A program made the position numbers and the translations under genes. A stretch of 64,000 bases of DNA, taken from the NCBI GenBank assembly GCA_002104945.1, contig MCFH01000020.1, forward strand, positions 124,001 through 188,000, in the 5' to 3' direction. Source of the stretch: Piromyces finnis finn. Taxonomy: Eukaryota > Fungi > Neocallimastigomycota. The notes under the pieces were generated by a model that ran no database searches, was not told the DNA's origin, and saw nothing but the letters and a program-made list of their open reading frames with translations. Below, one piece after another: positions 1 to 64,000 of the stretch; position 1 is the stretch's first letter; each line of letters opens with the position of its first letter.

Positions 1-261
1 TATACCCTATCGAGATTGTATTCTACAGGTGAATGTGATCCATCTTTACATTCCCATAATTATATTTCAAGTTCAAAGAGAAGATGGCCAGATGATATTA
101 CATTCGAAAAAATGTTAGCTTCAAAAAATATGATAGAATATAATATTCCTGATGAAAATTTAAAAAATGAACCATCCTTTGCATATAAGAAGATTATAGG
201 CACAAATTACATAATTAATTTATCAATATTTATAATAGTAATTTTGTATTATATTAAATAA
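1..261 (+). CDS. 3' end of a gene that starts before the window; unknown protein ending in a hydrophobic C-terminal segment (membrane/GPI-anchor-like)
   Basis: Frame is open from base 1 (YTLSRLYSTGECDPSLH...) to TAA at 259-261. It ends in YIINLSIFIIVILYYIK. No family recognised. Confidence 0.5.
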   Translation, partial: YTLSRLYSTGECDPSLHSHNYISSSKRRWPDDITFEKMLASKNMIEYNIPDENLKNEPSFAYKKIIGTNYIINLSIFIIVILYYIK

Positions 262-763
262 TTAATGCTATAATAAAAATAAACAAAATAAACAATAATT
301 TTAAATTATTCCAACTTCTAACCAATACTATTATATTATCATAAAATAAAAAAAGTAAAATAAAAAAAAAAGAAAATAAAAAAATTAAAAACAATTGTAG
401 ATATCCTTTTTAAAAACAACATTCCTTTTTACAAAATATTTATATTAAATATATATATATATATAATATTTATGGTTTTATTCATTATATATTATAAATA
501 AATAAGATAACAACTATACATGATATTTTTGTTTTTAATGGTAATTAGAAAAAATACAATTTTAACTTTTTTTATTGTATTTTTTATAATTCATTTGTTT
601 TTTATTTATTAACAAATATATTTGATTTGTTTAATTTGATATAAATGATCATTTTTAATTTGAATTATTATTTAATAAATTAAAAGTATGTAATCTTTTA
701 TTTAATTTAGTTATAGAGCTATAATTTTGGTTTGTATTTCCATTTAATTTTTTTGCCATGTAT

Positions 764-1304
764 TCATATACCAAGAGTTTTAGCGTATGCAGTAACTTGC
801 CCATCGGCTTCAACAAAATCAACGTCATTGGAATTAACCATTGTAGCTATGAAAAGTAATGAAATGTTTATTTTAATTACTAAGGAATTGTTATTAAAGA
901 AAATTAATTTAACTAATTATAATATCTACTTAAAACTTGATCTGGGAGTTTAGCAGAGAAACCTAACATTGTAGTATTGTATCTGTGTTTAATTTCACCA
1001 CCTAAATATATAAAGAGAATTTTTCAATATAGATATATATTAATATTAGTAATAATTATTATAATCAAAATTATTTAAAAATTTTATTTTTTTTCTGTTA
1101 ATTATATATAATAAATATGTCATTCATATTAATTACCTTGTTTTTCAACATCTTCAATGGCCTTTTCAATAATGTCATTGGCAGTACCTTCTTTAAAGCA
1201 AACAATGTATTCCCCTTTAATGAATTTTTTATTATTATTAAAATAATTAAATTTTCAATTTCATTTCATTATTTTTATTAATAACAGTACTATTATTATC
1301 ATTA

Positions 1305-1362
<58 letters not shown>

Positions 1363-1405
1363 CAATTCATTTATTTTAAAATTCATTTATAAACATACCA
1401 GACAT
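764..1405 (-). CDS. Free-standing peptidase inhibitor I9 (subtilisin-propeptide-like, PBI2/POIA1-like), 79 aa, 4 exons
   Basis: Manual splicing of exons 1405-1399, 1214-1137, 1001-930 and 846-764 (all GT-AG, all phase 1) gives MSGEYIVCFKEGTANDIIEKAIEDVEKQGGEIKHRYNTTMLGFSAKLPDQVLTTMVNSNDVDFVEADGQVTAYAKTLGI*. It carries the I9 hallmarks YIVxFK, GGxIxHxY, GFSAxL and VxxVExDxxV. Not present in the ORF track. Confidence 0.85.
1307..1360. repeat. (TTA)n microsatellite, about 18 units, in intron 1 of the I9 gene
   Basis: Perfect trinucleotide run read directly from the sequence. Confidence 0.95.
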
Positions 1406-2626
1406 TTTTCTTTTTAATGGTATAGTTATTTTATTCGTTAATAAAAATATTAAATATTGATATTTAATTAATAAATATAAATTATTAAAAATTATTAAAT
1501 AAAAACAAAAATAGTGTTATTTTAAAATAAAAAAAAAACAATATTTCTATTTTTATAATTTTAACAATATCATAATTTTTAATTAATAACAAACTTTAAT
1601 TTTATTTATTTTTAAAATGATTTATTATTAATAATTAAAATATAAAAAAATACTCAAAAGATGTCACATTTTATAATTAATGATTTCATTTCTCTCCTAT
1701 ATCCTTTATTTCGATTATTATAATACCAAAAAAAAGGCCAATAAACATTACCATAAATTATTATGTTTATTAGATAAATAATTATTGTTTATTTTTATAA
1801 TTTGTTTTAATCTATTTTGATAATAATTTAATTAAAAATAATAAGTTAAATAATATAAATAAAAGAAAAGGTTAGTAGAAAATTATCTTAAATATATAAG
1901 GAAATTATATAATTTATATTGGAAAAGTAAAAAAAAAAAATTTTTTATTACTAAGAATTGGGTGGCAAAATAATGTTTTTTAATATTGTAATTAATAAAT
2001 TATTAAATTAATAATATTTTAATAACTATCCTAAAAGGAAAACATGGCTTCAAATTATTATTATTAAGGAAAAATATCATAATATTTTACACTTTATAGT
2101 TTTTTTATTATAATGTATTCTAACCCTTTAGTAGATATACTTTTCAATAATTCTTTCCTATAAAAAGTATATTGATATAAAAATAAAATATATTTTCCTA
2201 GAATATAAAAAAAAAGGTAAATGATACAAATTCTAAAAGTTCGGTTTTAGTAATATTATATACTTAAAATTTTTATTTGGATAAATAAAATCAAAATATT
2301 TTTGTACATATATATAATGCTTATTTTTTTTAATGGTAAAAAATATATAACTATAAAAAAATTACAAATACAAATCTATATTTTTATTTTAATCATAACT
2401 TATATTTTGAAATATTTTAATAAAATATATATCAAAGTTTAAATTAATCTCATCAAATTTAGTAAAAAAAAAAGAATTAAAATATTAAGCTTTTATAATG
2501 TACTATGAAGTAAATAAATTGATAGATAAATTATTTTAATAATAAAAATAAAATAATTATATATTTTTATAAAGCTATTTTATATTTAAAAGTTTATGAA
2601 ACTTTCAACATTTAAACTTATACTTT

Positions 2627-2714
2627 AGAATGAATAATAATTATTTTAAAGTACTTTGTTTTAATTTTTAAATGTAGATATTCTAATATAAGAATGAATA
2701 ATAATTATTTTAAA
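2627..2714. repeat. Exact 24-bp direct repeat AGAATGAATAATAATTATTTTAAA (2627-2650 and 2691-2714)
   Basis: Two identical copies with a 64-bp period in intergenic DNA. Confidence 0.8.
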
Positions 2715-5574
2715 CTGCTTGGTTATTTTAACTTTTAACAGGTTCAAGCCTTAATTTATTTCATAAACATTTTTTTTATATATAATTAAAGAACATTTTT
2801 TTATGTATTTAATATCTTTAAATATTAATTAATGTAATTAAAATGAATATAATTTAATATTATTTAATATATAATATTATATGGCGCATGACTATTAATG
2901 TCATAAATAACTAATTAAATATAATTATGCATGAAATTATGCACAATTTATTTTTCATCGTTTAAAATAAAAGGTAATTATGTTATTAATTATGCATACT
3001 GACAATTTAAATAAATTATGTATATTTAATGCTTAGGTCTAAAGTAATTAATATATTAATAATTTTATAAATATATTATTATAATGATAATTATTAATGA
3101 AAGATGTTTAAAATTTTAAAATATTTTTGGATAAATTCATATGATTTATTTATACATAACAAGAAAAATTTTAAACTATAAATTAGTTCAATAAATAAAT
3201 GTAATCTGATATATCAAATCGAATTACACAAGATTATCGATTTTTTATATTAAATTTTTTTTAATTTCTATTTAATTCTAATATCATTTATTTTATATTC
3301 AAGAAAAACTTTTATATAAATCTGCTTTTTTATATTAATTTTCATTTACTCTTTTCTTTCTCTTTCTTATTTATACATTCATTTAATATTGCTCTAGTTT
3401 CTTTTCAATAATTTTTATAAATTGTATTTTCATTCTAAAAAAATTGTTGTTAATAATTATGATAATATCTTTATACTTTCAACCAATGGAAAGTAACTAT
3501 TTGTTGGTTGGTAGCAATTATTTAATAATTTTTATGTATTTGATAGATTATGCATTTATTATTAATTATGAATTATATATTAAAATTTATATCATACTGT
3601 ATTATTTTAATTTATTATACACTACCACATTTTTAATGTTATGAATAGAAAATTATTTTTAATATATATTAACTATATTTTATGTACCAATATAATTTGC
3701 TAAATCCTTTTTTTTAAAGTAAAAATAGTAAAATTATTAAAATTGGTATTTTTAAATTTTTTTTTATTCTAATAATAAAACGCCAAAAAAAAAAAACAAA
3801 TATAATATATATTATTATTATTTTGAAAATACTTTTTTTTTTAAATATTTTTTTTTATATTTCATCTCATGCTTTAGTTTAATATTGAAAAAAAGTCAAT
3901 AATTTTACTTCATTAAGAAAAGATGAATTTTGAAGTAAATTATTTAATTATAAAAATTAAATAATTTATACCATTTTAGTGGTCTTTTTTTTTTTATATA
4001 ATTATATTTCTGGTTAAATTTTAATTGTTACACATGCTTTTTTATCATTTTATTTAAATATAGGATCTATTTTACTGCGCTATATATTATTAATATTAAA
4101 ATTAAATACAGAAAAATATATTTATTATAAATAGTGATTATTATCTAGTAATAAATATATATATTAAATATATAAAAATGTTTGTATTTATTAATATAAA
4201 ATTGCCATATATTATTTTAATATTTATATATAATATTATTGTTATTGATTATTATATATATTACCAATTAGTATGTAAAAAATATTCATATTGTCTATTT
4301 TCTAATATTTTATTTAATCCATAGAGTATTAGGAAATATATTAATAATATATTAATAATAAAGAAAATATTAAATTAATAATATTAATAATAATATATTT
4401 AGTATATTGGCTTTTTCCATATATAATTTATAATTTATTATTTATTAAAGTTTAAATAATAAAAAGAAAAAATAGAACTTTTTTATTTTATTATAGTTTA
4501 TATATATTAAAAATTATAATACTTTTATTTAATTATACTATTAATATTTATATGAAAATATATTGCCATTGTATATTATTGATTAATTTAAAACTATATA
4601 ATATTTCATTTATATAAAAAGCATATTAAAATTTAAAATACCTAAATAAGTCATGATTATACCTTTTTTTTTTCCATACCATATGTATTATATAAAAAAT
4701 TAAAAAATGTTTCTTTAAAAAATTTATTTTATTTATTAGTTTTTTTTTTTATTTTTTTGATTTTAAATAATTATAATGTTTTATATTTTATATAATATAA
4801 ATTAATTATAATTACCACATATTTTAATATAATTTAATCTAATATATTTATAATCTTATACCTTATAATAATTTTTTAATATTACTATTTAATTATAATT
4901 AGAAATTCTAATTATTGAATAATCAAATTGTAATAATAATTTCTTAATTTAATCACTATTTTAATGTTTAATATATAAACACCGATGATAACAATTTTTC
5001 ATACATTTAAAAAAATAAATTAATTCTATATATATATATAATATAAAATATAATATTTATTAATATTAGTATTAATGTTCAAGCTCAACAAATTAAAAAA
5101 GATTGAAAAAAGATTAACAAAATATTAAATCTATTATTTACTTATACATTCTTCAAAATATTTCTTATAATTATAATTTATAGAAATATATAAAGAAATA
5201 ATAAATAACAATTCTAACTTAAGTCATAATAATCAATTTAAAATAGTAAGATTTATTAATCTTATATAATATTAAGAATATTATCTATTTATTTCGATAT
5301 TGTATTTAAGAACAATACAATAAATATTATATAATAAAATTATCTTCAAATTATTTTATTAATCTTAAAAATAATATAAAATTTATAAATTTTATTTTCG
5401 AACTACAGATAATAATTATTATTATTAATATTATTTATAATTACTTTTAAAATATAATTTATTATATATATCAATATTTTATTATTACTATTAAGTTTTT
5501 ATATAATGTTTTAATTTCAGAATAAAATAATAAATTCTATTATTTCTATTATTATAAAAGAAAAAAACCCCGAA

Positions 5575-7362
5575 ATGTTAGATAAAATAAATTGTACAAA
5601 TACTTATATAGTTAATTCAAAATATTATACTCCTTCTTTTTATACTTATTATTTAAATAATTATAATAAAGAAGAGAATATAAATGAATTATTATTTAGT
5701 ATAGAAGAAAATTTACATAAATTAAGTATTAAAATTCAAAACTATCATATTTTTATTCAAGGTTTATATAATTTATTACAAAATTGTAATTTTGTAGTAA
5801 AATTCGATTTAAATAATCTTATAGGAAATAATAAAATCGATATTATAAATTTTAATTATATATTTTTATTAAATAATAATACCGCTTATTACTTTAATTT
5901 TAATACTGTTGAAAATTTAATAAAAAGTAACCAATTAATACCTTATCTTTATAATATCAAAAAAGAAATACCAAATCAAGCTAAATTTTTTAATAATAAT
6001 CACACAGCTAATTTAAAGTTAGTTGAAAATTATAAAATTAATACAACACCACAGTCAACTAATACATCCCTTATATCTTATCCTAATTTAAGTAAACAAA
6101 TATTTGAAACCGGAAAAATGAGAAATAATTATCTCTGTAAAAGAACTTCTTCAATAAAGAGAAATAGAAAGAGTAAGGAAAAAATGTTATTAAGAAAAAG
6201 AGAAAGCTTACATTATTTTACTGATTCGGAGCTTTTCATTGAAAGAAAGAGAGAAAATAGCAAAAAAAGTTCTATGAAGAATTCTTCTAAAGGTGATAAC
6301 TTAACACAAAAGACGTATAAAAGAAGTAATAGTAATCATGGAAATTTTAAAAGATTGAATAATGAGATTATATCAAAATATTATCTTTATCAAAAGAAAA
6401 AAGAGCAATTGAGTAATTTAATTAATCAATCTTGTGAGGTCATTGAAAAATCTGATAACCAAATATTTCAACCTGAAAAAATAAAAAAAATATTTAAAGG
6501 AAAATATATAAAGAACTTGTGTCAAAAAATCAATATTTTCCAGAATAATTTAAGAGATTATTGTAATAATGAAAATTATGAATTTAAATTAGATCAAGGT
6601 CATAAAATTTGGAATTTTAGTTTAAAAAGTCCAAAGTCCATATCAATAAATCAACTTTGTAAGAAAAAGTTATCAAATAATTCCTCTCTATCTCAAAATA
6701 ACTCAAATGAAAAACCTATTAATATATCCAATGAATTATTGAAGTCAAAAGTTGATATTATCCCAACAATTCAAACAACCCCTATAAACATTGAATTCCA
6801 AATTAATAAGAATAACCTTTATTTAAAATCGGAATTAAATAAATCTTTACAGGCATTGAAGAGAACAACCTTGTCAGAAAATAAGAAAAACAATGAAGAA
6901 AATTACCTAGAAAAAGATAATAAACCAAGTTCAAATCCAGTAAATAATATTATTGAGAAGTCAAGTGTACTTCAATCTAGTGAAGTTGCTTCATTAGAAA
7001 ATGCTAATCCAGTAATTACTAATTCTAGAAGAAATAAAAGAACAAAACATAATCGTTCTTCTGCTGTTTGTTTATCATCAAATGATATCAAAGGTATTTT
7101 GAATGAAACTAAACGTAATGATACAACACCAAATAATTCAGAAGATAAAGAACAAAAATCAACTCATCAAAAATTTTCTAAAGAGCAATTAGAGAGAAGA
7201 AAATTATTATCAAGAGATAATTATCATCCTTCTCTTACAACATTAAATTCTACTCAATTTTGTTATAACAAATATTATCCTTCTATTAGTCTACCATCAA
7301 TTCAAAGAAGTTCACAATTTTTACAACAACAATGGATAAACAATAGACGCTTAAATGTTTAA
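5575..7362 (+). CDS. Hypothetical N/K/S-rich protein, 595 aa, apparently single exon
   Basis: A 1.8-kb open frame is unlikely by chance in DNA this AT-rich. No recognisable domain. Confidence 0.65.
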   Translation: MLDKINCTNTYIVNSKYYTPSFYTYYLNNYNKEENINELLFSIEENLHKLSIKIQNYHIFIQGLYNLLQNCNFVVKFDLNNLIGNNKIDIINFNYIFLLNNNTAYYFNFNTVENLIKSNQLIPYLYNIKKEIPNQAKFFNNNHTANLKLVENYKINTTPQSTNTSLISYPNLSKQIFETGKMRNNYLCKRTSSIKRNRKSKEKMLLRKRESLHYFTDSELFIERKRENSKKSSMKNSSKGDNLTQKTYKRSNSNHGNFKRLNNEIISKYYLYQKKKEQLSNLINQSCEVIEKSDNQIFQPEKIKKIFKGKYIKNLCQKINIFQNNLRDYCNNENYEFKLDQGHKIWNFSLKSPKSISINQLCKKKLSNNSSLSQNNSNEKPINISNELLKSKVDIIPTIQTTPINIEFQINKNNLYLKSELNKSLQALKRTTLSENKKNNEENYLEKDNKPSSNPVNNIIEKSSVLQSSEVASLENANPVITNSRRNKRTKHNRSSAVCLSSNDIKGILNETKRNDTTPNNSEDKEQKSTHQKFSKEQLERRKLLSRDNYHPSLTTLNSTQFCYNKYYPSISLPSIQRSSQFLQQQWINNRRLNV

Positions 7363-8052
7363 TTTTATTTTAAAATGCAAATATTATTAAAATAAGATTT
7401 TTATTGGTGGCCTAATAATAAACAATATATTAACAATTATCATATCTTATTCCTTTTAAATAAATTAAAAAAAAAAAAAAAATAAATAAATAAAAAATTT
7501 AATATACAAAATATTATGAATAAATTATATTTTGTTTATTTTATTTATTTATTCCTATTTTTTTTAGTAATAATTTTAAAATATTTTATATCTTTTACTT
7601 TTAGAAAAGAATAAAATATATATAAATTATGTATTTTTTATATCCATAAATGATCTTTTTTTTTTTTTCAAGAAACAAACATTCTTATTTACAACATATT
7701 TTTATTAAACCATTTTTCTACATTAACTTTTTTTTTTTTTTTTTTTTTTTTTTATTATTATTATTATCATTAGTATTATAGTAAAATAATTTAAAAACAA
7801 AAACAAAAAACATATAGTTATTAATTACCAATATCAATAAAATTAACTATTACATAAAAGTAAAAAAAATACTATATTTTTTTTTTTTTTCTTTTTTTTC
7901 AAAATAATTATTTAAATAGAAAAATATTACTTTATTTCTATCTTGTCTTTATTAAAACCCATCAATCCATCAATTAAATAAAATATAAAATAAATAATAA
8001 AAAATCGAATAAAAAAAAAAAAAGGTTTTGAAAATAGTTTTTGTAATTTTTA

Positions 8053-11000
8053 TTATACAAATTCCCAAACTCTGTCACCTTGATCTAAATAATCTTGAAT
8101 AAATAATAAAAAATTGTCTTCTATTGAATAATTTTGATCATTCATGTCATTCGAAGGGGTAGAAGGATTACTTTTATTATTTTCTTTTTTTTTGGTCTTA
8201 TTTTGTGGGATATCATCTTTTTGGTTGAATGTTTGATTTTTTTCTTCATTCTCTGAATCTTCTTCGTTATTTATCTCATCAATGAAATCTGAAAACTCTT
8301 TTAACGGAGAGGATGAACTTTGCATATTCTTACTATATATATAGGTTTCTTCTGGTGTGGCATTGGTTGTATTATTTTCTTTTGAATTTTCACTATTGGA
8401 TGAATACATTTCTCTTTTATTATTATTATTATTTATACATACTTCTTCTGGTTCGTTAGATGAATTATTCCTATCGGCTATAAGTAAATCTGAAATATTT
8501 GTGTTAGATAATGATGTGTTGGTTAATGATTTTATTATTAAATGATCATATTCATCATTATTATAATGATGATGAATTGATTCTTTATTTTGATCTAAAT
8601 CTTTACTGTTAATATCATCTTTGAAATCTTGTTCCATATTATCCTCAAATAATGGAAGATTATTATAGGAAGGTAGGGAAAAAGAGAGTTTAGAATTAGG
8701 GGAAGATATTGAAGGTGGAGAAGAATGAAATGAATTAGATACAAAGGATGATGAATTCATGTTTGGTGATAGTTCATTAAAGGTGGAGGATAAATGAATT
8801 TCTTCGGGGTTAAAAATAGTTTGATTAGGAAGCTCATCACTTAATGTTATTAAATCTTTTTTTCCTCTTTTTTCCTCATTATCGGAGGAACAGCTAAATA
8901 TTAATGGACTTTGAATGGTATTTTCTTTTTTCAATTGAATTAAATCCATTGATTGACTAGGACTAAGACTAGGACTAGGACTAGATAATAATAAAAATTT
9001 TTGATCATGTTTAGTTGTTCCTGGAATCACGGAGGAAAGATCACTATTATATTCATCAATTATAGAAATCTTTGATGTAGAATTAGTACTTGTGATTACA
9101 TTAGAACTACTACTAGCTGCTTCAACATCTTCTAGTGTGGGAAAATTATTTTCTTGTGGAATGGGAATAGAAAAATGCTTATCGTAGTCTTCTTCAAAAT
9201 TATGAGAAGAAAGTAATGTCTCTTCTTCTGAATCGTTACCATTCAATTCTTTTATTGTCAATGATAATGAAGAAGGAAGAGTGGAGGTAGATAATAATGG
9301 ACTAGCTAATTTAGAATTTTCATATAAATCATTTAAATTACTAATAGTTTCATTTTTCCTTGATAAACTAGAATCAAAAGTGAAATCTTTTTCTTTTCCT
9401 TTATTTTTTATTTCTTGTTTTGGAAAAGTATCATTATTATTATTACTATATTTTTCTTTTTCTTTACTTAACTTTAACCCTTTTTTATCCTTTTTATTTT
9501 CTTCCTTACTCATTGCTTTTTCCATTTCTATTTCTTTAAAATCAACTAGATCTTTAATTAACACCTTTTTTCCTTCTTCACTTTTATCTTCATTTTTCAT
9601 TTCATGTATTATGTTTTCATGTTTAATTTCTTTCCAGTTAATAAAATTTTCAAGTAAAAATTCATTATTAAGGTTTTCTTTATTGTTTTCTTCTTCTCTA
9701 TTTTCATTTTCTTGCTTAATTATTTTCCAATTAAAACAATCGTTAATTAATATCTCATTGTTGAATTCTATTTTTTTATTTTTAGTTTCATCATCATTTT
9801 CAATTTCATTTGAATTTATTTCTTCACTCATTTCATCTTCTTTTTTAACTTTTTTCCAATCAAATAAATTTTGGATTAACATTTCATTGTCAAAGTTCTC
9901 TTTTAAAGCTTCATTTATTTCATTTTCTTTTTTAATTTTTTCTAAATCAATAAAGTGTTTATTAATTATGTCGCTAACATTATTTATGGTATATCTTTTT
10001 AATTGTTTTTGATTTTCATTGATTTCTATTCTATCATCATTACTATTACTTTTTTTATTTATTATCTCTCCTTCAGTTTTTATTTCTTTCCAATTTAAAA
10101 TTTTATTTAAAATTACTTCATCACTATTTTCCATAGCGTTTTGATCCTTCCTCATTGTTGAAACATCCTTATTTTCATTAATGTCACTGGGGTCATTTAA
10201 TATAGAATACCCTTTTTTTATTTTTCTTAATGTTAATAATTTTCTGATAATATCTTCGTTTTTTATTTCTTCTTCATTTTTTTTAGAAATATACTTTTCA
10301 TCATATTGAGTATTCTCCTCTTTTTCAGTTTCCTCTACATTTTTTATTATTTTTTTACTTTTTAAATTAATTAATTTTATATTATTGTTATTATCCAGAG
10401 ATCCAGATTCATTATTTTGTAAAGGACTATTTTTTGTATTATTTAAATTTCTTCTATCAGTATCATTCATATTAGTAATATTTATATCTTTATTTATTTT
10501 TTTATTTTTTTGTTCATTCGAAATTTTATCTTCATTTAATAATTTATTACTATTATGTTTATTGTTTGAATATATCATTGTATTACTTTCATTTAATAGA
10601 GATAATGACATTCTTCTTCTTTTAATTCTATGTACATTATTTATCATATGAATTTTTTTTCTTTTCCTTATTTCATTTTCTGTATTTCTAATGCTTTTTC
10701 TATTTTTAAAATAGTTCTGTAAAAATTCAATTAATTGCTTCTTTAATATAAAATTAAAGTCTTCTAGATCTTGGACACTGATTTTTTTTAAATTTTCTTT
10801 TATAATTACATTTAAAAGTTATATTTAATATAAAATATTATTTAATTTTTTAGAATAAAAAATATAAAAATAAATAAGATAGTATTTTATTTTCAAAAAT
10901 TTAAATTTTTTTTTTTTTTTTACCTGTCACAAATTGATAAATATAACTAGCAACAATATGTTTACATACTAATTTAGTATTATTCCATATATATACCTAA

Positions 11001-14000
11001 TTATAAAATATATTTAGAGTATTATAATTATTAAATTATTTTCTAATTCATTAATATTATGTTTTATAATATATTATATAATTACTTACCATACAAGAAC
11101 ATTTATAGGTTGACTGATGTTGTTGGTCATTCATATTTATTTGAGTATAATAATATTCATTTTCATAATATTTCACATTTAATAATTCTATCATAATATA
11201 TTAATAATATTATATCAATATTTTATCAAAAATTTGATTAGCAGGGTAATAATTTGATATTATATATTTATATTTATAAATACCATTTACGATGCTATTT
11301 AGTGAAGAATAAGGAATATATTTCGACAGAATTTGATGTTTATTATATATTTGATCTATTATAGGTTTTAAAACTTTATTAACTTTTAATTGAATCTTAT
11401 AATTAACAATACTATCTTTATTATTGTTTAGAATATCTTCATAGTCATTATTTTCTTGATCTGAACAATAATTAAAAAAATAGGGAGATATCCATTTCGT
11501 TAAATCATCACTATTATCATCTATTTTTCTTTTTTTAATATAGAAATTATTCTTGTTTTTGGTTGGAAGAATCTAGATTCATACGTTGTAAACATTATAT
11601 ATTATATATTATATATAATATAAATTATTATTGGAATTGATAATTAAACAAAACTTTTAAATTTTTTAACTACTTACTACTTACATTATTAATTAAATAA
11701 TAAAAGATTCCTTCGAAAATAATTCTTTTAGCTTTTTTTTTTTTACTATTAGTTATATTGCTAATGAATTTGCTCAAATTAAGTTTGTCTATTAATTTCA
11801 TGCTAACAGATGTCGATTTCTGATTTTTTTTCTGTTTTATATCAAAAATAGTTATATTTTTTTCTTGTTCTTCTTTTGAAATTTTAGAATTGTAAAATTG
11901 AAATATTGAATTAGTTTTATCGATTGAATAAGATAATTTCTCCATTAACAAGTCTTGAATTTTTTGTTTTAAAATTTTTTGATTTGATAAATCATTTTTA
12001 TTAATATTCATTTCTTTTGGAACAAGATTTTTGAAAAAAAAATGATATGGTTGTAATTCTAACAAGGATGAATTTTTTAAAAAAAGGAATAGAGGATCTT
12101 TTGATAATTTATGACATGTTTCATAAATTCTATAGAGTTCGGTAGTTTTCAAAATATCTACTTTATCATTACCGTTCTTATTATGTAAGAGAATTTGTTG
12201 TTGAATATATATATCTAATTTATTACTATCTGTTAAATTTATATTTTTTAATTTATAATAAAGTAATTTATCCAAAGTTAATTGTCCTCCAACGGCTTCA
12301 ATAATATCACAACGATTAACAACTCCATTTTTTAAAAATTTATTTTTCAATAAATCATTAATTTTTTCTGCAAATCCATTTGTTGTTATTATTTGATTTG
12401 TACTATAAGCAATTTGATGTTCCTTAAAAATATCGAAACCCCAAAAAGCATTTAACTTATTTAGAAAGGAAATAATTTTGTGAAGCTTAGATGGTGGTAA
12501 TTGAAATTCATTAGATAACATAGATACATTATCATTTTTTAGAGATGATTCAAAAAGAGTCTTTTGGCTATCAACTATTTCATTTGAATTAACGTTTAAA
12601 TATGTATTAATATTACCATCAGTATTGTATGCTGTTTTTAATTTGTTAAATTCTTCAAATTCATTAGTTTGCATCCTATAATTACTTGAGACTAAATGAA
12701 TAAAATTTGATATACTCCAATCTTTTTCATAAAGCTTTAATTTGAATGCTATTACAAGCAACAACTTCTGAGACGAGGTTATTTTTAAATCATCTAATAG
12801 TCTATAAAATAAACTAGCTAAATGGAATTTACAAAGAAATGGTTTCATATTTGCATTTCTAACTGCTTCCAGTGTTTTCTTTTCATGATCAATGATAACT
12901 ATTGGTTTCCATGATGATACTGAATTATTTATTTTTGGGCCTTTTAAGTTTTGTGTAATATTTAAATATTCGTTAATTTTTGTTTCTAATTCCATAGAAA
13001 GGTGAGAATAATAATGAAAATTTGTATTTTTAATACTTTGAATGTGACATTTATTAAATTTAAGAAAACCTTTTGAATAATATATGTATTGTTGTGAATG
13101 AGAGCAAAATATATTTTTACAGGGTATATTATATTTTACAATATCTAAAAATATTCTTATACTTTCTTTTTTGTTAACTGTCAATGAAGAAAAAAGAAAG
13201 GCAACAGGAAAAAATGATTTTGAATATTTGGATTTTGTTACGATTGTTGTAATAGAAATTTTTGGTATAGATATCAATGAAAAATAGGTTGTATCTAATA
13301 GAATTTTATTAAGCAATAAAAGTTAATATATAGTTTAATATTTTAAAATATATAATTCTTAATAATCTCATAATAATTTTATATAGTATTTTATCTAAAA
13401 AAATTCAATTAAAATTATTATTACCTAATGATATACAAGAAACATCGTATACAAATTTGAGAAGATTATAATCACTAAGAATTAGCATAAATTCATCTTT
13501 ATCGGACATTTGTTTATCATTTATTTTATTTTCATAATAATAAAATATATTATCATTATCTAAAAGTTTTCTAATAAGTAGTATTTCGTAATTTTTCTTC
13601 CTCATTTTTTTTGATAGCTTATTTTTTGATACAATTTCAATGATTCTTTTATCTTTTATTGAATAAAATATATATGGTATATAATTATCCATAAAATATT
13701 TATATGTATGAACAAAACTAACTACAGCTGTATTTACGTTACTAATAATTGGGATTGTAGGTAAAACATTATTTATAAGGACAGTCTCTTTATGAGTTGA
13801 ATTATCATCTATTTTTTCTTTAATTATATTATCTATTACAACTTTTAAATAATAATTAATATATATATAATAATATTAGAATGTAATAAAATAATAATAT
13901 AAAGAAAATTTTTATTTTATTGATGGTAAAATTACTTAATGATGGCTGACTAATTGAATCCAAACTTGAATTATATAAAAAATTAAATATTATAAAGTAA

Positions 14001-15049
14001 AATAAATTATTAACATTGAAAATAATAATATTAAATATATAAATATTTATTTTACTTTAAGTCTTTTATAGAATATTCTATAGGTTTATGAAAATTCACT
14101 GAAAAACTTATTTCTGTAATATCAATGTTACTTAAATAAACATCAAAAGAAATAACTTCGTTGCATTTATGTTTCTGAAATTCTTTATAATGCTGTTTAA
14201 CATAATCTTTATTTGAAAAATTACATTTTTCAGAACATTTACCAATTTCTCCACATTCTCTTTGACATAAATTATTTCCTGAGCATCTTATCTTATTATT
14301 TTATTATATTATAAAAATAAAGTCAATTGCATTTGTTTTGCATATAAAATATTTTAATAAAATCAAAACAAAAATAAAGACATTAATTTATTATAATTAT
14401 TGCTATTAATTTTTTATTTTTTATTATATCTAAATTATTTATTAAATATAATTATAATTACAAAAAAACAACCTTCCATGAATAAACCTTAATGTCTTTT
14501 TTTTTTTTAATTTTATTATACTTAAGCTTTTCTATTCCCCAATTTGTCAGTTGATATTCATCATCCAGACGATTTGTTGAACACAGTACACTATTTTTTC
14601 TTAACCAATTACTATACTTATATGCAGTATTGCATTTCTTTTTTTATTTTATTTTTATTATATTATAAACCATTAAAAATAACAAAATATTTAATAAATT
14701 AAGTTTATTAAATATATTATAATATTGTATTTACGAGAACTAATTATATATTGAAAATATTTTATTATTATCACTATTATTATAAAAACGATAAGACCTA
14801 AAAATGATAATACAATTTAAACACTACCTTAACAACAACATATTTTTTATTAATATATCTTTTAGTAGAGGATTTAGTAAAACTTATATTTTTAAATAAA
14901 GGGAAATTTTCAATAAAGTTTAAAACAGGATATCCAGTTGGTATTTGAAAAATATAATTATCATTTACAATTTTAAAATTATTGATTTTAAATTTGGAAA
15001 GTATTTGTTGATTAAAGAAATTATTATTTATATTACGAGGCTCACACAT
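8053..15049 (-). CDS. Multi-exon Mutator/MULE-type DDE transposase-derived protein: Cys-rich N-terminal Zn domain, DDE core, SWIM finger and long acidic repeat tail (>1,800 aa; 5' end uncertain)
   Basis: Phase-consistent GT-AG exons: (~14640)-14473, 14291-14056, 13964-13936, 13832-13425, 13294-11685, 11572-11284, 11187-11090, 10996-10924 and 10796-8053. Splicing creates SCISL-D-TTY (first Asp, codon split by an intron). Further motifs are PIVIIDHEKKTLEAV, FLCKFHL, TTNGFAEKINDLLKNK and the SWIM finger YKCSCM|VYIWNNTKLVCKHIVA. The last exon is in frame with the 864-aa ORF 10647-8053. Exons upstream of about 14640 could not be resolved. Confidence 0.8.
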
Positions 15050-15814
15050 TCCCTTAAAATGTAAATCTATTATTAACTATCTTTTTTTTTTTGTGTGAAA
15101 AATAAATATAATATATATCACTTTTTTATAAAGAAATATTTTTTTTTTTTAATTTTAATAAACCAATGAATGTTATGAAAATAAAAATGTTTACAAAAAA
15201 TAGTAAATATTCTAGATAACAGAAAAAATGTTACACAAATTTGAATATAATTTATTTTTTTATTGTCATATTCTTTATTTTTATATTTATACTCTTTCTT
15301 TTTCTTTTTAAACAATCAATACTATTTATGTTATCATTCATTTATACTTCATTTTTTTTTTTTTTTTGTAGCCATAGTTTTTTTTCATGCTTTAAAAAAA
15401 TATTTTTATTTGGTATAACTTTGCTACTGAATCTTAAATTTTATGTATCTTCTTTTTTTAGTTTATACTTTAATGTATCATTCATTAATTTCAAACCAAT
15501 CAATATTTTCGATCTGTATTACATTATAAATATGTATTAATTAAATTTAAAGTCTGAATAATATTAATTATCGACACATACATGAAATAATTAATATAAT
15601 GATAAAATATATTTCTCAATATATAAATGAAATGAAATATAAATATATTATAATATATTATTATAAACAATAAATTAATATATATTATTAATTAATTTTT
15701 ATTTATATCTTTTCTTTTTTCTTTTTTTCTTTTAACAATTAATAATTATTAAATAAATAATAATTAGAAAATTAAATAACTCCAATAACAAATAATTAAT
15801 CATAAGGCAATAAA

Positions 15815-16996
15815 ATGAATTACCAAGCTCTTATTGAAGCCTTCTCAAAAGTAGATTACACTAATATCTATTTTATTTTATCTGCTAGTTCCATTATTTT
15901 CAATCCATTATTCTGGAACATTGTTGCAAGAAATGGTTAGTTTTTTTTATTTAAAGAAAATATTTTATATATGTATATTTATTTAATAATTAATAATTTT
16001 AAATAAAATTTAAATTGCATTACATATTTTTGAATTGAATATACAACTTTTTTTTTTTTTGTGAAAATTCTATCTTAATATAAAAAGAATATAGAAACAA
16101 GACTTTAACCAAGATTTTCAAAAGTCCAAAGAATGGATGTTACTTTTTAGCTTTCGTTATTTTCACTCTTGGTATTGTTCGTGATTTATTGTAAATATCT
16201 ATTATTTATATTTTTTTTTCTTAATACTATATAAAAATTATCAATGTTAAAATTATTATTTATATTCATTTAATAATAAAATTTTAATAATATCTAGATT
16301 TGGAAAGGCCATTCAAAGTGATAATGAATGCAAATTATTTGATAGTATTGGTATTAAAGTTATTGGTTATATTTGTTTAGCAGTTGGCGGTATTTTAGTT
16401 TATTCTTCTATGTACACTTTAGGTATTATTGGTACCTACTTAGGTAAGTTTAATTTTAATTTTTTAAATGCTTAGCTTTTTTTTTAAATTCATTTGCTAT
16501 TTTTTATTAATTTTTTTAATATATCATATTATTTAGGTGATTACTTCGGAATTTTAATGGAAAAAAGAGTTACTGGTTTCCCATTCAACATTTGTGATAA
16601 TCCAATGTACAATGGTTCTACCTTAAATTTCTTAGGAACTGCTATTATGTAATAATATTAATAAATTTTTAAAACATAATTCTTTAATTTATAAATTAAA
16701 ATCGAATTAAAATAAAATAATAATAATTAATTGATATAGAGGAAAAAGTTGTGCCGGTATTGTTTTAACTATTATTGTTTGGATTGTTTATGAAGTAGCT
16801 TTAAGATTTGAAGGGTACATTTTCGAAAAATTTATTTATATCTATTATATTATTGTCAATTACAACAATTACTAATCTATTACAAAATTTAAATAATTAA
16901 AACAGTCCATTCACTAGTATGATATATGCTAACAGAGACAAGAAAGAAGTCAAGAAACCAACTGTTACTAAGCAAAAAAGTAAGAAAATCAATTAA
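15815..16996 (+). CDS. OPI3: Phospholipid N-methyltransferase (PEMT/Opi3), multi-exon
   Basis: Spliced translation [10 protein letters not shown]...[14 protein letters not shown]...[42 protein letters not shown]...EGPFTSMIY contains the canonical PEMT motifs. Confidence 0.93.
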
Positions 16997-17088
16997 AGGG
17001 AAGAAAAATTAAAATTAAAAAAAAAGAAAAAATTAAAGAGAAAATAACAATTTTATTTTGTTATTAGGATTAAAAAAATAGAACAATA

Positions 17089-17119
<31 letters not shown>

Positions 17120-17443
17120 TAGTGTAAACAATGAATAATATATTTTAACATAAATAAATACAAATAAATAATAATAAAAAATAAAATTCATTCTTTTTTT
17201 TTTTTTTGTTATTTTCATAATTGTTAACTTGTTATTGTTAAAGTAAAATTATTTTTTCTTCTTTCTAAGTATTTTCTAAATATATTACATTTTGTAAATA
17301 TATTATTTAATTTTATTTAATTATATTAATAAATATTAATTTAATTAAGATTATAAATAATAATATATTTTATTTTTATTTTTATTTTTATTTTTTTTTT
17401 AAAAAAATTAATTAAGTTTAAATATAATTAAAAGTAATTAATC

Positions 17444-17708
17444 ATGAATAGTAATGTAAATTTTAATGATTTTGGTATTAATTCACCAACTTCTTCAAAT
17501 TCCAATAAGAATAATATTTATATATCTGGAGCATTGATGGCTTCTTTATTTAAAAATTTTCATATCTATGGAAATAATACAGTGAGCAAATTTTTATATA
17601 TATATATATATGAATATATGTAAATAATGAAAATGAAGTAATTTTAAGAGTTGAGGAACTAAATTTTGAAGATTAATATTAATATTATTATCACTTTCTT
17701 TCTTTCTT

Positions 17709-17750
<42 letters not shown>

Positions 17751-18963
17751 GATGGTTTATTATTTGGTTCAATAAATTATAATGTATGGGATGTCCATTC
17801 AGATGAAATTTCCACTTCAGTAAAAACAGACCAAATTATTGGTATAAAGTCCAATATATACATTGTTTAAATAACTATATAATCCTTTTCTTTTCCTTTC
17901 TATTTTATTTATTCTGCTTTTATTAATTATTATTATTATTATTATTATTTTTAACAGTTATAAATTCATTTGAAATATTGAAAAATAATTTACTTGGAAT
18001 TAATAATAATCCATTTTTCGAAAATGAAAAAAATCAACAATCAGAATTATCACAGATTCTTGAAAAAAATAAGAATCAAGTTAGTTTCAACTTTTTATAT
18101 TACAACATTTTTTTTTATTCTTCTTAATAATGTTTTTAAACATTTAAATATTTAGCAATTATTAGGTTATTTTAGATTCCGTAGTAATTCAAATGTAAAA
18201 CCTTCTTTAAAAGAAATTTCAAATATATTTTATATTAAAAATACCCTTAAAGTAAATACCATTGAACATATACCCATTCTTGGAATCTTCAATTTAACTG
18301 CAAATAAAAATCATACTACTTATAAATATGAATATTGCTTTTATTCTCATACTGAAATGTAAGAAAAACACTTTTATATCTTTTAATATTCAAAATCAAA
18401 TTATGTATGTTAAATAAATAAATTATTTTTTATAATAAATTCAAATACATTCTCAGAAATGGATTTGAAAAAATACCTATTCTTATAACCAATATGGTAG
18501 AAAGTTCACATGAAAAATATAAAAACTTTATTACTACAGCACCATCAAATAATCTTAGGTAATAAATAAAATTTTAACTCTTTTTTTAGATTAAAAAACA
18601 GCAATAAAAGTAAACTAATTAATATTGTATAATCAAAATTTAATAAATAATGATAGTTCACTGAATAAACTACAAAATGTATTTGATATCTCATCAAATA
18701 GAGATTGTGTAAAACAACAAGAACAATTATTTGAAAATATATCAGAATTAACAAAGGTTTAATATTGTTATTTTTTTATTTTGTAAAATGATTTATATAG
18801 CAATTGTGCTTATTTAATTTTAAATATATTTTTATATAATATATAATATTCGTAATAATAGTCAACTTTGGAGGAGATAGAAAAAAATAGAAAGATAAAA
18901 GAACAATTAGAAAGGGAAATTGAAGAACTAGAAAAAAATAAACCTGAAAAAATCATTTTCTAA
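17444..18963 (+). CDS. Abraxas/ABRO1 (FAM175)-like MPN- domain protein with C-terminal coiled coil, multi-exon
   Basis: Spliced motifs IYISGALMASLF, DGLLFG, LLGYFRFRSNSNVKPSLKE, KYEY and KIPILITNM parallel my recollection of Abraxas (LSGFVLGAL, EGFLLG, VVGWYKFRR, RVPLVVANL). The C-terminus (EEIEKNRKIKEQLEREIEELEK) is coiled-coil-like. Confidence 0.7.
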
Positions 18964-20943
18964 TTTTTTATTAAAAGAAATTAAAAGATAGTAAAGCTAA
19001 TGAAATATTGCGAGTTATATATATATAGATATAAATGGATACTTATATGAATTACATAAAAGACTAGTATTATTTATACTTATCTTGCAAAAAAAAATAA
19101 TTAATAAAATAATCAAAAATAAACATTAAAGTTTTACTTTATATAAATTAAATTATTAATAAGCAAAAGTACGTACAATAATATAATAATATATTTATAT
19201 AAAAAAAAAATAAAACTATAAGATTAGAGTATTTATTTATTACTAATCTAATTAAATCATCTTCATTTAATATTAATATAATTTATTATTATCAAAATTT
19301 ATTTAGATTTATGTATATGAATTTATGAGTATTAATAATAGATAAAATATATATTTTTTATAATATATTCTTGTTTCTAATCATACAATAGTCAATAAGA
19401 TTTTCTGTACTTATTATTGTTATGGTTGATATATAATATGCAATAGACCACATTGTATTTTAATGCATGATGTTGGTGTCCTTTATTTCTTATTTTAGAG
19501 ATAATGTTCTCAAATTTTATTTTGATATTACATACATTCTGTAAAAAGCATATTTTATCAAAAGTTTCATTATTTAGTGATTATTAAAGGAATTTAAACG
19601 AAAAAAAGGAACTTTAGTATAATAATAAAATAATATTTCATATGCAATATATTTATTTGATTATTAATAAACAAAATAAAAATGAACATAAAAAGAATGC
19701 TTTATTGAAAAGTAATATTTCCTTTTAATAATTTCTTTTTATAGAATTATAATTTTTGCCTTTCTATCTTAACATTTTAATTTACAGTATTAATTTGTTT
19801 TTTAAATTATATAACGTATTACTCATTTAAATAATAACAATAACAAACTTATTTTTTTATCTAAAATCATAAAACAATTATTGTTATATAGTAAATATTA
19901 GATAGTAAATAAATGTATATATAACATAAAATAATTATTATTATCTTGTTAATTATTTATAATATTAAATTCGATAATTTATTTAGTCCATTTATAAATT
20001 TATAAATTTATAAATTAATTTTTTTTTTTTTTTTTTTTTATTATTATAATTATTATTATTAATTTTTAATATTATTTTTTAAAATTTCATTATTGAGTTG
20101 ATTAAAAAAAATAAAAAAGAAAAAAAAAAAAAAAGTAATTATTTTATATGCATATAAATATATATAATTTTTTTTAAATGAATTAATACATGCTGTTATA
20201 TAAACATCTTTAACATCATCATTATAAATTTGAATTTTTCAGTTTATCAAAATCTCATCAATTTTAAAAATATCATTCATCAAATCAAAGTATTTTTATT
20301 TTACTTAATTTATATAATACTTTAAGTATTTTAAACATTCATAATTTCATTATCATTAATACCAATAAAATATTTAGAAGACATTATAGTATTAAATACT
20401 AAGAATCTATGAAAATTAATGAAAAGTATAAGATTTTAGAATTAACAATCAATGAAATGTCAATTTTAAATAATTCAATTTAAATCAGATTTCTTTTCTT
20501 TTCTTTTCTTTTTTTTTCTTTTTCTTTTTTTTTTTTTTTTCTTTTCTTTCTTTCTTTCTTTTTTTGTAATTATTGTATATCTTATTAAAAAATATATTAA
20601 TACTAAATTATATTAAATATTTGAACTTCAATAGTCTTAAAAACTATCAATATTATATTATATTTAAATATTTAGATGAAAAAGAATAAATTAATATCAA
20701 AAAGATTATATATATTAGTTCTCTTTTGTTAGAGAAAAACGATTGATCATATAAAATTTATATTAGTTTTGTAAAAAATAGCATTCTAAATAAAATACTA
20801 ATCATTATTTGTTATATATTTTTATAAATATTAAATTGATTTTTTTTTTTATCAAAAATATTACATTACATTATAAAAAAAATAGAAGAAAATTATTTTT
20901 TTATCGTTCAATATAAAATTTTATATGCTTGAAAGTAATAAAT

Positions 20944-23900
20944 ATGTTTAATTCAAATCAAGCACAACAGCAGCATATACAACAATTATACCAATCAAAG
21001 CAACAACTACCTCAACAGAATTTTCAAACTGTTCAAACCCAAAATGCTCAGAATTTTGGGAATCCTGCACTTTCAAATATGAATAATATATTACAACAGC
21101 AATTTATGTCAAATATGCAGAATATCCAATCATTGCAACCAACTATGCAAAGCATGGGTGTAAATCCAGTGGCATTAGGAATGTCAATGAATAATTTACA
21201 TTATCCTGGAAATATGCAACAACAAATTCAAAATAAGGTAGGGAATAATCCAAGTCAAACACAATCAATCCGACCATTACAGAATAATAATCTTTCATCA
21301 CCACAATTAAAAAACCAGAATATACCATTTAATACTTCTGAAACATCACCAGTAGTAGCAAATGCTGGTTTACAGAATTCTTCAACACCTCAATATACTC
21401 CTGAGCAAATAAAACAATTGATTAATGTAAATTAATAATTTAAATTTAAAATAATATTAAAATATTAGATTATATATTTTAATTTTTCTTTTTTATACTA
21501 ATAACTCTAATAAATTTAAAAGACTGTTAAGAGTTTAAGAGCAAAAGGTGAAACAAATGATCCTGAGTATGTTAAAATCTGTCAAATATTATCAAGATAT
21601 TCAAAGGTGCATTTTTTTATATTCTTTAAATGAAAATACCAAAATACTTACTAAAATAATAAATATTATTTGTTTTGTTTATATAATTTATATTCAAAGG
21701 TGTCTCAAAATCCATCAGAAGTACAAAAACCAATATCAAATAGTACTACTACACCATCAATTAATCAGAAAAATTCAGTAAATGCGAATGAAAATACTAT
21801 TCAAGTACAATCACAATCATTGCCAATGCAAACTCCATCTCAACTTAAAGAGCAACAAGAAAAAATGCAATTTAATCAATTAAATGATCTTCAAAATAAT
21901 GCGAAATTGAATGAAAACATTTCACCTCAACAAGCACAACAAGTTAAATATCAATTATATGCTTATAAGTTAATGTCAGAAGGAAAGTCTGTTCCAGAAA
22001 ATTTACAAAGGATAGTTTTTGATAATAAAAGTAGAATTAGTTTCGATCAAGCTAAATCGTCAGAACAACAATTAAAAAATAACGTTGTTAATACTAAAAT
22101 TGTAAATTCATCAATTGAGATTTATAAAAATAAGAATCAAGAGAATTTAAAAAATCAAAATAATACATTACCATATAAAAATCCTCGTGATATAATTAAC
22201 ACTAAAATAAAATATAGTGATTATTCTAGTCGTCAACATAGACTTTTAATACCAAGCATTACACCAACTGGTGTTGATGTTTATTCTATGATACAAGAAC
22301 GTGAAAGAAAAATAAATTCTAGAATTCAATATAGAATTAATGAGTTGGAATCTTTACCAAGTAATATTTCGAATCAAGGATTAAATAATGAAAACATTAA
22401 TATTAATACAAATGTTAATGATCAAATAGATATTAAATCACCATTACCAGCTGAAAAAAATAATAGAAAATTAAAAGCCATTATAGAATTAAAAGCATTA
22501 AAATTATTAAATAAACAGAAAAAATTACGTTCAGAAATTCTAAGAGGAATGGTGAAAGCTACTACATACCTTACAAATTCTGATAGAGCATCTTATAGAC
22601 GTATGAAAAAACAATCAATCAAGGAAGCAAGAATTACTGAGAAATTAGAAAAGCAACAAAGAATTGATAGAGAAAAAAGAGAAAGACAAAATTTTGCTGA
22701 TTATTTGAACAGCATTATTATCCATGGTCGTGAAATGAGATCTTTGCATGATAAACAACAATCTAAGGCTAATAAATTGGGTTTAGGTGTTCAACGTTAT
22801 CATAAGAAAATTGAAAATGAGGAAGCTCAACGTTTGGCTAAACTTTCACAAGAAAGATTAAGAGCTTTGAAGGCTGATGATGAAGAGGCTTACTTAAAAT
22901 TAATTGATCAGACAAAAGATACTCGTATTACTTATCTCCTTCAACAAACTAATGAATATTTAGAAAATTTAACTAAGGCTGTTGTTTCACAACAAGAAGA
23001 AATTGGTCAAGATCAACCAGCATTACCAGAAGATACATTTGGATTAGATGATGATAAGAAAACTGATTATTATAATATTTCACATAAAATAAAGGAAATT
23101 ATTACAGAACAACCATCAATTTTAACAGGAGGTACTTTAAAAGAATATCAATTGAAGGGTTTACAATGGATGGTTTCATTATATAATAACAGACTTAATG
23201 GTATTTTAGCTGACGAAATGGGTCTCGGTAAAACCATTCAAACTATTTCTCTTATTAGTTATTTAATTGAAAAAAAACATCAAAGTGGACCATTCCTTAT
23301 TATTGTACCATTATCTACATTGACTAATTGGTCCCTTGAATTTGATAAATGGGCTCCTTCTATTGTTAAGGTTGTATATAAAGGTGCTCCCTCTGTTCGT
23401 AAAGCAATTCAAATGACAGAAATTAAACATGGAAATTTTAATGTTGTATTAACTACTTATGAATATATTATTAAAGATAGACCAGTTCTTTCAAAAATTA
23501 AATGGATTCATATTATTATTGATGAAGGTCACCGTTTAAAGAATGCCCAATCTAAACTTACAACTGTATTAACTCAACATTATCAATGTAGATATCGTTT
23601 AATTTTAACTGGTACTCCTCTTCAGGTATATATGAATATAAATTGTTATAATTTTTATAATTATGCATTTATAAAAAATAATATAAAATGATTAGAGTTT
23701 TTGCGTGTCAACAGAATAGTTTTTTTTTATTTCTTTTTATTAAATTTATTAAAATTAACATATATAATTCTCTTAAGAAAATAATATTTTTCTTAATTGA
23801 GGATCACTAAAATGTTAAATTTTATTATATTTTTAATAAAATCAATAAATAAAAATAAATATGTTGAACTTTGCCTATGATATTTATATTGTTTTAATAA

Positions 23901-26892
23901 TATATTATAAAAAAAAATAAATAAAACCTTATTAATATAGTATTATTATATTGAAAAATTATTTATATGTTCATATATGTATATAGAATAATTTACCAGA
24001 ACTTTGGGCACTTTTAAATTTCTTGTTGCCAAAAATCTTCAATTCTGTAAAAAGTTTTGATGAATGGTTTAACTCACCATTTGCAACTCAAGTTGGTGAA
24101 GAAAAAATTCAATTGAATGAAGAAGAACAACTTCTTATTATTAGAAGACTTCACAAAGTATTGAGACCTTTCTTATTACGTAGATTAAAGAAGGATGTAG
24201 AACATGAACTTCCAGATAAGGTTGAAATGGTTATTAAATGTCGTATGTCTGCTCTTCAACGCCGTTTATATGAAAAGATGAGACAAAAGGGAATATTATT
24301 CACAAGTGATGGGTAAGTCAAAATATTTTGAAAATAGATATAATTCTTAAAAGTTTTTATAATAATTAATTTAATTTTATTAATTCATTTTTAAATATTA
24401 CATTATTTAACTAATAAATTAAAAAGTAAACATGGTATTAAGGGTTTAAACAATACAGTTATGCAACTTAGAAAAATTTGTAATCATCCATTTGTTTTTG
24501 AAGAAGTTGAAACAAGTATTAATCCATCTGGTCTTACAAATGAATTAATTTATCGTACATCAGGAAAGTTTGAATTATTAGATAGAATTTTACCAAAATT
24601 CATAAGAACAAAACATCGTGTTTTAATTTTCTTCCAAATGACAGCAATTATGAATATTATGGAAGATTTCTTAATGTACAGAGGATATAGACATCTTCGA
24701 TTAGATGGTAGTACTAAATCAGAAGAGCGTTCAGATTTATTGAAGAAATTCAATGCGGAAAATTCACCTTATATGATTTTTTTACTTAGTACAAGAGCTG
24801 GTGGTTTAGGTCTAAATTTGCAAACTGCTGATACTGTTATTATTTTCGATTCAGATTGGAATCCTCATCAAGATTTGCAAGCTCAAGATCGTGCTCATCG
24901 TATTGGTCAAACTAAAGAAGTCAGAATTTTACGTTTAATTACTGCAGATTCTATTGAAGAAAAAATTTTAGCTAGAGCTCAATATAAACTAGATATTGAT
25001 GGTAAAGTCATTCAAGCTGGTAAATTTGATAATAAAAGTACTGCTCAAGAACGAGAGGCTCTTCTTCGTCAATTAATTGAATCATCATTAGATGAAGCTA
25101 ATGATGTACAAAATGAAGAAAATATGACAGACGATGATCTTAACGATATTATTCATAGAAATGATGAAGAAATGGAAATCTTCCGTAGAATGGATCATGA
25201 AAGAATTCAACATGAAACTGAAATTTGGAAATCATCCGGTAATACTGGACCATTACCTGATCGTTTAATTCAAGAATGGGAGTTACCTAAAGTATATACT
25301 ATGGATGAAGAAGAAATACAGAAAAAAGAAGAAAAGGTGGATTATGGTCGTGGTCAACGTGTACGTAAAGAAGTTCATTATGATGATGGTCTTAATGAAG
25401 AACAATGGTTACAAGCAGTCGAAAATGAAGATTTAGAAGAAGTTATTGAACGTAAAAGACAACAGAGGCAAAGACGTGCTGAAAGAAAAGCCAAAAAGTT
25501 ACTTAAACTTCAAAGACAACATAATGATTCAGACACTACTACAAATGATGTATCCGATAATGAAATTAATCAGAGTGACAATCAATCTATAGAAACACCA
25601 GAACAGGATCTTATTGTAAATGAAACTAAGACTAAAAAAAGAGGTAGACCATCTAGAGGTCGTGGTAGAAAATCTTCATCTATAAGTAATCGTTCAAGCT
25701 TCAGAGAGGATGGTGAAAGAACACACACTCCATTATCATCAATATCTACAACATCAAGTATTATTGATGGAAGTAATGAAGTTCCAGTCGAAAAACCAAG
25801 ACGTGGTAGAGGAAGACGTAAGGCGAATCTTATGGAAGATTCATATAAAAAGAGAAAAAAGGCTGATATAAATGCTAATGTGGATAGAACAAAACCAGAT
25901 AAAGTTGGTAAAGCTGAAAGATTGGCTATGACACGTTTATTTGAAGCTTGCTTTAAACAAGTTGAAAACTGTAAAGCTGAAGAGTAAGCTTTTTTTTATT
26001 TTATTTGTTTAATTTAAAATATTTAATTTGATAAATATATTAAGTATTTATTTCTTAAATTGTTTATTAAATATAGTGGACGTCGTAGATGTGAATTGTT
26101 TTTGGAAATACCTTCAAAGAAACTATATCCTGATTATTATGTTTTAATTGAAACTCCAATTGCTCTTGATATAATTAATGTAAGTTTTGGTAAAAATAAT
26201 TGAATTCTTTATATCAAAAGTTATTGACCTTTTTTTTTTTTTTTTTAATTATAATTCTTTGATAATATTTATAAAAAAATAAAGACAAGAATTCATTCAA
26301 CATATTATGATACAGTACAAGATTTCATTAATGACTTTAGATTAATGTTCGGAAATGCCAGAAAATATAATCAAGAAGGATCATGGGTTTATATTGATTC
26401 AGTAGAAATGGAGAAAGATATGGATCTTAAATTAAATGAATTATACAAAGATCAAATATTAATTATTACAGATGAAGATAAAAAAGAGGAACAAAAATAT
26501 TTAGAACAATTAAAATTAAACGAAAATAACTTAAATTCATTAAAGGTAAAAAAAAAATTAGTAATAATTAAAGGCTTTAATTTTGATAAAAGAAGTTATC
26601 TAAATTAATTTATTATGTTTAATATAATATTTAGCGTCCAGCACCGAATGATATCATTAGTGTAGACAATAATAATTTAATAAATCAATCAGGGAATGGA
26701 GGTATAAGTAAAGAAATTATTCAATCAAATAATAACATAAACGAAAGTAATCCAGAAATAAATAATAATATAAATATAAGTTCGATTGAACAGTTTTCTC
26801 GCAAGAAACAAAAGCGTTCAGAAGATGATGAAGACTATAAAGATATAGATATAGAAAATGATGATGAATATGACGAGGATAATGATTATTAA
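20944..26892 (+). CDS. SNF2: SWI/SNF-RSC catalytic ATPase (Snf2/Sth1/BRG1 type): Q-rich N-terminus, QLQ, HSA, SNF2 ATPase, helicase-C, SnAC, AT-hooks, bromodomain
   Basis: Motifs [34 protein letters not shown]|[37 protein letters not shown] and the bromodomain segment [15 protein letters not shown]...[13 protein letters not shown]. Multi-exon. Confidence 0.96.
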
Positions 26893-27558
26893 AATAATAC
26901 CAATTAATTTAAATTTTTAAAAATATAATTTTTTTTATTTTTTTTATATATATTAATTTTTTGTTTCTTGTTTAAAATTTTAATATGTTTATGATTAAAA
27001 TAAACATTTTATGTAATAATATGATAATATAAAGTTTCTTTTTTTAATTTTATTATTATTATCGTATTATATAAGTAACTTTTAATTATCTTGATTAAAT
27101 TATCTATTTCTTTTTTTCCTTTTTTTTTTTTTTTTTCTTCTTAAATATAAATAATAATTTCTTTTAAAAATATTTTTTTAAAATAAATAAAATAATATAT
27201 ATATATATAACATTAAAAAATGTAATAGTTTTATTTTCATTTTATTAGAATATATTTCAACTTTTTATAATTATAAATATTCATTTATTTTAAATAATTT
27301 TAAAAAAAATAAGCAAAATACAATAAAATTTTATCCAATCATATATAAATTTTAATATCATTTTTAAACTAAATAATTTATTAGTAAAACTATATATGAA
27401 ATATATATCATAATAATAAATATACCATTAGAAAATTTAATTTATAAGAGCAGGATATTAAATAATAAAAAGAATTTATTTATTTTTTTATTATAAAGTA
27501 CATTTCTTATTACAAAAGCAATCAGCAATCATAAATAATTATAATAAAAATTAATAAA

Positions 27559-29076
27559 ATGTTTTGTGATTTCAATATTCCTTATCCATCTCAAAGCAAT
27601 GGAAAAATTACTGAAGAACAATTAATAAATCTTAAAAAAATATTAAACATGCTTCAAAAATGTAAAGATAACATATTATAATTTATATTATTAATAATGT
27701 TCAATATTTTTATTTTCAAGTAATAATATTTAATCAATTATTTTATTTAAAATCCGAAATCTAATTCTAATTCAAATTCTAATTTTAATTCAATTTTCTT
27801 TTTTTTTAAAAAAAAAATAAAAAAAAAAAAAAGTTGGATATGAAGCTGTTGCATTTAATAATACTATTTCAGGAAAAATACCAAACAATGGTGTAAGAAT
27901 TAAAGTTTTTTATATAATAAGCAATTTTAAAAGATTATATAATTACATACTGAATATATTTTTTAATTAAAATTTGAAAGTCAAATCCAATTCAAACTAT
28001 TCCAATAGATACTTCAGATAATAAGAAGGATATTAAGCAATATTCAAGATTAACAATAATCATGAATGATGCTAGTCAAAATTATTCATTAGTAAGTAAA
28101 AAATAATAACTATAAAATAAAAATATAAAAAAGTTTAAAAGATTCAAAAATTAATTTTATTTAAAAATAAAATTCTTAAAATAGAATTCAAATAATGAAA
28201 CAATCTCTGCTTATGATATTATTGCAATTCAACCACAAAATGAAAAGATATTTCAACTTGCTTGTTCAGTATTAGATATAGATATTATTTCATTAGATTT
28301 TTCTACCAGACTTCCATTCTATTTAAAATTACCAATGGTTAATCTTGCTATTGAACGTGGTATACATTTTGAAATTAATTACAGCGTTTCATTAAGAGGT
28401 TAGAATAATTTAAAAGTTAAAAATATATAAAAAAATAAATTTATATATATATAGCTAAATATTAGTTATTAATATCATAAAATTTACTTTTTATTTGTTA
28501 AAATAATAATATAGATAATAACGCAAGAAAACATCTTATATCAAATGCTGCAAACTTAGCTAGAGTTACTAGAGGAAAAAATATAATAATATCAAGTGAA
28601 GCTCAAAAAGCATTAGAAATTAGAGGACCATATGATATTATTAATTTGTAAGTAAATAAATTATCATATATCATTTTTATCATATTTTTGAATGTTTTAC
28701 ATTTATTAATATTATTTTTTATTTAATACCAAATATTTTCAATATTTTGTTTTTAATTTTTATTAATAGATCATCAATATTTGGATTAAATCAAGCTTTA
28801 GCTAAAAATTGTATTACTAGTAATTGTAGAAAGGTTTTACTTCATTCAAGTAAGTTTAATAATAATATATTTATATTATACTTTGTTGTAGAATGCTATT
28901 TCTATTTGATTTCTAATAAATATCATATATAAATTCCTTTAGAAACTAGAAAGAACATCCATAAGGGTGTTGTGTCTATATCAACACTTGATGAACTAGA
29001 ACCAGAAGAAAGCTGGAAAGCTGGAGATAAAGATCTTGATGCTGATGTATTACATTTTGATATGGATGAAGATTAA
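27559..29076 (+). CDS. RPP1: RNase P/MRP subunit p30 (Rpp1/RPP30), multi-exon
   Basis: Spliced MFCDFNIPYP...YSRLTIIM...YDIIAIQPQNEKIFQLACSVLDIDIISLDFSTRLPFYLKLPMVNLAIERGIHFEINYS...IIISSEAQKALEIRGPYDIINL. Confidence 0.92.
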
Positions 29077-29345
29077 TTTAATTAAAATTGTTTAATTATC
29101 AATAGATTATTAGTTATGTACAATTTATATGCAGAAAGATAAAACATAATTATTTTTTTAAATAAAGGAAAAAGAAATTAATAAAAATTAAATACAATAA
29201 ATGTTGTTTTTTGCTTTATTAATTATTTTTATTTTTTTATTTTTTTTATATTTTAATATATAAAAATTTGATAATATTTTTGCCTTTATTATATTAACAA
29301 TTTGGTACTCTTTTTTTTTTTTAATTAATAAAATTAAAATTATAA

Positions 29346-34030
<4,685 letters not shown>

Positions 34031-36756
34031 ATTAACTATTTATATTATTCTTTACTATGAAAAAGATAATGATTTATTGATTTATTAAATAATATTTAAT
34101 ATGATATGTAATAATACAAATATTGAATTATAAAATTAAATATCAAAAAAAAAAGATATAAATTATTCCGAAATTATTAAATCATAACTAATTATAATAA
34201 TTTCTAAATATTATTATTTCTCTCCTTTTTTTTTTTTTTTAAAGGATGAAAAATAATAAAAAAGTTATAGTAAATTATTTTTAAGAATCTTTATTTTTAA
34301 ACATTAAACAAAATATTTCATATATATATCACTTAAAAAAAAAAAAAAGCAATTACAGGATTTATATAAAAACTAAAAATTTTCAATATAGTTTTATATT
34401 TTGACTCCATTAATACAATTTATAACTAATTTATAAAATTCATACATTTAAAAATAATCTGTTACCAACAACTTAATAATTTTTGTGTATATTTACTAAT
34501 AAATTATTAATTAAGCTTTTTAAAAATTAGTTTGTCAATATTATTTTTAAACCTAAATTAGTTTATTAATTAATTAATATTTTAAATTTTGAAACAAAAA
34601 AAAAAACTAATAATTATAAATTTTTTTTATACTTTTTCATATATATAAGTAGTTGGAAAAAGTTTTATTTTATCACATAAAAATAATAATAACAAAAAGA
34701 ATTTGATAATTACAAATATATATTATAAAAGAGTATAATAAATACATATTCAATATAATACTATATATATGAATTCAAATATTTATAATTATATATAATT
34801 AAATTTAAAATTAACATTTATTAAAGTAATAAATAACATTATAGAATATCTTTATATGGAAAGTAATTAAATATAATTTAAAAAGTTTTATTTAATTAAA
34901 ATTAATAAATAAAGATTATAATAATAGTATTATAATTATAACTGAAATTGTTTTTAATTCTGAAAATTAGTTCTTTCTAAACAAATAATTTTAACAACTC
35001 GTCAATTAATTTTAAAATACATAAATAACACATGTTAACTGATAACTTGCGGATTTAGGTTAGTTTTTATATATTATTAGTTTGTTTCCATTCATATGTA
35101 TTATATATGTATTTATTGGCATAATTTATTGAAAATATTCAATTAAATCTACTAATTTTTGTCTAACAAATATAATTAGATTTCTTTTTTTATGCTATAT
35201 TTTAAAACCTACTTTATAAATTAATAAAATTAAATCTAATAATTTAATTCCATCTTTTATGTCATATATTATATTTATTATAAAAAATAATATCTTGTTT
35301 TATTTTGATATTTTCTTTTTTATTTTTAATCATATATATATTTTCGACAATGATCTTTATTATTATAATAACTTTTTAAGAAACTACAAAAATTAAACCT
35401 CTAAAAGTGAAAATTCACCAGTCGGAATATATGACTCCACATAATATTTAATGTACACTATTTAAGATACATTAATATAACATACATACAATTTGGTATA
35501 ATTAATGTAATAAAATAAATAATGTATATATTTTTTTGTTGGATATATATATACAATATATTATAAAAAACTTGAAAATTAATTGGGCTTATTCCTAAAC
35601 ATAAGTTTAATGGTGTATATATTTTAAATTTATAGATGATTGGTTGATGTTTTAAATATTCACTCTATCAATCTTATATATTAATCTATATACTTTAATA
35701 TATTAAATGTTTATTTTTATAATAAATAAAAAAGTTTAAAAAATAAGTTGATTTTAAACTATTTAAAGTAATATAATTGAAAAAATAAATATATTAAAAT
35801 TTGTTGTTTATATATATTATAATTAATTTAAAATATATTAAAGAGGTTAAAAATTAATATTAAACTCTAATTTATTTGAAAAATAAAGATAAAAATTTTT
35901 TTTTTAGTTTTATATTAAATTTTAATAAAAAATAAAAAAAAAAACAGTATATTATATATAATAATTTTATTATTTTATTAAATTTATAAAATAAAAAAAT
36001 TTATATAAAAGAAGAATATTTTCCTCCATTTTTTAATAACTATAGTTTGAATTTTTGTCATTATTTATAAATTATAATAACAAAAAGAACTGAGTAATAA
36101 ATAAAATCGTTTAAATATTTAAATAAAAAATAGAAAGTAAATATAATATTTTTTTTATCTATAAAAATTTAATTAAAAAATTAAAAATTAAAGATTTTAT
36201 ATATGAAGGATCAAAATATAGTAAAATATTTATAAATATGTTTAATATATTTTGATTTAAATAAATTTTATAAAAATTATATTTTTGAAGAAAATGAAAA
36301 GTAGAAAATTAGATAATATATAAAGTTTAATATAATAATTAAATAAAAATAATAAATTTTAATATTTTTTTTTAAAAAAATATATATAAAATTAATTCGA
36401 TATATATAAAAATTGAAACTAATTTTTTTTTTTTAAATATTAATATTTTAGTTTTTTTTTATAAAATATTATTACGAAAATATATTTCATACTAAATATT
36501 TAAATAGAAAAAAATAAAAAAAAATACTATACATGTTTGAATTCTTCAACGTCCAAAACAAATCAACATTACCATTTTTTAAATCCAATCGACAAAAACA
36601 TTTATATAAGCATTTTATGAATACTGAAATTTGAAATTCCTTGTTAATAATTTTTAATAATTAATATTTAATCAACTTGTTTTAATTAATAATTTTATAA
36701 TATAATATTCACCCCGTAAATTTTTAAAATATATAAGTAGTATAAAAAAATTCAAA

Positions 36757-37953
36757 ATGTCTATCAATATTAGAAGAGATGTTAAAGATACTTTCTACAG
36801 ATACAAGATGCCAAAAATTGTTGCCAAAATTGAAGGTAAAGGAAATGGTATCAAAACTGTTGTTACAAATATGAGCGATATTGCAAAAGCTCTTAGTAGA
36901 CCACCAACTTATCCAACTAAGTATTTCGGTTTTGAATTAGGTGCTCAAGTTAAATGTGAAGATAAAAATGATAGATACATTATTAATGGTCAACACGACA
37001 GCAAAAAGTTACAAGATTCTCTTGATGGATTTATTGATAAATTTGTTTTATGTGCTCATTGTAAAAATCCAGAAACCGATTTAATTATTAATAAGAATGG
37101 AATTATAAGAGATTGTAAAGCTTGTGGTAAAAGAAGTGAAGTTGACCATAAGCACAAATTAACCGCTTTTATTATGAAACATCCACCAACTCAACCAAAA
37201 AAATCTAAAAAGTCTAAGAAGGGAAGTAAGTCTGAAAACAATTCAGCTAGTGAAGCTACAATTCCAACTCCACCAGACAGTGTTTCTGTAAATTCAGAAG
37301 ATGAAGGTTCAATGAAAGAAGAAATTATTGAAATGCCAAAGCCAATAAATAACGATGATGATGATGATGATGACTGGTGTGTTGATACTAGCCCAGAAGC
37401 TGTTGCAGAACGTATGAAGGAAATTAATGGTGCTGTTGCTAAACTTGCTGCAGTTAATATCGGAGAAGATGGAGATGATGACGAAAAAGATCCAATTGAT
37501 GAATTTGCTGAATATGTAGAAGAAGAAGATCGTACTGATAAGGAAATTATTAAGAAGGCCCGTGAACTTGGATTAAAGAATGATAAAGTTTGTACAGTTC
37601 TTGTTCAAATTTTATTTGATGAAGATGTTTTAGAACAAGTATCCGAAAGATCCGATTTATTAAATAACTTTGTTAAAAACGAAAAGTGTCAAAAGGCTAT
37701 TTTAGGTGGAATTGAACGTTTAGTTGATCAAAATGATAATCTTCTTCCAAAGGTTGCTTTTATTTTAAAGGCCTTCTATGATGAAGATATTGTTGAAGAA
37801 GATGTTTTATTAGCTTGGGGTGAAAAAGCATCAAAGAAATATGTTGACAAGTCTAAAAGTAAAGAAATTAGAAAACAAGCAACTCCATTCTTAAATTGGT
37901 TAAGAGAAGCAGAAGAAGAAAGTAGTGACGAAGATGATGAAGATGATGAATAA
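36757..37953 (+). CDS. TIF5: Eukaryotic translation initiation factor 5, single exon
   Basis: MSINIRRDVKDTFYRYKMP...EGKGNGIKT, Zn ribbon FVLCAHCKNPET...CKACG, and C-terminal W2 domain FLNWLREAEEESSDE. Confidence 0.97.
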   Translation: MSINIRRDVKDTFYRYKMPKIVAKIEGKGNGIKTVVTNMSDIAKALSRPPTYPTKYFGFELGAQVKCEDKNDRYIINGQHDSKKLQDSLDGFIDKFVLCAHCKNPETDLIINKNGIIRDCKACGKRSEVDHKHKLTAFIMKHPPTQPKKSKKSKKGSKSENNSASEATIPTPPDSVSVNSEDEGSMKEEIIEMPKPINNDDDDDDDWCVDTSPEAVAERMKEINGAVAKLAAVNIGEDGDDDEKDPIDEFAEYVEEEDRTDKEIIKKARELGLKNDKVCTVLVQILFDEDVLEQVSERSDLLNNFVKNEKCQKAILGGIERLVDQNDNLLPKVAFILKAFYDEDIVEEDVLLAWGEKASKKYVDKSKSKEIRKQATPFLNWLREAEEESSDEDDEDDE

Positions 37954-39042
37954 ATTCTTTGTTGATTGAAGGTTTTTAAATAGAACTTAAAAGCTATTAT
38001 TCATTATAAAATCTAATTTATAATTTCATATAAAGTTTTATATTTTATTTTGTTATTTTAAATATATTTATTTTTCTTTTTTTTCTAAAAGCATGTTGAA
38101 ATCAATATATTAAGGTGTATTGATACCAAAAAATGGAAATATTTACATTGAAAAGGAAGAAATTAATAAAAAATGAAACAAATTTTTATATATAGTTTTT
38201 AAATATTTTTTTCTAATTAATTATTAAATATATTTTAAATTAAATAAAGACAATAATAAATTTAATATGTTAAAGCAATAAATTAATAAAATGGATATAT
38301 TCCATTCAAATATTTTATTTATTATATCAAATTTTCATTAAATAACGATTAAAATTCATTCAAAAAGAGGATAAAAAAAACTTCCTTTGAATAAATTATA
38401 TTATAGTAATAATACTTTACATAATTTATATTATTTAAAATTGCGTATAACAAAAAATGTTATTTTTATTTGCTTTTTGAAATAAAAATAAAAAAAATAT
38501 TAACATTTATAACAAATTAAATAATAAATGATAAATAATAATATTTTCATGGTAAATTTTTATTGATAATGTATATTATACATACAAATAAAACAAATAA
38601 ATAAATAAATAAAAAAAAAATAAATAAATATTCTAAATAAAACTCCATTAAAATTTAAATTAAAAGGTAAAAAAAAATTGATTATAAAAAAATAAAGATT
38701 AATATAATAAATTCTATTATTAATTTATTATTTATAATTTTAAATAGTGAATATTCTTTTTTTTTTTTTTTCTGTAATCTAAAAACAAAGCAATATGATT
38801 TTATGAAGTTCGTATATATATATAGAAGATGTTTTATTATACACTTTATAATAATTATTATTAAAAGTATTTTTATTACTTATAATAAAAATATATTATT
38901 ATAAAGTAAAAATGTGTTTTAATATTGATTGGTTTGTATAAATTTTTATTAGTAGAGTTTAAAATAAAAATTTAAAGATTATAGATAATAAAATAAAACA
39001 ATTTTTAAATTTTGTATATATTAAAATATTTAATAAATTAAA

Positions 39043-39828
39043 ATGACTGATTGGGATGCTGAGTTATACAACAGATTCGAAAAGGATCGTACCTTGCCTT
39101 CTATTGATTTAGTCAATTCCATTTCATTAAAAAATCCAAGAAAAATTATTGATATTGGATGTGGAATAGGAAATAGTACTATAGTTTTGAAAAATAAATT
39201 TGTAAATGCGCAAATAATTGGGATAGATTCTTCTGATGATATGCTAATTAAAGCTAAAAATGATTATCCAGAATTGGAGTTTATTAAACTTGATGCAGAA
39301 AAAGAACTTGATTTGTTAAAAGAAAAATATGATATAGTATATTCAAACGCTTGTATTCAATGGATACCTGACCATAAAAACTTAATTTTTAAACTTTTCA
39401 ATATTTTATCCAATAATGGTATGCTTGCTATTCAAATCCCTCAACATGAAAAACATCCTATGCATAAAATTATACAAAAAGTAGCAGAATCTAATAAATG
39501 GTGTAATAAATTTAAAAATATAAAACAGCTCTATATTGTTTCTGAAGAAGAATATTACAATATATTTTCAAATATTACCAATGAATTCAGAATATGGGAA
39601 ACAACTTATTTTCATATTATGCCTTCTCATCAAAGTATTGTTGAATGGTATAAAGGTGCAGGACTTCGTCCATATATGGAGCAATTATCTATTGAAGATA
39701 AAAAAGCTTTTGAAGAAGATATATTAAATGAAGTGAAAAAAACATATCTAATTCAAAGTGATGGAAAGATTATTTTTAGATTCCCAAGATTATTTATGTT
39801 AGCAAAAAAAAAACAAAAAGTGATATAA
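39043..39828 (+). CDS. tam: Bacterial-type trans-aconitate 2-methyltransferase, intronless
   Basis: WDAELYNRFEKDRTLPSIDL, SAM motif IIDIGCGIGNST, IGIDSSDDML, YSNACIQWIPDH, VEWYKGAGLRPY and terminal FRFPRLFMLAKK match the Tam family pattern. Confidence 0.9.
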   Translation: MTDWDAELYNRFEKDRTLPSIDLVNSISLKNPRKIIDIGCGIGNSTIVLKNKFVNAQIIGIDSSDDMLIKAKNDYPELEFIKLDAEKELDLLKEKYDIVYSNACIQWIPDHKNLIFKLFNILSNNGMLAIQIPQHEKHPMHKIIQKVAESNKWCNKFKNIKQLYIVSEEEYYNIFSNITNEFRIWETTYFHIMPSHQSIVEWYKGAGLRPYMEQLSIEDKKAFEEDILNEVKKTYLIQSDGKIIFRFPRLFMLAKKKQKVI

Positions 39829-40431
39829 ATTGAAATAATAAATAAAAAAAATTTTTTAAAATCCTATTTAAATGTAAAAGTAAATAATAATTAATTTCAT
39901 GACTTTTATCTTTTATATTTAGTAATATTATTGTAAATAAATAATAATTAATTCGTTTAAAATTTCAAATTTAAATTCAATTTATATGGATTTTATTACT
40001 ATTTATTATTAGAATTATTATTATAATAAATGTTTAGTTTGTGAAGTACTTTTAAAAAAAATGTATTATATATAATTACTAAATGAAATATATATTTTCT
40101 TTATTTCAAATTTCAATTTTAAACATCTATTCATTAATATAATTTATATAATATTCTAATATTTATTTTAAAAAATTAAAATTATTAAAAAATTAATCAT
40201 CCATCTAAAAATATTAATATTTATCCACTTCTTTAATATATATTAATTTAATAAATCTACTCAAATTTTAAATATTATAAGAAATATTTTATAACATTAT
40301 ACCATATAATTTTAACATATTACTTTTATTAAAAATATTTCTATTTTTTTTTTTTTTTTTTTTACGATTAAAGATTTTAAAATTTAATCCTAAAATATTA
40401 AATTAATAATAGATTTATATACCATTTAAAA

Positions 40432-43400
40432 ATGGATTTATTTAAAGATATTAATTTCATTTTCAATTCTCTTCCAAGCTATCCACGTTCATTACTAAAA
40501 TCAGGTGCAAATCAAACAGCAATTGTTACACAGACAGGCATTTTTATTCATGTAAAATAGATATTTCTTTTCTTGAAAGAGATTTTACAAATAGTTTCAT
40601 TAAATATTTTAATATCATACATAATATATATATATATAATATATACTATGAATCTTTGTGTACTTCTATTGTTTTAATTTTAATGGGGAAATATAATTTG
40701 ATATAAATTAGACACCCAAAGAAAGAAAAAGTATAACTGATTCACAATGGGATAGAACTTCGATAACCAATAATGTTAAATATCAAAAACATTATAAAGT
40801 CGCAAAAGGTAAAAAAAAAAAGTTTCATACATATAATATATAAAAATTTATAAATCCAAAGTATTTTTTTAAAATATACAAATTATTAAAAATATTTTAT
40901 AACCAAAGAATTTAATTTAAAAATTTTAAAACATTTTTCTTCTTTTTTTTTTTTTAATTTAATGAATCCTTTTAACATATATTATATATTTATATATTAA
41001 TAAAGATCAATGCTTTAGAATTAGTGAATTAATAGATCAATTCCGTTGCGCAATATGGTCACCATTACAATGTTCTTTGCTTGGAGGGTAATTAAATATA
41101 TTATATGTAGTAAATTATTACTATATAAAATATTATTATATTCTATATTATTTTTAAGATATTAATTTATATATATATAAAGATGTATGTTAATAACTAT
41201 AACTACAGGAAATCAAGTTTTAATATACGAAGCAGATTCAAATCCTTCAATAGAAGAATGGAAAATTGTAAATTTTTATAATATTTAAATGAAAATTAAA
41301 ATTTATTTGTTACATGTATCTTCTAAAACAAAAATTTTGAAATATCATTAAAATATTAAAGGTGACAAATTTAACTAAATTGCTTCAACAGCATTATAAA
41401 TTTGATTTAAATACTCTAACTAATGAAGATGTTAATAAAATTGAAACTATGTGTTAGTATATAACAATTTAATAATATCATAGAATATATATATATATAA
41501 TTGTTTCTCATCTTTTTTTATTAAAAATAGCATACAAAAATTTTGATTTTTTAAAAACTTAATTGTATTATTTTTTTATTTCCTTAATTATAAAGCGGCG
41601 GACTGGTCACCATATAATAACAATGATAATTTATCATTAATAGCGTTAGGTAGTAAAGCTGGTGTTATCACTATTTGGAAGTAATATATTTATATATCTC
41701 TTTTTTATATATAACATCTTTACATAACTGTTGACTTTAAAAAAAATAAAAACATAATTGAATATATATTATTAATATTGATATTAAATTTAATATCTAT
41801 ATTATTAAGATTTGAAAATGATATAAAATACTTTACTTCTATAAAGGCTTTTGATAACTATGTATATTCTTTAAAATGGACAGATTGGTATTTCACAGAG
41901 GACGATAAAGGTAAATAAAAATAAATAATAAATTAATAGCGTATTAATATATTATTGTTTATATTTAAATAAAAAAGAAAAAAAGAAAGAGAGAGAGATA
42001 AAAAGTAACAACTTTTTTTTAGCATTTATTTATTTGTTTGCTGGCAGTAGTGAAGGGGAATTAAAAATAATAAAGTTTTCTATTGATTGGAAAACAAAAA
42101 AATGTAATATAAAAACTAAATTAATTGAGACAAACGATGGTTTAATAATATCTATTATTGAATTAGCAGAAGATTATGTACTGTATCAAATATTTTTATT
42201 CATTTTACATCTTTCTTTTTTTTTTTTTATTAATTATTAACTATTATTTTTATATTTTTATATATGTTTTTTTTTAAAAAAAAAAAAAAAAAAAAAAATT
42301 GTAAATGAATATATTAAATTAAAGAATTATGATGGAAAATATAAAATGGCTATAGTAAAAGGATCAGTAGTAAAAATTTTTGATTTAGACTTGAAATCTG
42401 ATTATTACTATCGAAAAGAAACTATAAAAACTATTAATATTCCATATATAATGACCATTGGATGTATGTATTCTGATAATTTTATTAATTAGGTTAATGA
42501 AAAAATTTTATTCAAAATTCAGAATTATTCTATATAAATAAATAAATAAATAAATATAGCTATTCAATTTTATAATTATGATGATACCTTAAGAATATAT
42601 ACAATGGATGGAAAGGCAATTGATATTTCCGCGACAGATGATAAATTAGTTATTAAGAATGATAACACATTATCATTTTTAAAAGCAATATTTTATCATC
42701 CAGTAGATAATCAAGAAGAAACTGAAATAAACAAAACTCAATCGTTTTTAGATTTTGTTGAAGAAAATAGTGCTGTTCCACGTTATTTCGGAGCTCAAAA
42801 ATCAATAAATGAACTTTGCGATACTGTTCTATATATGTACGTTTTTTTTTTTTTTTTTTCACAAGTTATTTTATAAATTATAATAAAAATATTAAAAAAA
42901 ATACATTTAAATATTCTTATAATCCAACTTTATGTAGTACTTATGCTCCGAAAGCAATGAATTATAGAACATCTGGAAGTTCTTATTGCTATTTATTATT
43001 TTATGCTAATTATGTTCTAAAAAATAATTCTGAAAATTTTGAAACAAATGTTTTAAAGAATATTGATCACTGGCTAGAAGATGAACTAATATGTAAAATT
43101 AATAAATATTAAATTTATAATTTTTATTAAGTAATTCATTCCTTATCTTTTTTTTTTTTTTTTTTTTGAATAATTATATAAATATATATTTATTAACCAT
43201 TAGTTCAAAAATATACTCCTTCTTGTCTTTTTTGGGATGTTATTCAATATTTAGAAAATCTAAAAAATAATAACGAAGAAGCAAGTGAAAAATTTTATAA
43301 GAAAGTCATTGATCATTTAATGACCTATAATATTCATCAAAAATATATCGATGACATTGTACCCATAAGCTTCACCAAAGAAGAAATAAAAAACACAAGG

Positions 43401-44727
43401 TATTCATTAAAAATTTTATTTTATTTTTACGGTAACTTTAATAAAATACTAATCTGTTTATATATATATATATCAAAAAAAAAAAAAAAAAAAAAAAAAG
43501 CTATTGTATATCAAAGTTATCTAAACAATTATATAGAAATAAAAAAATTAATTCCTTAAAATTAATTAATTCCTTTATACAGTCAGTTAAGGTAAATTTT
43601 AATAATACAATGTCATTATTAATAATAAAAATAATACTTTATATCAATCTTTTTTCTTTCGAAATATTAATAATTGTTGTTTTAGTTTTTATTACAAGAA
43701 AGTCATACTAAAAAAGTAGAAGAAATAAAACAAAGAAATGTAGAAATCATACATAATTATTTCACAAGAAACTTTTTACGCTTATATTTTAAAATTGATT
43801 TAACAAAATATTATGAAGATGGTAAATATAAATTTAAAAATTTATTGCTTTATCAAAATAGAAATAATTTTTTTTTAGTTATATATATTAATACAATTTT
43901 TTTTTAAAAAATTTTAAAAGAAAAATCTATAATATCTATACTCCTTATTTGTGATGCTGTACTAAAAAACTATAAAATAAATCATGATTTAATACCGATT
44001 GTTAAAAGAATATATCTTCGTATTCAAAAAAATTGTTCAAAAGATTTAATCAATGTTGAAAATGAACTTACCATCATAGATAAAATTGAGTCAGGTAAAA
44101 TGGAAGAAATAGAACAAAATTCAATGAAAATTGATTTACCAAAACCAAATGACACTGATAAAAATAAAGAATCTTCAGAAGATAAAAATAAATCAGAATC
44201 TCATAATACGTTAAACCTAACACCAAGAGAAAAATGCCCAGCTTGTTTAACAAATATCCTTTTAATATTTTTATTCCTATTTTATATTTAGATACAAAAA
44301 TAATAACCTATATAGTTTATTATATATCCTTAATTTTTTTTTAATGATATTACATATTTCATTTAATTCGATATTATATGGTGTTTGTGAAAACGGTCAC
44401 TCATGGGGTAGGAAAATTATTCCTAATTTATATATAAATTAGAATATCTATAATTATTTTCTATTAAAATATTAGATTTTTAATTAATATTTCTAATTGT
44501 TGTTTTTTATTATAAAAAATATTATTTTTATTATTATTATTATTTTAAAGACCGTTGTTCAAATACATTATTGATTACCAACACTCCATATATTAAATCA
44601 TGCCAAAGTTGTTTCTGTAAAGCCTTAGTAGATTCCCACCCTCGATCAAACCTTAATGTTCCATTAGTTGTTAAAGATGTTCAATCTCATTTTAAATCTT
44701 GTATTTATTGTGGTATGTAAAAACTTT

Positions 44728-44766
<39 letters not shown>

Positions 44767-44823
44767 AATATATTTTTTCTTCCATAAAAAATTATAGGTA
44801 ATCAATTTATATATCTTTTGTAA
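40432..44823 (+). CDS. TFIIIC 90-kDa/tau60-like subunit (WD40 propeller plus C-terminal Zn finger), many exons
   Basis: Spliced segments FRCAIWSPLQCSLLGG|CMLITITTGNQVLIY, WSP...LALGSKAGVITIW and C-terminal CPAC...CENGHSWDRCSNTLL...SCQSCFCKA...SCIYCG resemble the GTF3C4/Sfc9 architecture. Exon structure only partly reconstructed. Confidence 0.7.
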
Positions 44824-45435
44824 ATAGTTAGATTATTCATTATATATAAATTATATTAAAAAAAATAAATCTATTATGGTAAAAAAATCAAATACATTTT
44901 TTACATAACATAATATAATTTATAATTTATTTTTTTAATGTAAAGATTACACAAAATTTAATTCAATAAAATATTTAATTATTAGAAAATTAAAATATAT
45001 GTATTTATTTCAATAAATTTAATTTATATTGCTTTCTAAATCATAAACGTATTTTAAATAATAATAAAAAATATTTTAAAAAAAAAAAAAAAAAAATTGT
45101 TTTTAATTATAGTTAATGAATATTATTGCATTTATACATAATAAATAATATTTAATGTTATGAGGAGTTTTAATGTATTTTTTACTATAATTATCAAAGT
45201 TTATTATTATTAACTTTTTATAATTTATTTACATATCTTTTTACTTTTCATAGTAATAGTAATGTGTATTTCAAATATATATATATATATAATAAATGGT
45301 GAATAACTTAATGTATATTAAATAATATATTTACAGTCTTTAAACTTATAAAAGAAATTTAAAAATAAATTGTATGTTTATGTAGCGTTTAAAAATTTCA
45401 CCTACAATTAATTTATGATTTTATTATTATTATTA

Positions 45436-47043
45436 TTAATAATAATATCCACTATACAATCTTGATGATCTCATTTGAGTTTGACCATTTTTTATCTTAC
45501 GATCATATATATATTTACCAAGGTAAATAATAATTATAATCAAAACAACAGCGATTAAGCAATATAACAATATCCAACCACCGGAATCCTCTTCTTTCTT
45601 TGAATCACAAACACAATTAGTTGAATTAGTTAAACTATTAATGTCTGTAATATCTTTATATGTAGAGTATCCATTATTTTCAATAGTTTCTTTAATTTCT
45701 ATTTCTGTACATAGCTTAGCTTCTGACTTACATATTGTACCTTCCTTATAGCAAAGACTAGTGCCTTGATAGGTACAATTTGAGATTGTTTCAAGTAATG
45801 GTACATATCCTTTTATATTTGGATTTCCTCCTATTCCACTTTTAAATAAAATAATATATATATATGAATATGAATATTTATATAATTTATTTTTAATTAA
45901 AATTATTAATATCATATATTAAATAATTTACAATGTAGTTAATTTCTTAAATCCACTATATGATTCTGGAATATATCCTTGAAGATTATTATTACTTAGA
46001 TTTCTTTTATAATATTTTATATAAAATAAAAAAAAATTAATGACATATCAATAAAAATATAATCATTATTTGTTATATTGTATAGAAAACAATAATTACA
46101 AAAATTGCAATTGCTTAAGTTTACTTAAAGATTCTGGTATTGGACCATCAAAATTATTTTCTGATAAATCTCTATATTATTTTCATTTTTAATATATATC
46201 ATTAACAATTAACAATAATGTAGAATGTTAATATTAAAGTTTTTTTTTTTTAAACTTTTTTTTAAATATACTTACAAATGAAAAATTCCATCGATTTCTC
46301 CAATGTTATCAGGTATTTTTCCTGTAATACTATTGTGCTTTACACTACTGTTAAATATATATATATATTAATTTTTAATTTTAAAAAGCTTTAATAACCA
46401 CAATTTATTAAAATATATAAAAAAATTTATATTTAATAGTTACAATTTTGTAAGATAAATTAATTTATTAAGATTTTGAGGTAATGAAGTAAAATTATTT
46501 TCTTCTAAAGAGCTATAAATTTAAAATTTTAAATTTTAATATAATTGTTTTGTATATACTCTAATTAAATATATAAGCACATACATATTATTTAAGTACT
46601 TTAATTGAGTAATTCCATCTGTCATATCACCATAAAAAGTGAAATTTTTTAATTTTCTAATTTAATAATATTAATATGTTGATATGTTAACCTTTAATAA
46701 ATTCTATATTATTTATTTGAAAAATGAATTAAAAAAATTCTTACAATTCCACAATACGTTTTTTATCAAGATAAGAGTTACACACTATGTTATAATCATC
46801 ACAGCATGAGCCGTCTATTGTAGGATTCCAATATATTCTTTTTGAATTATTCCAAACATTAAATAATTCTGCTAATTTATAACAGTCATAATCTTGAACT
46901 TGAGTTTGTATTTGAGGTTCAGCTTGACTCTGACTTTGACCTTGGGTTTGTGAGTTTTTAATTGATTTTTTTGAGGACACAATTAAATTTGACGAAAAGA
47001 AAAAAGAAATAACTAAAATATTACAAAGGTATAGAAATTTCAT
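45436..47043 (-). CDS. Single-pass LRR receptor-like protein (signal peptide, Cys N-cap, 5 plant-type LRRs, Cys-rich stalk, TM, short Tyr-rich tail)
   Basis: Exons 47043-46745, 46656-46585, 46512-46444, 46347-46276, 46171-46100, 46003-45932 and 45838-45436. LRRs include DLSENNFDGPIPESLSKLKQL and NLSNNNLQGYIPESYSGFKKL. TM is WILLYCLIAVVLIIIIIYLG. Confidence 0.88.
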
Positions 47044-49323
47044 TTTACTAAATATAAAAACTTTATATTTATATGTATTGTGTGTGTTTTTGAATATAAC
47101 AACTGATAATATATTTGCAATAATTTTTTAAAAAAGTATTTGAAATTTTATTATTCAATTTTTTGTTATTGAAATTTACTTATAATATATATCTAGTTTT
47201 ATTAATAACTAATGAAGAATAATTTACTACTTCTGTTAATTTTATTTTATAAAATGAAAAAAAAAAAGTATAGTTTGAATAAAAAAAAAAAAAGTAATGT
47301 ATATCTGATGGTATATATGTTTTTTTTTTTTTTTTTTAATTAAATTTTTGATACCGTTCTTAAATAATAATTGTATTTTATATTTTGAATTTTAATTATT
47401 AAAGTTTGATTAATACGCCTTTTATGTGTATAGATTTAATGATAATATTAATTCATACTAAATAATACATAATATCGTTATTTTAATTGAAGCCATAATA
47501 ATTATTTGATAATACATAATTAAAGATTTTGACAGTTTCAATCACAAATAATTTTTGTTTACCGCAATTTTTAATTTATTTAAAACACATATTAATAAGT
47601 TTATATCATCATAAAATATACGAAATCTATTAAATTGTGTAACAATTGATATGATATTAAAATTAAAATAACAATTTTATAAAATTTTAAAACTTTTAAT
47701 TATAAATATTGTTACAAATAATTATTATAATATACATCATTAATATAATATATTTAATATAAAAATGGAATTTGTTTCAAAATTATGTTCAATTCATATA
47801 AAAAAATTATTATTTTATACTTTATTGCGGTTTTTTTTTTTTTTTTTTTTTTATAAATATATAATTTAATATGTTCAATATACTTTTTAAGGAAAAAAGA
47901 AAAACATATGTGAAGTAAATTTGATTCGTTGTAATATATAAAGTATACAATTATTTTCATTTTATTTTAAATCTATATATTATCAGTAATATTTCATTTA
48001 TATAAATATAAATATAATTACTTTAAAAAAAAAAATATCAATAAAATACACAAAATACATAAATAATCAGTAATGAAAATAAAAGAAGTATATACTCTAA
48101 ATAAACCAAATGTTACAATTAGTATTCTATACCATGAAGTTCTTGAAAATATTAATTATTTCTGTTAAATAATTTTAAATATTGAGAAATTATCACTTAA
48201 ATTCTATATATATTTATTTGGTTTTAAAGATTTTTTAATTTTTATATTTTTATATTTTATTATTTTATATAATTTTTATAAAAAATAAAATCTTTTTATT
48301 TTATAATATTTGTACTGTCTTTAATATATTTAATATATTTAGTTAATTCTCTATTTTAAATGCCTATATTATATAATATAAATGAATGTTAATTTATAAT
48401 GAATATATATTGCAACTATTAATTCTCTTATATAAATAAATGTTTATAATATGAAAGAAATAGTAAACAAATTAAAAACTTTATTAAAATGTTAAATGAA
48501 ATATAAATATTTGTATAATATTATTTATTTTAAATAATGATAGTCATCTTGAAATTTATTCTTATGATACTGATATATAATGGAATATATAATGATTGTA
48601 TATATATAAGAAGTTCAAAAAATGCTTATTATACATATAATAAAATTATAATAATCTACAAGTTTTTTGTGATTATGTTGGATAGTTTAATATAAAATTT
48701 TTATTAAACTCTTTAAAAAGAAAAAAAAAAAGTTTTGGTATAATTATATACATGTACTTTAAAATGATTAAATATAAATTTTACATTTTATTTACTTCAT
48801 AATTATAATTTCAATATCATACAAAAACGTGTCAGAGTTTGTTGAAGTGTCTAACATTTTTAATTAATATGATTAATTTGTGATGTATAAACTTTTTTTA
48901 AAAAAAAAAATTATTATAAATCTTTACTTAAAATAAGAAAATTATATTTCTAATATGAAACTCTAATATTAATAAAAAGTCATATAAAAAACATTATATA
49001 GAGAAAATAAATTATTAATGTTGATGTTTCTTAAAAACAAATTATTTAATATTTGATAATTCAAAAAAATGACTAAAACAATGAATACAAAATGCATATA
49101 AAGTTAGTGTATAATATTATAGTAAATAAAAAACTAAAAAATAAATATTTAATATTATTTATGTTAAGTTTTTGAATTATTTTCCTGTTTTATCTATTAT
49201 AAACTTAATTTCATATGTAATAGCAATATGAAAATTAGTATAAATAGATAAAAAAAAAAAAAGGAAGGTCGATAGTAATTATATATATGAATAATTAATA
49301 AATAAAATAAAGTAATTGAAAAT

Positions 49324-49558
49324 TGTCAGATAAATTTAGTTTACACTTAAATTTATTTATAAAACTATTTGGGTTTTTATAATCTTTTATTTATTTATAT
49401 TTATTTTATAATATAAATATTGTAACTTTCTTAAAATCTTTTTATTAAAAAATAACCAAAGAATAAAAATGTAGTACAATATTAATTTATAATTTTATAA
49501 AATACAAATACATAAAAAATACATAAAATATTATTTTGGAATGTATTTTATTTTCACA
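49324..49558 (-). repeat. 3' LTR (235 bp)
   Basis: Minus strand TGTGAAAA...TCTGACA. Identical by eye to 55081-55315. Confidence 0.96.
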
Positions 49559-49565
49559 CTCCCCC
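49559..49565 (-). promoter_or_regulatory. Polypurine tract GGGGGAG abutting the 3' LTR
   Basis: Plus strand ctccccc lies directly next to the LTR boundary, about 15 nt after the pol stop codon. Confidence 0.85.
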
Positions 49566-49580
49566 AAAGTTATAAATTCA

Positions 49581-52500
49581 TTATTTGTATTTATATAATA
49601 AACTATCTCTAAATATTTTCATTTTATTTTTATTCAAGTATTTAGTAAAACCATCTGCTAAATTTTCTTCTGATTTTATATATTCTAGACTGATTTTATT
49701 TTCTTTAATTAATTCTCTTACTTTATGGTACTTAATATCAATATGTTTTGACTTTGGATTAATCGTTTCATTATTTGCGTTGTAAATAGTTGCTTGATTA
49801 TCAATATTGATTTTTAAGCATTCTTCCTTTATTTTTAATTCACTAAAAATATTTCTATACCACAGAGCTTGCTTTGAGCATTCACAAAGTCCATAATATT
49901 CTGCTTCGGCGGTTGAAGTTGATACACATTTTTGCAGTTTTGAGTACCAGCTTGTTGGTCCATTTCCCAATAAAAATACAAATCCAGTGGTAGATTTTCT
50001 TGTTTCTTCATCTCCCCCATAGTCTGAATCTACAAAAATCTTCAAATTTAAGTTTCTTTCAAAACGGATTTCATAATGAGGATTTTCTTTCAGATATTTG
50101 AATATTTGTAATACATTCTTCCAATTTTGGATAGTAGGATTTTGTGAGAACCTAGATGCTTTGGTTACTGAAAATAAGATATCTGGACGAGTACCTATGG
50201 CTAAATATAAAAGACTTCCTATTGCAGCTCTATAAGTAGTAGGGTCAAAAGGCTGATTGAGTTGTTCATCATTCTTGATTGGTGTAGTTGTCTTTGATCC
50301 TCTGCAGTTTTCTAAACCAAATTTGTGTAATATATCCTTTAAATACCTTTCTTGATGTAACAAATACCCATCTTTTAACGTTTCTACTTTGATTCCTATG
50401 ATGAAATTTGCATCACCAACATCCGTGATAACATATTTCTCTTTAATTAATTTAATAGTTTTATCTATTTCTTCCTTTTTACCAGTTATTAGGATGTCAT
50501 CAACATATATTCCAACTAAACATACTAATTTATTGTTTTTGGTCTTTATAAATATGCATGGTTCGCTAACTAATTTCTGAAATCCTAGTTCAATGAGAGT
50601 ATTGCTGATGTTGTTATTCCATTCTCTTGCTGCTTGTTTTAAGCCATATAATGCTTTATTTAATTTCCATAATCCTTTTTTATACATTTTATCTCCTTCA
50701 GGTGCTTTCATATATATATCTTCCTTTAAATCTGCATACAAATATGCGGCCTTAACATCTAATTGATGGATTTTATAGTTATTAATTGCAGCTATTCCTA
50801 TTAGGATTCTTAATGAGTCTTGTTTTAGAGTAGGAGAAAAGGTCTCATTGTAGTCTTCTCCATATTCTTGTGTAAAACCTCTGGCTACAAGTCTAGCTTT
50901 GTATTTTTCTATCTCACCAGTGCTATTCCTTTTTATCTTAAATACCCATCTTGAATCAATAATATTGGCGTCTTCTGGAACTTCATCTATTCTTTTGAAC
51001 ACTTTTCTTTCTTTCATATTTAGCAATTCGGCTTCTATTGCTTTTATCCACTTATCCTTATCTTTTCTTTTAAATATATCATTATAGGAATTTGGCTCCT
51101 TGATTTGTGCTATAGTTAGCGCCACTTCCTTAATTTTCTTCTTTTCTGGTTCATGTTCATGTGGCTTACTAAATTTTTCTTCTATGACATCTTCACTTGG
51201 AACAAGTTTCCGCTTTCTTGGGAATTTTTCTTCCTTTGGTGGATGATTTTCATTTAATTTAAAATTTTTATTGGATTTTAATTTTCTATTTAGATTTCTC
51301 TTATTCAAAAAATTTTGTTTTGATAATAACTTTTTCTTATCAAAAAATTTTTTCTTAGATTTATCTTTATTGATTGGATCTTTAATTTCATTTTTATTTT
51401 TTAAATTTCTCAAATTATATTCCTTTTTATTTTGATTATTTAAATTACTTTCTTTTTCATCAGAAATATTTTTAAATTTGGACTTTTCTTCAGGAATATT
51501 GATATTTTCTTTATTCAAATTTCTTCTTATTTCATTCTCATTAATAGGTATGTAATTTTTCTTATAATATTCTTCATTCTTATAATTTACTTTTACATTT
51601 GAATAATTATTTTCTATTTCTTTTCTATTATTTTTATTTATATTATTTTTGACACTCTCAATATTTTCAAAATCAATTTTCTTTCTTGTTCCTAAATCAA
51701 TGTCAGGACTCAGGATATTTAAAAAATCATTATTGTCAATTTCTCCAGTTAAATCATTTATCTCCATTTCTGATGGTGTTTTTAATACTTCTTCAATTAA
51801 TTCATTTTTATTTACAATGTCTGAATTTTCTTCTATAAAATAAACATTTCCTTTTGCATTCAGGTATTTATTATTCCTTTTATTATCCTTTGATATATTT
51901 GAATTGTCTTTACTGTTTATATTTTTATTTTTCTTGTCGTCATTTCTCTTTATATTCACTTCTTTAATTTCACAAATTTCAGTTTCGTCAGCACTATTAT
52001 ATTTTAAATTATTATATTTTAAATTATTTTCTTCCAAGGTAAAGTTATTTATATTGCCGTCGTTACTTCCTGAAATGTCATTATTGTTTTCTTTTTCTTT
52101 ATTGGTTTCACTTACAGATTCCATTGAAGTACTTATTTTAATTTCTTTATTTTCTTCCATTTCTTCAATTTTCTGGTAATTATTTTTGTTCAAACGTTCT
52201 TTTTTCTTTTCTTTTAGTTTAATATAGTCTAAGAGATTTAAGTCTTCTTCTTCTGAGTCTTCTATACTCATATTACTATCATTAGTGTCCTCGCAGACTT
52301 GCATAAAACTTTCAGAACTATTATTTTTTTCTTTATTTAATAGTGACGTGAGCTTATCCAGCTTTTCTTCTATATTTCTAAATTTTTCTTCATAATTTAC
52401 TTCTTTTAAGTCTTCTTTATTACTAGTTTTATCATTGAGTGTTTCTAGGTTTTCATTCATTAATTTATCATTTTCATTTGAAATGTCCTTTTCTTTTTTG

Positions 52501-55034
52501 TCTTTATTGTTATTGTTTTCATTTTCTTTATCATACATATAATTAAAGTTCCTTACTTGAAAAGTTTCTGTATCTTGACTATATGTTTCATTATTATTTT
52601 CTTTTTCTAAATTATAATTGTAGTCACCAGGTTCTTCTTCTAAAAAACCTACGACTCTTTTCACTTTAATTTTCCTTGATTTTATGTCGAATATTCTGTA
52701 TCCTACTGAAGATTCATCATATCCGATAAAGATTCCCTCCTTAGTTTTGTCTTGAAATTTTGGAATGTTACTGTCATCTAAATAATACACTTTACATCCA
52801 AATACTCTTAAATTTTTATAATCAACTTTTCTGTTGTACATTAATTCAAATGGTATTTCACCATTAATTCCACTGTGCGGAACTCGATTATGAACATAGT
52901 TCGCTGTTTTCACAGCATCTTCCCAAAAGCGACGACATAACCTTGCGTCCATTAACATTGCAGTAGCAGTTTTTATTAACTTTCCATTGAATCTTTCTGC
53001 TCTTCCATTCTGCTCCGGATTTCCAGGGACGGTGAATTGTTGAGTTATTCCATATTCGTTACATAACTCCTTGAAGTTATTAGAAGTGAATTCAGTTCCA
53101 TTATCGCTTCTAAGATATTTTACTTTGGATGATAATTCATTAGTAGTTTTATTCAGCCAATTTCCAAATTCTTTGAAAACATCACTTTTATTCTTGACAA
53201 ATATTACCCATCCATATCGACTGTAATCATCTAAGATACTTAAAAAGTATACGTTGTCATGAATTGATGGTGTGATTGGACCTACCAAATCGATGTGTAC
53301 TAGTTCCAAAACACTTGATGCTCTACTATCTGACCTTTTATGAGGGATTTCTTTCATTTTGCTTCTCATGCATATTGTACAATTGTGAATATTGTTCTTT
53401 TCATCATTATTGTTGAAATTCAGATGCCCTATTCTTCTATGCCAGTATTCACCATTGTTTCGTACATTATCGCACATTGAGTAATTATTAACTACATTAC
53501 CTTCTTTGATGTACAAATTGAATACATCATATTCATTTGCTTTAACTTCGTATACATTATCTGTTTTCTTATCTTTTATATATGCAAATACATTATTGTT
53601 CTTCTCATCAAAGATTATTTGGTAGCCACTTTTAACTAACTTGGCAACAGAAATTAAATTTCGTTTTACATCTGGGATGTACATTACATCTTCTAATTTT
53701 ATTGGTTCTTCATTAATAGATCCATTTACTTCACCCATATGTGTTGACTTTGTAGTCGCTCCATTTGCATAATTGATTGGTTCTACATGTTCAAAAACAT
53801 TTTTGAGAATTCCTATATCTTTGGTAATATGATTAGAAGCACCAGAATCTAAAGTCCATGTAGTAAAACTTGTAGGTACATTTTCACAAGATACGTAATT
53901 GCATGATTTATTATTACATTCATCATTGTTATTGTCAAATAATGTATTGTAATCAACTGTAAACAAATCTTGATATCCAACTTCTGGTTCAAAGTCTTCA
54001 GTGGTTTGTTTATTTACTATTTCACCTGTTGCTAAAAATGCTTCCTTGCCTTTATTTTTCTCTTTTCTTAGCCTTCTTGTAACTTCTTCTGAAAGTTCTT
54101 TTTGAATACGACATTGTTTTACAGTATGTCCTTTTTGATGACAAAAATAACATGTAATGTTTTGTTTATTTTTGTTATTCCAATTTCTTTCTTCATTGGA
54201 CTTTTCTTTTCCTTTATTTGTATTTTTATTATGATTATTACTTTGTTTGTTGCGGTAGTATTTAGTACTTTCCTTTCTTTTATCACCTTTGTAACTACCT
54301 TCAACACTAAAGATATGTCTAATTCCGAAGGTTTCAGATTTCTCTTTCGGATCAAATTTGTTCATCTTATCTATCATTCTTGCTGTGTCCTTTTTGCATT
54401 CTTCCCAGTCTTCATGCTTAAGGACTGTGACTTTCCTATATTTTTCTGGTAAGGCTTGATACAGTAAACCAATTTTTTCTTCATCATCTATTTTCACATT
54501 TAGTTGTTCTAACTTATTAAAGTTGGAATTTAACTTATTTACAAATCTTGAGAAACTTTCTTTCGGGTCGTATTTTAAGGAGTTTGTTTCCTTAATAAGC
54601 CTATTCTTTCTTTCTATTTTATCCCCTAAATAAATGTCTTCTAATAGTTTCCACATTTCGTAGCTTGTTAAAGACCTATCTTGGATATCTTGTTGGCAGT
54701 TTGGGCCTAAAGTATACCTAATTAAAAATTGGATATTCCTATCTGTTTTTAAGTCATCTTCGGTTACGTTCTTATCATAGTAGGTATTGATTTCAAAAGG
54801 TGCCTTTAGATATTCTTCTCCGTCGATATCCATTCCTTCGTCACTTTTGATCTTTGGGGTTTTGTTTTCATCAACCCAATCTTCAAGACCATAATAATTT
54901 AAAATATTCCTCATAAACATTTGCCACGTTATGAAATTTTTATTGTTCAATTCATAAGTGACCTTTCCTAGCATAACGGTAGGATCGAATATAGGAATTG
55001 ATCCAGTATCTCCGTTAGATTTTCTTTTTGACAT
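49581..55034 (-). CDS. Copia Gag-Pol polyprotein, 1817 aa, uninterrupted
   Basis: Zn knuckle CYFCHQKGHTVKQC; protease WTLDSGASNH; pre-integrase WHRRIGHL...CTIC; integrase HIDLVGP, LRSDNGTEF and QNGRAER; RT YKARLVARGF and YVDDI; RNase H FVDSDYGG, EAEY, IDNQA and NLADGFTK. Confidence 0.98.
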   Translation of the reverse strand: MSKRKSNGDTGSIPIFDPTVMLGKVTYELNNKNFITWQMFMRNILNYYGLEDWVDENKTPKIKSDEGMDIDGEEYLKAPFEINTYYDKNVTEDDLKTDRNIQFLIRYTLGPNCQQDIQDRSLTSYEMWKLLEDIYLGDKIERKNRLIKETNSLKYDPKESFSRFVNKLNSNFNKLEQLNVKIDDEEKIGLLYQALPEKYRKVTVLKHEDWEECKKDTARMIDKMNKFDPKEKSETFGIRHIFSVEGSYKGDKRKESTKYYRNKQSNNHNKNTNKGKEKSNEERNWNNKNKQNITCYFCHQKGHTVKQCRIQKELSEEVTRRLRKEKNKGKEAFLATGEIVNKQTTEDFEPEVGYQDLFTVDYNTLFDNNNDECNNKSCNYVSCENVPTSFTTWTLDSGASNHITKDIGILKNVFEHVEPINYANGATTKSTHMGEVNGSINEEPIKLEDVMYIPDVKRNLISVAKLVKSGYQIIFDEKNNNVFAYIKDKKTDNVYEVKANEYDVFNLYIKEGNVVNNYSMCDNVRNNGEYWHRRIGHLNFNNNDEKNNIHNCTICMRSKMKEIPHKRSDSRASSVLELVHIDLVGPITPSIHDNVYFLSILDDYSRYGWVIFVKNKSDVFKEFGNWLNKTTNELSSKVKYLRSDNGTEFTSNNFKELCNEYGITQQFTVPGNPEQNGRAERFNGKLIKTATAMLMDARLCRRFWEDAVKTANYVHNRVPHSGINGEIPFELMYNRKVDYKNLRVFGCKVYYLDDSNIPKFQDKTKEGIFIGYDESSVGYRIFDIKSRKIKVKRVVGFLEEEPGDYNYNLEKENNNETYSQDTETFQVRNFNYMYDKENENNNNKDKKEKDISNENDKLMNENLETLNDKTSNKEDLKEVNYEEKFRNIEEKLDKLTSLLNKEKNNSSESFMQVCEDTNDSNMSIEDSEEEDLNLLDYIKLKEKKKERLNKNNYQKIEEMEENKEIKISTSMESVSETNKEKENNNDISGSNDGNINNFTLEENNLKYNNLKYNSADETEICEIKEVNIKRNDDKKNKNINSKDNSNISKDNKRNNKYLNAKGNVYFIEENSDIVNKNELIEEVLKTPSEMEINDLTGEIDNNDFLNILSPDIDLGTRKKIDFENIESVKNNINKNNRKEIENNYSNVKVNYKNEEYYKKNYIPINENEIRRNLNKENINIPEEKSKFKNISDEKESNLNNQNKKEYNLRNLKNKNEIKDPINKDKSKKKFFDKKKLLSKQNFLNKRNLNRKLKSNKNFKLNENHPPKEEKFPRKRKLVPSEDVIEEKFSKPHEHEPEKKKIKEVALTIAQIKEPNSYNDIFKRKDKDKWIKAIEAELLNMKERKVFKRIDEVPEDANIIDSRWVFKIKRNSTGEIEKYKARLVARGFTQEYGEDYNETFSPTLKQDSLRILIGIAAINNYKIHQLDVKAAYLYADLKEDIYMKAPEGDKMYKKGLWKLNKALYGLKQAAREWNNNISNTLIELGFQKLVSEPCIFIKTKNNKLVCLVGIYVDDILITGKKEEIDKTIKLIKEKYVITDVGDANFIIGIKVETLKDGYLLHQERYLKDILHKFGLENCRGSKTTTPIKNDEQLNQPFDPTTYRAAIGSLLYLAIGTRPDILFSVTKASRFSQNPTIQNWKNVLQIFKYLKENPHYEIRFERNLNLKIFVDSDYGGDEETRKSTTGFVFLLGNGPTSWYSKLQKCVSTSTAEAEYYGLCECSKQALWYRNIFSELKIKEECLKINIDNQATIYNANNETINPKSKHIDIKYHKVRELIKENKISLEYIKSEENLADGFTKYLNKNKMKIFRDSLLYKYK

Positions 55035-55066
55035 ATTAAAAAAACTTACTTAAATATAAGAGCAAT

Positions 55067-55080
55067 TGAGACTCTTAATC
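55067..55080 (-). promoter_or_regulatory. Primer-binding site complementary to the anticodon arm of tRNA-Lys(CUU)
   Basis: Minus strand GATTAAGAGTCTCA directly follows the 5' LTR. Its complement TGAGA-CT-CTT-AA-TC has anticodon stem-loop geometry with a CTT anticodon. Confidence 0.75.
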
Positions 55081-55315
55081 TGTCAGATAAATTTAGTTTA
55101 CACTTAAATTTATTTATAAAACTATTTGGGTTTTTATAATCTTTTATTTATTTATATTTATTTTATAATATAAATATTGTAACTTTCTTAAAATCTTTTT
55201 ATTAAAAAATAACCAAAGAATAAAAATGTAGTACAATATTAATTTATAATTTTATAAAATACAAATACATAAAAAATACATAAAATATTATTTTGGAATG
55301 TATTTTATTTTCACA
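55081..55315 (-). repeat. 5' LTR (235 bp)
   Basis: Identical by eye to 49324-49558. Confidence 0.96.
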
Positions 55316-57705
55316 AAAATCATTTAAAGAACTAAAATTTAAACGATAACTTAACCTTTATAAATTGAGTAAAATTTTTATTATTGCTATTATCAATATT
55401 TAAATATATTATTTTTATGCTTAAAATAATATTTTTACAGACTCCACCATATTTTACATTATTTATATAAATTTATATAAATATATAACATTTTGTTTTT
55501 TTTAATATTTTTAATTAAAAAAGTTTTTATTTTTAAAATAAATCAATGTTAATAACATCTTACTTTATGAATATTTTTATATGATTGCTTTTGGAAATTT
55601 ATATTTTATAAATAATATATATATATATATTTATACTTTTTTTTTTTGGAAAATACTTATCCATATACATTATAATATATTATTGAATTTTTATTTATAA
55701 ACGTTTTATTAATTAATTTTATGTTTAAAGTTTTTTTTTTTCAAAATATTTAATTTTTACTTTATAAATAATGACATATAAAGATACTTTAAAATGATAT
55801 TAAATAAAATTTAATTTTTTTTTTAAATAAATATACTATAATTAAATATTATATAAAAAAAACCTAGGTTAAGAGAGGTATCATTATAAATAATTGTATA
55901 GTACTTACTATAAAATAATTTATAATAGTATAAAAAAAAAAAAAAACAAGATTTTTAAAGTTTTCTTATAATGAAGTGGTATACAAAATAGAATATTTCA
56001 CAAATTTTTTTTTTTTGCTTTTAAAAAAAAAATTAAAAATTAATTATATTAAGAAATATACTTAGCAATTATTTAAATTTTATTGGTTCGAAATATTAAT
56101 ATCTTGTATACTTTTTTTTTTCATTTTTTATTGTTACACGAATTTAATTTAATTATATATAATATATTATAATATATATAAAAATATAGAATTTAATTTA
56201 ATAAAACATATATTAATTCGTAAAAAAGTACTGAGCAAATTTTTACTACTTCACTAACATTTTAAAAAATAATGAATATTTTAAAGAATTAATAGATTAA
56301 TGCTATTATTATGCTTATTATTTTTGTAATTAAGGATTTCAATAATTAGATAAAATTTATACATATTCTAAAAATATTAATATTAATAGTATGGTGTTAA
56401 TAATGGAAATCATATTTTTATTTTATTTTATTATAAAAACCATTTTTTGCTCTTGAATTTGATGAAAAAAAAAAAAAAAAGAATTATTCTTTAGAATTAA
56501 ATAAAGAAAAGAAACTAGCAATATTTTTTTAATTTATTTAAATTATATTTGTTTTATATTTTTTTTTTTTAAAAAAAATTAAAATTTTTTTCTTTCAATT
56601 TAATTATATCCAGCTTTATTATTATTATATATATTATAATAGATTAAAAATTTCAAAAAAAAAAAAAAAAAAAAAAATAAAAAATTTATATTTTGATGTC
56701 AAATCCACTCTTATATAAAGTTATTATAATAAAACTATCACCAAATATTAAAAGTTAACTAATATTATGGAATAGTAATAATGATAATAAATAATAATAA
56801 TGGTAATTTAAATTTATTGTTATTAATCTGCCATTTTAATTAGAACAAATATGTTAATGTTTAATTTTTAAGGGAAAGTAATGAAGATTAGTATTTATTT
56901 AATAGAATATTAAATTAGTCCATTCATTAAGAATAAAATTATTAATGAATTAAAAGAAATATTAATATACAATACTTCCATATATATATAACTAATTATA
57001 TATAAAAAAAAAGAAAAAAAAAAAGTGAAGTAAAATTGCCAAAAAAATAAAGTATATATATGTTTTTATATATTATATAGTACATTGGAATATATTGTTA
57101 TGCTAGTTTCCATTTCATTATTTATTTAAAAGAACTTTTCATTAATTAAAGTTTAGAAATTAATATGAAGGTTAAGCTCATTCATTATATTATATATTAA
57201 TCATATACAAATTAAGAAAGAGCTTAATTTAACCATCTTTTCAAATTTAGAGGTAACTAATTAATTAATTATTAATTAAGGTTTACTATAAAACATATAA
57301 AATTAAATTAATAAAAGTTAATATTTCTTAGAAATTAAATATTAAAAAAGTGGTAGTTTTTATTATGAGACGATACTAATTCTTATATGGTTTAATATAA
57401 TATGGAATTAGAAATGCATTTATTTATTATAAATTAAAAAAATAATTGTTTAATATAATATTATAATATATTATTATAATCAAGGATTTATAAAGAATAT
57501 CTGTTGTAAACATTAATAAAAAAGTATATAAAGAAAAGAAAATGAACAAATTAATATAAAATTTTATTTACTAAAAAAATATAGAATTAAAAAAAAAAAA
57601 GAGGTTTTGTTATATATAAATTAATAGAAACAAAACCAAGTTACTTAATAAAAACAAAATAATAAATAATATAAAACAAAAAAAAAAAATAATAATAATA
57701 ATAAA

Positions 57706-59238
57706 ATGAAGGTTTTCAGTAAAATTTTAACTTTACTCTCTGCTACCACTGTTTATTCTTACAGTTTACAAGGAAAGGTTAAGAGAGAAATTGAAGACCA
57801 ATGTACTATTGGTATTACTCAATTTGACGATTGTTTTGTTAGTCAATCTGTTGATCAATTATGTTCAAATTACAATTCTGAAAGATGTCAAAATTTCGTT
57901 TTTAATCCAGTAGCTTCTGTTCCAGCTTGTCAATCTTTATCAGAAGAACAACAACAAGCTATTACAAGTGATGTCTTCAACAAGGTTATCTTCCCAGCTA
58001 CCGTTGCTTCTATTCAATGTCAAAAGGATGAAAGTGGTAACTATTGTTCACAAGCTACTGAAGGTGATGTTGCCACTAAGCTCACCAATGTCATCAATGA
58101 TGCTGCTAAATCAAAGCAATGTACTGATAATGCCATTTGGGCCTTAAACTATGTTGTTTCTGATAATGCTAATGTCACTCCATCTAATGAAGCTATTGCT
58201 GCTGCTGCTAAGCAAGGCTTAGAAACTTTAAATGCTACTCAAAAATGTCTTGCTGAAGTCGCTGAAATGGATGATTGCTACCAAGGTGAAAATATTGATC
58301 AAGTATGCTCTAGTTACTTCTCAGACAAATGCCAAAATGCTATTATTAACCCAGATTCTGTTGCTCCATCATGCAAATCTTTACCACAAGAATTACAACA
58401 ATCAATTAAGAGCAAGCACTTCAACAAGGTTATCTTCCCAGCTACCGTTGCTTCTATTCAATGTCAAAAGGATGAAAGTGGTAACTATTGTTCACAAGCT
58501 ACTGAAGGTGATGTTGCCACTAAGCTCACCAATGTCATCAATGATGCTGCTAAATCTAAGCAATGTACTGATAATGCCATTTGGGCCTTAAACTATGTTG
58601 TTTCTGATAATGCTAACAATACTCCATTTAATGAAGCTATTGCTGCTGCTGCTAAGCAAGGCTTAGAAACTTTAAATGCTACTCAAAAATGTCTTGCTGA
58701 AGTCGCTGAAATTGACAATTGTTTCCAAGGTGAAAATATTGATCAATTATGTGGTAATTATATTTCAGATAAATGTCAAGCTGCTATTATTAATCCAATT
58801 TCAGCTGCTCCATCATGCCAATTCTTACCACAAGAACAACAAGATGCTATTAAGAGCGATCTTTTCAATAGAGTTATCTTCCAAGCTGGTGTTGCTTCAA
58901 TTCAATGCCAAAAGGATGAAAATGGTGCTTACTGCTCTCAAGCCAATGATTTATTTACTGTTGTTACCGACTCTTGCAAGTCCAAGCAATGTGCTGACAA
59001 TGCTACTTATATCTTAAATTATATGCTTTCTGATAATGGTAACGTCCAACAATCTAATAATGATATGGCTACTGTTGCTAAACAAGGTTTAGAATACTTA
59101 CAATCTGAATCATGTAATGCTTATACTGTCAAGAATTTCCAAAATGACGAAATTGAATCTGAAGATGAACAATATGCTAGTGTTGATGCTGAAATTGTTG
59201 AAGATGAAGATTCTGTTTCTGACAATGATGAAAACTAA
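57706..59238 (+). CDS. Secreted Cys-rich protein with three ~148-aa tandem repeats and an acidic tail, intronless
   Basis: Signal peptide MKVFSKILTLLSATTVYS, dibasic KVKR site, three repeats of about 8 Cys each, and strong preferred-codon bias. No dockerin. Confidence 0.9.
   Translation: MKVFSKILTLLSATTVYSYSLQGKVKREIEDQCTIGITQFDDCFVSQSVDQLCSNYNSERCQNFVFNPVASVPACQSLSEEQQQAITSDVFNKVIFPATVASIQCQKDESGNYCSQATEGDVATKLTNVINDAAKSKQCTDNAIWALNYVVSDNANVTPSNEAIAAAAKQGLETLNATQKCLAEVAEMDDCYQGENIDQVCSSYFSDKCQNAIINPDSVAPSCKSLPQELQQSIKSKHFNKVIFPATVASIQCQKDESGNYCSQATEGDVATKLTNVINDAAKSKQCTDNAIWALNYVVSDNANNTPFNEAIAAAAKQGLETLNATQKCLAEVAEIDNCFQGENIDQLCGNYISDKCQAAIINPISAAPSCQFLPQEQQDAIKSDLFNRVIFQAGVASIQCQKDENGAYCSQANDLFTVVTDSCKSKQCADNATYILNYMLSDNGNVQQSNNDMATVAKQGLEYLQSESCNAYTVKNFQNDEIESEDEQYASVDAEIVEDEDSVSDNDEN
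57975..58712 (+). repeat. Intragenic near-identical duplication: 57975-58268 versus 58419-58712 (period 444 bp)
   Basis: About 294 bp match with only a few substitutions, while the other halves of the repeats are clearly diverged. Confidence 0.9.
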
Positions 59239-60186
59239 ATATACTAAATAAATATTTATTATTACTATTATTAAATAATTAATTTATAATGATTTTTTTT
59301 TGATAAAATATCACTCATAAAGAAAATAAGAAAATATACAAAAGTAGTTTTCGTCTATATTTAAACCAAAAATGATTTATTTTTTGATAAAATATCATTA
59401 AAATATAGAGTATATAAAAGAAAGAAAAAAAAAATAAATTCTTTCTTTTTTAAATTATATAAGAAAAACAATATTATTGATTTTTCATTATAAAAAATAA
59501 GATATAAAGTATAGAAATAATTAATTTATTACATATTAAAAATAAAAATGAAATTACATATACAAAATATACAATAATATAATACATTATATAATATAAC
59601 ATAATATAATATATAATGCTATAGTAAAAAGGGGAATAATTTACCAAAAAAATAAAATAAACATAGAATAAAATCTAAATAAAACCTAAATATAAAAAAA
59701 AAAAAAAAAAAAAGGATTTTTTATGGTTAACTTAGAGTGTTGATATTAAGTAAAAAGAAGCTAGAAAATAAAATATTTAAAAGTTATTTAATAACAATTA
59801 ATTATTAAATTTTATATTATTTTATTATTTTTTTTTTTTGTTTTTTAGTTTAATTTTTATTTTATATAATTTATTTATTATTAAATCAAAAGATTTATTT
59901 TTTAAATATTTAATAATTAAATTATTTTTGAAATAAAATTCTATGTATTTTTTTTTTAAACTTATTCTATTTAAATATGTATATATATTCATTTGGAAAA
60001 AATGAAATGCTTTAAATATTATAAGATAGTTTCAGCTATCCCTTTCTTTCTTTTCCAGAAAGAAAAAAAAAAATTTTTTTTTTTTTTAAAATTCTTCTAT
60101 CCTATAAATATACGAAAAAGTAATATTTTAATTTTTTCTTTTTTATTTTTTTTTTCTTAATAATTTTCAAAATCATTAAAAGATTT

Positions 60187-61851
60187 TTAGTTAGAATCTT
60201 CAGCAGAATCTTCTTCTTCATTGACATCAACATCAACATCAACTTCAACTTCAGAATTTGAGTCGTCATTATCAGAAGATGGAGTTGAAGTGACATCTTC
60301 AAAATCAGCAGTGGTAGTAACTTCAACTGGTTCAGTTTCTTCATCTTCAATATCAGTAGTTACTGGCTTTTCAAAACCTGGACAAGTAATATCGTAGTAA
60401 GAACAAATAAAGTTGTAACGTCTTTGAATCCATTCCTTAAGACCGTAAGCCTTGTCAACCATGGTGTATTCTGTATTTTTAATAAAGTCATCATAGTCAT
60501 AACCATAAGTGTAACCATAGGTATTAATACGACCTGGTAAAACACCATCAACCTCAGTACGATCTTCAGCAATATATGGTTCAATCCATTTCTTAAGACT
60601 ATCAATATGTGGGAAAAGAACATCAGGGTTGAAGGCCTTATCAACGATATATTGAAGATTCTTTAAGAATGAAGCTTCATCATTCTTAACTAAAACATCA
60701 ACAATTGGACGTAAGAAGTACCATTTAGTGAATGGAAGTTCTGGTGCAGTTTCAATCTTGAAGGTGTATTTATCAACTTCAACACCAAACATAGAATCGA
60801 AATCGTAGTATAAAACAGTCCATTTGCCATTTGGTTGTTTATATAAAAAGTAATTCTTACCATTAATTAACATATGATCACCAGAACCAAGAAGGTATTC
60901 TAAAATCCATCCTTGAATAAAAGCATCAACATCCATAATATCTTCAATTTCCTCACGAGATTTAGCAGCGTTAATAGTAGCAAGGAATTCCTTTAATTCT
61001 TCAGTATCATCAGCACGTTCATCATCGGAATTAACACAATTTAAGTAAGAATCGGCACTTAAATCAGAGAACATTGGCTTACATTGATAAAGGTTTTTAA
61101 CTTCCTTATCATCAAAGTATTGTTTAATCCAGGAAGACTTGTAATTATCCATGATAACATATAAACCTGAAAAATCACCATTTAAATGAAGACGAACATA
61201 GTTAGCAGAAATAGATGGTAAACCTAAACGGTTGAATAAATCACAAGTAAGCTTAGAACGCATTAAAGTGGCATCACCATCATTAGAACGAAGACGTAAA
61301 ACCTTTCTACCTAAAAGTTTACCCTTATTACATTTAATGTTAAAGCTAACCTTTTGGGTATTTCTACTATGTTCACCACCAACAGAAATTGAAAGAGATG
61401 GAATAATATAGTTTTCACCATTAAGTTCGAGTCTGAGTGAAGCATCTTCAATTTTAACATTTTGTTCTTCTTTAGTACCTGGATTAACTAAAGACATACC
61501 TCCACCTGGTGGACCTCCTGGACCATCTGGACCATCTGGACCTGGTGGTGGTGGACCTCCTGGACCTCCTGGACCTCCTGGAAATTCATTATTTTCATTT
61601 CCTGGAGCACCTGGTGGTGGTGGTGGTATCATATCAGGATTTAAGTTGAATCCATTAACACTTGCTGAATAGATTAAACGGTCAAATTCATCCTTTTCCA
61701 TATCGATGTAAACATCTGGAATATTATTATCAGTTAATGTAAAAAGGTCTGCACGATTGGTATCTTTAAGAAAATCATCTTTAACGACATTAGCAGATAC
61801 CTTTGAGGTAAGAGCTATTAAAGCAACACTTAAAATAGTAGAAAACTTCAT
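60187..61851 (-). CDS. cotH: Secreted CotH-family (spore coat kinase-like) protein with Pro/Gly insert and acidic Thr-rich tail, intronless
   Basis: Signal peptide; SVGGEHSRNTQKVSFNIK, LRLRSNDGDATLMRSKL, ANYVRLHLNGDFSGLYVIMD, GDHMLINGKNYFLY, YYDFDSMFG and GLKEWIQRRY. Confidence 0.9.
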   Translation of the reverse strand: MKFSTILSVALIALTSKVSANVVKDDFLKDTNRADLFTLTDNNIPDVYIDMEKDEFDRLIYSASVNGFNLNPDMIPPPPPGAPGNENNEFPGGPGGPGGPPPPGPDGPDGPGGPPGGGMSLVNPGTKEEQNVKIEDASLRLELNGENYIIPSLSISVGGEHSRNTQKVSFNIKCNKGKLLGRKVLRLRSNDGDATLMRSKLTCDLFNRLGLPSISANYVRLHLNGDFSGLYVIMDNYKSSWIKQYFDDKEVKNLYQCKPMFSDLSADSYLNCVNSDDERADDTEELKEFLATINAAKSREEIEDIMDVDAFIQGWILEYLLGSGDHMLINGKNYFLYKQPNGKWTVLYYDFDSMFGVEVDKYTFKIETAPELPFTKWYFLRPIVDVLVKNDEASFLKNLQYIVDKAFNPDVLFPHIDSLKKWIEPYIAEDRTEVDGVLPGRINTYGYTYGYDYDDFIKNTEYTMVDKAYGLKEWIQRRYNFICSYYDITCPGFEKPVTTDIEDEETEPVEVTTTADFEDVTSTPSSDNDDSNSEVEVDVDVDVNEEEDSAEDSN

Positions 61852-63723
61852 TATTATTATATTGATATCTTTAATGTTTCGTTATCTTGATAATATAAAT
61901 TTTGTATTTATTATATTATGTAATATATTTATATTTTATATTAAACAAGTAACTAATATTTATATTAAATTATTTAATGTTAATTTAGTAATTGATAAAA
62001 ATGAACAAATTATTTATTGGAAATTAATTAAATATTATTTTTTTGCTTATACTTTATTTTATAATAATAAAAGCAATAATATTTAGAACTAACCTTAATT
62101 TTATTGTTATTTATTTTTACTTATTTATTTATTTATTTTTTATTTTATTTTATTTTATTTTTTATTTTTTTATTTTATTTTTTTTTATTTAAAAGAGTTG
62201 TTTTGAAAGTTTTTTTGTTTATTTATATGGATTAATAATTTTTCTTTTTTTTTTATTAATTTATAAATTTCATAATTAAATATCGTTTTAATATTGTGTA
62301 ACATAAAATATCTCCCATAAAAACATGATTATTTACTATAGAATAAAAACCTGAATTAATAATATTGATTCTGCAAATATTTAATTGTATTGTATAACCA
62401 ATATTAATAATGCTGTATAAAATGCGTTTTATTCATAGTAAACCTATTGTAAGTTTCTTCTTCGATATAATATTCTTGGGAGTATTCCTTTTTAATATTT
62501 AAACAAATTTTTATACATTAATGTATCATTTTTATGTTTTATTTGTTTAGATAATTACCAATATATTTATAGGGATGTTACACATAAATCTACAGATATT
62601 TTAAGATTAAAAAAAAAATATCATAATAAAAGAATGAAAAACGAAAAACGAGCTATATAAAAACATTGAAAAAAGATAAAGTCATTCTTAAATAAGTAAT
62701 TAAACTAGGAATTTCTTTAAACTATATATAGCTAAAATGAGATAATCTATATTATAATTTTGAAATTTTTGTTTTTTTTGTGTCTAATTCTTTTTCTTTT
62801 TTTTTTTTTTTTTTGTTAATTAATATAAAACAAATTTTTAATTAAATTATTCATTATTTGTATAAATTATTATTTTATTAAAATAATATATTTTAAAGAG
62901 TTTAATTACGATAAAAAATTTTTTTAAGAATTTGTATCACCTTTATTTTTTTTCCATAACCAAATTTGGAAATGATTTAAAATTTTAATTTCTATGGAAT
63001 AGTAATAATATATATATATATTTTAATTATATATTATTCATATATTAATAAATTCACCTTTAAAAAAAGTTATTTAACGATCAATATTTAATTCTTTGAA
63101 AGAAATTAAACCTTCTATTACTAATGATAGTGGTTATTATTAATATAAAAATAAAAATAAAAATTAATAATTAAATAAAAAATACTAGAAAAAATAATAA
63201 AACAGTTTTTGTATAGTTTTATATTTGTTATTTTAAATATTTTTATTTTTCTTTATATAATAAATGATACTATAGTTTTTTTAAAAAATTATAAGAATGC
63301 CATTATAATTAAATAATTTTAAAAAAATATAATTTTCTTTCATTACAAAAGCTATATTTTTGTTATGTAAATAAGTAATGATTGTATATATATCTAATTA
63401 TTGGAATAGGTAATGAAATATACTATACTATAAATAATAAATATAATAGGTATACATACATTTTTAATACATTATTAATGGAATAATGGAAAATATATTA
63501 AAACAAAATATCTTTTTTTTTTAGATTTTTATTTATAGAACATAATATATATAAATAAACATATAATATATATACATAATTTGTACTCAAAAAAAAAAAA
63601 AATTAATAATTTGGAGTCTCTAATTTATATATACCAAATTATACATTAAAGATATAATAGTAATATTAAAAATATTCTTTTTTTTTATCAAATAGATATT
63701 TATCATATTTATCATCAATTCAT

Positions 63724-64000
63724 TTACCATCTGTTATTCCAACGATTGTTATTCCATCTTGATGTGGTAGTACGTCTTTTAGTAGTAGTAGTATGTCTTT
63801 TATTGGTCTTTCTTCCATTTCCTCTACAATTGTCATCAACAATACCACACCAATTACCATTCTCAATACCCCATTCTCCGGATTTATCAATATAATAAAC
63901 TTTACAACCATTACAACATGGGAAACCATAACTTCTTGACCAACATCTTCTACTATTTATAATATTACATTCTTTAGATTTAATACCACACCATTGACCG
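63724..64000 (-). CDS. C-terminal end of a cellulosome-type protein with fungal non-catalytic dockerin domains (gene starts beyond the window)
   Basis: Frame 63999-63724 reads GQWCGIKSKECNIINSRRCWSRSYGFPCCNGCKVYYIDKSGEWGIENGNWCGIVDDNCRGNGRKTNKRHTTTTKRRTTTSRWNNNRWNNRW*. CW..GYPCC...WGIENGNWCGI is the Neocallimastigomycota dockerin signature. The ORF track called the wrong frame. Confidence 0.93.
   Translation of the reverse strand, partial: GQWCGIKSKECNIINSRRCWSRSYGFPCCNGCKVYYIDKSGEWGIENGNWCGIVDDNCRGNGRKTNKRHTTTTKRRTTTSRWNNNRWNNRW

Follow-up and report, generated by a model that had tools for sequence, protein, structure and literature searches.

The window analysed here, a 64,000-nucleotide stretch of contig MCFH01000020.1 from Piromyces finnis, an anaerobic gut fungus, carries on its minus strand, between 15049 and 8053, a gene of ten exons (E1 to E10) spliced via nine GT-AG introns, as defined by alignment to an orthologous locus on a metagenome contig (L002) and a scripted phase check (Table 1). 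The combined exon length is 5,883 nt, equal to 1,960 codons and a stop, with all phases consistent. The open reading frames listed at 8053-10647, 11670-13316, and 13405-13692 in the initial annotation all exist, and the GT-AG introns in consistent phase that it drew between them were borne out, although there are nine rather than eight, a microexon having been overlooked. It had also placed the gene head-to-head with OPI3, and the divergent neighbor indeed has a PEMT/OPI3 domain (PF04191, E 1.9e-14). GenBank holds only fragments of the gene, as "hypothetical protein" models of 237 aa and 805 aa.

Table 1. Predicted exons and the adjoining intergenic region, in window coordinates
Feature	Position	Strand	Description
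E1	14828..15049	-	74 codons; begins at first ATG past the in-frame stop at 15079
E2	14473..14637	-	55 codons
E3	14056..14291	-	Cys/His-rich module; ends in phase 2
E4	13936..13964	-	29-nt microexon
E5	13425..13841	-	Final base G (13425) is base 1 of the first catalytic Asp codon
E6	11685..13294	-	Transposase-like core: D1 (part), D2, CxxH, E
E7	11284..11572	-	Holds KKRK basic patch
E8	11090..11187	-	Terminates with first half of SWIM finger (CSCM)
E9	10924..10996	-	Second half of SWIM finger
E10	8053..10796	-	913-aa N/K/E/S-rich tail and stop
Divergent intergenic region	15050..15814	.	Common to PEMT/OPI3 gene, whose ATG lies at 15815 on the + strand

The introns are 91 to 190 nt long with 6 to 15% GC, compared with 19 to 31% GC in exons, and retention of any one of them (nine of nine) introduces an in-frame stop. 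Because the frame from E3 to E5 must be held, the microexon E4 is required. A splice path skipping it was rejected since it broke the frame, as was an E10 acceptor at 10779/10778. An alternative in-frame donor lies inside E6 at 12161; its use would remove 159 codons without a frame change. The 536-codon open frame of the core has a probability of about 2e-30 at the local base composition, which excludes chance as its origin.

Orthologues were found in Neocallimastix and Pecoramyces, and conservation extends to at least three genera. All comparable splice sites and phases recur in L002, and those that fall within a Neocallimastix contig (L010) recur there too; E4 has equal length and splice sites in L002, and its L010 counterpart is 29 nt with the same phases. 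The E5/E6 and E6/E7 junctions are also present in the independent N. californiae model P0005, and the E6-E7 join is made in models P0003 and P0004 as well. Identity to L002 is 72 to 86% in exons and 54 to 73% in introns, with frame-breaking indels in introns only, and the frames are open in three taxa. At the amino acid level, E1 and E2 are 70% and 89% identical to L002, E8 is 61 to 69% identical to L010 and L002, and E9 is 74 to 75% identical in both. The gene is under purifying selection: dN/dS computed per exon (NG86, P. finnis versus L002) ranged from 0.05 to 0.45, below 0.5 in each, with values of 0.27 for E1, 0.046 for E2 (the most constrained exon), 0.10 for E3, 0.31 for the core, and 0.42 for E10. 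The L002 locus is also collinear with that of P. finnis from the PEMT side through the side bearing a 595-aa open reading frame, with the same flanking genes.

A search with the protein and two profiles found one locus in the 56.5-Mb P. finnis genome. The initial annotation, which read the locus as a domesticated transposase and named selection, synteny, and copy number as checks on that reading, was upheld on copy number in this genome and on selection and synteny against L002. It had seen no terminal inverted repeats (TIRs), and comparison of the flanks (7300-15900) likewise gave none, only A/T-rich inverted pairs that were 70 to 81% complementary. Because the DNA is so A+T-rich, we take these pairs to be chance, a judgment made without a shuffle control. 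The long TIRs and 8- to 11-bp target-site duplication of an autonomous Mutator-like element (MULE) were not found at the locus.

Near the N terminus, E3 encodes the pattern C-x5-C-x3-C-x5-C-x3-C...H-x6-H-x-C...H, of which P. finnis, L002, and L010 share 6/6 Cys and 3/3 His, making this exon a candidate zinc-binding, nucleic-acid-binding domain. The Mutator-type signature reported in the initial annotation is present in full in E5 and E6, where D, D, CxxH, and E follow in that order within one core domain. An intron splits the first Asp codon just where the initial annotation put it (G at 13425, AT at 13294-13293); the second Asp codon lies at 12890-12888 and the Glu codon at 12368-12366. The CxxH motif, IDHEKKTLEAVRNANMKPFLCKFHL, has its Cys at 12833-12831, 19 residues past D2, and its His at 12824-12822, and is invariant in three taxa. 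The spacings of 135 aa (D1-D2) and 174 aa (D2-E) exceed those that we take to be typical of MULEs, and E is placed one residue further from TTN than is presumably the case in FAR1 and MURA. A conserved C-x4-C-x-H...C-H insertion (13121-13002) lies between D1 and D2. Every orthologue aligned at these positions has D2, C, H, and E unchanged, and L002 and Neocallimastix share D1 too. The most conserved 11-mer of E6 is the E block (10/11), and the 11-mer of the CxxH block (9/11) takes second place, tied with two others.

Downstream, the basic patch in E7 could be a nuclear localization signal. The SWIM finger claimed previously, with an intron inside it, is likewise present and reads CxC-x11-CxH, an identification made at the level of pattern. 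Its CxC lies at 11101-11093 at the end of E8 (Cys codons 11101-11099 and 11095-11093) and its CxH at 10966-10958 in E9 (C 10966-10964, H 10960-10958). Intron 8 cuts the finger between CSCM and VYIWNNTKLVCKH, and the split is identical in L002 and L010.

The tail that follows comprises 913 aa with a pI of 5.0 (169 D+E versus 128 K+R). Its description as an acidic tail of about 900 aa therefore stands for size and overall acidity but not for the first ~200 residues, which are basic; the remainder is acidic. The tail has conserved blocks at 10794-10708, 9306-9241, and 8112-8056, with NWKEIK-type repeats at 10128-9502. The Neocallimastix tail is 1,498 aa long.

Mutator ancestry appears to be supported by the motif order, by language-model neighbors, and by the structural neighbors of an orthologue, with no conventional E-value behind it. 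Language-model neighbors in the Atlas belonged to MULE/ZSWIM1-3 families, with scores of 0.89 for the window protein and 0.93 (20/30 hits) for the orthologue P0001, values also attained by 4 to 10% of shuffled proteins. The structural neighbors of the Atlas (ESM) model of P0001, which has a pLDDT of 0.46, fell in MULE, Transposase_mut, IS256, and Mutator clusters at by-row TM values of 0.33 to 0.67. AlphaFold2 returned a pLDDT of 34 whether given the 537-aa exon or just the 345-aa core, too low to confirm the fold of the window protein, and an Atlas fold search with this core model was uninformative (TM <= 0.26).

Searches of the window protein were run exon by exon, so that the SWIM finger and the D1 strand were not continuous in the queries. 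No Pfam family, PF00872 (Transposase_mut) included, matched at E<=10 on any exon, motif slice, or orthologue, and PF10551 (MULE) had no match anywhere in the P. finnis genome. PF21056 had no match in the genome either, a blank that weighs little because none of the bacterial and archaeal control genomes matched. A sub-threshold genome match to PF04434 was set aside, lying ~1 kb from the nearest USO1/p115-like open reading frame and having no MULE-like gene within 10 kb upstream. Exhaustive phmmer against 1.84 billion representatives returned four clusters, all from gut fungi, and no canonical MULE; word-index protein searches returned only gut-fungal orthologues for the core exon and its alignment and only the annotated 805-aa model for the tail. 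A profile search against PDB sequences gave only noise, and no related loci were confirmed in metagenome contigs. Alignment of the orthologue alignments to 17 bacterial IS256 transposases by hhalign was not significant (P 0.25-0.47), and the best local alignment at that overall P pairs D2..CxxH with D2..CxxH. The gene thus escapes standard domain annotation, and the case illustrates how extreme A+T bias may mask known families in profile searches.

Taken together, these observations make it likely that Neocallimastigomycota carry here a host gene derived from a MULE transposase, no longer mobile and encoding one protein of ~1,960 residues. The domesticated-MULE reading of the initial annotation is supported by the single copy, the missing TIRs, the collinear orthologue, the shared introns, dN/dS below 0.5, and the conserved catalytic motifs. 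In the proposed arrangement, E1 to E3 form a strongly constrained Cys/His-rich N terminus that is probably the nucleic-acid-binding part, the end of E5 together with E6 would form a core of RNase-H type in which D, D, CxxH, and E keep the Mutator order, E8 and E9 would supply the SWIM zinc finger, and E10 would add a mostly acidic, low-complexity, presumably disordered tail with three short conserved motifs. The zinc modules may bind specific DNA, and the tail may serve as a docking region for partners. Such a domesticated transposase would be new for anaerobic gut fungi, as none was found described in the literature searched; the same had been suspected from the start, and the fragmentary GenBank models fit with it.

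Domesticated transposases recurrently give rise to regulators and programmed nucleases. By analogy with Kluyveromyces lactis alpha3, the metal-binding DDE center of the P. finnis protein may still cut or join DNA at host sites, a proposition that we regard as close to evenly balanced and leaning slightly toward activity. What favors retained cleavage over a purely structural remnant is that no segments of the core are better conserved than the E and CxxH blocks. Alternatively, and with a lower but real probability, the DDE center is inert and the protein binds DNA to regulate transcription or chromatin, in the manner of FHY3/FAR1; the core and SWIM finger would then contribute to folding and oligomerization and the acidic tail to activation or recruitment. 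Constraint does peak in the Cys/His exons of the N terminus (dN/dS 0.05-0.10) rather than in the core (0.31); the tail, which is long, acidic, and of low complexity with short conserved motifs, resembles a recruitment region; and most domesticated MULEs described to date act as regulators. Against this, genera with an overall identity of only about 50% keep 5/5 residues of the catalytic signature, which fall within the best-conserved blocks of the core.

A more specific version of retained catalysis, which we consider unlikely, is that the protein is an active domesticated Mutator-type recombinase that carries out programmed DNA breakage or rearrangement at sites in the host genome of Neocallimastigomycota, in roles such as cell-type switching or genome defense. 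Its zinc-knuckle N terminus would aim the enzyme, and the long disordered tail would provide regulation or partner docking. No programmed breaks or rearrangements of this kind are known in the phylum, whose genetics and life cycle are little understood. If true, the enzyme would stand as a fungal counterpart of K. lactis alpha3/Kat1, RAG1, or ciliate PiggyMac. The corrected gene model gives a concrete candidate for nuclease and DNA-binding biochemistry.

It is also important to consider whether the core and tail belong to one protein. The fusion into about 1,960 residues is supported by comparative genomics, in which the phase-1 E9/E10 junction and the peptide ENxKKxxxQDxEDFN are kept in L002 and L010. 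The current annotation implies instead two genes, a transposase-like gene ending after the SWIM exons and a separate tail gene, and the GenBank/eukprot model P0007 is accordingly a tail-only 805-aa protein starting from an internal Met (10470); a short isoform is also possible, given that retention of intron 9 brings a stop after 8 codons. We consider two genes improbable. Translation in the E10 frame could not start upstream of 10647, a point already past the first conserved block, which P0007 leaves out, and E10 codons 1 to 49 (10796-10648), which precede the first ATG, GTG, or TTG of the frame, are conserved as protein in three taxa. These codons start exactly at a conserved AG, in the phase 1 that fits E9, and the gap between E9 and E10, just 127 nt at 6% GC, offers scant space for a promoter and 5' exon. 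As a separate observation, the N. californiae gene model P0005 ends inside intron 7, which counts against the fused model.

Less probable again is that the gene is a lineage-specific gut-fungal protein with no transposase in its ancestry, whose D/D/CxxH/E and CxC...CxH motifs resemble Mutator by chance. The empty Pfam and phmmer searches, the nonsignificant IS256 alignments, the low-confidence AlphaFold2 models, and the fraction of shuffled proteins reaching the Atlas scores would all fit this explanation. Yet a chance Atlas hit is unlikely to fall, for both the protein and its orthologue, on the family predicted beforehand from motifs; the independent, model-based structural neighbors likewise point to MULE/IS256/Mutator; and the motifs stand in the correct order, with the SWIM finger downstream as in MULEs, and form the most conserved blocks. 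That the gene is an ordinary autonomous MULE, possibly still mobile, is suggested by its intact-looking catalytic signature and SWIM finger but is largely refuted and very improbable, given one TIR-less copy in 56 Mb, an identical position between the same neighbors in another species, nine introns at conserved positions, and purifying selection.

Among known relatives, plant FHY3/FAR1 and MUSTANG are similarly TIR-less host genes under purifying selection, in which an N-terminal zinc-type DNA-binding region is followed by a MULE core and a C-terminal SWIM finger. They match the Pfam FAR1/MULE/SWIM models, whereas the P. finnis gene matches none, and the latter differs further in its 913-aa tail after the SWIM finger and in keeping the full D/D/CxxH/E signature. 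These plant genes also form large families (PMC8599713), in contrast to the single-copy P. finnis gene. K. lactis alpha3 and Tetrapisispora blattae TBLA0D02000 are fungal TIR-less MULE-like singletons (PMC4629796), each about 1,000 residues long. Of the two, alpha3 is reported to be active in mating-type switching (PMC4629796), making it a fungal precedent for a domesticated MULE in DNA rearrangement. Both are Saccharomycetaceae genes that are detectably MULE-like by ordinary search, unlike the P. finnis gene, which comes from an early-diverging fungus; no long tail has been described for them, and no location at a mating locus is known for the P. finnis gene.

The animal MULE-derived ZSWIM1-3 proteins (PF21056/PF21600/PF04434), language-model neighbors of the protein and its orthologue, share the layout of an RNase-H-like core and SWIM finger, a relationship drawn by language model and not by alignment. 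Finally, MuDR MURA, Mutyl (Yarrowia), Hop (Fusarium), and IS256 resemble the P. finnis gene in their D, D, CxxH ~20 residues past the second D, and TTN..E..N. Compared with autonomous MULEs and IS256, the P. finnis gene is without TIRs, a target-site duplication, or extra copies, and has wider spacing, a Cys/His insertion between D1 and D2, and nine introns.

Aligning the minus strand of the window globally with L002, an 18-kb metagenome contig that carries the orthologous locus, showed conserved blocks interleaved with diverged, indel-rich ones. From this alignment we deduced a gene model of 10 exons (E1 to E10) and 9 GT-AG introns, with phases, stops, and length checked by script. L002 is the source of P0001, a 544-aa metagenome protein that was the single match to the 548-aa ORF in a word-index protein search (64% identity), and its series of ORFs is the same as that of the window, where the three ORFs joined by the initial annotation are all present. 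The summed exons come to 5,883 nt, or 1,960 codons and a stop, with no internal stops; any intron, if retained, would introduce an early in-frame stop. Introns are 91 to 190 nt long, with a G+C content of 6 to 15% versus 19 to 31% in exons (10 to 28% for the window). Relative to L002, identity is 72 to 86% in exons, where every gap is a multiple of three, and 54 to 73% in introns, where gaps break the frame. The GT-AG borders and consistent phases proposed initially were borne out, but the count of eight introns was not. The ninth is due to a 29-nt microexon, needed because E3 (phase 2) otherwise cannot join E5 in frame; L002 has it at identical length and with identical splice sites, and L010, a Neocallimastix-type contig, has a 29-nt equivalent. 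The exon 5 counterpart in L010 contains an additional intron (1160-1345), a possible gain or loss between gut-fungal genera.

Independent gene models contain some of the same junctions. In the 860-aa Neocallimastix californiae protein ORY23002.1, the counterparts of E5, E6, and E7 are joined exactly as in our model, including ...YYLLNN|VIPT and the intron proposed to split the first catalytic Asp codon (...IAM|DTTYF). The E6-E7 join also occurs in the partial, 237-aa Piromyces finnis model ORX50647.1 and in a Pecoramyces model (P0004), both of which use an upstream donor inside E6 (GT at 12161-12160, minus strand) and so skip 159 codons in frame. This stretch is open and conserved in three taxa (P about 2e-9 for being open by chance in one taxon), with 57% identity to L002 at the protein level, so it codes in one isoform or more. 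It may be an "exitron" subject to alternative splicing, not an ordinary intron.

There is also good support, from comparison across three taxa, for a single reading frame that would run from the SWIM exons into the tail. E9 ends in phase 1, and E10 starts directly after an AG, with 49 codons preceding the first ATG/GTG/TTG of its frame. The encoded peptide is conserved in L002 and L010 (ENLKKISVQDLEDFNF... versus ENIKKLNTQDIEDFNM...), where it likewise begins at an AG and E9 ends in phase 1. An alternative E10 acceptor at 10779/10778 reads into a stop and was rejected. Two GenBank proteins labeled Piromyces finnis match parts of the locus with full identity; in GenBank/eukprot the tail is annotated as a separate 805-aa protein from an internal Met (10470), without the conserved block.

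The gene is very probably Mutator derived, on convergent but unconventional evidence. Direct reading gives, in the order first proposed, LDTTYF...FPVAFLF..., W(K/Q)PxVxID(H/Q)E, CKFH (19 residues further on), ITTNGFAExIN, and the SWIM finger CxC-x11-CxH. The second Asp, C, H, and E are unchanged in every orthologue covering them, and the first Asp is retained in L002 and Neocallimastix. In a conservation scan of E6, where 40% of residues are invariant overall, the top 11-residue window ends in the catalytic Glu (10/11 invariant), and the CxxH window (9/11) is joint second with two others. ESM-Atlas feature searches gave MULE and ZSWIM1-3 clusters as neighbors of the window protein (0.89), which is no more than a lead, and placed P0001 at 0.93, with 20 of 30 matches in the PF10551 set; the structures nearest the Atlas model of P0001 were MULE, Transposase_mut, IS256, and Mutator clusters (TM by row, 0.33-0.67). 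Searched exon by exon, no piece of the gene matched a Pfam family, and PDB sequence searches returned noise. Alignment by hhalign to 17 IS256 transposases was not significant, its top local alignment placing D2..CxxH on D2..CxxH, and two AlphaFold2 runs, on E6 and its core, gave no usable fold model (pLDDT 34 each). The gene is not classifiable as a Pfam MULE member as that model defines MULE.

Features of the locus, with window coordinates
Feature	Position	Strand	Remarks
PEMT/OPI3 gene, multi-exon	15815-16652	+	PF04191, E 1.9e-14; head to head, 765 bp away; collinear in L002
E3, Cys/His-rich module	14291-14056	-	9/9 ligand-type residues invariant in three taxa
Microexon	13964-13936	-	
Insertion, D1-D2 interval	13121-13002	-	Conserved C-x4-C-x-H ... 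C-H ... H-x3-H
Skipped stretch of E6	12161-11685	-	
End of E9	10924	-	
Conserved block at E10 start	10796-10648	-	
Tail repeats	10128-9502	-	Five copies, ~30-40 aa, centered on (L/F)xNWKEIKxE
595-aa ORF, N/S/K-rich	5575-7362	+	Downstream, tail to tail; conserved, collinear in L002 (608-aa ORF)

The start of E3 (SGNNxCxRECGEIG; IRCSGNNLCQRECGEIGKC) weakly resembles the LINE-1 ORF2p C-terminal zinc knuckle (IKKSGNNRCWRGCGEIG), which was not significant in a PDB profile search (E 0.14). The insertion between the first two catalytic Asp residues could be an extra metal-binding element, unexpected in a plain MULE core. The tail, described initially as acidic and about 900 aa long, is indeed 913 aa with a pI of 5.0, but its first ~200 residues are basic and it is acidic only thereafter. 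Three tail blocks, the C-terminal FLLFIQDYLDQGDRVWEFV among them, are conserved in all three taxa; the L002 and L010 tails have one to three NWKEIK-like motifs, and the Neocallimastix tail reaches 1,498 aa.

If the gene model holds, we give about even chances that the metal center of the core still works, a reading favored because no part of the core is better conserved than its active-site blocks. That conservation speaks against a DNA-binding regulator with an inert catalytic center, which, on the same model, seems less likely, although the still stronger constraint on the N-terminal zinc exons and the long acidic tail would both fit it. The layout parallels FHY3/FAR1 and MUSTANG of plants, ZSWIM1-3 of animals, and alpha3 (Kluyveromyces lactis) and TBLA0D02000 (Tetrapisispora blattae), the last two being MULE-like singletons without TIRs (PMC4629796). 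The P. finnis gene would be a very divergent case of an already known type; its corrected model is absent from public annotation, and literature searches found no gene of this kind described for anaerobic fungi, in line with the initial impression.

We rejected a mobile transposon, given one locus in the genome, no TIRs, collinear flanks, and purifying dN/dS. In the genome searched (56.46 Mb, 232 contigs; window, C113:124001-188000), the core exon and two orthologue-built profiles found this locus only, and a PF10551 profile matched nowhere. Inverted repeats in 7300-15900 are A/T-rich pairs only (70-81% complementarity). The Nei-Gojobori dN/dS values of window exons against L002 are as follows: E2, 0.05; E3, 0.10; E6, 0.31; SWIM exons, 0.19-0.45; tail, 0.42. 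Orthologues occur in Neocallimastix and Pecoramyces, and exhaustive phmmer against 1.84 billion representatives returned nothing beyond gut-fungal clusters. By its sequence, the gene qualifies as a domesticated transposase, as first suggested.

The sole PF04434 (SWIM) match of a six-frame genome scan was sub-threshold (G000:C1:498919-498993, 17.6 bits); in the 10 kb upstream of it, ORFs at least about 1 kb away resemble, by eye only, a USO1/p115 gene. Synteny with OPI3, a check suggested initially, was observed: L002 is collinear from that gene to the 595-aa ORF, which has no Pfam match. In L008, another Neocallimastix-type contig, the ORF after the tail carries an RNA_pol_Rpb1_5 domain (9819-10214), unlike the P. 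finnis neighbor, a possible neighbor change between gut-fungal genera.
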